A stretch of DNA of 64,000 nt from Rhodosorus marinus CCMP1338 (lineage: Eukaryota > Plantae > Rhodophyta): the NCBI GenBank assembly GCA_029953675.1, contig JAMWBK010000010.1, positions 1,364,001 through 1,428,000 of the forward strand, written 5' to 3'. Shown here piece after piece: positions 1-64,000 of the stretch (position 1 is its first letter; every line of letters begins with the position of its first letter). Both the position numbers and the translations under genes were made by a program. Under the pieces are notes generated by a model that saw only the letters and a program-made list of their open reading frames with translations, made no database searches and was not told the origin of the DNA.

Positions 1-1
1 C

Positions 2-1676
2 GACGATTTTCGAATTCACATCACGCTTACCCTCCACTGGATTCACACTCTTCACGATGGACAGTTCCAAGAGCATCGCACAGACGAACTACAAGACGCG
101 TTTGTTCTATTGCGTAGAAGTCAGAATGGGCTTGCTCATGCCAAGGGTTCTATAGCCGAGCTCGCGCAAAGAGACTGGACCGCGGTTCTGGATGTGTCCA
201 GCGGGTGAGGAATACGCTTTGTAGGTCAATAGGGGGAGTATGTTTGGATTCACCACTGAAACGAAATCCCATGTCTGTGTTCTGTTTTCGAACACTTCAG
301 GTCAAGCGACAAGAATGAGGATCAAGCTGAGCATATGAATCACTGCATCGAAAGGCTGTCAAGAGTGATATTTCATCGCGAGCAAACCATCATGCTGGCG
401 GCAGGTTCAAGCATACAGACCGAGCTGTATGAAACGTTTCTGGAAGGGCTATCAACAGCCCTGCGGACGATGCCGAGGAAGGGACTCCCTATCTGGAAAT
501 GCGCTGTGCTTCATGTGCACGACATACTTTCTCGGAAGGATTTAGATGTGGAGAATGACGATGCACGGAATCGGCTGCGCACATGGGAACGTATTTTGCC
601 GGTTTTGCCGAACAAAGTATGTTCCTTGACCTGGGGTAGCATTGTGCGAATCACAGCACGTCACGAATTCTGACTTTGTGTGTGTCGATTTCGCACCGCG
701 TTCTAGGACTTATTCTTGGTTGACTACAGGAGAAAACTAGTGGAAAGAGCGCTCAGTGAAAGCGCCCAAATCGAGGATGAAAATTCCGCGCTTGACCTTC
801 TCATGAAGTCTCTCGATTCTTCCCAAGTAATTGCGATGTACTCCATGGTCAATGACCTGAAGAAGTCTGAAAGCATCACGAGATCATGGCATGAACAAGA
901 TCAATCGAACAATCTTTGTTCCTTGAAGGTCAGCTGGGTCTGCAGTGATCTCCGCCCCTGCAATCAGACGAGTACTGAATGTTTGTATTTCTGCAAAACA
1001 GATTCTGTCTTCGCAAAATTGGACGCTTGATCGACAAGGGTGTGAGGCTCCGGGATTGATGGGAATACTCACGTTGGGCACACTGACGTACCTTAACTCT
1101 GAGCTTCACAAGCGGAAACTGACGTTTCTGCCTAAGTGCAGCTCTGTGACTCTTGAGGCACATCTTGGCTCAAGTTTTGAGGTTGTTGGTAACGCACTTC
1201 ATGCGTCCATTCTTCTACTATTCAATGACCGGACACAACTATCAGAGGAAACTGCGGCATCGAAGCTCGGCTGTTCGAGAGAAGAACTCGGAGCTCTAAC
1301 ACAGCGTTTGCCCATGATAAAACGTCAGGGCAACCAGCTAGTACTTGACACTGACTTCCAGGGCGAAGATGCGGTAGTCGAGTGCAGAAGCGCTGATGAC
1401 TTTTTCGATGACGGCGAAGATGCTGCTGTCCCTACTGAAAGTCTTGGAGAGACTCTGTGCTTTAGGGACCAAACCGTGCAAGCTGCAGTAATGAGGGTAA
1501 TGAAGTCATGGAATCACTTAGGATGTGAAGAGCTTGAGGCCATGGTTGTGGTACAGCTGCAAAACTGGTTCGTTCCAGATCCTAGTATGATCAAGGACGC
1601 GACAGCGAAACTCCAAAAGCGCGACTTTCTCCGGCATGATCAGGAAAGGAACACTTATACATACATAAACTGCTAA
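2..1676 (+). CDS. Divergent cullin-family protein (C-terminal part; 5' end outside window). Exons <2-204, 301-616, 707-928, 1002-1676
   Basis: GT-AG introns 205-300, 617-706 and 929-1001 join open frames. Cullin-like segments: DLFLVDYRRKLVERAL, ILSSQNWT (cf. VLTTGxWP), HKRKLTFLP...SSVTL, and a C-terminal winged helix QAAVMRVMKS...IKDATAKLQKRDFLRHDQERNTYTY. Confidence 0.82.
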
Positions 1677-2080
1677 CTACACTTCCCTGTTCTCTATTTT
1701 TATTCCCTTTGGATTGTGTAACGCAAAACACTTGTACATATGGAAAAGTATGAAATCACTAGAAACTGTGATCCCATAAAACACTTGTCGCAATGGCCAC
1801 TTTGGAAGTACTTGCTAATTTTTGGGATGGTTTTGTCATGCGGAAGCATAGAAACAGACAGCACAGCGACGTACCAGGCTTTGACTTGGTGAAGCAGGAA
1901 GCGAAAGTCGACTTGGCCACTCGCTCAAGCTTGTCCAAGTCAAATTGATATGCACCTGTGTCTATGCTTCCGCTTGACAAAACCGGTCCAGCAAAAATAA
2001 ACACTCTAGCTGATCAAATGCATTTGATGACAACCATCATCGGCTCTCAGTTGGGGGTCCAACTCCCTACTCCATCTCGA

Positions 2081-2466
2081 CTAGCGTTCAGGCCTCGGGC
2101 AAAATCTTGATGTGTAGCAAGGATGCTTGCAGGGATCTGGGTTTGGATCCCGCCAAACGGCGCATTGTTCAAAAGGGCAGGCGAACCTTGGCACTAGTTG
2201 GGTGCGACACTAGCCGAGATTCGTTCTCAACGACTTGGCTCGCGTTCCTTTGAAATACGTACCAAGCTCCACTTCCTCCCACTCTAGCTCTGTGGCAGCG
2301 CCCGAGTATGAGGTAATGAACCGCCCTTGGTTCGCCGCCAATGCGTACTACACTCAGCCACAGCTACGGCTTGAGCTTGCATAGACATCCACGATCCACG
2401 CAGCCCGATGCTCCAACTTCCATAAATAATTAACACGATATAATATAGGGGTCGGATCCAGTCCAT
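2081..2466 (-). CDS. Hypothetical small protein, possibly secreted and Cys-rich; splicing uncertain
   Basis: ATG at 2466 gives a hydrophobic N-terminus (MDWIRPLYYIVLIIYGSWSIG). Plausible GT-AG introns (59 nt, and 2194-2262) give ...ECKLEWEEVELVPRFACPFEQCAVWRDPNPDPCKHPCYTSRFCPRPER*. It lies at the C-rich arm of the divergent SmB promoter. Alternative models extend towards 1759. Confidence 0.3.
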
Positions 2467-2479
2467 TTCAATCTGATAC

Positions 2480-2990
2480 TAAAAGCAGAACAAGATTGCT
2501 CAAAGCAGATCTTTTCATTCAAAGCGCAACCATACTAAATTCCTCCAAGCTGTGGATAGATACTACTAAGTACCCCTTGACAGCTCCTCACAATCACTCA
2601 TCCTCCCTCCCCAATCCCACATCCGCAACAAAGCGCGTCGGCCGAGAACGAAAACAACATATAAAGCACATTTAAGTGTCCTCACGAAGCGCAATCAATA
2701 AACGCCAATACCTATTCCATTTTAATTTAATTAATAGAATTTTAATTTAATTTAATAGAATTACATATATTGATTGATTTTAGTATATGACAGTTTAATT
2801 GCTTTTTTGCTGATATTGGTTTTCGATTCGTGGGTGAAAATGGTATTGGAAATTGAGGTTTCGGAACTCGGGGGGAAGATTGGTTGGGAGGGGCTTGGAG
2901 GAGGGAAGAAGAAAAGGTTTGAACGTGTGGATTTTGTTTTTGTATACGAGATTTGCATCCTCTTAGAAGGATAGAAAATCTTGCTTCAAA
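2480..2990. promoter_or_regulatory. Probable bidirectional promoter (C/A-rich arm, AT-rich core, G/T-rich arm)
   Basis: Composition switches from C-rich (~2580-2640) to AT-rich (~2690-2790) to G-rich (~2800-2990) just before the SmB ATG. A similar layout is seen at other divergent gene pairs. Confidence 0.5.
2721..2761. repeat. AT-rich direct repeat, 2 x ~20 bp
   Basis: tttaatttaattaatagaat followed immediately by tttaatttaatttaatagaat. Confidence 0.8.
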
Positions 2991-4127
2991 ATGTCGATTT
3001 CCAAGAGCAGCAAGATGCTGCAGTATGTGAACTATAGGATGCGTGTGACTTTGGACGATGGGAGAATGCTTGTGGGAAAGTTTTTGGCGTTTGACAAGCA
3101 TATGAATCTGGTTTTGGGAAACTGTGAGGAGTGGAAGAAATCAAAGAAGAAGGTGAGCAGTGGAGAGAATCTCTCAGCCGCTCCTTGGCATCGTCATCGG
3201 GTTGTGAGTTTGGCAGTTGTGAAAGTAGGGATCTAAGGGTTCGTTTTCTTAACTTTTTGGGGGTGTTTGCCCTAACGGGATTGGAACAGCAGGATACGGA
3301 GGAAATGAGAAGTTTAGGACTTATTTTGCTTCGTGGCGAATGTGTTGTGTCTCTAACTGTAGAATCGCCTCCAGCTGAGCAAGATTCACGGAAACGATCC
3401 TCTGGAAAGGGCCCTGCACCCCAGGGTAGAGGAATGCCAGCTGGGAGAGGCATTCCGCAAGGTAGGCAATCATCTCTTTTGCAGAATAATTTCAATTGAT
3501 TCCCTCTTGATTCTCCTTTGCCTATGCGACGGAGCGCGGACAAGGATCTAAATCCATCTGCCACCTTGGTTCTTTTCTTTATCAAGGACCCCCACCAGGA
3601 GCACCGCCTGTAGGTTTATCTGGTCCAGTTAGGGGCGTTGGAGGCCCTGCTCCAACAACAATGCAACCGCATGTTTCCGCTCAACCCCAGATGTACGGTG
3701 GAAGGGGCGGATCGCAGGTAACGAATCTCTTGATCAGCCCTTTTCCAGTAATAGTTCTAACAGCTTTTCTTCCGTTTACCCAATCAGATGGGTGCACCAG
3801 GTCCGCCAGGTTACGGCGGAGGTATGGCACCACCACCGGGACCCCCAATGAGGTAAGCAACCTGTCCTCCTATCCACAACGGAATCCTTCTTTTTCGCAC
3901 CCACCTCTGAACGCCATTGTTTACCTTGTACAATTCGCAGTTATGGAAGAGGTATGCCTCCTCCACCGGGCATGCCTCCACCGGGCATGCAACCTCCTGG
4001 AATGCCGCCACCGGGGTATGGAAGAGGAGCCCCTCCTCCTGGAATGCAACCTCCTGGGATGCAACCTCCTTATGGACGTGGAGGTGGTCCTCCTGGTGCA
4101 CCGGGTGCACCACCACCGCAGCAATAG
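2991..4127 (+). CDS. SNRPB: Small nuclear ribonucleoprotein SmB/B'. Exons 2991-3152, 3293-3461, 3587-3717, 3789-3852, 3941-4127
   Basis: MSISKSSKMLQYVNYRMRVTLDDGRMLVGKFLAFDKHMNLVLGNCEE (Sm1), RSLGLILLRGECVVSLTVE (Sm2), the SmB motif GLSGPVRGVGGP and a Pro/Gly/Met-rich tail ending PPPQQ*. Confidence 0.96.
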
Positions 4128-4755
4128 GATCGACAAAAATAGTCGTTTCTAGAGTATCCGCTTCAGCCGATCTCCTCCGCGATGGTATGTTGTTGTAGAT
4201 AAACGCTGACTACGACGAACCCGATCGGTTGCGGCGCATTGGAGGATTGCAGACATCGAACCCTGACTAATGCTTTTCCCGTTTTCTTTTTGTTACAGGG
4301 AACTCCACCTGGAGCATCGCATAGATCGTTCCGGTCCGGCTCTCCATAGCTTCGGCGACCAAGCCCCAACCCAAAACGCCTTGGCAAGTCTTTGATCAGG
4401 CAAAGATGTACGGGGGAGCGAGACCGATTCGAGGTACAGGAGGCAAAGGAGGAGAAACTGAAACATGACTGCCAAATGATCCCTGAAGAAAGGGGTTTGT
4501 GTCTTCCTTCACATCAAAACTCCTAATAGGTAACCCCAAATAACAAGGCAGTACAAAAGAAAGGGGGTCGCCAAGAGCGGTAACTGAGAGAGGTTTTTGG
4601 AAAGGAGTATAATGTATGGTCTGTGTTTGTTTCCCTCCGCTTTTTTTTGATTTTCTATAAAGCGTGTCAAAGGTGTTGGTCTATGGCGTTTGTTGATTGT
4701 TCTAAGATTTGTCTAGACAGAGAGACTCCTGGCAACTTTTGAAAAGAGCTCTACC

Positions 4756-6152
4756 TCATTTCTTCACGGTGTCGTCACCGTCTTTCGGTCGGAGAAGTGG
4801 GCTGAAAAGAGAAGAAATTCGGTCTACTACGCCCTGTGAAGTATCGTCTTCTTGTTCGCCCCGAAAAGCACTTACAATGTCCGCCTGTTGAAACCGAAAG
4901 AAGCCGCGGAGTGCCCCAGTGAAGTGAGAGGTTTGCTCGTGCATCGATTTCCGCAAAAGCCGTTGGGAACAGCGTACCTCAGTAGGTCTCGTGGGAGAGG
5001 TTAACAAGGTCTTCACTTGTCGAAAAGTGCCGACCCTACAGAGCATCCAGTCCTCCGGGTATGATTTGAAAAGTATGCCTCCGTTCCACCTAAACTCGAA
5101 CGTACAGACCGCAGTTTCTGTTAACACACGCGCCCCTCGAAGGGACACAGCGAACAGAGCGATGCTGGGAAATACCTTGGATGCGGGCCAACTTGGTACC
5201 AATAGACAGTATCAAATGCCTTCCTGAACTTTTCAACGGTCTTGGAATCCTGACCTGAAGAATCCACTCTCATGTTCAAAGCGACGATTAGTACGTCCTG
5301 ACCAAGGTCGTCACTAAGTCTCTGAACCATCGTCAGCTCTTTGCTTCCTAACGAAACACCATATCAACTTGGGACTCAGACGATCAAGTTTCATCCTTTT
5401 GATCAGAGAGCCATTGAACTGGGTCTGTCTCTATACCTCCTCCAGCAATGATCACCACATTCTCATCCTCTTGGATAGCGCTTCCTCCAAAACCAGATCG
5501 GGAAGTCTTTCGCATCTCCTTAAGGCTTGTAACTCGATACTCATGGTCTGGCCCCCATGATTTCTTAGCCTGAGCTCGGATTACGGGACATTGATTAGCA
5601 AAACTTGCCGTCAGCCAAAGCAGAAGACCAAGCCAGCTCTGACGACTCAGTCTTTCCAGAACATTTTTTTGCGCCGAGAGTTCACACCTTATCAGCGGCT
5701 TGTTTCGTCGGAAAGACCGCAACGATGCCGAGGTCATTGCCTCGGAAGAACTCGATGAACAACTTGGTGAGTTCTCGTGTGGATGCTGCATCTGCATTAG
5801 CTTCCGAAGACGTTGATGACTCCTTCTGAAGGTGGCAGAGACGTCGTTGACGCACTGATTAGTTTAGTTTTCGGATGAAAACCTGGGGAGACGCGCGTAA
5901 GTTGGGTTTTTGATTTCTTACACTTTTCTCCAACTGAAAACTGGCGTTCTTGGGGGTACATATCTCAATTCTTGACATACGAGCTTGCAAGGAAGCCTGC
6001 ACGGCCTCTCGAACTTGTTTGATCGTTCCCCGCACGTTCATGGGAGGCTGTACAGCTGCCGTAACTGGCTGTATCCTTGACCCTTTCAGTCCTCGATGAT
6101 GAGGAAAGGAAGCCAAACCTCCTCCAGGCACAGAAACAAACGTCATTGCCAT
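4756..6152 (-). CDS. DUF1995-family (LPA3-like) plastid-targeted protein, multi-exon
   Basis: Transit-like MAMTFVSV...; spliced segments VREAVQASLQARMSRIEI, TRELTKLFIEFF...VAVFPTKQAA, DVLIVALN...FDTVYWYQ and GGILFKSYPEDWML follow the DUF1995 pattern as I recall it. Stop at 4756. Confidence 0.68.
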
Positions 6153-7480
6153 ACTGCCACTGGTCGAAATCTACCTCAAGGTTGCCCTAGGAAACACAAA
6201 GCAGCCAAAACGCCGTTCAGATTAACGACGCGGAAACAGAAAATAACAAAAGGTAATCAGGACTTACTAGCTCCCCTTCCAGGCGAATCTGTCTCACATC
6301 CAATCCATCCTCATCAGTCTTTCATCAACAACAGTCCACTTATCGACGATGAGATAGTTTATCTGGAGATTCCAAAGGATAGCGGTGAAGCTTCACCAAT
6401 GGGCCTCGGGGGGAGTGGTCTCAAGCAATACTCGCTACTGAGACTGATTTCAATCATAGCTTTGAAGCTTGCAATGGGTCTCGGAGGAGGGCGAGCGGAA
6501 CTCTATAGTGAAGCTTACAACGCCGTGTTCATATGACTGCTTCAGGTGCTGGCTAGGTGTATGATGCCTGTGATTCCGATGACGGCTAGTTCATTGTCTT
6601 TGGGGATGAGCTCATCATATTCTTTTGGTTCCCCAGACTCCAATTGGCTGGACAGGTTGTCATCGATTTGCCGCAGATGAAGACCCTGTTCATGTACACA
6701 AGGTGATGCATGAAGGATCTTTGCGAGACCAGCGGACAGTGTTATGGCATCGGTGTTTTGTACGCCACGTTCTGAGCAGCTTGCACTGCCTTCTATGTAG
6801 AGGTTGTAAAACGTCGAGGTCGACTTGAACTGATTCCGAATCAAATAGACCGGGGGGGCTCCCAGTGGAATCTCGATGTGCTTGTTCGTGTGCAGGTCCA
6901 GCTCCATCGGGTAGAGTCCTTTTTCGGGAATGGGAAGAAACTTCATGGATATGCTGGTATAATGAGGTCGGTGATGACTCGTGAATACGGAAGTGCCACA
7001 TCCCGTTGCGCCACAACACGCCTCGATCCTGCGTCTTCAATGCCAGATCGACCAGATCATGAAGACAGAGGTTAACGGGACTGCAGCTGGAGGGGTCAGG
7101 TCAGGCCTAGTTCCAAGCTGCCTTAGTCTGGTGAATAGACAATGTCTTAAAAGCCACAGCTGGTGACCTTACATGACCCTTTTTGGGAGGCTTATGATTC
7201 TCCTAGCTGTTCTGGGTTCTATGGCTAACTTCTTATCAGCGTTTACTATCAACAATCGTCCACCCCAGTTTCCTAGTTTCCACTATGAATCGGTGCGAAC
7301 AAATAATCATTTGCATGGACAGAGATCAACCGGAGCAATGCCCTCCATGACTTGATACCCGAGCTTAACGAGAGCGTACTAGGGGAACCCGAACATCTTG
7401 ACGAAGCTCTCAGAACCGAGTGTCTGTGGTCTCACAGAAATGTGTCTATGATACTGTGGTCAGATTCTGATTGGCAGGTC

Positions 7481-8153
7481 TCAGTCCTCCCTAACGCGCC
7501 TCGGAACCTGGATCACTCTTCGAGGTTTACGCGCTGGATCGTCCTCTGGATCAAAACGATCTCTTTCTCTCTTCTCCTCTGCCCAGCGGCGCTTTTTCTG
7601 CTGAAGCGTGGGTCTTGTCCTCCTGAAGTTCGCGGCGTAATCATCCTGCTTAGGGTTGATGGCGTGCTCATACTCCGCTCGCGCCCGGGGTGCAAAGGGC
7701 ACATCAACCCAGTTGCGTAACCTGATAAACATTTTTTTATAATCCGGCCTCTTTTTCACACCCTTTTGCATGGTATTGCGAGACGTTTTTCCAGGCAGAT
7801 TCACAGATCCTACGCTGTCCACCTCAAGCCCGTAGAGCTTCTGTACATACTCTCGGAAAGTTATTTTGTTCATGCTCTTGTCCACGATAAACTGTAGAGA
7901 CTTCGTACGAAATAATCTCTCAGGGCTCGCCTGAAGTTCACAGAGAAAAGTCGGTTAGTGAGCAAGGCCATGAAACGAGGTAACGAACAGGGCCAAACGA
8001 AAAATCAAACAGACTGACAAACAGCAAGGTAGATCCAAAAGCTTGTAGGCTCAAAAGGCTTACCAACTTCCTCAACGGCATCCTCGTCGGTACTAGCTTC
8101 AACGTCGCCTTGTAGTTGGGGAAAAAATTCTTCAAAGGCGCCTTCAAGACCAT
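7481..8153 (-). CDS. MRPL23: Mitochondrial ribosomal protein uL23. Exons 8153-8064, 7930-7481
   Basis: FFPNYKATLKLV; FIVDKSMNKITFREYVQKLYGLEVDSVGSVNLPGK...KRPDYKKMFIRL is the uL23 core. Intron 7931-8063 (GTAAGC...TTCAG) keeps the frame. Confidence 0.85.
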
Positions 8154-8639
8154 CGTTTCCTCTAAAAATCCCAAAGAAGAGATACCTAATCGCTACATAT
8201 ATCGTCCCAATAGGAAGGGATCACCCTTACACCGCATCAATCTTCGCACTACGCCGCTCTGCTTTCGTCCTCTAAATAGATCACCATGATGCGACACTTA
8301 AAACACTTTATAGTACCAACAACATCTGAAACACGTCATATTTCTGATATACTGGTCAACAAGGAAATTTTATAAGTCACCTTGTCTGGTGACGCGTACT
8401 CATCGAAACGGAAGATAAAGAATGTATTTTCAAAATATTATGAACGAAGTTTCTCAAATAATAGTTTTAACGATCACTTGACAGCACTCTGCGCGATGAA
8501 GATTCAGGCACTGGATGGGGTTGGGTATTGGCCAGGGTAAAGGCAGCGAAGGAGTTGCAGGTGGCATGGTCTGGCTGGGTCGTGACCTTTTGTGATAATA
8601 TGAAATGTGGAATCCGCCCGGCCAAGGACATATTTGGCC

Positions 8640-9330
8640 TTGCGGTAGCTAATAGACCAGGAAGAAAGCATCGGGATGGTTTAGCTCAGTCACCGGTAGG
8701 TCTTGCTCAGCTCCGTTCACACAAATCATGTCTAAATGATACGAAAAACTATGCAAGACGTTGGCTTCGCATCTGCGTAGGTAAGCCTTACTCGCTGGAC
8801 CCCGTAGGGGAGAGAAATTCCGTCAGCACAGTCATGCCGCCCTCCCCACTACACCCTTCGACGTGCACCCGACCCGACGTCTCCTACGCCTTCACTCTTG
8901 GCAAACTTAGTTACGGAGATCGGAATCCATGCTACCGGCATCTACGTTTTCACTCACAACACAGCCTGCCTGAGCTGGATCACCAACCCAAATAAGCCCC
9001 CTCCAAGGCATATCCACCTACAACATACCGGAACGTGAGGCATCACAAAGCGCTCGGCACCACTTCTCTAAACTCATTCCCGGACAGCGGCCTCCCTACC
9101 TCGAATGCTGTGCGGTATCTGTGCTGGTATGACCAGGGATCGAGCCCTTGCGTGGCCAACTAGCCCTGGTGTTTGCATACCATGGCAAAAGGCCGTGATA
9201 GTCGACGGCTAGTAACAGGAATTTGTCCGGCGAGTTATATTCAAACACACCTGGAACTACAAACGAACATGGCGTGGACTCCGATACCAAGCCGAGCTGC
9301 TTTTCTCTTGGAACAAAAAAGCATGTCTAG
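8640..9330 (+). mobile_element. Probable decayed Ty1/copia retrotransposon reverse-transcriptase fragment
   Basis: One frame reads RDGLAQS...KNYARRWL...KPYSLDPVG...TCTRPDVSYAFTLGKLSYGDRNP, co-linear with the copia consensus GIxLSQxKY...PYRSxVG...CTRPDIAYAVGxLSRxxxNP. Later frames are broken (AVRYL, FSWNKK). No LTRs found. Confidence 0.45.
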
Positions 9331-11584
9331 TCTCGAACGGCCTACTATAGCTGGACTATCGGTCCCTCCGTTCTTTTGGCTGCTCTTGTCAGGAATCTTG
9401 CAGCCTCCCCGTAGTGAGGAGATGCTCTCACCATTCGTAGTTCGCATTTGTCAGCAGCATTGACATTGACTTCCATCAGCCTGGATTTCTAGCGGGAAAA
9501 ATCGACTCTCAACTCGAAAGCTAATGCAGCCTAAAACTAGGAAGGCCAACAATCCTACATACTTTGAATGCGACTTTCAAGGGCAGAGTGAAGTTGACGA
9601 GTGTGGACACGTACGCCAGCGAAGATGACCACTCAAGTCAGCCATTGAAGAAAACGTTCGAGGATGCGCAAGGTTTCGATTTGTAAGATGGGAGTACAGT
9701 GCACTTGTTCCTGAGGAGGAAAAAAAGGTTACAGATGAGTTTGTGGTCCTGACACTCATCTATAGTCGGTGCACTCTGGTGTGACGAGGTTTCAAACTTG
9801 CGGCCATATCTAGAAGAGGTCGAGCTTGCTGTGGCAGCGCGCATCTGAACTGTGTGGCAAATTAGTTTATGAATACTGGTTCGACCACAGAATGCCTTAA
9901 CGCCTGAGCTCCTAAGAGCCTGCCCCGAGTCCACTAGTCAAAACTATGGGAGACTGGAGACTGCCGGACACCACAGGTACAGGTTCAGGCTACCCGTTCC
10001 TGACCGATCCGTTAATACCCTCATAGTATGGATATACCGGCATGGGAACTATCCTAATTCTTCAGAAAGATCTCTGGTCGAAGAGTTCTTACTTTTTTTC
10101 TTGTCCCATCAATGCTCCACGGGTGTACCAGTCGTTGGGGCCACCTGTCATGCTGGGACACACCATCGCCAATGCCATGTAGCGATCGAACCTTCCTCGC
10201 CAAAGACATGAAATGCCCAAAATTCCCACCAGCTCTAGACCGGCTGGGGCCTCTGGGCGAAACATATCTAGAAACTACATTATTGAAAACAACTCTGTCC
10301 AAATCTTCAAAATTCACTCAGAACAAACGATCTGAAGTGCATTAAAGTTATCTTCATAGGAATGGCTTTTAGAATATGCTTAAGACAGTCACTTTTTAGA
10401 AACAACCACCAGACCAAACCCCCTTTTTCCCGTAAAAGCCACGGGACAAAACAACAGCTACTGTATGGCACCCACGTGTCTCAAAGACACGGTGGCATGG
10501 GCCTGATAGAGACTCTTGCTCTACATTTGCCACCCGAAATTGAATATGTCTTTTTTTGGCAAGAATCGATGCTACGTGTCATCCGATGAAATAATAAATA
10601 CAGGGGTTTTACTCGTCACTTTCTCAGTGGCCGTATTCTAGCAAGCTGGAGGGGGGTATTTAGTGTTTTAGTCTGTTGTCGGATATGTATATTCATACCC
10701 TCCCTATGGGATATTCAACATACAACAAAGCTTCGATTATTTTTAAATAAATACTTGTTTTGATCTATATCCACATCAGCTACAGGGCTAGGAACAAGAT
10801 TCGTGACCGGTGCATACAAAGCTCTTTCTTCGAGGGGTTATGTGCTCAACTGATTTTTATACACTTCAGGGACCTGAAACCGTTCTATGCCATTCCCCCT
10901 CTTACAACTTTGCAATCAAAGTAAGATATCCTTGAGGGAGTTCTGAATACGCTGATAATTCTCTCCGAAGCAGCAGATCTTTCCCCCCTGTCCAACACAT
11001 TTGAAAATGGAGGACACAGAACTCCGTTCCCTATAGCGTATATACCGTAAATGGTAAACCGTATCGAACAATATAAGTATCCTAAACAACCCCTTATAGA
11101 CTCGACTATAATCCTTCATAATATTTCTTTTATTCCAATATTTGGATCGAAACTATCGAGAGAAGGGGGTTTCATTGAGGACAATATATAGTATTATTAC
11201 AACTGCATCATCTATTTTGATAAATCTTGAGTGCAGGGTTCTAAATACAAGAATAAATTTAATCGAAACGAATGGATAGAGAGACAGTTCTTGCAAGTTT
11301 ATTTCATTTTTTAAGGCGTCGTTTTGCTTTGCTGAGGGGTAAGGAGGGGACATAGCGAGTCGTGGTTGAAAAACTTTTAGGGGGGGGGGGTGGGGTGGTA
11401 AAACGGTCGGAGGGTATATGAGTTGAGTTAGATAAGCATCGGGGAGCTGTTGTGGTTGTGGGGAGGGAGTTGAAGGCCTTTATCAGTTTCAGTGAGGTCT
11501 GCTCTGTACGGAGGATTAGAGATTTTGGTGAAGGTAGAGGTTGGAATCTGTTGTAGGAGATTTTTTTTTCTTTGGTGGTGAAAG

Positions 11585-12830
11585 ATGTCGCACTGGGTGA
11601 ACCCTGAGTTTCCTGTGACCACCGAGGGTGGTGATAAGGTCCGTGTCTTGGTTACTGGAGCTGGTGGATTCATCGGATCTCATCTTGCGAAGAAGCTGAA
11701 GAGCCTTGGATACCACGTTGTTGCCGCTGATTGGAAGGAGAATGAGTACATGAAGCAGGAGGACTTCTGCGATGAGTTCATGTTGGTCGATCTCCGCAAG
11801 ATGGAGAACTGCGTCAAGTCCGTTGAGGGCTGCAGAGATGGTAAGCAGGATCGCGTTTGCTCCTCCACGTAGATCTGCCCCTATTGACGCTGAGTTTCAC
11901 TCTTGCCGTTCCCAGTATACAACCTTGCCGCTGACATGGGGGGTATGGGCTTCATCCAGTCGAACCACTCTGTGATTATGTACAACAATACTCTGATCTC
12001 CTTCAACATGCTCGAGGCTGGACGTATCGGAGGTGTTTCCCGCTTCTACTATGCATCGTCAGCATGCATCTACCCTGAAGGTCGCCAGCTGGACCCGAAA
12101 AATCCTGGCCTCAAGGAATCCGATGCCTGGCCAGCTCAGCCCCAGGACGCCTATGGCCTTGAGAAGCTCGCGTCGGAGGAGCTTGCGATCCATTACGCAA
12201 AGGTAGGTGGAGGGTTTGCAGACCGGGCGTAATTGAATTGGCGATCTAATCGGTCTTCATTTCTGTGATTCGTCGCACTAGGACTTCAACATGCTCACGA
12301 GAATTGGACGATTCCACAACATCTACGGTCCGTTCGGAACCTGGAAGGGTGGACGTGAGAAGGCGCCGGCTGCCTTCTGCAGAAAGTGCCTCTCCTCTGA
12401 CAAGGAATTCGAAATGTGGGGCGATGGAGAGCAGACACGATCTTTCTGCTTTGTCGATGACGCCGTTGAGGGTGTCATCCGGCTGATGAACTCTGACTTC
12501 ACGGACCCGCTTAACGTGGGATCTGAGGAGATGGTGTCCATGAACGGTATGGCTGATCTCGTCATGTCCTACGAGGGCAAGAAGCTGGAGATCAAACACA
12601 TTCCTGGACCCGAGGGAGTGCGAGGCCGAAACTCCAACAACGACCTTTGCCGCAAGGTCCTTGGATGGGCTCCGGGTATTTCCCTGAAGGATGGGCTGAA
12701 CATTACCTACGACTGGATCAAGAGCCAGATTGAAGAAGAGAAGGCCTCTGGTGTCGCCAACGACTACTCATCATCGAAGGTTGTTGCTACCCATGCACCC
12801 ACTGATTCTAAGGCGGCCAAGAGGAAGTGA
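11585..12830 (+). CDS. GME: GDP-mannose 3',5'-epimerase. Exons 11585-11840, 11916-12202, 12282-12830
   Basis: VLVTGAGGFIGSH, YNLAADMGGMGFIQSNHSVIMYNN, YYASSACIYPE, AYGLEKLASE, RFHNIYGPFGTWKGGREKAPAAFCRK, EGVRGRNS. Two canonical introns. Confidence 0.97.
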
Positions 12831-13617
12831 TTTGTATTCTCGTAGCGCGTTGTCCCTGGAAGCTTTCGCTGTCGTTGAGCCAACTTTCTCGAAGCAGCCA
12901 GCTCCCGATGGGTGGCTCTAGTAGATCTCTTGGTTCTCTGCTTCGTCAAAACCACTTCATATGAGTAGGCGAGAAACCGAAATAAACGATGCAATGCCTG
13001 GCTTTTGTTGTTAAGTCAATCCGAGCTCTCCCAGGTGCATGTCTGGATCATGCCAACCAAACGCACGTATCAGGCCTCATAAAATACCCCACGCAAAACG
13101 CTTCCCAGTTCTACAGCTCAATGTTGGTTCTTATGTGGGTCCTAAATTTCACATGGATATACAGTTAAGGAGTCGGACGCAAGGTTAGTTCTCCTTTTTT
13201 CAGATCTGCTGTTCCAAACCCACTCTTCCAAGCTGTCACCAGGGGATGGACAGACCAGACCAATCTACGTCATGAACCGTGGTCATGTTCGATGACAAGC
13301 CTATGAGGCGACGACAAGCTCGCAACGTTTCGCATGGTTTAGGATCCCATGGACATTGTCGTGCGTTCACGCCAGCGCAAGATTTTGGTAGCTCCGACAT
13401 CTAGGGGTAGTTCCTGACGACGAGGTAAACGAGTGAGTACGCGGTGAGTAGTGTGCGAGCTGCGGGAAACGCGTGATCTGGTAGTGGGAGCCTTGACTGG
13501 CAAGAAGGCGCAGACTCTGTTAAGAAAGCTCGCCTTGTATGAAGGAATGAAGAATCTTAGATTCAGACATCTGACTGGAATGGATGCTCGTAGGGCGGTG
13601 AGAGCTGTCCGCTGAGG

Positions 13618-15141
13618 ATGTCAATTGTACAGGGGAAGGGTGGAAGCCTTGTTCCTCTGGCTCCAAAAGGAATTGGATGGAATCTGATAAAGGCAACACT
13701 TGGAAAGACAGGAGCAGCGGCGAAGTTGAAGGAGCGGGAAACTGAAGAGGGAAGGATTCGAAGAGAACGGGACGCTCTAGTTCGTTATAAAGAGCTGGTT
13801 CTTCAGAACTCACACTATCCTGAATCAGCACTTATCTATGCGTCATGGCTTCCCTGGGGAAGGAGAAAACTGTGTCAAGAGGCTATGTTGAAACTGCCAA
13901 TGAGACCAACCTCGAAGGATCACGACTATTACGTTTCCATCCTGGAGAGAGTTGGCGCCGCAGAGCTGCTCTACTTTCATGCGATGAGGCAAGCAGAACC
14001 CAACTTGAGGCTGTGGACAAAGGTTTTCACCGCACTAGCAAACCGCCGGTCGGACTTGTCCTATGTCGGCCTAATCGCTGAGCTGGAGGCCGCTGGCTTA
14101 GAACCCACTCCTATAGCCTATTCGACTTTCCTCCATTTGGCTCGTAGCTCTAAGAACTACGAGATAGTTGAGAAGCTTTTCTACCGGATGAACCGACGGA
14201 ATATCACGATTACGAACGATACTGCTGTGCCAGTAATCGGTGCGTTCATGATGACTGGGAGGCCCAAAGCAGCAGTGAAAGTCCTTAGAATGCTGGAAAG
14301 CCCAGACGCCAGGGTGATCGAGACTGTCATGCACGGTCTGATTCGCAATGACAAATATTGGGCAGCGATGAAGTATTTCGACTACGCGATGTCCCATGAG
14401 ATTCCATTGGACAGTGGGCTGTACAACGCTGGAATTGAGGCTTGCATCGCTGGCGGAAGATGGGACCGCGTTGTGGAGATCGTGGACGATGCCATGATTC
14501 GAGAGGACGTCGTGCTGAGTGACAAGTCCCTCCTGTACGGAATGAAGGCTTTTGCAACAATTGGGGATGTGACGAATGTCCAAACACTATTCGGCAAGGC
14601 CTTGGCTAGAAGGGATCGTGTCACCAACCGTCATTTTCAGATCCTCGCGGAGGGGTATTGCAATAGGGGATTGATCCGAGGTTGCTACTCGTACCTGAGA
14701 ATGTTCATTCGGGCAACTACTAGGATTAAGAAGACAAGGAGTACTCATAACGTTGACGCGACCTGTTTCAATGTCATGATTCAGGAGTGCTTGCTTCGGA
14801 ACGACCTGGCTCTAGGTCTGAGCCTTGGTCAGAAGATGAGAGCCCTCGGCATTGAGCACGACATAGAAACTAGGAGGCTCTTGCGCGATGTCGAGAGACT
14901 TCGCGATGAGGAGAACCAGAAAGGTACGGAGTCGGATGCAACTCCAGAGCGCCCGGAACCTGCAACCGAGAGTGGTATTTTGCACCAGCCGCATATTCCT
15001 TTTGTTCCGAGCCACATCGAGAAGCTGCTACGGGAGCAGGAATACTCTATGGGAGGGGAGAAGCAGAAGAAAATTCCGCGTAGAAGGTTAAGACGGGACG
15101 CCAATACCGACAATCTGGAGCCACCGCGGAGGCTGCCTTGA
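13618..15141 (+). CDS. Pentatricopeptide-repeat (PPR) protein, single exon, 507 aa
   Basis: Tandem ~35-aa helical repeats with PPR signature, e.g. PTPIAYSTFLHLARSSKNYEIVEKLFYRMNRRNI, YNAGIEACIAGGRWDRVVEIVDDA, FNVMIQECLLRNDLALGLSLGQKMRALGIEHD. Confidence 0.82.
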   Translation: MSIVQGKGGSLVPLAPKGIGWNLIKATLGKTGAAAKLKERETEEGRIRRERDALVRYKELVLQNSHYPESALIYASWLPWGRRKLCQEAMLKLPMRPTSKDHDYYVSILERVGAAELLYFHAMRQAEPNLRLWTKVFTALANRRSDLSYVGLIAELEAAGLEPTPIAYSTFLHLARSSKNYEIVEKLFYRMNRRNITITNDTAVPVIGAFMMTGRPKAAVKVLRMLESPDARVIETVMHGLIRNDKYWAAMKYFDYAMSHEIPLDSGLYNAGIEACIAGGRWDRVVEIVDDAMIREDVVLSDKSLLYGMKAFATIGDVTNVQTLFGKALARRDRVTNRHFQILAEGYCNRGLIRGCYSYLRMFIRATTRIKKTRSTHNVDATCFNVMIQECLLRNDLALGLSLGQKMRALGIEHDIETRRLLRDVERLRDEENQKGTESDATPERPEPATESGILHQPHIPFVPSHIEKLLREQEYSMGGEKQKKIPRRRLRRDANTDNLEPPRRLP

Positions 15142-15973
15142 TGGGTCTTGAGGTTTATTTAAAATTCATTTGCCACTCATTATTAACATGATCAACAGCA
15201 CCTATTGTATGAATGAAAGAAAAACGTCTTGCGTACTTCAGCTGCTTTTGAAGACTACGGCTGTGCGTCAGCAGCGCGTAATACAATTTCGTAGTGCCTC
15301 TGTCCCCGTCGAGCTTGTTTGCTGAGTCGTACCGTTCCACTGACCTGAAAGTCAACTCCTCAATGGACCTGGAAGCTACTCCTTTCTGCGAAATCTTTTT
15401 TTTGGATAACCATCAAAAAACTACAAAAAAACACAAACACTGAGTGAAAGCCCCACCAACCCATCAATCAGAACTGTCCCAAACAATACCGTTCAAGCAA
15501 CCGTGCCTGTCCCATGGGACAGCAGCCAGCTCAGATATATTTGGACAATCTGTCCTCTACTAGAACTTCAAAAATTTATTCAACCTATATTCAGTCATTA
15601 TATCTATATACAATCATTATTGTTCTATATTGATTGTAGTGGAGATTATATTACGAGAATTTGTATCTAGGTGGTGCTCGATTTTTTTATATTTCATGGT
15701 GGATTTTCTTCAGTGGCGACGGCGATCATGGAACGCCGGGGCCGGAGGAAGGGGAAATTGGTATTATATTTTGAGGTGAGGATCGTTGATTTTGACATTG
15801 TTTTGAAGGGTTTTCCCTGAAGAGCGAAGAAATTTGCGTCTTGAGGACAGGGTTGGGGAAGCGGAGGACTGAGGTGTGGGGAGGTAAGCGGCGGTGGTGT
15901 AGGTGGTTGGTGGGGATAGGGGAGTTGCGAAGACAGTTTTTATTTGTTTCGTTTGCTCAGTTTCTCTGCAAGG

Positions 15974-16666
15974 ATGACTGATATTCAGGTATTTATTTTC
16001 TTCTTCTCCAAGGTCCTTTTTGGTTTTGGTGTCCTGGTGCCCTAGTTTGTTGTTGTGGGAGGGAATGATGTACTGAGATGGTTTGGATTTCGTTTTGTTT
16101 GTTTTTTGCGGTTTGCAGACGGAGAAAGCTTTCCAGAAGCAGGATGCTATATCTCTGGTAGGTTCTGGTAAGAGCAGGAAGGGTAGGTGGTACAAGAACA
16201 TTGGTCTCGGGATCAAGACCCCGAAGGAAGCCACAGAAGGCGACTACGTGGACAAGAAGTGTCCTTTCACTGGGAATGTATCTATTCGAGGGAGAATCAT
16301 TCGAGGCTATGTCATATCAACGAAAATGAAGAGGACGATTATCGTGCGCCGTGATTATCTCCACTGGATTAGAAAGTACAAGCGTTTCGAGAAGAGACAT
16401 AGAAACATTCCGGTTCATTGCTCTCCAGCGTTCCGTGTGCGGGACGGAGATCTGGTGACGATTGGAGAGTGCAGACCTATCTCGAAGACGGTAAGTGGGC
16501 TCGCGGACGCGGACGTTGGGAGACGAGATATAACAAGGGGCCCATTGATTCCGGTTTCTCACGTATGTTTCCGCTTTGACTGCAGGTGCGTTTCAATGTT
16601 CTGAAAATCGACAAGCAGACTACGACCGCTGATTCCGGAAAGAAGACATTCACTGGTGGTTTGTAA
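15974..16666 (+). CDS. RPS11: 40S ribosomal protein S11 (uS17). Exons 15974-15988, 16119-16490, 16586-16666
   Basis: MTDIQ|[69 protein letters not shown]|VRFNVLK. Confidence 0.97.
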
Positions 16667-18246
16667 AGCGAGAAGCGGTTTTAGAAATGTGGTCGTGAGA
16701 ATAAACTAAGATTTGATTGCAAGGATGTGTGCTGGTATGTTGATGGGAATGCAGTGCGTTGCCTTTTTTTACGAAACGGGGAATATGCATCAGAAATCCA
16801 CGCATTCGCGAACGCTCACTGTGGCATGTCATTCGCCACGGCGACGAGGCCGGAGTGGTTGCTGCTGGGGTGTGCTAGTTCCAGACACTGCTATCGAAGA
16901 ACACAACCTTGGAATTCAACGGTGCCGATGTATTGTGGTACCACACAGGGCCAGCATTAGTTATTGTAGCACTTGGTGGTGTTGTTTTCTGACACCAGTT
17001 CCCCGACGACTTTGACGGTGACTAAGTCCGTCCATGTTGTGCCGGGACTTATCTCCGCCAACGGCTGAACTCGTTCTAGTGCGGAATGTGCACAAATCAT
17101 TCATGTCACACGCTCTCCGTACCAATAGCGGCACGAGAAAGCGCTTTCTGTTGAAGCTGAAGACTGCTAGCATGGCTTGGAGTGCCCGTCGGTCTTCTTC
17201 CTTCGCATATTCTCAAAATCAAGAATCAGTAAGAGCGCACCTCCGATAACAGTCATAGTCCTGATCCCCTCACATCTCTCGGCAAACACGTAACAGCTGA
17301 TTTACGTAAGAGAGGCTTAGGATGTAGGGATTCTGATTCGAAGAAACACATCTGAGATCGGATGGAGAGCAGCACGAGAATTTATGAAAGAGGAGTGCTG
17401 TAATTGGAAGCGGTAGAACCTTCTCGGCTGCGGATTGTCTAGGGACCACCTAGGTTGTGTTTGTGTTGCTTGAGTCAACGCTCCTCTGGACGAACGAGCG
17501 GAAAAGAACTAAACGCCGTCTATAATTCCCCCTTCGGGACGTTCTACAAACGATCGTGAGTATCGAGTTCGGCAAACATGACGAAATGAACAGTTCACGG
17601 AGATTGCCGGTGTTGTACTCGAGCTGGCGGCCGGAGAAGCTGCAGTTCACACAATGCCTAATATTCTGCTGAAAATATTTCCGACTTAATGCACCCTACT
17701 CGGCATACATGCTGCACTCCTGATATCCTCGACTGCTGAAAGAGTGGACAACTCTGGGATTTGTGTTGCGGGGGCAGTAAAGGTTACGATTACACAAACG
17801 TACAACTATTACTGCCTTCCGTGGGGAACCGCTGGCGGTGCAGTTGCCATTATAACACTTCAAAAAGAAGCCACGTAGACGGGAGGGCTTCGTCTACCCG
17901 CCAATTCGAGAATCGGCTTTAGCTCATCACCTGGTACCCTTGGCTATTGAGTGTTTCGGATGCATGGGCTATGTTTCTTCCCGTTGCTTCGCGAATGTTC
18001 CGATAGCAACCAGACCGCTCACCTCGATGCTACCCGTTCGAGTTGTCCGTTGTGTCCTGTGAATACCACTTTGATATTGGAGGGGTAACGATTTACGCCT
18101 TCAGTGTCTCGGTTTCCAGGGGAACCTGGAGGAGAACCCCTGGAGGTTCTTTCGCCTGCGAGCACACACCTCCCTGGAACAGCCATCGCCATGCAAAAAT
18201 TGCGGCACTCCCACCTGAAGGGGTACTCCCTGAAATAATACGAGAA

Positions 18247-18770
18247 TAAAAAAGTGTAAAAAGTGTGAAAGAGCGTGAAACGTGAAAAAGAGGAAAAAAT
18301 AGTGGAAAAAGCGTAAGATTATAAAACAAATTACAAAAATGTCATTGGATTGGATTACTACTAGCTCCGAGTTTCCTAATACCGGCCTGCATCTCATGTG
18401 AGCTTTTCAAGAGTTCCAGATTGTCATGAAATCTGCGTCGGTCGAATTGATCAGTACCGAGACGACCATTTTCACAGTAAATGCACAAAAAACTAAAAAC
18501 ATCTAGATCTACGGAGCGGACGTTTCATATCGATTCTGATTGGAAGGCTTTTGAAATATTATGGTCAACGTCCGTACATAAAGGGACTATTCTAGGATCA
18601 ATTGGTCTTGGATATAGTTCAAGCCCATAAAAAAAGTATAAAAAGAATTTAAAAAAGGAAAAAAGTATTTAAAATATTAAAAAGCGTTGAAATGAACACA
18701 CTTTCACGGATAAAAAATGTAAAAATGCAAAAAAGCGTAAAACAAAATATTAAAAAGTGTAAAATTCTCA
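18247..18770. repeat. Two blocks of degenerate A-rich iterations (AAAAAG[T/C]GT-like)
   Basis: 18247-18342 and ~18628-18770 both consist of aaaaagtgt/aaaaagcgt/aaaaagtat variants on the + strand. Confidence 0.6.
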
Positions 18771-19109
18771 GAAGAGCCGCACAGGACAATTGGAGTCACC
18801 CCGTCACACCCCCTCTTGTATGAGCTAGCAGCCAAGGTATAAGCTTCGGCACTACGCTTGAGTGCTTCACAGTGAAAACGAGAACTTTCCATCGACCTTT
18901 CGTATGAAAGAGTCTTGGCGTTTAGGAGCAGTGACCTGCAGGGAAGGATCTGTGGAAACAAAATTCAGGGAATTTTTCGAATCATCTTTTTCGCGTTGAA
19001 CAAGAGCTTGGGACATAGTCAGTTTCAAACGGAGATAGAGGAATCCGTTTGTGAGCTTGTGCGATCATCCGTTCGAGCGTGAAGCCGATAAGTCAATGCA
19101 CCTGATTCA

Positions 19110-20240
19110 GTGACAGCATCCAGTTCTATTGAACTTGGTAGCGGACAAGCTTTCCAGTCTCGGCGGGCTGTCCATATGGCAGTGAAATTGTCTTGGAACC
19201 GTGCACACCAACGTCTTCCAGAGAAGTCGTCGCTTTGTTACTATACACATCAGAACGCTACATGTGGCACGTTGCAAGGCTCAGTCTCATTCCGTCTTGA
19301 ATTCGTGCCTGGACCTGGAGCCGTCGATTTCCAACCCCGCTCAGAGAAGGTCAGTCGTGAGGGTGGGACTCAGTTTTGGCGCAAAAAGCAGCCATAAGTT
19401 GAGTCCGGAATGTACAAAGAATCTATGGATGATGATCCGCAAAGATCATCGTTGGAAAATGGGTAAAAAGGAAAAGGCTTCGAAAGACGCTCAGCTTGTA
19501 GCGGTCAAACCACCCGAAAACCACTACACACAAGAATGATTGGCCGCGATAGTGGATGGGCGTTGGCTATCAATGACATGTGACCTCGCAAAAAAAAACA
19601 ATTTAGTTCCCCATCGCGAATTGAGCTGGCGAAGGATTTTGGCCCTTCCAGGAGCTATGCCGACCAGTTCTTAGCTCCCTTTTCTCATCCCCGACACATG
19701 CGTCGAGCAAAAGATCCATATTCATATCAAATATTGCTATACATTTCCCTCTGACACTATAGACAACAGCTGTGTAAGTAATTCCAGAACAAACTCAGAA
19801 ATACTTACGATGATCACGCACTACATGTCAACCACCCCTTCCGAGATCTCGGTACCAAGAAGAAATCAAGTACACATGTTGATCGCTTGTTACTTTCTTT
19901 AATAGCTTTTGATTACGCCGAAAGGGTTGGGAGGAAGATGATTAATTTTGGTCTAGGAGCGATGGAGCTCGGGATTGTACTTTACGGACGACGCAATTCG
20001 CGGCGTTGGGGTCTTTTAATACCTCAACGAACGTGTAGTTGCTGCTCTCTTTGCTCTTTCTGTGAAAGATGTTCATGGTTTGTGTGGCACCGGTGATCGA
20101 TGACTCATCACGTCGAGAAGACTTAACTGGAGATGTAGTGCTTACTCAAGAGTGCATTGTTGACAACCTCGCACGCTGCTCTAAAGCGCAAGTCCTTGTG
20201 GGGAGATGGCAAGCATACTCGAAGAACCTGCTAAATTCGA
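19110..20240 (+). mobile_element. Possible decayed Mutator-like (MULE/FAR1-type) transposase
   Basis: Broken frames give, in the expected order, ELGSGQAFQSRRAVHMAV (cf. MuDR LxVGQxFxS), RRSVVRVGLSFGAK...HKLSP (cf. RxSxRxGCxF...HNHxL), GVGVF*YLNERVVAALFAL (cf. VGVDxNxxxxxxAFAL) and KAQVLVGRWQAYSKNL (cf. HRLCxWHIxKNL). Similarity is weak and judged by eye. Confidence 0.3.
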
Positions 20241-20421
20241 CAGGGGGAGGGTTCAAGCCTCGCGCTGCTCCGAGTAAGGAGGAGCTGCCATCCCCTTGTC
20301 ACTTAATAAAATTGAGTATCCGGCCTTCAAGGCGATTGTCAAAGAGCGGTGTTGGCTGTTCGAGACCGCTTTAGACTCGTAGTAAGATACAGCTTTGAAA
20401 TTTGCCCTCTACTTTTCACAA

Positions 20422-20460
20422 GAAATTAACGCCACTGGAAACTCCAGTGGCGGTAATTTC
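20422..20460. repeat. Near-perfect inverted repeat (17 of 18 bp stem, 3-nt loop)
   Basis: GAAATTA-A-CGCCACTGGA-AAC-TCCAGTGGCG-G-TAATTTC. Confidence 0.9.
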
Positions 20461-21262
20461 ACAACGATCACGGCGTGCTTGCTCAGCTGTTCCTCAACAG
20501 TAGCGGTCAAGTTCTCTTACTCGTGCGAGACTTGCGCTTTTGCTACCGCCTCAGAAATTAACAGGATAGTCCTCCGAGGAATAGGGCACTAGTTGCGGCG
20601 TCCTTGCGTTATCCCTTGTGTTGTGTTAGAACACAGACGCGACCTATTGGGATGCGCAACCAAAAAAAAGTTCTCATTGAATTTTCTTCAATAAAACAAT
20701 CCCAATCAAATGCTAAATGTAAAAACAAAGCTTTTCCCCATATTCCCAAGAAGACGTACGAGCCTCTGATTGAAGCATTTTCTGCTGAAGCAATAATACG
20801 CTATAAGCTGTATGAATATTAGATTCTTCCGAGGAAGTAAAACGATCCGATCCGTAAATCCTGAGCTGCTTCTTCCCCTAGGTAGGGGTTCTCAAAGCAA
20901 AGCTTTAGCGATCGCTTGTCCCTCGAGGCCATAAACCAGACATCGATCCAAGTTTCTTTCTCCGCCACTCGGAAAATACATCGTTTTACAAAATATTTGC
21001 AGGAACGCTTTCGTGCATGACAATTCACTGCCAACATTCCATCTCTGCCGTCAACCTAAAGTTCCCGCCATTTCTTATGATCTTGTTCCCATGGACGCGT
21101 TTCCCCTCGGAAATTGGCTAGGACGTTCAGACCAATTGCACAATGGCGGAAGATTATTAATTTGAATTGCCCACAATAGGGGTCAGGGATCAATACCAGG
21201 CCCCGATTCTTTCCCTAGTCACGCCAAAAAAAAGTGGGTCCAGGATCCCCCCCCCACCCGTC

Positions 21263-21373
21263 GGAACTTTTTCTCTAGAATGCTGGTGAATGTTGAATTG
21301 ACCGCTAATTTGCACTCTCGTGGGAACCTTTTTTCTAGAATGCCGGGGAACGCTGAACTGAGCGCTAATTTGC
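21263..21373. repeat. Degenerate tandem direct repeat, 60-bp period, about 1.85 copies
   Basis: ggaactttttctctagaatgctggtgaatgttgaattgaccgctaatttgc vs ggaaccttttttctagaatgccggggaacgctgaactgagcgctaatttgc, offset exactly 60 nt. Confidence 0.85.
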
Positions 21374-23379
21374 GATGTGGTATTTTAACCGCCTGAGTTG
21401 ATAGTTGAGAAGCGATACTGCATGTACTGCAACCAAATTTAGAAGTTGTCATGTGCCCCTTTTTTCCCCTTTTTGAGAAACCGAAAACTAGAATAGAATA
21501 TGGGAGTTTCAGGCATAAATTTGGAACTAGTATTTGTGATCGTGGCTACTAGAATGCGGCTAAACAAATGGGAGCAAGAGTCCAAAACCTGGGGTTTGGA
21601 CTCAGCTGATATTTTTAGATAATTATATAGCTTTCAGCAACTTTCAGCAAATCATCGCACGGAAAGCTTGAAATTCTGGTGGGTGAAATCATGCACCCAC
21701 CCCTACCGCGCTCAAATCGCCTACACATCGCCGAAAAGAAGCTGACAAAGGACAACACACGCCCTCAGTGCTCTTATCGATCGTATTCTAAACTCCTTTT
21801 TTTTCCGTTGTCCCACATCTGGCTATCGATACTTTACTGGACCACAAGAAAGTTCGGAGAGACATTACAAAAACAATCATCACCAGGGGTTGATTCTTCT
21901 CATCACAACACTAAAGGCTTGCAAGTTCCATTGATTACAACACGTTGATCCTAGTTTTGTTCAACCGGGTCTACGATAAAATTTATTCTTCCGTTTTTCA
22001 TATTTCTTTTCTTCGAAGATATAGAAGATTTATCCAGCAAAAACTCGAAACATTATCCAATGGGCATTCTTGTAAGTTCTCCTGTATATGAAAACCCAAG
22101 AATCTACCAATACGCCCCATTTAGTCCCCCCTTTTTGAAGAGCGGGAAGTCATGAGCGTTGTGCCATCTCAGATCCTCACTTCGACACCCTGCTCTGAAA
22201 AACATTCAATATTTTACTGCCTATCGCCCATTTTGTTCTCATTTTTCAACATATTTTCTGAGGTTCCACTCAGGAGACATAGAAATCTTCCAATGAATTT
22301 ATATCCAATCATGATCCTCTGGACAGGTCGATCAACCAACCGAGAGCGTTTATGGTAATTTTATTTTACTAGACATATTTTGTCTATACGATACGCTCTT
22401 GCCTGATAATAATAATAAATAATCTGATGAAAACCCTCAAAATTTTGAATTTTTTAGTACTGGAATTTCTTCCTTACGGGGCGATCTTGTCCTTTTCCCT
22501 TGCTTTCTTCCTCTGAAAAGAAAAAGAGGTAGGGGAATTATGCGCGTGTTCTAACAAAACAAAAAAAATAAAAAAACCCCGTTCTAAGTAAAAGGGCAAA
22601 AAACTCCTTTTGCCTCCTGAATGTCTTTAACTTTTTTGAATGCTCAAATGACACAAATCCGCGGAGCACATCTATTTGTTTTGTTTTTTGGATATTTCCT
22701 TGCAGTTATAGGCTTTTTGGTATGCTTTGAGGGGTATTTTTTTATTCTTTTGGAATTTGTTAAGGAGGGGGGGGGGGATGGTGGATAGGCTGGATTTGTT
22801 CACCTTTTTAGAGTTTTTGGAGGGGTTAGTGAGCATCAAGTTTCAAATTTCTATCTTTGTGATGGGAGGAAAAGGGGCACGTAGGCGGAAAAGGCTTTGT
22901 GACGTGTGAAACTTTGTTCGGAAACGGGAGCGTGGGAGGGGGTGGAAACTGGAAAATCAAGAACTTGCTGATTGAAACGGGTGTTCGCAGTGAGTATGGA
23001 TGTGTGTTAGGTTAGATTAGGTTTGAGGTGGTTACCATTGTTGTTTTCGCAAAGGTTAGTCCGCTGTCAGTAGGCGTTTTCTTGATGATTCGGAATGTGT
23101 TTCGAGTTGAGAGTTTGTCATCTAGGGAGAGCTTGAGATTGTCATAGGAGAACGGTTGTCGGTTGAGTCGTGTGAGTGGGGTTTTTCGGAGGTCCGACTT
23201 TTGGAGGGGGGAGGTTCTGGGAAACTTCTGAGGGAGCAGGCGTGAGCTAGTAAGGGAACTGCAGATGCGCTTCTGTAGGGAAGTCTCGTATGGATGTAGG
23301 ATTCGCGAAGAGAAGGAACGTATTTGGTAATAGAACCAACGGATCAGCACGAAACGGCACTGCACGAGGAGTTGAAACG

Positions 23380-24894
23380 ATGGGTATTAGGGTTAATGCG
23401 TATGGTATGCGGGTGAACTACTGGACAGCCTTCCAGGTTCTGCTGTCAGTGGTGGCAGGACTTGTGGTTGTCCAGCTCGTCATGAGACCGAGGGTGATTC
23501 CTATGGATGCCCAGCAAATTTCCCAGGTCTCGAACGACGACTCCCCTATTGTTTCGCACTTGGATAGACTGGACCCTGGTTCGGGAGGCTCAAGCTCGGG
23601 AGGTTCGGGCTCGCTTAACCCTCTAGCTCCAGGTACTGGTGGACTGTTGGACCCTGGAAGTCAACAACCAGGTTTAGGGCAATTTCCAGGGGAGGACGAG
23701 TTGTTCCCTGGAACTGTGATTCCTGCGGACAAGGCGAACGAGCCACCGCCGCTGCCTCCAGGAACTGGAGGTAACACACCTACGGGCCTCGCGGACTACG
23801 GCGCGGGCTCAGAGCTTACTGTGAACTTGCTCCCCCCCGATTCAACGCTCCCAGGAGCGGATGAGATCAATGTTGGGGATTGGAAACTGATAGAGAAGCT
23901 CAACACAACTTGGCCTCCTCCAGAGCAGCTGAAGAAGATTGTGGAGAAGGAATCAAACCCCAACGCACCGCAGAGGTTTATGGTAGCAGCTGTGAGCTGC
24001 AATTTTTTGGACATGACGGATAACTGGATTTCGTCCTTGGAAGCAATAGGAATTTTCAACTACCTCGTCGTGGCTTTGGATGAGGAGGCTTACAGGAGAT
24101 TGAAGGAGGTACGTCCTGAACATGTGGTCCAGTCTCCATTCAGAGCAATTTCGGAGTCACCCACCTACGGATCGGAGGGATTCGCGACCGTTGTGAGGTC
24201 TAGGCCTCTCTTGCTAGCATACCTGCTGCACACCGGTTACCAAGTCCTCTATTCGGACGTGGATACTTTTTTCACGGCAAACCCGTTCAACGACATGGAT
24301 CCGGAAATGGACATCTGCGGTCCGTCGGATTCTAAGCTCGATCAGCCGCCACTTCTTACGTGGGAGGATAAACACAACATCTGTACCGGATTACTGTATT
24401 TAAGACCGAGTGCGGCAACGTTTGAGCTTTTGGCGAGGTGAGAACAGTTACTTGACACCAGGTGTTTGTCATGCTCCACGTATTTCGTCCTTTGTCGCTC
24501 ACCAGGGTAATCTCTTGGGTCTCTCCTCGCGATCTTGATTTTTAGGTGGAACCTTCGTCTGACAAGGGGATTCCGGCGGTTGAACCAAGGGTCATTTAAT
24601 AATGCGCTGCGGGACATGGGTTTCATGGTAGAAGATGTGGAGCCAACGATCAAGGTGAAAGTGTTGGACAAGGATGCTTTCCCTCCAGGGTTCATGTACT
24701 TTGGCAATGAGTATTGGCAGCACTTGAGCGAGTGGCAGCCCATGAGGAGCGCGGTTATGATTCATAACAACTACGCGCAGAAGACAGACAACAAAGTGCA
24801 TCGCTTCAGAGACTTCGATTTGTGGTATCCGAGACTGAACATTGAGAATTGCTTGGCTGAGGAAGCACGAAGGTTGCGGAGACGACTGTTGTAG
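23380..24894 (+). CDS. Nucleotide-diphospho-sugar transferase (GT77-like), type II membrane protein. Exons 23380-24437, 24546-24894
   Basis: N-terminal TM (AFQVLLSVVAGLVVVQLVM), Pro/Gly-rich stem, then DMTDNWISSL...NYLVVALDEEAY, RPLLLAYLLHTGYQVLYSDVD (DxD), NICTGLLYLRP and AVMIHNNYAQKTDNKVHRFRDFDLW. An upstream in-frame ATG exists at 23290. Confidence 0.85.
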
Positions 24895-25491
24895 ATCACT
24901 GATACAATGGAATTGAGCACTTCAAGTGTAACAGGGAAGTTTTGCAGCGCAGCCCGGTAGTTGAAGACGCAATCTTTGAGAGCGGAAGCTCGCGAGCAAC
25001 TGCTCCGGTTTTGAAAATGCACAAAGCACATTGAAAGCTCTTCCTCTCTCTCCACATCACGGTGAACAGAGCGTCTCCTTCCGAGCGTCAGGGCGGCAGG
25101 GGAGGAGAGAGCAAGTATTTGATGTTTGTCTTGTGCTGTCAGTTCAGCGTAAGGCTCTGCAGAAGGAACTTTTCTTGAGCCGCCCACCGCTGACTATTCC
25201 AATAGCCCAAAGGCTATTGGAATCTGTCTGGCTTACTGACTTATGTAGAAGAAGGATAAATTTCTTGTTTATCTTGTATCATTTGAGTGAATGAAATAAA
25301 GCAGATGTGACGTGTATGGTACGTGAAACGAATGTGAAGTTTACAGTTGTGGAATTGGAGGTCCTCATTAAGGCTAAAAGCATGTGGCAGTAAATCATGA
25401 AATCCAGTCCCGTTCCTCGGTATACCCTAGTCGAAAATTCGCGGGTTGCAAAGTTGTCGAAAGAAACTAAAGGGAGCTTTCGCTTGACAAA

Positions 25492-28188
25492 CTAGACTCG
25501 GCTGATGTCACGTCCGAACAACTTTGATCGAAGCCAATCGAAGGCAAGAAGGATCTTCGTCCGTAGCGTGACCATCTCCGTGAGGTAGAAAGAGCGCCAC
25601 AAGTAGAAGGCTCCCCTTCCGTTGATGGGTTCCAAGCCAAAGAACTTCTGGAGTACCCCAGTACCTGAGTCACCGGAGAGCGAGAAGAATGAATTCGAGC
25701 GACTCGGAGTATGGCCCTCAACACGGATCAGCCTACCTGAGAAATCGATTACAGCCTTGTCTCCACCAACGTATGCGAGCGAACCCAAGTGGCGGTATCG
25801 GAAGGGTTCAAGATCCTCTTCGTCGCTTCCATGCGCAATCTTGTTGAGGTGCTGGGCGAGGAACTTGCCCTCCTGATTGGCAACCTGCGAAGCAGGGTGG
25901 GCGCGGAGGATCAGAATGCTATTGGTTGATACGGATACAGGCTATACAGTGAAGCAGTCAGGGATCCGTCGCTGCCACTCTTACCTGCGCCGTCGCTGGC
26001 AACGGTCGAAGCAGTTTGTCCGCCTCATCAAGCAAGCTCTTCAGCTCCGATATCTGAAGCTTTCCGTCTTGGTTCAAATCGGCCTTCTCAAAGGAGGCCT
26101 TGACTTGCTCCGCGTAGGACTCCAGCTGAAAAGGATGCAAAACGCAAAATACTGATCAGTGAGCGATTGGGTAACAGCAAAACTTTGTACGGCCAAACGT
26201 ATCATGACCAGTCCGCACCTGAGGATACTCGTGCATTCGATCTTTCAAAAGAGCTGCGAACTCCTCAAAGTCCAGCTCTTTGGTATCTTCAGGGACCAGA
26301 TTTGCGATCGCGTCTCCAACCTTGGGCATTTGAATTGAAGAGCAATCACCCATTGCATACATAGTCGGCGCACCCATGACCTAAGTTCAACCCAACATAC
26401 GCAATCGAGTCAGCTCCTTCCAACGCCATGAGCTGGTTGAAATCTAAATCTGCTCAATCTGAACGGAGGTGGCCCTACTCTTAAGTACGTGTCTGTGACA
26501 ACAGCTCTAGGGTTACTCTGGAGTGCACCGATTCGTTTCCGCAATGAGTTAACAAACGGACGAGGCTTTATGCCAGTGGCCCAAACTACCATTCCGCAGG
26601 GCAGTGAATCTTTCTCTGGTGAGCCCTGCGAAAACATCCCCAGCGGACAGGAAGGGGTCAACTCTTTTCGTTGGCAGGACCAACTTGTTCTACGCATGAT
26701 GCACCCTTACCCTCTTCTGAAGGACGACCTCTGTTTGCTTCACTTCTTTCACGAATGTGCTGTTGAGCACGGAAATGTTCTCGCGATCAAAATGCTTCTC
26801 CGTATACTCGCTGATCTTGTGGTCGTACATGCTTAAAATCTGATCCAGTGCTTCCACGAGACTGATTCTAATTTCAGATCTGTCGAGCTGCGGAAAGTTT
26901 TTGGAAAGGTCCTGGAGGAATGCAAATCATAGAACAACACGTGCGAAACTGGTGAGTGGAATTTGCTCTAGAATAGACCCTTGTCAGACAATTGAGTTTC
27001 TCTCAATTTCGTACTTCGTGAACCATGTCAGACAGTTCTGCAGCAAACTCCACGCCTGTTGGTCCTCCTCCAACGACGACGAAGCTCAAAAGACGTTTTC
27101 GCTCTTCTTCTGTTTGGGAGGGTATGCTGGCCGACTCGAAGCAGTCCGAGATCGCAGCGCGGACCCGGCGAGCATCGGGCAGCTCCTAGTTTTGTTTTGG
27201 TCGTACGAATGCAGAATATGTTAAGACGCTATGCCCTGAAATCGTCCCTGTTCCACTGTCCTGGCAAGAGCTAGGCTTGAGGTAACCTATACCCACCTTT
27301 AGGAAATGTGCATGACTATCTACACCAGGAGTATTGAACGTATTGTTCTCAGCACCAACAGCAACAACAAGGACATCGTAATCAAGTTCGAAAGGTGGTC
27401 GAGTGCGGGCGCCATCATGTACACGTCGAGAAGATGAACCGCCAACGTTGTCCGCAACATCTCGTTGAGAAAATTGCGATTCCTTCGCCGATGGTACCGA
27501 TGATTTACGTTATCATGCGAGGATCAAACATCAAATCTCAGCTTCGCAAAGAGTTCATTCGGTTTTGGAAGACGTGCTTACATTGGTCTGGCTTCCATCA
27601 ATGGACGGAGTGCTCTGACAAACCACGCGCTTCTTTTCGGGGTCGATGTCAACGCATTCGGCTTCGAGGAACTTGATATTCGTTCCCACGAGTGGCCTCA
27701 CTGGCTCAACTACCGTCCTCGTTTCGACCGTTCCAACTGACACACTTGGCAATAGGGGCTACAAAGTTCGAGCGAGCAGCAAAAACCGCGCTGGTGAGTG
27801 GTTGATCATGTAGTCTGGTCAATCGTGATCAGGAATATCCGTCACGAGCACTTACAGTCATTAAAAAGTAGTTTCTGGGAGATATGCATTGCACGTCATA
27901 CAGCTTTGTATCGATACGCCTCATCAACGCGACTGACGCCCATCCCGTTCCCAGCACTACTAACTTGGGCTTGTTCTCGCGATCCTTCTGCAGACTAAAC
28001 AAGTTCTCCCTCCACGCGTATATGTAGCCAGCATATCCACCTACAACAGCCGCCGTTATCATCAATCCTCTCCATCTCCGACGGGGCACAGTGCTGATCC
28101 CAGCAGTCGCCATCCCACGGATTGACTCCCAGTTCATCTTGCTGGGGATTCTTCCCCGAAACATCCCCCCCCCCCCAAACCGGAACAT
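25492..28188 (-). CDS. NDB: Type II NAD(P)H dehydrogenase with EF-hand (NDB-type, mitochondrial external), 9 exons
   Basis: [22 protein letters not shown]|[49 protein letters not shown]-hand [18 protein letters not shown]|[24 protein letters not shown]. Eight GT-AG introns keep the frame. Confidence 0.94.
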
Positions 28189-28547
28189 GAACAACACTCC
28201 TACGCCTTAATGGAACGTAGCCACATTCGTTCTTCTCAATTCAACCCCGTTTTGACCTATACTAGACTCCTATCCCTCACCAAAGGACTAACGTTCATGA
28301 AACCTAAATACCGCCCGACAGTCATCATCAGCATTCATTAGCGACGGTTCGATCGGCTACGGTCATTCCTTGAAAAAGCTATGAAAAACGAACATTTCCA
28401 GTAAGAGTGGATACCTGGCATTCGGTCAACCGAACATTTCCGTGCGCAGGGAGGATGCCTGTCTCTTCCACAAAGCGGTAGGGCTTTCCTCTTTGCCGTT
28501 TGCTCTTTCTTTCATATGTGAAGAACTGATACTATCTCAACATGAAA

Positions 28548-28575
28548 TTGAGGAGTAGAACTTGAGGAGTAGAAC
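28548..28575. repeat. Perfect 14-bp tandem duplication in the NDB/DUF1499 divergent spacer
   Basis: TTGAGGAGTAGAAC x2. Confidence 0.85.
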
Positions 28576-29823
28576 TACACTGTCTCAATCCTTCTTCACA
28601 GATGAAAGGAACCTCCTGGTTGGAATGGTGCGATCATAATGGACTAGCTATCGTCAAAAAGAAATTCGGTCGCGTCCTACATCATCAACTCCTGTCCGTT
28701 GCAATATTGACTGACTATGCGTATCTTTGGGGGGTATACGAATCACCCCAGGATATTATATCAATAATTAGTAAATTTATCTCACTATTTGATTGCCCTG
28801 GGGGCAAATTTCAAGGGGTAGATTCAACGTATGGCCAATCATAATATCCATAGTTTTTCTGTATTAAATATTAGAATAACTTTTAATTTTTCCCAACTGG
28901 TGGACTCCGTATGAAAGAAGAAAATGAATTTCAGAGGATACCCTCACTAAAATAAATAATTCAAGGTACTTTGACAGAAAGGATTGGTTTAAGACAATTA
29001 GGGACAGATACTTAGCCAATGATCGTTAGAAAAATATCTCTCCGGGTTCCTTTTAGTTACTATTATTATAGATTTTTCATATTTTATGGGAAATTTTTAA
29101 TTTCTTGGCCATATTCGATTTGTTGTCCGATGGTTTGGGGTGTAGTGGCGGGTTGGATAGTTGCTGGATTGCGCGTGGAAGGAGGGTCTGGAATTATTGA
29201 GAGGGCTGACGAGTATGCTCCCTGACATGTGTATAAGAACAGGATTTACATACAGATTGGATAATGAAGTTTGGCGTCGGGGAGTTTTAGTTCCTGTATG
29301 CCCTTTGGCCAAACTGGAGGGTCAAGGCAGCAGCAGAGCTCGCCTTGACGCTCGTTCTCATGCTTCACCAGGAGGAGCAGAGCATCTAATCAATCTATGA
29401 GGCCAGGGACGATCACGGCTGGTCTGTAACACTCTGACACATACCACGAACTTAGTCGAAAATTTGTGATTTTGTCGCAGCCAAAGAAACGGTGGTGAAC
29501 CTGAGTCTGGAGAAAATCGCGAAGTTTAAGGGACGCTCTGGACGAGTACCTTGGCTCTTGTTCTATACTCCCTACGCCTAGAAACGCAAGGCTTAAATTT
29601 CTGGCAAAAGGATAATTTGCAGCAAAATAGCGAGTTTCGGCTGGATGTGTAGTACGAAACTCTGGGGTACTAACGTTTATTTCGTGGATCAGATTCTTTG
29701 ATTGGTTTCATCTTTATAGATCACGGCCGGATCTCCCAGTTGGTAGGATGAAGCTGGCAAAGGTAAAAGGTCGAGGAGTTACTGGTTTGTATATCATGCT
29801 TTTGTGAGACAAAGAGTGACATC

Positions 29824-30659
29824 ATGGCGTTTGTTAACTTGTCTACTGGAAATGTTCGGGTACATCAACGAGAAACAGCGTGCTGCGCTGAGGGAGTCCG
29901 CAAAGGTATCGCTGCTGTTGCGATTTCAGCCTCTGTAGGCCTCGCCACTCTTCTGGGAGCTTCTCCTGGGGCCTCTGCTTCGGTGTTTCACTTTTCCGGA
30001 TCGGTAAAGGCAGAGATGAATGGTTGTTAGGTACCCTTGCTGATTCGCTGATTCACGCTCATGAATGTTTAACGACTTCGAATAGGTACCCCCGTTCCTG
30101 GGGCCCGGCGGGAACGGAAGATATCTCTCAGTTTGTCCGTCCACCCCGAATTGCATATCGACAAGTTCGGATGCGTACAGCAAGAGCTACGTACCGCCGT
30201 GGACCTACCATGAAAAGGACGTAAGCAAATGGCTTTCGAGTCCTTGATCATCTCCGTAACGACACTTGCAGCGTGAGTTTTACTGAATCGTCGGAGTGTT
30301 GTTTTCTTCTACAGCCCAAAAAGACGCTCGGAAGTGCAGTCAACGACATGAAAGAAATAATCTCTAACCAGCCAGGAGCCCAGATTGTCGAAGAAAGACC
30401 CGTCAAGGGTGATTTTGGAGAAGGGTACTACATCCGAGCTGAATTTGAGTCCAAAATATTTGGCTTTGTTGATGATTTTGAGGTTCTGTTTCAACCTCAG
30501 AACATTGGGACAGCTGGTTTCGAAAAGGCTAGTGGTATAGTTGACTACCGCTCGGCGAGTCGCTTAGGCGAGGGCGATTTCGACGTCAATAGGAAAAGAG
30601 TCAAAGCTATTAGAGTGGCTCTGCAGGAAAGAGGTTGGAAATCCATCGGCTTTCGCTAA
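29824..30659 (+). CDS. DUF1499 protein, probably thylakoid lumen. Exons 29824-30003, 30086-30220, 30315-30659
   Basis: MAFV presequence plus a hydrophobic stretch ending PGASA; CPSTPNCISTS...PPWTY; YIRAEFESKIFGFVDDFEVL...VDYRSASRLGEGDFDVNRKRV is the DUF1499 signature. Confidence 0.88.
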
Positions 30660-30819
30660 AGCATGCAAACATTGAAGGTGATCCAACATCGCCCGCGGGA
30701 ACAGGATGCAAAAAAAAGTAGTCTATGTTATTGGCGCGGCAGAGGAATTTTTCGAGCGCTCGCGACTGCTGGAAGTCTCTCCCACCGAAAAGTGATAAGC
30801 TCTCGATTCAGTCAATCGG

Positions 30820-31859
<1,040 letters not shown>

Positions 31860-33510
31860 TCAACGTCAGCCAAGTTCGAACTCTAGTCAGTCACCAGTTG
31901 AACCTCACTGGAGTTGATTCTGAATCGATAGAATCTTGCAATTGTCTCCCTTAGCTCTCCACGACCTCAGCCGTGGCTAAACCAGCTGTTCAGGCATTCC
32001 GGAATCTGCTCATTGCAGTTGTCGTTCAGCAGAACTCTGCCGTTTACGAAGAGCTTTGGTGATAGGAGGGCATTCTAGATTAAGAACGTAGTTTCCTCAG
32101 AGCTAAGCAAATGGTCGTATCGACGCCATCATGGGAGGAGGGTGGCCAGCGATTTCGGTGGTACTCCAAACGCAGCACAGGTTGTTAATAGTGTGAAGTG
32201 CTCGAGTGCTATTGATCTCTGTATCCGTGGGATTTTCGGATATCTATTGTCATCATGGAGCAGCAGAGACCTGAAGGCCCTGCTGACGAACGGAGACGGT
32301 GGCGTTCAATTCGCAAAAATCCATTATCTCTAGTCTCTATCGTGTTCGGGAGGGTTCCCAGATAGTGGTCTTCATGGGATGCTTTTCACTTCCGCAGTCT
32401 TCGTGCGCTGAGAGCCTGTACTGCCGTATCCTGGCTTGTTCAACTCCTGAAAGGTGGTGAATGGCCATTGGAAATAGAATTTTGTCCCTTTCCGTAGAAA
32501 CATAAGGGAAAGCGATCCTGTAGAGCTCGGCACCCCCACTACAGCTCCAGAGCGCTCCAACCAGACTCCTCTCTCAAGATCCAAATCCCAGATTTTGACC
32601 AATATGTCTCAAAACCGTGCATCGAAACAACAATTCCATTAAAATGAAACCGTACCTTTGAAAAAAAATATAAAACAATATTCGGCCGCGCATCGTATCC
32701 AACCAACGTCCCCGAAAACAGTAATCCCCAATTTTTATTCTATTATTTAAACAACAATATTGGGTACTACAACACCAATTCTATTGGGATTGGGTGGGGG
32801 GGGGAGTCGTGGGTGAGTGGTTGCGTACGATCTTTGCCGGATTACCCATCCCCGCTCCATCAGTAAAATTCATTAATGATTGATATTGTCAAAACAGATT
32901 GAATATATAAATTAAAAACTCGCTATCAACTAATAGATACACAATTGATTGAAGAATGTATCCACCAAAATACCCCAGTACCAAAAACTTCATCAAGCTG
33001 AGATCAAGACCAGCTTACCCGTCCAATTTTTTTTATTCTACATTATTCATTTAGTCAAAGTTTTAGAAAGATACGAACTATTAAACTGAAAAAAAGGGGG
33101 TTGTCGGCCTCAATCTACTAGTAGCATTGAATGTATTTTTTTCGAAATAGTTTTGATGGGTTTGGGATTGAGGTTTGGAAGGAAAGGAGCAAAAAGGAAA
33201 GGGAGGGGGCGAGGAGGTGTTTAAGGAAGTTCCTTGGGGGTGTTTAACTAGGTCGATGAGGGACACTGTGGGAAATTCGCAATTGGAGGAGGGGAATGTT
33301 CTGCTTTTGATGGTCGGACCCTTGTTGGGGTTAGTGTGTGTAGGAAGGTGAAAGCGTTGGGAGTGTTTTTCGGGTGGGGGGAGATAAGACAGATTTGGAT
33401 TGGGAAGGGCGTGAAACTTTTGAGGTTTGGGAGCAATTTATATAATGATAGTTTAGCCTTTTGCTGAGGTGTAGTGTTTTTGTTTGGAGCTCTTTTGTGA
33501 TATTGTGAGG

Positions 33511-35175
33511 ATGATCCGTGGGGTGGGAGGTGGGATGGCGCCCGTATTGCGCAACTTGAGGCGAGGGTTTGCCTCGAGTGCGATGGTGGCGGATCAAATG
33601 AGGGCTATGGCCGCACAAGTTCCTACTGAGGTTTCGACGATGTCGAATGGTATGCGCGTTGCTTCGGAGGTCAGGAAAGGAACGGATATGGTCACAGTTG
33701 GGGTGCATTTGAGTACCGGTACAAGATTTGAGACGCCTGAGACCAACGGAGCTGCCCATTTTCTAGAACATCTGATCTTCAAGGGATCGAAGAAGTACTC
33801 CCAGGGCGACATTGAGACGAAGGCAGAGAACATGGGGATTCAGCTAAACGCCTATACGGCCCGGGAACAAACTGTTTACTTTGCCACCGCAATGAAGAAG
33901 GACGTTCCTTTGGTTGTTGACTTGCTTGGAGATATCATTCTAAACTCGAAGCTCGAGAAAGGCGCTGTGGAACGCGAACGGGATGTGATCCTACGGGAGC
34001 TTCAAGAAGTTAATCAGCAGATGGACGAAACCGTCTTCGATTATCTCCATGAGGTGGCGTATCAAAACACTCCGCTGGCCAACACGATCCTCGGAACTCC
34101 TGAGAACATTCAGACGTTAACGGTAGATGATTTGAGAAACTACACGAAAAAGCACTACAAGCCACATCGAATGGTTCTTGCCGCAGCCGGAGCAGTTGAT
34201 CACAACGATTTGGTTAAGTTATCGGAGAAGGCCTTTGGCTCCATGGAGAAGGAAACAGACGTACGACACTCTCGAAAATTCCGCTAGCCTCGTTGGAGTT
34301 AACCTAATGTTATTTTTTTCATATGTTTTCAAACCTCGTTGATGCCATACCGATAGCCGATTACGCCCTTTGATCTGTGCACGAAGGACCCAGCGTATGT
34401 AACGGGCTCAGAAGTACGAGTTCACAATGAGAATATGCCTGGGTGCCACTTTGCGATTGCGTTTGAGTCTGTGGGGTGGACCCATCCAGATTCAGTCGCT
34501 TTCGTGGTTTTGCAGAGCTTGCTTGGCAACTACAACCGATCGGACGGTTCTGCCCAGTGGTCCAACCTGCGGCTGCCTCGATCAATGGCGCTTCACGCAG
34601 ATCACTGCTTGAGCTTCTCCAGTTTCAACACTACGTACACGGATACAGGCCTCTTCGGCGTGTACTGTGTAGCCAAACCCCCATTTATTCATGATGCCGT
34701 TACTAATATTACGACCGAGCTAGTAAGGAATGTGTTCAAGATCGAGGAAGCTGCGCTGGAAAGGGCAAAGGCTAAGGCTAAAATGAACGTCCTAGCTACA
34801 CTCGATGGTACCCAAGCAATTGCAGATGAGATTGGTCGACAGTTGCATGTCTATGGTAAGTTCGACTCAGTGACTGGCGGACGGCCTTTGCTGTCCAGTC
34901 TGGGACTGCGTGTTCAAAGGGCAGGTTACCCAGCTTTTGACTAATGATGCGCGGAGGCGGTGTACTGATACCCAAAAAATTTAACTCGTGTAGGTCGCAG
35001 AATGCCGATGACAGAATTTTTCGCTAGAGTGGACGAGATAACTACTTCGAGCATGAAGGATATTGCTGAACAATACATATACGATAGGGAGATTGCCGTC
35101 GCAGCGATGGGACCAGTGTGGGCCTTACCAGAGTACCAATGGATGCGCCGGAGAACCTACTGGAACTCGTACTAA
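33511..35175 (+). CDS. MPPB: Mitochondrial processing peptidase beta / complex III core 1. Exons 33511-34260, 34357-34855, 34994-35175
   Basis: Arg-rich presequence; M16 motif GAAHFLEHLIFKG (intact HxxEH); LNAYTAREQTVY; ERERDVILRE; FNTTYTDTGLFGVY; YQWMRRRTYW. Confidence 0.95.
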
Positions 35176-37580
35176 AAAAAAAGATAAATTTTGATGAACT
35201 GCGATAACGAGTTAATCCAATAAATTGTGCCTGTTTGAAATACTCGTCTTTATCGAAGGGTAAACTCCGGACAATTCGATGCACACAATCTGTCAGTACG
35301 ACCTCAAAGGTTAGCGGGACCGCAAAGAAGAGAAGAAACAAAGCGAAGATCTAGAACGTAGGTATGAGCATGTTCGAGCGTGCCCTGGAACAAATTCCGT
35401 GATCGAAGCAAACTCTTTTAGGGTCAAGAGTACCAGGCCTTGGAGTTCCTGACTGCGGTTGCTGTGAATGACAGTTCCTCAAGGCGCATAGGTGCGTGGA
35501 AAAGCACTACTAAAGAGTACTGGAGGACATGAAGATCAAGAGTAGAGGGAGGACTTTACTGATCGTGAGCGTAAGAACTGGTTCGAGAGGAACAAGGAAC
35601 TTATTCAATCGCTGAGCAACGCAAACGCATGTAAACCGCTGATCACAGCCTGTGTACTGTGACTCTCACTGGCGGATCCCCAAGGAAGTAGCGGAATATT
35701 GATCGGATTGGGTTGAACGGAGCAGGACAAACAGCACATACTCCGCATAGATTCGAGAAAAGCAACCGACTCCGGTCAATTTGTTCCTCGCGCAAAGCTG
35801 AACTTTATAGCCAACCATCTGGATCTCTGTCCCAAATCCCTCCCTCTTGTAGAAACCACCTTACCCGAAGCCCCATGCACCCCAATGCTCACCTGCGAAT
35901 GGATCTATTCCTACCCATTACCGGGAGAGCACCTCATTCGTCTGCAAAAAGGGGAAAAAACTACTGTTTTTACGTAGATGAAAAGTTTCAAGTCATTTCG
36001 TTCTTTTCAATTTCATTCAAGAAAGGGTCACTGAGCTTTGTTCATAAGAGAGAAGAAAGGGGCTCTATGGGCATACAATGCTCCCATACATTGTTTGTTA
36101 CTATAGCCACTGAAAAATGAACCAGAAAAAGCAATAAATACCGTCCCATGTGAAACGAAGGAGAAATATTTTTTGAAATAAATAATCTGCACTACATGCT
36201 TTCTTTATAAATTCAAGAAATCGGATTACCTACCTTTCTCATTTAGATGAATAAAAATAACAATAAGAACTTGTCTTCAAAAAAAAGAAAATCAGTGTTC
36301 GTGTCCCACCACAAATTCTATGACCATTTAACAAGAAAACCCTTTGTGGGACATAGGACTATTCTTTTTTTAGAAACAACTACTGGCCTCGCAGTCCGAA
36401 CCATATTAAATTCCTAAATAATTGATGCGGCGGACCCTTCTTCTTAATTCGCAGAAAAAAGGAAAAACAAAACCCGCTTTTTTAATGAACAAATCGTCCT
36501 CTCCATTGTTGTTTTACTTGTAAATATTTAGGAACCCCAATTTCTATTTTATATTCAACATATATCCCTCTACTGGAACAATTTTGACTTTTGCTCCACC
36601 TACCCCCCTGGAATTCCTATTGGCAATCCTCTGACTACTGTAAATATTACCAAAATACTATACATAAACCCATAAGACGGGTAGGAAGCAAATCGTGCAT
36701 CGTGCCCTCTACAAGACTTTTGGGAACAGCGTAGAGCACAACTAAAACTAAGAAAGAATAAATATTAAAATATTTTAAATATAAATAAATTTTGGGAGAG
36801 GTGAGGTTCGGTCTTCCAATTTAGTATATATTTATCTTTTAATGTTTTTTAATTTGTTTTTGACGGTTGAGAGAATTAGACGGCGTTTCCTTGTCTCTCT
36901 TGGGGCAGCACTCTGGTGGCTGCTTTCCTTTGATTCGTTTGGTTTTCAATCTTTTGCGTTGTTTTATTTGAGCTTTTTTCTTTTTTTTCCTGAGAGGGAG
37001 GTTTTGGGGAGGGGGTAGGAGAGCGGGAAGGTAAAGCGAAAGAGGGGAGGCAGGGGAAGGGGAAAAGATGGGAGGAGGGCGTATAGCGTATATTGTGCTG
37101 CTTATTGTGGGCACCAACTTGGAGAAGCCAAGAGGGTATGATTTTATTTTAAGGGTGTTTATGGTAGGTTTGGAAGTGTTTTAGTAAAACGAGAGAAGGT
37201 CCTGTCGTTTTTTGTTGGGTCTCTTTTTTAGTCAGTGAGTTTGAGGTGTGGGGGAGAGGGTGGGGGTGAATTTGAGGTAGTGATGATGGTGGTGAGGGTG
37301 AGGAGTGATCGGGATGGTTGACTTTTTGGGGGGAGAGGAGGGGCATGGTTTTTTTAGAAATAGTACGTGATATGGTATAGGGAAGAGGTTTTTTTTCTTT
37401 CAAGTGGAGGGGGGAGCGGGCGTTTGTGGTTTTTCTTTGAGAGTGGGAAGGTGGGCTTTAGGTATGGAGTGTTTGGTATATGGGATAGGCTCAAGTGATG
37501 ATTGGTTTGGCAAGGGTTTGAGAGGGCTCATGTAAGGGTAGGAGTGGTTTGGCTTTGTTTCTGCGTGGTGATTTGAAAGG

Positions 37581-40331
37581 ATGGGGGGTGGTAGGAGGAA
37601 CGGGGATGATGGAATGAAGGACGCCGAATCTGGGCGGGTGAAGGAGAGTGTTGGACGCGGGGAGGAGAACGGGGCGAAGGACAGCGGACCGGGCGGTAAG
37701 AAGGAGGAACTATACCAGGTGAGGAATCTTACATCAGGCTAGTTTCTTCCTTGCTTGTCCCGGGGAACGTGATCTTGTACGGTTGCTTGGCATCCCCGAG
37801 CCCTAAGCTAATTTTCGTCTTGTCTTGTTCAACAATATTAGAATTGCAGAATTTGTCTGGGCATGAGGGATTTCGATGAAATGATCCTGTGCGATACATG
37901 CGACAGGGTGAGCGCGCAAACGAGACACTCTCCACTCCCAGGTGTCGAAAACGTTCGTACTCAACGCTTTCAACCGCCAAATGTTTCTTACCTTCCGACA
38001 GGGTTTCCATCTGTACTGCCTAAATCCTCCTCTGGAGTCTGTCCCCGTTGTAAGTTTTCTTATTCATCGCATACGGAAAGCGGAAGCGGGCACCATTCTG
38101 ATCCCTGATAAATTTTGATTCTTTGTTCCAGGGTGATTGGATCTGTCCTCGATGTATACGGCGTGAGAGGAAAAAGCAGCATGAAGTCTCCCGGGGAAAA
38201 CGATTAGTGAACAGAATCCGGGAGGATGTGAAGCTCCTGCGAACTCTGCCCGTGAAATTGAATGCAAAGCTGCTTCTCAAGGAGGAGTTGGAAAACGACG
38301 TCAATTTGGTTCAGTTCCTCTCCCTTCGGGGTAGAACCGTACATGCAAAAGAGGAGATCCCATACGAGGAGAAGAGGACGAGAAAGGGAAGGCGAGGAGG
38401 TCGTGAGCCGGACGCTCTCACGGCCAAACGCCAACCAGGCGAAGCCGCAGACGAAACTGCCGTGGACGAGGAGAAAGCAAAGGTGGAAGTAGAGAGTTAC
38501 CATCGAACGAACCGTAGAGGAACGCGTCAGAATCGTCCCCGGCGGGACAATCTCAGCACCAATGGAGAAGGCAGCAATGGGACGGACTCATCGGCGCAGG
38601 CCGTCGGGTCAGGCTTTCCGGCGCCATCTCAAGGCCAAGCTGCAGCTGTGGAGTCAGCAGGAAACAAGCCTTCAACCACTCGCCGAGCGGCTAAGCCAGA
38701 GGCGGTTATTGTTCCGGAGGCAGCGTCTGTCACGAAACCGGCCAGTGACGATGCCACACCCGCAGCTCCTATATCTCGGCATGCACGGCCGCAATCTCGA
38801 AGCATGGTAGTGGAGGAAATTCCCAGCGCAAAGAAACTGGAACCCTCCAGAACCGCTGATGAACCAGAAAAACGCCGACTACTGCCTTCCATAAACAATC
38901 TGCGGACTGATGGGCCCCCGCTCGGAAAGCTAGGAGGCCACTCTGAAAATGTCCTCCCGCCGCTCCCGACAATGAGTCCTGAAATGGAAACTCTGCCCAC
39001 AGATCCGATCTTGCCACCGCTTTGGACAAAAGAGGGTAAGCAATGATCGCATTAGAAAGCACTGAACGAACCCTGTTTTTTATCTCAGAAGTATTCCTTG
39101 CTAACACGCTTCTCCATTCGGTTGCTTTGGCTCTTAGGTTCTCAGTCACTGGGTCAAAAGGTAAGACCGTGGAGTTTCCCCTTGGTTCTCCTGAATCTCT
39201 GCTTAGTGAATTGTTTTCCTGCCAACTTAGGAAAATGAGAAGGGCTCGGAACAAACTGTGGCATGGCAAGGTGGGGACGCTCCTTATGCGCAATCAGCAC
39301 AGCCACAGGGCCGTTTCGTTGGGCGAGATGGAACCCAGCTCCCTTCTGCGCAAACTGGACAGAAGAAGAAGAAGGATTCTTCTGCCGTCGGAACGCAGCC
39401 TGTTCCTGGAACTGGCAACTTCAAAGTGACGGATGCGAAGAGAAGCACGAAAGGTACGGCGAAAATATTGGGATAGCCGGAAGCGCTATATACTAACGTG
39501 GGCTCTAATGTATCTTGGGTTCCGCAGGCAATTCACGGACGGCTTCCGGGAGCGTCACGGGGAGCACAGCGCGGGGAAATAGATCGGGCCGGAAGACCGC
39601 GGACATCACCGGCGGAGATGTAGGACAAAGGCAGGCGAGTTCTACCAAGGCGACAAGGAAGGGCGACGAAGGCAACGCGCAAGTACCTAGTACTGGGGTG
39701 GGAGCAAGAACTGCTAGGTCTTCAGCTCAGTCCTTGAAGCGGAAGAATATGAAAGGGACAATGGAAGCTGAAAGCGCCAAGAAAATTCTTGAAGAGAAAG
39801 CGGAAGGGCAACAATCGAAGCGCGTACGCAATGAAAGTAAGCTGGTCGTTATATCAGACTAACGAAACTGCCGCGAATGTGTGAAGTGCTCGTTCCTATT
39901 ATCAGTTTCTAACGCGAGTTTGCGCATTGTTTCTTGAACCAGATCCGCTGAGGCCCATCGATGAGATATTGAATTCCCGGGGAGCAGCCAGAGCAGGCTG
40001 GAAAGCAGAGAACGAGTTGGAGGGAACTGATTCAGGGGTCGACCCGAGTGGAGAGGCACGAAGAGAGACGTTCCCTGGTCAGCCGGGTGAATGGAGGATC
40101 CCAGAGTTGCGGGTTCCTCCAATCAGTGGCGGGGTTCCAGCTCGACAAACCCACGTGGATACGCAGCCGCAGATCGTCGGCTTCGGGGGAATTATGCCTC
40201 CGGCGCAAAGGGGTGGATTGCAAATCATGGATTATGGACCGTATGAGCCCAACCATCTGGCTCATTTTCAGCAGCACGGGTCACAAGGTCATCGCCAACA
40301 AATGCGGGTACATCAGCAGCAGCAACAGCAA

Positions 40332-40382
<51 letters not shown>

Positions 40383-40817
40383 CAGCAGCAGCAGGAGATT
40401 CAACACTCTGCGATGAGACAGTCTCGCCTGCCTCAACATTCTGTTCAATACGCTCCAACATCCGGCCAGCAGAGCACAATAGGATTACCCTCCTATGCTC
40501 AGCAGGGGCTGCCTGGGCATCATCAATTGGACCACTCGTTTGGACCCCACCAAGTTGCACCACTTGGCCACGGACCACAAGGGCTCGGTCAATCAGCAAC
40601 TCCAACCGTCAGACAACTGCAGTCGCCGTTGGGACAGCCAGGAACTCCCGGCGGGCTTCCGCAAGGCCCTCAACTGGGACAACCGGGAGGTCCACCAGGA
40701 AGACAAGGACAACAACCGCAGCAGCAGCAGCAACAGGGACAGGGCGGACAACAAGCTAATGGATCAGTTCCGACCCTTACTTCTTTCGCGTCTCTACTCA
40801 AAATGTGGCGTGAGTAG
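37581..40817 (+). CDS. PHD-finger protein with long disordered, Q-rich C-terminus (multi-exon)
   Basis: Spliced PHD: NCRICLGMRDFDEMILCDTCDR|GFHLYCLNPPLESVPV|GDWICPRC (C4HC3). Further exons lie within ORFs 38123-39046, 39258-39476, 39515-39862 and 39927-40817; downstream junctions are less certain. Confidence 0.8.
40314..40394 (+). repeat. Coding (CAG/CAA)n microsatellite, Q22-H-Q4
   Basis: Run of cag with interspersed caa inside the last ORF of the PHD gene. Confidence 0.95.
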
Positions 40818-41729
40818 GGGCTCAAAGTACGCACGCAGGACACGAACCATCGGAGGAAATCCCTTTTGGCCGGCAGGCAATCCTTCTTGCAGAGATTAGC
40901 GCTGGTCCAGTGCGTGTCATGTTGATGCCTAATTCGAGAGGCGATTGTTAACTTAATGCTCGCGCCTTGGAGTTTGTATTTTTTTTGTGGGCCACGTGCT
41001 CTATACGCCACTCTTTCTTGCGGTACTCTTGGAACGCCCCGAGTTTAGATTATGTTTTTGTCGGTGGTGTTGCATGCCGCTTGGGTCTCCCATGAACGGA
41101 ATAGCTCCTTGCTACTCTGCCGAACAGAATTTCGAGCTCGTGAGGCAGTTGGTAACCTCCTTCAGCTTTGTCTGGTCTACGGGAAATGGATAACGTGGTC
41201 CCGATAGAAATCTTTTTCTGCCTTCGACGTTAAGGGTGTAAATGGAGAATCTGAAAGTCGAGCTGGATCAGACGCACGGCGAGGAGAATGCTGTAGAATA
41301 AATTGAAAAACTTTTAGATTCGTGAAATTTGGCAATTGACGTTTGCAATAGCTTCAGGGGTGGTTCTAGGTAGGCTGTTGATGGAAAACTCTGGATTGCC
41401 AGGGTTCCGAGAACATCTGGTTTGGGCAGGCTGCCTAGAAAAGTTTCCAGTCTGGCGTGGCTCAGGTCTTGCGAAACATCAGGGGGACGAATCATCCCCT
41501 TAGTCAGCTTGCGTGCAGGAGCACCGGATCGGGTCAGGTGGTGGTTAGATCATTGGGGAACGCTCTTTTTTTTAATTGAACAGGGGTCTATAGCCCCAGC
41601 TCTCGAATATGAACGGAGAAGTTCTAGACATATCTTGAAATTGAAACAATGTGGACATTCACAGGTATCTTCCAAGAAATAATACCGTCAAATTACTGTA
41701 TCACTTTCGTTTTCTTGGAACTGGGAAAT

Positions 41730-42931
41730 CTAGGGGTTGACAGAGGTCTCGGCAAAGTCCGGAACTCCAACCATCTCCTCAAACCTCTTCACCTCATTTT
41801 CGCTTCCAAAGCAGCACTGCGATTTCACCTCAGTTGAGTCAATCGGAATGTCGAGAACAGATTGCTTGCCTTCTGAACTCTTGGCGCCTCCGGCCTCCAT
41901 CAGGAAGCCAATAGGAGCCACCTCATACAGAACTCGCAACTTGGCCTTGGCGGTAGGAGAAGCCGGGTTGCAGAATACACCCTTGCCCTTGACGAGGATC
42001 TGGTTGACATCCGGCACCATTCCTCCGGTGTATCGAAGCTGGTACTTGTTACTGTTGTAGTAGTCAATAAGCTCCTTGTATCCGTCGTTGTCCTGCGCCG
42101 CTCTGAGGTTTCCGGGAGCGAAAAGCTTGCCCTCCGCGACAGAGAAGAACTCGGCGACGTGGACCCAGGATCCGTGACGTCCTGTCGATTTACAAAGTCA
42201 TCGGATAGTTAGAAACCACGTGCACCAACTCCGTGAAGCGTAAATCCGAACAGCCCAGTCATTTTCGATAAATTCTTACCAGAGAAGTCGTCCATCAAAA
42301 GGAACTCGTGAGCTCCCTCGACACCATCAATAGCCAGGGACATGGTAGTCCTAGGGCCGTAGATGCACAGTCCAGAAGCGGAAAGTTCACGGCCGGTGAT
42401 CCCAGTGAGCTTGCTTCCGGGCCAGATTCCATAGATCGTTCCGACGGAGAAGTTGGTGTCAATGATGGAGGAGCCGTCGAGGGGATCGAAAGCCACGGAG
42501 TAGGAGCCATTCTCCGAGATTGGGACTTCTTTGGGAACTTCCTCAGATGAAGCGGTAGCGCAAGTGCCGCAGTTGGTCAAGTTCTCGAAGATGACTTTGT
42601 CAGAAAGGATATCAATTGCCAGCTGTTCATCTCCAAAGTCGTTGAAGCAAGCAACCTTGTCGCAAGATGCGGTCCTGACCTTGTACGATATTTCCTTGCA
42701 AGCCGCGAACATTGCCCGGATCGTCGTCGACAGTTCGCTCTTGACCTCGTTGTTCATCAACCAGTCTTCCAAAGCAGCACCAGACGCTGCCATCACGGTG
42801 GTGAAGCGCCTCTTCGGTGCAGCCACCTTGATCGATGACCTCACCGCAACTCTTCCAACATTTCCACAGAAAGAAGAAGCCGTCGACGATCCGATTCTCA
42901 CAGAACTAACTCCATTCACAAAAGCAGCCAT
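41730..42931 (-). CDS. SBP: Sedoheptulose-1,7-bisphosphatase, plastid. Exons 42931-42280, 42181-41730
   Basis: MAAFV presequence; [90 protein letters not shown]. Confidence 0.95.
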
Positions 42932-44710
42932 CGTACTATTACCAAACAAGGCAAACAAAATCGAACAATAACAAAATAGTACGATCAGCTATACCCTCCT
43001 TCCTCCCTACCCCACTCCAAACTCTTACCAGCACACTCCTAAGCTCCGCTCCTTAAATATCTCCATAATCAAAATCCTCATACACACAAAAAATTCTTCT
43101 CCAAACACAGCCCCAAACCCCGTCCCCCTCCCAGCCTCTCTCTCATCAAAGCTTCACCCCCCAAATTCCCATCGTCTCTCAACGACCCCAAAAATCCAGT
43201 ATTTCAACGAATACCCTGAAAACAAATCGACTGGTCCATAATCCAAAGGCCATTGTGACCCACCGAATAAAGATAAAACAAAAAAAAAATAGACCAAGAT
43301 TGAAGCCACAGTTTTCCCTTCCCTTCAACCCCCCACCCCCCAAACTTTTTCTCGTTTGCTTCTTTTTACCGAACGACTATATTACCACCACCCTCCAGTG
43401 AATAAACGTCTGAAAAGTCGACGAATCTAAGTATATTTAATATAAATATGTATATTTAGATGGAATATTTTATTCGATTTACCCCCTAGTCTTTTTTCCT
43501 ACTCGATCAACATGATTGGGATTCTAACCTCCTCCATCGCCCTTTTTGACTTAACCGAGATAGACATGTTGATAAAAATGAATTTTTGAATGTTTTGGCT
43601 GGATTCTTTTCTGTGGCCACACGAGCTCTCATTGATCCTGCCGTGAGGATGAGATAGACCAATTGTAGATCAAAGGGTTTTTTTAAAACCAATGATTTTA
43701 TCCCGCGTGTCAAATTGGACGTGGACAGAAATCCACATGTTAGTGATTGAGCTACATCTATATGGATCAAAATGATTGCTAGTTGCTAGTTGGTGAAGGA
43801 CAGGAATCGGTCTGCTTGCATGTTGGATCGGCACGGACAAAGTTGATTAAGAAGCCGTGAAAATCGATACGGGAAAACGTCTATGGCCATCGGAGACGGC
43901 GGGCATAAGACAGTTGGTTGAGGGCGGGAAGGTCTGTTGGAGGGGAAGACGAGCAGTGACGAACGTCACATTCGTCACTGTTCGTCGCTGGTCCTGAAGA
44001 CGTATTGCAGTTTGCATAGGAGATCGATGCACACATGATCAATGGTTTTCGGTTTCCGCCCAAGCTATGGTGTAAAAACCCCAGCACTCGTAGACCGTAT
44101 GCTAGCTACAGTTGATGGCCTCATATGGCGATCACGGAAATCTGTGGCTGAAGGAATTGTTGTGGACATGTCGTTAGTCCCGCATCGCCTTTGAGAGAAA
44201 GCGTTGGGAGAGGGTGTATATCTAATCATCATCGGGATGGACCTCTCCTGGTGGAGAGGCCGTTCCAACAATAACAACAAGTAACAAGGATAGCCTTTCA
44301 GATCTGTCCCGGTCTCTCAGTTGTTCGACTTAGTCCAGGTGAGGAGAAGGCTGAGATGAGTTCATTCTTGTCCAACGGCCTAGGGAAAAAAGGAATCCTA
44401 TGTCCGCCATGCGTTGCGTGACTCTTAAGGAGCAGACCCGTGGGGAAACACGCACAGCTCGAATTCGAGGGTTCGGGACGGATCCACACGGGGTTCACAA
44501 TCCATAGCTTTTGCTGTACTGTAGAAGGGTAAACTTTATTCAACGCCTAAACTTTCCGCGAAAAGCCAAGCAACCTGCTCATAACGAGCATCCAAAATGA
44601 GTTCCGTCGCAGCTGCGCGGAGCTTGCGACGATACCACCAGCCAATGGATCACAGAAGCAGGGAAGTTTTCACATTTTATGCGTTCGTTTCAAGAGGATG
44701 AGGTGACTGC

Positions 44711-45574
44711 TCACAAGTCCCATCCGAGCTCAGAGAGCTTCTGATGTGCCTTTGCGTAGTCCTCAAAGAACTTGTCCTGGTTTGCCGCGTACTCTTCGAC
44801 AAGGGCCTTGCAGTTCGGCTCGTCCATCAGCGCCAGATCGCTCTCCAGTTTCAGGAGGGCGGGATCCGCTTCCTCCTTCACTAGCTCCTGGAAATAGGAG
44901 TTGTCAAACTTCAACATTTCGTGAGTCCAGGGTCCCTCGAATCCGGAACGGTCCTTGTGGGCCTTTCCCAGAGTGTGCGCTCCGGAAAGCGCGACGATCT
45001 CAGCGTCATTGAATCCCATCCGGTAGAAGATATCTCGGAGGTGGCCCATCCTCTGGCCTGCGTCCGGAAGACGGCCATCAGGGGTGCAATTCTCCGGCAA
45101 AGCATCTTTGCGGCCGAGATTAAAGGAAATTTGGGGCCCTCCCGCGTGTGCAACCGCCACAACAGAGGCGAGCTGATAAAGGTCGGCGTACGAAATTTCC
45201 GGGAACTTCTCCTTAATGGGCTCAAGCGTATCCATGGCCCATCCCAGTCCATTGTTTGCTCCGTGATCCCTCTCCGGAGAGAACCTGATGGAAGCATCGG
45301 CTCCTGGAGTCTCGGGCTCATCCTTGTTAAAAGTTCCGGCGTCGTGCCAAGCAAGTCGAACCATGATCGGCTGGCACGGGACCTCATCGTAGAGCTTCAT
45401 CAACGAATCGGTAACCTCCGCAACGTCAACTTTCATACTCACAGGAGTGGTGTGCAATGAAGCCCGGCCGTATCCCATTCCGGCCCTTCGCATCGTCGAC
45501 ATCGATCCGCACACATTGCTCCCGAATGAGAGTCCTCTGCGGACCAACAAACCACTGCTCCCAACAAAAGCCAT
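44711..45574 (-). CDS. APX: Plastid ascorbate peroxidase (class I heme peroxidase), single exon
   Basis: MAFVGSS presequence; MVRLAWHDAGT (distal R/W/H), ERDHGANNGL, SYADLYQLA, GRLPDA, ALSGAHTLG (proximal His), SGFEGPWT, FFEDYAKAHQKLSELG. Confidence 0.95.
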   Translation of the reverse strand: MAFVGSSGLLVRRGLSFGSNVCGSMSTMRRAGMGYGRASLHTTPVSMKVDVAEVTDSLMKLYDEVPCQPIMVRLAWHDAGTFNKDEPETPGADASIRFSPERDHGANNGLGWAMDTLEPIKEKFPEISYADLYQLASVVAVAHAGGPQISFNLGRKDALPENCTPDGRLPDAGQRMGHLRDIFYRMGFNDAEIVALSGAHTLGKAHKDRSGFEGPWTHEMLKFDNSYFQELVKEEADPALLKLESDLALMDEPNCKALVEEYAANQDKFFEDYAKAHQKLSELGWDL

Positions 45575-47671
45575 TCTACAAAAATTAAGATTTACCAACA
45601 AGCTGAAACAAGAGAATTGAAACTTCTTAATCCTTCTAGCCCTTTCGTCTCCCTCAATCTCCCTCTCCTCCTTCGCTTCCCGCTGCCGTCATCGTGCTCA
45701 ACCGATGTCATCCACCGCTAGATAAAACCTTTCCAGGAGACCCAAAATCCAAGGCGTTTTCGGCAGCAGCCATTTGGTCTATCTCTGATAACCAATATAT
45801 GAATCTTTACCCCTTTTTTCAAAACCATGACTCCATGCATCCATTATCGAGGGGTTCCTCATGGACGGTTCCATTTATCCCGGATACCATTCTTTGAAAA
45901 CCATTGGTTTAAATATCTGCCGTCCGCACATTTATACGAATTATAGAACTATACGTGTTATTAACATTTTTATTGGATGAAAGTTTTTATTAAGAATATA
46001 TAATTGGTTAACTTTATATGATTAGTTATAAATTAGTTGCCTCAGATGGAATTTGAAAGTTGATTTAAGAGGGGTATCGTCTTATTTTCGGAGTATACAC
46101 AATTAATGGTCTTTGCAAAGGGGGGGTTTGGTTCACGTGGAAATACAGGATCTCCGTGCAATGGAATCAAAGCAAAAAAATTTCCTTTTAACCAAAAACG
46201 AGTTAGTGGTGATGTGAAACATGTATTGTTTTATTTTATTGAGGTTTTGCGGTGGCCGTTGTGCCTCGGTGGAATGGAATCTCATTTCCCCCTAGTTGCT
46301 TCCTCTGGTGGTTTCTGTATCAATTGTATGGGAAGACTGTCTATGGTGGGAAAGGATAGTGCTTTATCAGTGGGAATCTGTTTGATCTCCAGTAGCTGAC
46401 GGATGCATGATCGTTTGCTGTGGACAGAGGACTTTAGCCCGATTTGAAGTGGACTTGAGTGAAGTAATTGATCCAAAGCTCCTTGGACTTTTCAGAATGC
46501 ATGTGGCTCATCGTCGGAACCAGACAGAGGAAATTCACATACATCGTAAAAAAATTAGATCGAAATGGAGCAGCTAAGCCACTGGCTAATGGAAGCAGGT
46601 GCGTACAGTACACATGAGAGAGAACGTCGGCAGGTGATACACCTCGTGCCAGTCGAAAAAGCCGTGGCCTATGCTCCAAATGTCCGCGTAGCTACACGCA
46701 GATCCGCCAAACTTTTAGCAGTGAGCAAGCGGCGTTTCAAAAGCACCAGGGGGGTTATAGACCACCGCAGGCAGGTTCCCCAAGCACACTGCCTGCCGGC
46801 TCTGCTCACCTCGGCTTAATGCGGATCTCAACAGCTAGCTCAGGGAAAATCTCAATAAGCTTGTGCCATGAGTTCTAGCCGGTCGACGTCAGTGGGACCG
46901 TATAGAAGCGCCCGAAATTTGCTCATCCAGCTTCTTGACAGATACCTATCCACAACACTCCTCATTGATACCCTACGGAGCGCATCAGACAAAGCTAGTT
47001 CCCTCTACGCGACCACAAAACACCAAAATTGCAATACTCGTAGCCATTTTCCCCCTCTTTCAATGAAGATAAAATGTCGTTTTTGAAAATAAATTAGACC
47101 AGGTAGCACTGCATCCTTCAAAAACCAATATGAAAAAGTACATTTTTTAATAATTTATCGAAATGATGATATTCCCGTTTCAATCAAATTATATATATAT
47201 TTCAAATATCTCAAAGACTAAATTTCCAACCAAACACAAACTAATCAGAGAAATTTTCGAAAATCAATCTCGACTTGCTTGGGTGTTGGCCTTTGGAAAT
47301 ACTTACTTTCTTCACGTCTTTCTGTTTCCATCATTGGAAAAGTTTCTAATTTTAAAAGGAATCTAATGGATCATAAAAGGAAAACAATTTCATGTCACGA
47401 AAGCTTTACTTTCGGGAAGTTTTGGGAAGAAGATGAGAACGTAATTTTTCATATGAAGGTTTCCGTTGGTGATAATTAAAGGATGGAATGAGATTTTGGT
47501 GTGGAGAGGATGATATAAGAAGACGAGGGGGAGTGGAGGATTTAAAAGCTTTGGTGATGGAGTTCACTTTTGATTTGGTTTTTCCGAGTCGTTGATTTTG
47601 CTTTTCTCTGCTCGATTGTTTTGGAGGGTGAGGAGGCTGGGTTCGGGAAGCGGTTTGAGTTTTGCGTTGAG

Positions 47672-48472
47672 ATGGAGGAGGAAGGCGAGAAATCAAAACA
47701 GGTATTAACCTGTGCGGTTGTTCATAAGGGAGTAAATAAGGTGGGCAAGATGCATGTTATGTCGGACCACTTGGTGTTTCGGTCCGGCTTGTTGAATGAT
47801 CCGCCGGAGGTGAGGATCCAGTATGATGATGTGGAGCATTTGAAGAGAAGAGGGGTGGGCGGAATCTCCATAGAATTGAAAGAACCCGAAGGAGAAATAT
47901 GGAGGTTTGCAACTTTTCCTAGGCCGGAATTCGCATATCGAACTTTAAAATCGGCTATGGGTTTCGAGACGCTCCCCGACGAGGAGGAAGCAGCGGAGGA
48001 GCCCACTGGCACCAGAATTGAGCCGCAGGATACGAAGGCAGTGCCCCAGACCGGCACTGCGAAGATTGAAAATCAACAGACTGAACCCGTCAGTGACCAG
48101 GAACCTGTATCCGTGGTTCCGGTCCCTACACAACAGTGGAGGAACGATTTGTGGAAAGAAGACATAAACAAAATGCAAAACCCAAAAATCGTCAGCGATA
48201 TGGATGCAGTGATGGACTCCGATGCAGACGAGGACTCAGACAATCTAAGTACGAGCTCGTCGGGGTCGAATAGTCCCGGTGTAAAGACTCCAGATGCCGT
48301 TCAACGTGCCCAAATTTCTCCCAACGCACTCATCATTGTGCTTTCAATTTTCGTGCTGGTGCTTGTTGTTATCATGGTCATCGAGGCTCTCGATGCGAAC
48401 GAATTCGCTACAAATGAGCTCTACATTTTGAAGCGGTCTGCTTGGGATTACGACACATCCCACCCGCTTTGA
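47672..48472 (+). CDS. GRAM-domain protein with C-terminal TM helix
   Basis: N-terminal TCAV...GKMHVMSDHLVFRS...IQYDDVEHLKR...WRFATFPRPEFAYRTL resembles GRAM (PH-like); acidic linker; TM ALIIVLSIFVLVLVVIMVI. Confidence 0.7.
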   Translation: MEEEGEKSKQVLTCAVVHKGVNKVGKMHVMSDHLVFRSGLLNDPPEVRIQYDDVEHLKRRGVGGISIELKEPEGEIWRFATFPRPEFAYRTLKSAMGFETLPDEEEAAEEPTGTRIEPQDTKAVPQTGTAKIENQQTEPVSDQEPVSVVPVPTQQWRNDLWKEDINKMQNPKIVSDMDAVMDSDADEDSDNLSTSSSGSNSPGVKTPDAVQRAQISPNALIIVLSIFVLVLVVIMVIEALDANEFATNELYILKRSAWDYDTSHPL

Positions 48473-48744
48473 GTCAGTATCTCCGGCCCTATCACTGCTG
48501 AAGAATCGACACAAGATCGGGCTATTTGCCAGTTTACTGTCTCTATATCTATTCATTATCCCTTTCTCCGTACATTCTACCTGATTCCAAAGTTTGGAGG
48601 CTGGAATACTAGTTCTACACGCGCCCGGCGGACATGCGACCGCCGAGCTACGAAGCTTCTCGAAGTGGTGCAGAGGCGAAGGGCAGATTAACCCCCGAAA
48701 TAAATATTATAGGACACTCGTCGCTAAATGTGTTAGCGAGTTTT

Positions 48745-49557
48745 TCAACCCGTGGCCTCGGCGGAGACATTCGGATAAAACCTGGCTCCGAAGATCGTAG
48801 ATCCTACGCGGACGTTAGTAGATCCTAGTTTGGTGGCTGTCTCAAAGTCGCCACTCATTCCCATGGACAGCTCGAGACTCGTGGGGCTTCTGTTGAGCGC
48901 TTCAGCTACTTGATTCCGCAACGAGGCCAGGCTCTTGAAATCCTCGTTATCTGGCCCAGCGTTGGCCATACCAATAGTCATCAAACCAATCAGGGAGAGC
49001 CCTGGGCAGTTCGAGACGATATGATTGGCAACGTCTACCGCTTCGCCTTTCCCAGCGCCGGATTTGGCTTCTTCCTCTGAGACGTTCACTTGGAGCATGA
49101 CTCGGAGTGGTTCCGACTTTTCAACCCACTCCTTGTTCAACGCGTCTGCAATCTTTATTCTGTCAACGGTCTCCACGCACCATAAATTCTCCACTTTGGA
49201 GAGCAGCTTCGCCTTGTTCGACTGAAGGGGTCCGATGTAGTGCCAACAAATATCTTTCGGGAGTTCTTCTGCTTTCCTTACAAGCTCCTGCGCATAGTTC
49301 TCCCCAAAGTGTCTCTGACCAACCTCATAAGCGTCCATGATCATTTCCGACGGTTTTGTCTTTCCAACAGCAACAAGCCTCGGTACATCCGTCCTCCCCG
49401 CTTCCTTCGCCGCCTTCTCCAAGCGAGCCTGAACCGACTGTAACGCAATCTTCACAGACAAGTCCCGAGCTTGAGAATCCGAATTCACACTCATCGCTCT
49501 ACGAACTGACGGCAATCTAAAGCTCCTCCCAAATCCTACCAGACCAACGAACGCCAT
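48745..49557 (-). CDS. PLPBP: PLP-binding protein (YggS/PROSC family) with plastid-type presequence
   Basis: LVAVGKTKP (PLP lysine), [44 protein letters not shown]; starts MAFVGLVGF. Confidence 0.94.
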
Positions 49558-50354
49558 CCACCAACGAGGACCGAAACACGAAACGATAAAACAAACTCTC
49601 AACGGACAACAACAAATCCAGCCCAACCAATGCAAACCTCGTCAAGACATCACGTTCTAAACTTCTACAATCTCCACTATTCTTATCGACCTCGAGATTC
49701 ACAAAATGATCTAATTTCCTAGTCCTTATCGACAAATTCAAATATGGGAACGTTTTCACCCCTTTAGGCGCCCTCATGTCCAAAACCAACTGCATCCATC
49801 ACGGCGTCCACAGCAGCCATCCAATGCAACCACCTCCACAAGTGATACCCGGTTCATGGGACTGTCCCAGAACTGTCCCAAACTTGATTCTGGTTGGCTG
49901 ACAGCTACAGCCGGCATTCCCACTGGATGGATTCCTAGAGGCTGGCTCTCGGACTTGGCGATGAGAGAAGTTTTTCTGCATTGTAAGTCGCGATAGGTTT
50001 ACGGATGAGATGAATATCTCCATCGGAGCTTCCTAACACCGAGGTGTTTGGACGGGGCTAGGACTCTCCGCGTTGCGCCCAGGTCGGGGTTTTTCCAGTG
50101 TCTGTTGACAAACGTTTTGGATATGGTGAGTCTAGATAGTTATATGCGTCTGCTTACCAGAATTTCAACCCATGCGCTGCCAACACGAAGCGGATGTTGA
50201 GGTACGAGATTTAGTATGAGCAAACGCAAACGTTGCGAGAGGGAGATTTTTGCGGTAGGCAGCTGACACTTGTTGGTTTGTTTAGCGTCAAACAGAGCTT
50301 GCGGTGAACGGGAGCTCATTCTGAATAGATTGTGTGTCATAAAATAAGTTTTCT

Positions 50355-51684
50355 TTACGTTGACATACTCAATGAGCATATGCTCCACAAGGACTGAGCC
50401 CAGGATGCGGAAGCAAGAAAAACACACACGTGCCACCACTGATGACTGTGACCTACGATGTTGACCTTCCCGGGAAACAATCTCTCTGGGAGCTGGGTCC
50501 CGTAGATGACGATCCCGAAAGTATACATCGCAGCCATCTTAAGAAACCCGTAAATAAAGGCGTTGATCAATTTGCCATCATCATGTACAATGATAAAATG
50601 AACAGCTGGCACGATCCCTAGCTTCGCCGTGAAAAGCATCACCTGGACACGATATCGCACTAGCTTCTTGTATGAACTGAACTCAACGAACAGAGACGTT
50701 CCGACATTGAATATCAGAACCATAGCGATGTAAAGATTTCGAGTCACTGGCATCGTTCGAAAGATTGATACGAGCATCGACGGGTAACTTGCACAGGTCA
50801 GACCTAGAATTCCTCGGGCATCCTGTCGAGCTACATACAGCAACGAGGACTTTCAGCAAAATGAGCTCTTGAGTAGATCGTTCGTGTGCACTTACTAAGG
50901 AGCTCGCAAACCTCTTCACTTTTGCAAATGAAGAGATGATACATTGCCGAGCTAAAGAGACAGTATGATGCTGTACAGAAGAAAATACCGAAGCAGAGCA
51001 TATCGAGGGGTTCCAAGTTGCTCCAGCTGAGCGCGTAAAGAACGAGCAATGCGCATGGGAAAAGCACGGCGGGAACGAAATGCGTCCAGAAGTTAACTGC
51101 AACAAGGAAGAAGGAATAAACCGTAAGTCGATTCGGAGCAGTACCGAAGCGAGGGGCCGTATCAGCGTTAATACATGAGTTCCCCACTTGCATACCCAGC
51201 TCGTTGTGGACGGTGAAAGCCGAATTGACTAGCTCCCTCCATGAGAGCCCAACGGGACGATACCCATGTGTAACGCAATCATATCTAACATAGGAAGGTA
51301 CTTCTTCTTCAGATAAGGCTGTCCATGACCTTAGTTTGAGAGCCTCTGACTCTGTATTTGCCGTCCACTCATCATCGGTAGTCCCACTCGAACAATCCGG
51401 CCCCATACTTGTACAGAAAAAAAGTGCCTTTTTTGCTGGCCCCTTTCTCGTTGCCGACCTTGTGATTTTTCGTCCGAGAGAGTCTGTCCGGGGATGTACC
51501 CATACGTCAGCTCTGGTCGTGGTAATATACTTAGGGCCGTGCCTGCATTCCACCATCGCCAGGACCCAACAACCTGGGGCGTGGTGAGCTGACACCAGAA
51601 TATGGACCCATCGTTCTCGCGAAGAAATTCCATGCTCTCTTGATTGGATAACCACGAGCATCTATAGCCAATAGATATACTCAT
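50355..51684 (-). CDS. PAQR / adiponectin-receptor-like (haemolysin III) membrane protein; start uncertain (51684 or 51406)
   Basis: VTHGYR, AFTVHNE|NFWTH, SSAMYHLFIC, D-x-x-GI, PERLFPG...GHSHQWWHV, plus multiple TM helices; GT-AG introns. Confidence 0.88.
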
Positions 51685-52177
51685 GCCGACTGAATCAAGT
51701 AGAAGACACGCGTAGATATATAATTAGATATAAACGACTTCATAGTAAGGAAATTTTGGATTTTGAATCTCAACCGACAGATTCAGGACACGTGCGTATT
51801 AATGATTAGTTTATGATTTGGAAAATGGTTCGGTCGTACTATCCCGTTTCTGAGTATCGAGCTGGGAACATGAAGCTTTGGTCTTGTTTCGCTAGGTTTG
51901 CGATCTCAACTTGTCCAAACAGAACTTACCTGCTACTCTAACGCTAGGGTTTCTAGCCTCAAATTATCCATCCAGAAGTATCCTCCGGATAAAAGCCTTT
52001 CGGTGCTGTACGCCAGGAGCATTCTTCCGTCAGGTGGAAGTGCTACCTGCATGTGATGTGTTTTCCAGGCAGCAGCAGGGAATCAGTAGGTGGCCCGTTT
52101 TTACACGCATTAGTAATTGATTTATTCTTTTCCAAACTCAAGCCCTTCCTGTGCACGGTGTGCTCCGTTGCTCACTT

Positions 52178-53608
52178 TTAGGCGAGGTTTTTCTTGGCAG
52201 AGCTGTCAATTTTCTTGCCAGATTCAGTAGTCCGCCTGTCAGCCTTCGTGTCCGAGGATGTACCTAGTATCTCACGAAATCTATCTAGTGTGGTGTTCAA
52301 CATTGCTTCCGGATCGCTTGGGTTCATTGGAAGTACGACCTGCCATGGTAGAGGGGAAAATTCAAGTTTTTAAGGTGGTGAGAGAGGACAACAATTGAAC
52401 TTCAGAAAAATCCCGGAAACCCTGTTATGATGGCGACTTACAGTGTTCTTCTTATCCGCGAGACCCGACACGGCGTTAATATATTGCTCAGCGAGCCGCA
52501 TAAGCACGGCTTCGTTTCCGTTTTTCTTGGTCATAGAATTGGCCAGCATTGAAAGCCTAAATGAAGCACGACCAGATCAAATTAGCGTCGTCCATGAACA
52601 GCATTCTGAGGCTTATCAAAACAACGTACCCTTTGGCTGTTGCTCGCGCTTTTGCCAGGATAGCCTCAGCCTCTCCTTCGGCTTGGTTTGTTCTCTCAAT
52701 CATGTTTCCTTCCGAAACCAGCATTTTGGAAGACTTTTGGCCTTCCGAAACGTTCACTTCAGACCTCTGCTCGGCCTCTACATTCAGTCAGTATGTACCA
52801 GTCAGGACGTAGAAGCGGAGTCAAACATGCGTTCTCATAATGCTCTTACAGCACAGCCAATTTTCTGGGAGAGCTGTACCTGAGTCCAAGATCTGTGCAC
52901 GCTTTCTCCTCTCTGCCTCCGCCTGGAGTTCCATGGCCTGCCTGACCGAAGCCGGCGGTAAAATATCGCGTATTTCATACCGGAGACATTTTAATCCCCA
53001 AGGAGTCGTTGCCTCATTCAAGCTCTTGACGATTTTTGTGTTGAGGGCCTCTCGCTCTAGAAATGTATCGTCGAGCGTGTATTTGCCAAGCTCGGATCTC
53101 ATCGTCGTCTGTGCGAGCAGAGTTAGAGCTCGGTAGGGGTGCGCGACGCCATACGAAGCTGCCACTGGATCTACAACCTGGGGGAGGAATACCGTATAGA
53201 TAAGCCTTATCGACCAGTTCGTTCATTGCCAAGCAGCAGAGTCGTGGGTAGTGTGCGTACCTTGACATATAGAACACCATCTATTGTGATAGTCACGTTG
53301 TCTCTAGTGATAGCCTGCTGGTTTGGAATGCTTATAGCTTCCTCCTTCAGCGAATGTGTATAAGCGATTCTAAAAACGAGCGGGAGAAGGAACTGCAATC
53401 CAGGCTTCAGAGTATGCGAAAACTTGCCAAATACTTCTACAACATAGACGGTCTGCTGCGGCACAATAACGACGCCAATGTTCATTGGTGGTGTCCTTCT
53501 GCGGGGGAGCACTGCCCTAGGGGTATCACCAAATGTGCACATTCCTCGTATCGCCCCTCCCAAAATGCGGGAGGCCGAACGAAGTTTGCTCCCAGCGGGC
53601 ACCTGCAT
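52178..53608 (-). CDS. STOML2: Stomatin-like protein 2 (SPFH/band 7), mitochondrial, 5 exons
   Basis: [95 protein letters not shown]; Arg/Ser-rich presequence from ATG 53608. Confidence 0.92.
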
Positions 53609-54914
53609 CGTCCCTCGTTCACCACCAACCCCCTTCAAGGCTGCTCCGCCACAAGGTGCAATCAGCCTTTGGAATAGTTCCTAGCACCTTTCTCCCCCAG
53701 TGCTCTCTACGGGGACTCTGGACAAAATTCCATTTACGATCCCGCCTCCTTCATTGGCAGTGATACCGGGCTCGAGTCGCCTATGACAAGGTGCGAAGGA
53801 GATATCCCTCAGAGCTGGTCAAGCATTTGGAGGTAAGTGGTTTGCTTCATGGGCTGCTTCAACCACCACCATTGGTTGCACTACTTGATAAGCAAGCGGG
53901 GGAGCGTTCTGCAGGAAGTCGATCGGCCGGCAATGATGGAAAAGCGGCGAAAATCAAGTCGTCGCGACAGCACGTACGATGAGACTATGGTTAGAGGCAC
54001 TCCCAACGGAAGGGAGAGACACATGTAGAAGCACTCATAAAACAGCTGCAGCTTCAATTCAAACTAGAGATTAGCAAGACGCGGAACAAGGATCACTCAA
54101 ACTCAACCAAAAGGGTTATCCCACGGAGACAGCCTGTCTCTCCCACCCGACGATTCTTGTATGGACGGTTGTCAATTTATGATTGGACTAAACCATCTCC
54201 TTGCTCATCGCCATACAATATTGAATAATATTATTTTACTGAACATGTCGTGAAAACGAAGTCAGTTCTTCTATATTTCAGTTTTCGTTATGCGACGGAC
54301 GTGACTTTTTGTTCGTACTAGCATTATATAAGAACTTTTATTGGAACATGTCAAACCTTAAACCCGCTTTTGATGGAATCTAAGAGATTATTATCCAACA
54401 AAAAGAGGAAATGAAAAATAAGAAACGTATATTGTCAAATGAAAACATAGAATGGGTCTATTGTCGATGCGGTTCCATTTTGTTTCGTTTTTTTAAAATG
54501 AAGTGATTCTGAAACCAAGTGAGTAGGAACCGAGTTGGGAAACTTTTGGCAAGAGGCATTTTGGTCGCGGTAAAGTTGGCCATTGAGTTTGGTCCCGACG
54601 GGAGATGTAGAAAACGAGGGTTTTAGGGGGTTTGATGAAATAGATCAGGAGCCAGTTGGAGATTTTTTCATATTGCGAGTGAGTTTTGGGGTTTTCAAGC
54701 GTTGGGAGGGAGGGGGATGAATGTATTGGAATTTGGATGGTAACGAGGGAGCTGGAAGAATATTTAGGTAGAGTGTGGAAGAATTTCTGTGAAGGTAGGC
54801 CTCTAGAGAGGGCAAGTGAAAGGTATTGTTCTTGTTTTGTAGCTCAAGAGGATGGGGGTTGGGGTTTAGGGGATTGTGTTTGTGGAGTTTTGTGGTAGTG
54901 TGGGTTTTTGGGGT

Positions 54915-57900
54915 ATGATGAATGCTGCGGACTTGGGTCGTGGGCTGTGTTTTCCTTCTCGTCCTGGATTTGTTGGGACACTGAATAGCGTCGGACGAGG
55001 CTCCAGGCGGAGCTGTGTGGAGTATAGAAGAAGTCATGGGCAGGGACTGGCGTTGAGGATGACCCTCGAGCAGCCTTCAGGGGAGGAGGATGGGCAGGTA
55101 AGAAACCACATGGAGTGCGACGTGGGAAAAATCGTGCAGTGATAATCGCGAACAAGCTAGCCTTGTACTCGTTGGTGTTTTCCCTGTGCTGCTCCGATGC
55201 GGGGGTGGCATGAATTTTTGTTTTGTTCGCCGCATTTGGCATTCCCGAGTACTTGAGGGGGTTTGGAACACTCGGGCCTCTGCATGGAATCCATGGGTCT
55301 GAAAATTCCTTGTTGTTGATTAGGACAAGCCGCAACGACGTGGACGCCCAAGGAAGAAGCCCCTGGCAGAGGACGAAACCGAGGCAACCACTGAAAAAGC
55401 AAGGGGGCGAAGAAAAATGGAGTCTGATGGTACGTTACCAAGATAATTCCTTACTCTGCGTACCGTACCGCAGATGATCGTTTACTTCAGACGTATTCTA
55501 ACGACGCAGCCTTTTCTTCGTGACATGGGCACGCGGACGTACAGAAGAAGGTGAGCCGAATGCCAATTCGACAACAGGTAGTAACGAAAATACTGACAAG
55601 AACGTGGAAACTGATGAAGGCTATGAGGATGATGCGGTCGCTGGTGATGACCTGGCCAAGCTTATTTTTGATGAGCTCAATATCGAAGGGTACGTCCTAC
55701 CCCTGGTTAGAAGCTCGGAGTGGATGCTCCTCACCATTTATGCACTAATCACTCGAACGGATATCTATCTATTCACTCCTTGCTGGCTACTCAGGCGCCC
55801 TCGTTCAAAGAAGGAGCAGGAAGAAGACGATCGCAAGTTCGATGAATTTCTTAAACGAGGTGGGGAACCTGAAGAATTGTGGGCAGAGATCGAGGAAGGA
55901 GATGATGCAGATAGCTCAGGAGGTACTTTCGGCGAAACCACCCTGATCAAGTTGCACTAATGACAACTCCGGAGGTGGTTCCTAAACCTACCTCTACGTT
56001 TCAACACTTGTTCAAGGCGCGTCTGTACTGAACGGAGCCGCCGTCCAGAGCCGACTAAGGCTTGATTCGGACGCGGAGGAGACGGAAGAGGACGATCTGT
56101 TAGCATCTACCTCCAAAGGTGCAACCTCAGTCCTCGTGGACGGAGATGACGTTGACGAAAACGCGTGTGTCCGGCCTTGATAAAAACTTGCTTAATTGTT
56201 ACTTTTTCGCAGCTGTTTTATCTTAACTGAGGAAGCGAAACTGTTTTTTGTTTGGACAGCTTGGAGGATGTCGATGACGATGAGGATCTCAGTCTGTTCA
56301 CAGATCTCGGAATCGAAGACCTTGACGGAGAAGCATCTGATGGTCCTCAAAACGAGGATGAAGAGGATATGAGCTACATTGATGGCTACTTCGAGAACAG
56401 GCGAGATGCTGATGCCGTAAGTCCCATACAGCGAAGATTGCTTCCGTCCGTGTTCTTTGGCTTTTAACTGTTCTTCTTTGAGAAGCTTGTCGATTTTTGG
56501 CAACCCTGGGCTCGTTGTTCAGTTGCCACACGTTTCCCATCAGGGTCTCATGCATGTTGCAGAGCTTTCCTGTCCACGGCTTGCTATATGGACAAAAGTT
56601 TGGCACTTTTGTATCTAAATTTGCTTGTGCGCATCCGCGTGACTGATCTTACTACAGGATGCCAGCGGACGAGGCGACGAAGAAGATGACGACTCCGATG
56701 GTGCGGGCGAAGACGACGATGATGACGACGATGATGACGACGATGACGACTTCGATGAGTATGACGATATTCTTGTTGAAGACACTACCCAGGTCGACGA
56801 CGACATTGGCGAGACCTATACGTTCACATCGGTGCCCGCCGAGGAGGAGGATGTCTATGATGACGACGATGGGGATGTTGTTGAGGTCTCGGAAGAAGAG
56901 GCAACCACGAAGGTAGCAAAGAAGACGCCGAAGAGAAGTGCGCTTGGCACGGATGCCGAACTTCTCGCATGTAGGGAACAAAACGCCTTAAAACAAACTC
57001 ATGTAGCTGATGAAGTCATATTTTCAACAGTGAACTAACGGTCAAGTCTTAATGCTCATCCGTTAGTGCTCAGCAACACATCTAGCACAAAAGTCCAAAA
57101 GAGTAGTGCTGAACCACTGAAAACGAAGGAAAAGGGTAAGTGGCCTGCCAAGAAACTTTGAATGTTGCGCGAGCCCTACTAAGTCGATCAGCGATTGAAC
57201 CTGCTTCTCCTCTCGTTCAGAATCTGCAGAAGCCGCTGCTCAGTTGGAGGAGGTAGAGGATGACTATGACGAGGAAGACCTCTTCGATGAGGAAGAGGAG
57301 GAAGTGAAGACCCTGGAGGACTACGACGAGGATGACAGAGACGAGATTGACCAGTATATCGGCGAGATGGCCACCCAAAGAGGAGTTACTGCGAAAGTTC
57401 TTGATGTAAATGAGGATGAGTATATAACGGTTACCGAGGGTCCAGACAAGGACTTTATTTGGGGCGACGACCTCGCTGAAGAAGACAAGGTTGCCTTCGA
57501 CGCTGGACTAGATGAAGCCCCAAGGTAGGCACCGCGCGATCTTTGGTTTACTTTCTGAGCATACCTTCTGACAAAAACGAGTGCGGTTTGTATCAAATCT
57601 CCGAAGGATTGGAATCTTTGGAGGTACGGCGAAAGAAGCGGCGAGGCGAGGAGAGATTGTCGAGGGAAGCTCCGACTGGTTTGCTAGACAACTGTTCGAG
57701 AAGTCGTTATCCGTCCAGGAAACAAACGGCCTTGCATGGCTGAAATGGGTCAAGGGAGTGGGAGCCCCTCCGCCGGAAATAGAAGAGATTATGGCAACAA
57801 GATTCCCAAAACCGAAACTGGTACACTAGTGGAGCTGCGCTCGTAGTCCTCGTCGTCGATGAGCTTGTCGGCTAACACGCATTCGTATTGCTTTGTGGCA

Positions 57901-58161
57901 CCCCAGGGTACCATCGTCGCGACACCAACTCCCATGGTGTCTCTTTCCGCCGATGAGGACGAAGCCGATGAGGACGACGAAGATGAAGATGAAGCTGACA
58001 TTGAATCAGATGATTCGGAAATACTGGATGTTGAGGAAACTGACGATGATGCCGAAGATGTGGATGATACTGGGGATGTGGACGACGTGGCGGACGTTGC
58101 TCAAGACTTAGGATTGGATGTAGACTTGGACGAGATTAATGTTGCGGATGAGAACTCGTAG
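54915..58161 (+). CDS. Uncharacterised highly acidic protein with AT-hook and plastid-type presequence, ~11 exons, roughly 650-700 aa
   Basis: Phase-compatible GT-AG introns (55098-55323, 55430-55544, 55690-55794, 55923-56016, then further ones including 57525-57606) link exons. Features: RRGRPRKK at 55336-55359, long D/E tracts and one non-acidic segment RIGIFGGTAKEAARRGE...LAWLKWVKG. The exon 7/8 junction is ambiguous. Confidence 0.75.
56712..56750 (+). repeat. Coding (GAC/GAT)13 poly-Asp tract
   Basis: gacgacgatgatgacgacgatgatgacgacgatgacgac in exon 7 of the acidic protein. Confidence 0.9.
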
Positions 58162-58716
58162 GCACGTGGCGAGTGCACTGATGATATGTGACTAACTCTG
58201 CTCTTGATCTTGACCGTTGTTTAGCTTTCGCAACTATCAGAGCCTCGCTTCTGCGAACCCTTGGTTTAGGCAGGAACCAATCATTCTCAGGCGACTTCGC
58301 TGCGTTAGTTTCTCACTATTCCTTTCCCTGAGAACAATCGCATTCCACAACTGGCCGTCTATTAAGGGTTCCGAATATGCTAAGTGACTTTAGGTGGGAC
58401 TTCAGCTCTCCGTTCATCAACTTCTTAGTGAATTTGGAATTAAATGACTAAGCTTGGTGGCTGCTCTGGATCTCGGGCCACGAATACATCCAACCGAAAT
58501 AGTTGGCGTGCCATTAGGACTATCATTGAATTGTTTCCTCAAAGCTGAGCGTCTTCGTACAAGCTGAAGATTTCTCACGCCTCGATTGTGGCGCATCATT
58601 TCGTGGCTCGGCAGCGTGTCTTGGCTGTGCTATGTGCTCCATTGGTCGTCCACGAGGGCCCTGTTTTCAACTCGCTGAGCTGGTACAAAATACAGATACA
58701 TTCTTTTTCAATTGAA

Positions 58717-59650
58717 TCATAAAAGCCTTGTCTGTATAAAGCTCGGCGTTTCGATATAGCGGAAAAGATGCTGTCTAGCAGTCTTTTCAGGGTTGATCTG
58801 TACATCTGCGCTGGTCACCGCTACCAGCGAACCGTTTTCAGGAACCTCGGAGTGCCCTTCAGCCCAGCTCAAAAGTTTGCTCGTGATAATCGATGGTGGG
58901 GTCCAGTCGGGTTCCGCTTTGCCGTTGTTCATGTTTCGATGGATCGTGGTGTCAAGTACCTAAAGAAAAACTGATCAGTCAGAGATTCAATTCATTTCGC
59001 CAACAAACCTGAGGCTTGATGGCCTGATGAAAGAAACAATCTGGCGCGCGGCTCACCACCGGGACAATTCCAATCACACGAACACCCTCCGGCAATTCGG
59101 TCCCAACGCTCAAAGCGACGGTTCTCACGATTTGATGGAGGGCAGCTTTTGCTATACTATATCCAATCGTATGTGTCTGCGAAAATGCTGCTACAGAACC
59201 CAAGAAGAAGAGCAGCCCCCCGGGCTTGATGAATTGGCAGGCTAGCTTCGCGGTTACCAGGCTCGCATCGACGTTGGTGTGCATCATGAAATCAACGGAT
59301 TCAAATAGCTCATCCGAGCCTAATCCTTCCGCTGTGAAACCAATCGTCGTATTGAACATTACATCGAAGGGTCTTGGGTCTTTAAAGGATTCGCTTATCA
59401 TTCGATTGGCGAAGCTAACCTGAGAGCGTGGTGGTGCTCCAGGGGGCAAGCATAGCGAATGATCGCAAGTAGGGGCTTCAAAATTATCTATCGAACAGAC
59501 CTGGTATCCTTTCAGTTCTAACAACTCAACCTCTACTAGTCGAAAGGCTTATGAGACACTCACCTCGTACCCAGCCTCCTTAAACACCGCCGAGTACGCA
59601 CTCCCCAGTTCAGATCCACCTCCAAAGGCAAACGCAACCTTCGCATTCAT
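58717..59650 (-). CDS. Dihydropteridine reductase (QDPR)-like short-chain dehydrogenase, 3 exons
   Basis: AFGGGSELG...E|VCSID, KPGGLLFFLGSVAA, IGYSIAKAALHQIV (YxxxK), IGIVP|VLDTTIHR...DWTPP...LLSWAEG...ENGSLV, co-linear with QDPR GYGMAKGAVHQL...LPVTLDTPMNR...SWTP...SGSL. Confidence 0.8.
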
Positions 59651-62205
59651 TGCTACCCTTATCCTAGCAGGGTTCTTCTTATCCTTCCACAAACTCCCCG
59701 TTCGTCCACTCTTCCATAGTCCACCTCCCCCAACAAACCCACATTCCATGATGCCACACCCCTCTGAATCCCAACCCCCTCGATTCGCAAAACTACTACA
59801 ACGCTCGTCTCTAACTAAACCAATTCACCTAATCCTTTATTCCAACTTTACTCTCCTTTAGTATCCTTCCACGAAATGCCCTAGCAGAACTTTCATGCAG
59901 ATTCCCTCACGCTCCATTCCCCTTCTTCAATGGCCCAACATCGGCACCGAACACGACCCCCGGGCTAACATGAATAAAATTGATTGAAATATAAATCAAA
60001 AATGAGATCAGTCCGGTATAGTTGGACAAATTAAGATCCGCAGTCATTATAAATTTATTGATATAATAATTGGTTAATTAGTGAATAATGATTGAAAATA
60101 CTTATGTAATTATGTAGTTTTTAAATACATCTTTAACGGATCCTTGAAAAAGGAGGGCGGGGGGGGATGGGCTGACGAAACGTTTTCGAGTAATGGGGAA
60201 TGAAATGGATGTGTTTTGGTCTTGTTTTGCTAATGGATGGCGTTGCGGGATTGTGAGTAGAAATATGGTTTTTTGAGTAGAGGATGGACGTGTACGATAA
60301 GCTGTTTGCATGTTTCCGGGAGATGGTGGGTTTTTGAGAACGTTTCTGCGGGTCGCTTCAGAAGTTTAGTCGGAAGGAAATGGACTCTATGGGCCTTTCG
60401 CTGTTCAGGATAGATAGTGTGTATACCAAGATCTAGAGTTTGTGAATGGATCCTGTATGAAGTTGTAGAGGTAGAGGTTCGGCCGACTTCAGTGATCTCG
60501 TAGAAACAGCAGGATGCTAGCAGTATCAGAGATCAAAGTAGAAACGAGCTGCAGGTATCGTAGCAGACTGACATGAACCCGGGGTGATTACATGTTCCTC
60601 CTCCCTGGTGTGCGGCTGCGCACACACGCCGCCCTGGGTCCAAAGTCTCGCTATTCCGGTCGGTCTATAACAATCTCCTTAGCTGTCCGATGAAGATTCG
60701 AGTAAGATGTACCCAAGCATTCGTATTTAGTCCTGGTAAAGTGTGAAATTATTGTTCCTAACTTCTCCTTTAAGGAGATCGGATTTCCTGTTTGCTCATC
60801 CGGCACGCTCAGCTAATGTTGCTGCTGTGAATGTCACGTTCTGGTATGAAACGGTTTCCATGAACCCTTAGGCACACGCAAAATAGGTGACAGCCTAGTA
60901 AGCCTATTTATTGATGAGTTCAGTGGATCCATCTGAGTCTACTCCGTGCAGAAGAAGAGTGAAATCTATCAGCCTTTTGCGGAATAAGAAGCGTGTTTCG
61001 AGACGGGAGCGAGGTTTAAGCTACGGCACATGGCGTTCCAGAGTCATCCCATAGCAGCAAGTGAGTCTTGTAAAATGTGAGAGGAAGCAAAGATGCGACG
61101 GGAAAAAACGGAAACGGAGAGACCTTGGGGCCCTTTTTCGATCATGGAGTTCTTAAGTGCACCTCGCCTCGATTCAGTTTCGAGTATTCAGGGTGAAGCT
61201 GGGCTCATCACCAGGGCACCCTGTTCGTCCCGATGTATACGTTCAATCTTCATAGTGCATATTTTCCAGTTATGCGCAACATGAACACGTCGACCCAAAC
61301 CTAAGAAAACCAAACCTATACACCAAAGGTGAACCCCAACTCGCGGATATTCTGTACCTCAACTAGCTTGATAAAAAATCCTTCAGACCTCCGATCAAAT
61401 CAGAGCTCCTCCTTACTCTGAAGTTCAAAAGTCTTCGGAACACCCAAACGTTCCATTTCTTAACCTTCTAGAAGAACTGAAGTCTCATCCTTACCTCATA
61501 GCGAAACTCTGAAAACCAGACGCGAACTTCCAACTTCATCAGAAGGCCTAATTTCAATTTGGAAGAAAAAAAACTCCACTCCTCGTTGTTCCAACAACCA
61601 TGTTTTATGAATTTCAAAAATAAAACAATCCTTTCGTTGATCAATTCTATTGGCCATTCAACTATTTTCTACAATTTAATTGGACTATATAATATTAAAA
61701 TACAAAGTAAAAAAGACGAAGATGGTTCTCACCAATAATTTCTAACAAAAAATAAAACCACATCCAGAGCTCGATTCCGACCTCAAATTGACTGCATGAC
61801 AGTAAAAGTCATTAATTTCCATCCCGTTGAACAGAAAATTTGGATACAAAAATTGGTAATATTATAAGAATAATAGTTTTAGATTGTGTGTCAGCTTGAT
61901 CATATTGAGAGGGTTAAGTGTCATAGGTTTTTATTTTTATTTTTGTGCTTATTGAATGAAGAACGGAGGGTTAGTTGCGGTTGAGCGGGTGGGGACTGTT
62001 TGTTGAGGGGACGGTTGGAGGTATGCTGGAGGAGTAAGTATATCTTGCAAAGGGTTTAGTAGTTTTCTTAGTTTTTGTTTTCCACGGGAGAGAACGAATT
62101 TCTCTGTTGATTGGATTCTAGTTGGAGGTATCTTGGACAATTTAGTTTTTACACGTTGGAGGTTTTGTCGTTTGTCGCTGCGCTTTTTTTGTTGCGGGTC
62201 GAATC

Positions 62206-63090
62206 ATGGGGTCGTTGGTGGATAGGAGACTTTGTGAGAGGCTTGGTGAGGGTGTTAGAGCTGGAGATTTGAGGAGCGGAGAGAAAATTTTGCATTTGAT
62301 ACGTCATGGCCAGGGTTCGCACAATCTTGAGGCTTTGATGCAGAATTCTGTCTGCGTGTGCGCTACTGATGGGCGACCGAATTGCTGCTATAACAACCCT
62401 GAACATTTTGATCCGCGTCTTACAGAGTGCGTAGTTTCTTGCTATTCTACGTTATGCAGGTTCTTATTTTTTGGTGATTGTTTTCTGAATGCTCCGCCTT
62501 CCCCTTTTCATTTTGGAGTGAAGTCTTGGACGCGAGCAAGCGTCAAGTCTTAGCAAGCGTGGTCTTACTCCGGATTTGATTGTAGTGAGCCCGCTTACCC
62601 GGACGCTGCAAACTGCTTCTCTCGCATTTCCAGAAACTAAGATACCCATGCTTGTCAAGGAGGACATTCGTGAAGTGCTTGGTCTTCATGAGTGTGACAG
62701 ACGCAGGAAAATCTCGGAGGTCAGGAAGGACTTTCACTATCCCACTTTTGGAGATGAGCTGGACGAGGAAGACCTCAGATTCAAATCATATTATCCAGGT
62801 TCGTTGAAGGCCTCAGGCTTCGTTCAAGCCTAGCACACCTGGTAGGCGCTAATCTCCGTCGATCTATCTGCGGTAAACTAACAGAGCTGGAGCCCCACGA
62901 GCACGTTTGGAAGCGCGGAACGAATATATTGGACTGGATAGCGGAGAGACCTGAGAAAGAATTGGCACTCGTTACACACAGTGGTTTTCTTCGTAGGTTC
63001 ATCGTCGGTTCCGTGGCCTGCTACGATGATGACTTGAAACGGTCGTGGACGACGGGCGAGGCTCGCTCCGTTGTAATCACGTTTGATTAA
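62206..63090 (+). CDS. Histidine phosphatase / phosphoglycerate-mutase-like protein, 3 exons
   Basis: LHLIRHGQGSHN (RHG), DPRLTD|LGREQA, DLIVVSPLTRTLQTA, IREVLG..HECDRR, ELALVTHSGFL. Inferred introns 62427-62523 and 62799-62845. Confidence 0.88.
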
Positions 63091-64000
63091 CTTAATACTT
63101 TAGCCCAAGCCCCTCCTCCTTCGAATTCTCGAATATGTTGACTGCTACTTCCGTTGACGTCACTGTGCGCGGGAATTTGGTCCCACTTTAGACCCCAATT
63201 GTCCTTGTTTTCTCTTGACTTTTCAACTTTCTGTTCGCAAGAGACTGGTACGGCCTTGAGCGACAGACTGGCAACAATGTAAAACGCTACAGAAGCTTGC
63301 CCAGCCACGAAAACCAGACATCGCCTTTACTCAAAGAGAATAGTAGAACCCGGCTGAACGATCTGTTGAGACTACTGCTTCAAACGATTACAATGTTTCT
63401 GTTCACGAGTCTTCCGAGGACAGCGCAACTATCGGAACGGCCAAGCCTTGGGTTCAAGGATGTGACAAATGTTTCCTGGAATCATTGCCCATAAAAGAGG
63501 TTGCTGCATCAACGAAGGGGTGAGCACTTCTGTTCAGCTTGGATTAGAGAACAGTCCACGTAGGGTGCGACCACTCTTGTAGACCTCGGAGAGCTGTTTG
63601 CTTGAACAAATCTCTGACGACGATCTAAAACCGTAGATACATCTCGTTTCCGAGTTCAGCACCTATACTCGAAATAATCTGTATTATCGTCTTGGCTCGT
63701 TTGTCTCACCCCGAAGGCTCAGAACATGTCCACGTGCGTGAGTTAGCATGGTGTCCTAGGGAGAGGTTCTGTGCCAACGGGGTATCCACGTGATAAAAGC
63801 GAACATGAAGCCATCACTTGGGGTCGCCGTGAAACAAGTTGACTTGTCCTTTGGGGAATCACATGAGCAAAATTTTTTCAACCTGGGGTTCTATTGTGCA
63901 GTTGGGTTTCAATTGGTTCGTTCAGAGCCAGCGTAATAACGCAGCCGATCTACAACTGATGGAGTCTATAGACTCAGCACGAGCTCACTTCAAGAGCTGG

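Follow-up and report, generated by a model that had tools for sequence, protein, structure and literature searches.

HMGA proteins are small and nuclear, with three AT-hooks and a short acidic tail. The Rhodosorus marinus protein analysed here resembles them in having an R-G-R-P core flanked by K/R, together with in-chain acidic sequence that could modulate DNA binding, but differs in that it has a single canonical hook, acidic sequence over about 575 aa, a putative presequence and an unrelated conserved module. With nucleoplasmin, the acidic tails of FACT, Chz1 and prothymosin-alpha it shares long D/E tracts with aromatic anchors, making electrostatic chaperoning plausible. However, no sequence or fold relationship to nucleoplasmin, NAP, FACT, Chz1 or prothymosin-alpha was detected by Pfam, PDB sequence or Foldseek searches, and the likely compartment of the Rhodosorus protein is, unlike that of histone chaperones, an organelle devoid of histones. 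An AT-hook in a protein bound for an organelle with AT-rich DNA is also suspected for TAC53 of T. brucei, but TAC53 is strongly basic (pI 10.8, against 4.05 for the Rhodosorus protein) and no homology is implied (PMC13108849).

The remaining system for comparison is YbeD (DUF493, UPF0250, PF04359). This domain forms the C-terminus of four proteins (P0006, P0007, P0009 and P0013) that share both an orphan module and acidity with the Rhodosorus protein, whereas bacterial YbeD stands alone (Pfam model of 84 positions) without acidic tracts or orphan module, and the Rhodosorus protein is without DUF493. The domain is uncharacterised, and uncharacterised DUF493 genes exist in the green lineage too. 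Red-algal plastids keep bacterial HU and, to our knowledge, are without plant-type nucleoid proteins and PEP-associated proteins; we know of very few described plastid proteins that are encoded in the nucleus and arose as inventions of the red lineage.

Gene structure and protein composition

The window, the whole stretch of 64,000 nt that was analysed (contig JAMWBK010000010.1 of assembly GCA_029953675.1), carries at 54915-58161 on the plus strand a real, expressed 11-exon gene of R. marinus, with GT-AG boundaries at every intron and an uninterrupted CDS of 2022 nt for 673 aa. A 673-residue gene without Pfam match is annotated publicly at exactly this position (coordinates converted to the window as L006 + 37671), in agreement with our model as a whole. 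In addition, 9 of the 10 splice junctions were confirmed by independent MMETSP transcript ORFs from a different Rhodosorus strain: P0015 is collinear with the window gene across junctions 1-6, and P0001 across junctions 8-10, ending with the same C-terminus (...INVADENS) and the same stop codon. The join between exon 1 and exon 2, on which the initial annotation had made its reading depend, is thus directly seen in P0015, and the coordinates and sequence features that it had listed were all found in place. Ten introns compare with about 3 per gene genome-wide (24,821 introns in 8,392 genes). The features, all on the plus strand, are as follows.

54565-54914, plus: upstream region or 5′ UTR, C-depleted (7% C) and G+T-rich, GC skew +0.70
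54915-55097, plus: exon 1, aa 1-61, encoding MMNAADLGRGLCFPSRPGFVGTLNSVGRGSRRSCVEYRRSHGQGLALRM..., 84% identical in MMETSP P0015
55324-55429, plus: exon 2, a basic patch: RRGRPRKK, the AT-hook core, at 55336-55359, then another basic cluster at 55396-55416, KARGRRK
55545-55689, plus: exon 3, acidic and least conserved (56% identity), ending in DDLAKLIFDELNIE
55795-55922, plus: exon 4, carrying RKFDEFLKRGGEPEELWAEIEEG, 88% identity between strains
56017-56164, plus: exon 5, acidic
56260-56416, plus: exon 6, short motifs EDLSLFTDLGIEDLDG and MSYIDGYFENRR, 94% identical in P0015
56658-56970, plus: exon 7, polyacidic, with the D13 run at 56712-56750 (aa 308-320) followed by the basic patch TTKVAKKTPKRSALG
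56971-57066, plus: intron 7 of 96 nt with a weak donor (gtaggg); present unspliced in both MMETSP ORFs, where it brings in an in-frame stop
57067-57135, plus: exon 8, short S/T/K-rich linker, collinear with P0001
57221-57524, plus: exon 9, acidic at first, with the module's first half beginning near 57340 (DEIDQYIGEM...KVLDVNEDEYITVTEGPDKDFIWGDD)
57607-57820, plus: exon 10, second half of the module (IGIFGG...EGSSDWFARQLFE...LKWVKGVGAPPPEIEEI...PKL), predicted helical
57907-58161, plus: exon 11, module end GTIVATPTPMVSLS (57907-57948), acidic C-terminal tail and stop codon (58159-58161), without DUF493

The product of this nuclear gene is a 74-kDa, largely disordered polyanion with 32.7% D+E, a pI of 4.05 and a net charge of about -157, bearing out the extreme acidity, D13 run included, that had been ascribed to it. 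Nearly every 25-aa window combines low hydropathy with strongly negative net charge, and AF2 gives pLDDT below 50 outside the exon-10 helices, so that most of the chain is predicted to be disordered. Mean pLDDT of this weak model is 53.6, but the exon-10 segment, modelled as four helices, reaches pLDDT 66-75 as the only region near 70. The same segment is 97% identical between Rhodosorus strains, as compared with 56-88% for exons 3-5 (exon 3 includes a 23-aa stretch absent from the MMETSP strain) and 74% for the C-terminal tail. Exon 10 is therefore the constrained part of the protein and probably its folded one, as the initial annotation had expected. The acidic tracts contain many short acidic-plus-Tyr/Phe motifs, which we take to resemble the 'cap-anchor' motifs that contact histone H2A-H2B.

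The conserved module and the AT-hook

A phmmer search of 1.84 billion representative proteins gave 9 matches at E <= 0.001, among them P0002 of Purpureofilum (6.9e-32) and P0006, P0007 and P0009 (about 1e-4), which share motif blocks with the Rhodosorus protein; phmmer E-values for the family range from 6.9e-32 to 9e-4. One match, P0005, was discarded as a low-complexity false positive, since it is repetitive and the same 30 residues were matched seven times. Profile searching added FGB62_21g39 of Gracilaria domingensis, P0013 and P0014; the profile matches have E-values from 8.6e-58 to 1.2e-19. The part in common is a module of about 130 aa, encoded by the end of exon 9, exon 10 and the start of exon 11, which is found again in acidic proteins from Purpureofilum and Gracilaria and on further contigs. 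It consists of a beta-hairpin-like (R/K)V(W/L)(E/D)LN(D/E)DxY(V/I)T(V/I)TE, followed by helices with EGSx(E/D)Wx(A)RR and KWxK...PPPxIxE, within long D/E tracts.

We defined the family in the present analysis by its motif blocks and by two alignments (A1 and A2). The Rhodosorus protein shows VxxLN(D/E)DxY(V/I)T(V/I)TE, G(G/W)xxG, EGSx(D/E)WxAR(R/Q) and KWxK...PPxxIxE in this order over about 130 aa flanked by D/E: the start of the module in exon 9 aligns with RVWELNDDxYVTITEPG of the relatives, and members throughout the family share EGSxEWxARR and KWxK..PPPxIxE of exon 10. A word-indexed homology search with the 147-aa module gave no matches, a failure of index sensitivity because exhaustive phmmer did find the 97% identical transcript.

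Most of the relatives, with D+E contents of 16-37%, carry an N-terminal presequence-like extension and a C-terminal DUF493/YbeD-like domain, the latter identified as PF04359 at E about 1e-9 in P0006, P0007 and P0009 and by a precomputed listing in P0013. For Rhodosorus, the 673-aa protein gave no Pfam match to DUF493, and the relatives' domains gave no significant tblastn match in the window. A weak tblastn match of a relative's DUF493 domain shortly after the stop codon (58726-58884, E = 7.1) was rejected, as the frame encodes unrelated sequence and the DNA conserved with locus L007 at this place coincides with a minus-strand ORF called in L007, beside a syntenic minus-strand SDR gene. Over the acidic-protein gene itself, L007 aligns with Rhodosorus at the DNA level in exons only, exon 9 included, with identical intron positions. 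The exon 6 motifs are also common to L007 and Purpureofilum P0002. In these two and in Rhodosorus, the Stylonematophyceae version of the protein, DUF493 is replaced by an acidic tail.

The initial annotation had recognised no family for this protein. This holds for curated resources: Pfam, queried with the full protein, the module and alignment members, gave sub-threshold scores only (KOW, E = 0.17-0.19; SH3_9, E = 0.097), PDB sequence searches gave no match or E >= 0.2, and Foldseek, the structural comparison it had proposed, gave no meaningful match against PDB (best E = 2.2), so that a clear match to a characterised family, which it had named as contrary evidence, came from none of the three. 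It does not hold beyond them, for an undescribed red-algal acidic-module family was found. On the sequences compared, its named members are all red algae and represent three named species. With low AF2 confidence and no match from Foldseek or from PDB sequences, the fold of the module stands as a prediction. Linking R. marinus, Purpureofilum, Gracilaria and further contigs as one family makes the result useful for annotation.

The AT-hook of exon 2 was found where it had been described. QRRGRPRKKP at aa 65-74 has the GRP core, typically R-G-R-P, with Arg/Lys on both sides; RRGRPRKKPLA is unchanged in P0015 of the second strain despite differing flanking residues, and the composition-based chance expectation of RGRP is about 0.004 in a protein of equal length. 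Scored with the short Pfam AT_hook model, the 673-aa protein did not reach a reportable value. Joining exons 3 and 4 yields a degenerate GRP motif, EGRPRSKK (55688-55689 plus 55795-55813), and both junction and motif are kept in P0015. Purpureofilum P0002 contains a PRGRP motif (KPRGRPPA) at a different position of the chain, and no AT-hook was found in any DUF493-bearing relative; only Rhodosorus and Purpureofilum carry one (the L007 contig ends before the region). Since all the DUF493-bearing relatives do without it, DNA anchoring cannot be the core function of the family, and by sequence comparison what the family conserves at its core is the polyanion with its orphan module, and not DNA binding. 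From a single hook set against a net charge of about -157 we infer a weak or autoinhibited putative DNA anchor.

Predicted compartment and function

Residues 1-49 (54915-55061) are presequence-like, with 8 K/R against 2 D/E, a pI of 11.5 and the ending LALRM. They agree with the acid-poor, S/T/A/G/R-rich N-terminal extension of rhodophyte plastid transit peptides but not with their defining Phe at the very N-terminus (PMC7038456), the first Phe residues being at positions 13 and 19. The claim of a red-algal transit peptide thus stands as to the acid-poor, presequence-like exon 1, and not as to the canonical Phe. Three neighbouring ORFs (SBPase/FBPase, APX and YggS) have in-frame MAAFV or MAFVG starts, and the N-terminal 60-65 aa of P0006 and P0009 are, like those of the Rhodosorus protein, almost without acidic residues. 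From these sequence features organelle targeting of the precursor is likely, with the plastid favoured over the mitochondrion as the predicted compartment.

As the best explanation, to which we assign a probability of roughly 45%, the protein would be an organelle-imported disordered polyanion of the undescribed module family, serving as electrostatic chaperone or scaffold for basic clients, a mechanism read from composition; that it acts in this way in the stroma is a guess of low confidence. The precursor would be imported into an organelle, the plastid being likelier than the mitochondrion, and would lose its presequence at a site close to LALRM|T. A conserved partner would then provide the docking site for the conserved module. 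Basic proteins that bind nucleic acids, HU or ribosomal proteins for example, may be the clients of the polyacidic tracts, which with their conserved acidic-plus-aromatic motifs would chaperone or scaffold them electrostatically. The AT-hook and basic patch near the N-terminus would have been added in this lineage only, and may either hold a minor share of the molecules on AT-rich nucleic acid of the organelle or fold back onto the acidic tracts.

The same acidic-module family and mechanism could instead be placed in the mitochondrial matrix, a reading that we regard as possible though unlikely. The presequence is rich in Arg, position -2 relative to the presumed cut is an Arg (LALRM|T, and AARM|A in P0009), and the very-N-terminal Phe is missing. 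A genetic link of bacterial YbeD to lipoate metabolism, a largely mitochondrial process in eukaryotes, was counted in the same direction. On the other side, the plastid-type neighbours start with MAFVG, to which the internal PGFVG, AFAVP and PAFAHVG are similar, and a table of regulated genes (PMC11313482) lists a Chlamydomonas DUF493 gene next to genes for plastid ribosomal proteins.

The plastid nucleoid organiser proposed by the initial annotation, in which the AT-hook would hold the protein to AT-rich plastid DNA by its minor groove and the polyacidic tracts would mimic DNA or scaffold a condensate for HU or RNA polymerase, now appears rather doubtful. The canonical hook core conserved between two Rhodosorus strains, the PRGRP motif of Purpureofilum, the presequence-like N-terminus and at least one case of suspected AT-hooks in a protein linked to organellar DNA, that of T. 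brucei TAC53 (PMC13108849), are in its favour. However, the lack of a hook in every DUF493-bearing relative indicates that the conserved function is independent of the AT-hook, the high negative charge should strongly oppose DNA binding through one canonical hook, the position of the hook differs in Purpureofilum, and plastid localisation is itself a prediction. An elaborate version of the idea, which we consider distinctly improbable, is that in Stylonematophyceae an ancestral plastid protein (acidic region, orphan module and YbeD-like domain) was rebuilt as a DNA-tethered polyanion; its AT-hook would pin it to AT-rich plastid DNA while the acidic brush of about 575 aa with conserved aromatic anchors would recruit or evict HU-like basic proteins, as a new nucleoid layer invented by the eukaryote, and a switch between the full-length and a hook-plus-acid-only form could come about by regulating whether intron 7 is retained.

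Equally improbable is a nuclear chromatin protein, HMGA-like or histone-chaperone-like, of which the N-terminal 49 aa would be just a basic disordered segment. Exon 2 offers for this reading, besides the AT-hook, RPRKK-x15-RGRRK, which can be read as a bipartite nuclear localisation signal; the long acidic tracts, their many acidic-plus-Tyr/Phe motifs (presumably cap-anchor-like) and the missing rhodophyte Phe also fit. Against it, the relatives combine bacterial-type DUF493 with long acid-free presequence-like N-termini and have no AT-hook, and Pfam gives no match to a histone-chaperone or HMG family.

If intron 7 were normally retained, two polypeptides would result, a 388-aa protein with presequence, AT-hook and acidic region and a separate 277-aa module protein. 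Both MMETSP ORFs indeed break inside this intron, P0015 ending ...AELLACTEQSSLTQTHVYDEMIILRMN and P0001 starting MPIRLVLSNAS; the window reading frame through it runs ...AELLACREQNALKQTHVADEVIFSTVN and then meets a stop codon, and gtaggg is the weakest donor of the gene. Splicing at junction 7 is supported by neither of these ORFs but by the RNA-seq-trained BRAKER model, which removes the intron, and by one Purpureofilum ORF spanning both halves. Acidic region and module form a single chain in that ORF and in all the distant relatives. A downstream ORF on a eukaryotic mRNA is, moreover, rarely translated, and we hold regular production of two polypeptides to be very unlikely.

Least probable of all is a calsequestrin-like cation store or buffer of high capacity and low affinity (Ca2+, Mg2+, polyamines) held by the conserved module: 33% D+E with D13 and the acidity kept across the family would suit it, but the conserved hydrophobic/aromatic motifs in the acidic tracts (exon 6, 94% identical) suggest specific protein contacts over bulk charge, and Pfam shows no EF-hand or calsequestrin match. 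A pyrenoid linker was dropped, as relatives occur in Purpureofilum apyrenoidigerum, the epithet presumably meaning 'pyrenoid absent', and the protein is acidic with a single-copy module.

The product of 54915-58161 is at this stage an uncharacterised lineage-specific protein and not yet the discovery of a mechanism. If the chaperone or scaffold reading is true, an organelle-targeted red-algal polyanion family with a new module would provide a handle on organelle biology specific to the red lineage, and the red-algal family would give context for the widespread, uncharacterised DUF493/YbeD domain.

As to the surroundings of the gene, the skew of its upstream region is a habit of the genome and unspecific to the acidic-protein gene, because other genes of the window show similar upstream GC skews (+0.35 to +0.64). 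No tRNA genes were found within the 64,000-nt window, and a single-exon gene is annotated in it at 47672-48469.

Structure and transcripts of the acidic AT-hook gene

The gene is a nuclear one of Rhodosorus marinus, a red alga of the Stylonematophyceae, in agreement with the red-algal origin that the initial annotation had supposed. It lies on contig JAMWBK010000010.1 of assembly GCA_029953675.1 (31 Mb, 8,392 genes and 24,821 introns; PMC10250338), for which the gene models were made by BRAKER with RNA-seq training. After reading 54400-58700 and translating it in the three forward frames, we obtained a model of 11 exons, in which all introns are GT-AG and the phases are consistent throughout. 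A 673-residue gene with identical outer coordinates stands in the public annotation, with no Pfam family on record.

Exons of the gene model (window coordinates)
54915-55097, +, exon 1
55324-55429, +, exon 2
55545-55689, +, exon 3
55795-55922, +, exon 4
56017-56164, +, exon 5
56260-56416, +, exon 6
56658-56970, +, exon 7
57067-57135, +, exon 8
57221-57524, +, exon 9
57607-57820, +, exon 10
57907-58161, +, exon 11

The coding sequence of 2022 nt gives 673 aa, a polyanionic chain of low hydropathy (Asp 17.8%, Glu 14.9%; pI 4.05; net charge about -157). All the features on which the initial annotation had been built, the exon-1 peptide MMNAADLGRGLCFPSRPGFVGTLNSVGRGSRRSCVEYRRSHGQGLALRM, RRGRPRKK in exon 2, the D13 run (aa 308-320) and the extreme acidity, were found in this model. 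Two MMETSP transcript ORFs from a second Rhodosorus strain were recovered by exhaustive phmmer, and a third result, from a word-indexed search, agreed with both. One of the ORFs, P0015 (388 aa), covers aa 1-393 in collinear order and confirms junctions 1-6, including the joining of exon 1 to exon 2 on which the initial annotation had made its reading depend; the other, P0001 (277 aa), covers aa 394-673 likewise and confirms junctions 8-10 and the stop codon. The candidate is thus a real, expressed gene.

Since P0015 stops and P0001 begins inside intron 7 (56971-57066, 96 nt), this intron is retained in those transcript assemblies. Its donor, gtaggg, is the weakest of the gene. Splicing of intron 7 has indirect support only, from the RNA-seq-trained annotation and from the single homologue ORF of Purpureofilum that crosses both halves. 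The break could represent regulated retention, by which the hook-plus-acid half of the protein would be separated from the module half, or an artefact of assembly. At the start of exon 3 (55545-55613), 23 aa (EGEPNANSTTGSNENTDKNVETD) are absent from the orthologue of the MMETSP strain, through either a strain-specific indel or an alternative acceptor.

A family of acidic proteins sharing a conserved module

A Pfam scan of the candidate protein gave no match. A 147-aa query, running from the later part of exon 9 into the beginning of exon 11 and searched with phmmer against 1.84 billion representative proteins, gave nine matches, and a profile search three more. The earlier statement that no family could be recognised holds for Pfam, but by these similarities the candidate belongs to a hitherto undescribed family. 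Its members include Purpureofilum apyrenoidigerum (EukProt; module 46% identical) and the Gracilaria domingensis hypothetical protein FGB62_21g39, the others being sequences from Logan, ENA or JGI contigs. In two alignments (A1 and A2), four blocks keep a fixed order: (R/K)V(W/L)(E/D)LN(D/E)DxY(V/I)T(V/I)TE, a Gly-rich turn, EGSx(D/E)WxAR(R/Q) and KWxK...PPxxIxE. Acidity is common to every member (D+E 16-37%).

A C-terminal DUF493/YbeD domain (PF04359) was detected in P0006, P0007 and P0009 (Pfam scan, E about 1e-9) and, by precomputed Pfam assignment, in P0013. These relatives provide the candidate's sole link to a catalogued family, through a domain that the candidate itself is without: Pfam found no DUF493 in the Rhodosorus protein, tblastn of the relatives' domains against the window gave nothing credible, and the transcript ends at the stop codon of the model. 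L007, a close relative's locus, carries the 3' part of an orthologue with matching intron positions (after ...APR and ...KL) and an acidic tail, likewise without DUF493. Exon sequence alone aligns at the DNA level, and a minus-strand short-chain dehydrogenase gene lies downstream in both (58724-59473 in the window, 2809-3764 in L007; 68% nucleotide identity), indicating that local gene order is conserved. At the loci of P0006, P0009 and P0007 the gene was called as a single uninterrupted ORF, against 10 introns in Rhodosorus; the called genes on these contigs are closely spaced (GC 48-60%), and the three proteins share a motif, DIQSAAEIL..GLLGLG, that is absent in Rhodosorus.

Sequence identity of the two Rhodosorus strains, by region
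Conserved module, 97%
Exon 6, 94%
Presequence (aa 1-49), 84%
Exon 2 (basic, AT-hook), 80%
C-terminal tail, 74%
Exon 3, 56%

This comparison places the module under evident constraint. Modelled with AlphaFold2, A2 reached a mean pLDDT of 53.6, with about 70 in the exon-10 helices alone, in line with the earlier view of exon 10 as the folded, informative part. The module model had no meaningful Foldseek match in the PDB, nor did PDB sequence and profile searches find one.

Predicted targeting and proposed function

We predict an organellar location (probability about 0.65); the plastid is the leading candidate at somewhat below even odds, and the mitochondrion has a markedly smaller chance. The N-terminus, basic and hydroxylated, is conserved from one strain to the other, and relatives combine similar N-terminal extensions with a bacterial-type domain; in P0006, P0009 and P0011 the first 60-65 residues are nearly free of acidic residues, as in targeting peptides. 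A Chlamydomonas DUF493 gene is listed next to genes for ribosomal proteins of the plastid (PMC11313482). What speaks against a firm assignment to the plastid is the position of Phe, which in rhodophyte transit peptides typically stands at the extreme N-terminus (PMC7038456); the earliest Phe of the candidate are at positions 13 and 19, and three plastid-type neighbours (SBPase/FBPase, APX and YggS) start in frame with MAAFV or MAFVG. A nuclear or dual location is rather unlikely, even though RPRKK-x15-RGRRK in exon 2 can also be read as a bipartite nuclear localisation signal.

The protein would be imported into an organelle and dock through its module on a conserved partner, its acidic tracts would serve as chaperone or scaffold for basic clients, and the basic N-terminus might act as a nucleic-acid tether or as a fold-back regulator of these tracts. 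The tracts contain conserved acidic-plus-aromatic motifs (EDLSLFTDLG, MSYIDGYF, DDYDEEDLFDEEEEE and EEDVYDDDD). This mechanism, taken alone, is a proposal of low confidence. Its working is likened to that of polyacidic chaperones and HMGA-type hook-plus-acid proteins, of neither of which the candidate is a member. Lineage-specific, disordered orphan proteins are common.

The nucleoid organiser originally proposed is improbable. The hook, RRGRPRKK, is canonical and conserved within Rhodosorus, RRGRPRKKPLA being unchanged in P0015, but a single hook faces about 220 acidic residues, so that stable DNA binding is doubtful. Purpureofilum has KPRGRPPA elsewhere in the chain, and no hook was found in the DUF493-bearing relatives; on this distribution, the AT-hook is a trait of the Stylonematophyceae lineage and not of the family core.

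Other features of the window

13618-15138, PPR gene, single exon
39927-40817, +, Gln/Pro/Gly-rich ORF with a poly-Gln run (about 25 Q and one His), within a gene of 861 aa or more for which the annotation lists no Pfam match
44711-45601, -, APX, annotated as 263 aa, extending upstream in frame to a MAFVG start (287 aa)
48745-49635, -, YggS-like protein, annotated as 249 aa, extending likewise to a MAFVG start (270 aa)
54565-54914, region upstream of the candidate, strongly C-depleted on the coding strand

The APX and YggS-like extensions resemble rhodophyte transit peptides, and the annotated models may have cut the targeting peptides short. C depletion also marks the 350-nt stretches that precede the starts at 23290 (+), 47672 (+), 42931 (-), 45574 (-) and 49557 (-); with 7-15% C and a GC skew of +0.35 to +0.70 over these regions and that of the candidate, it seems to be a promoter or 5'-UTR signature general to the R. 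marinus genome.
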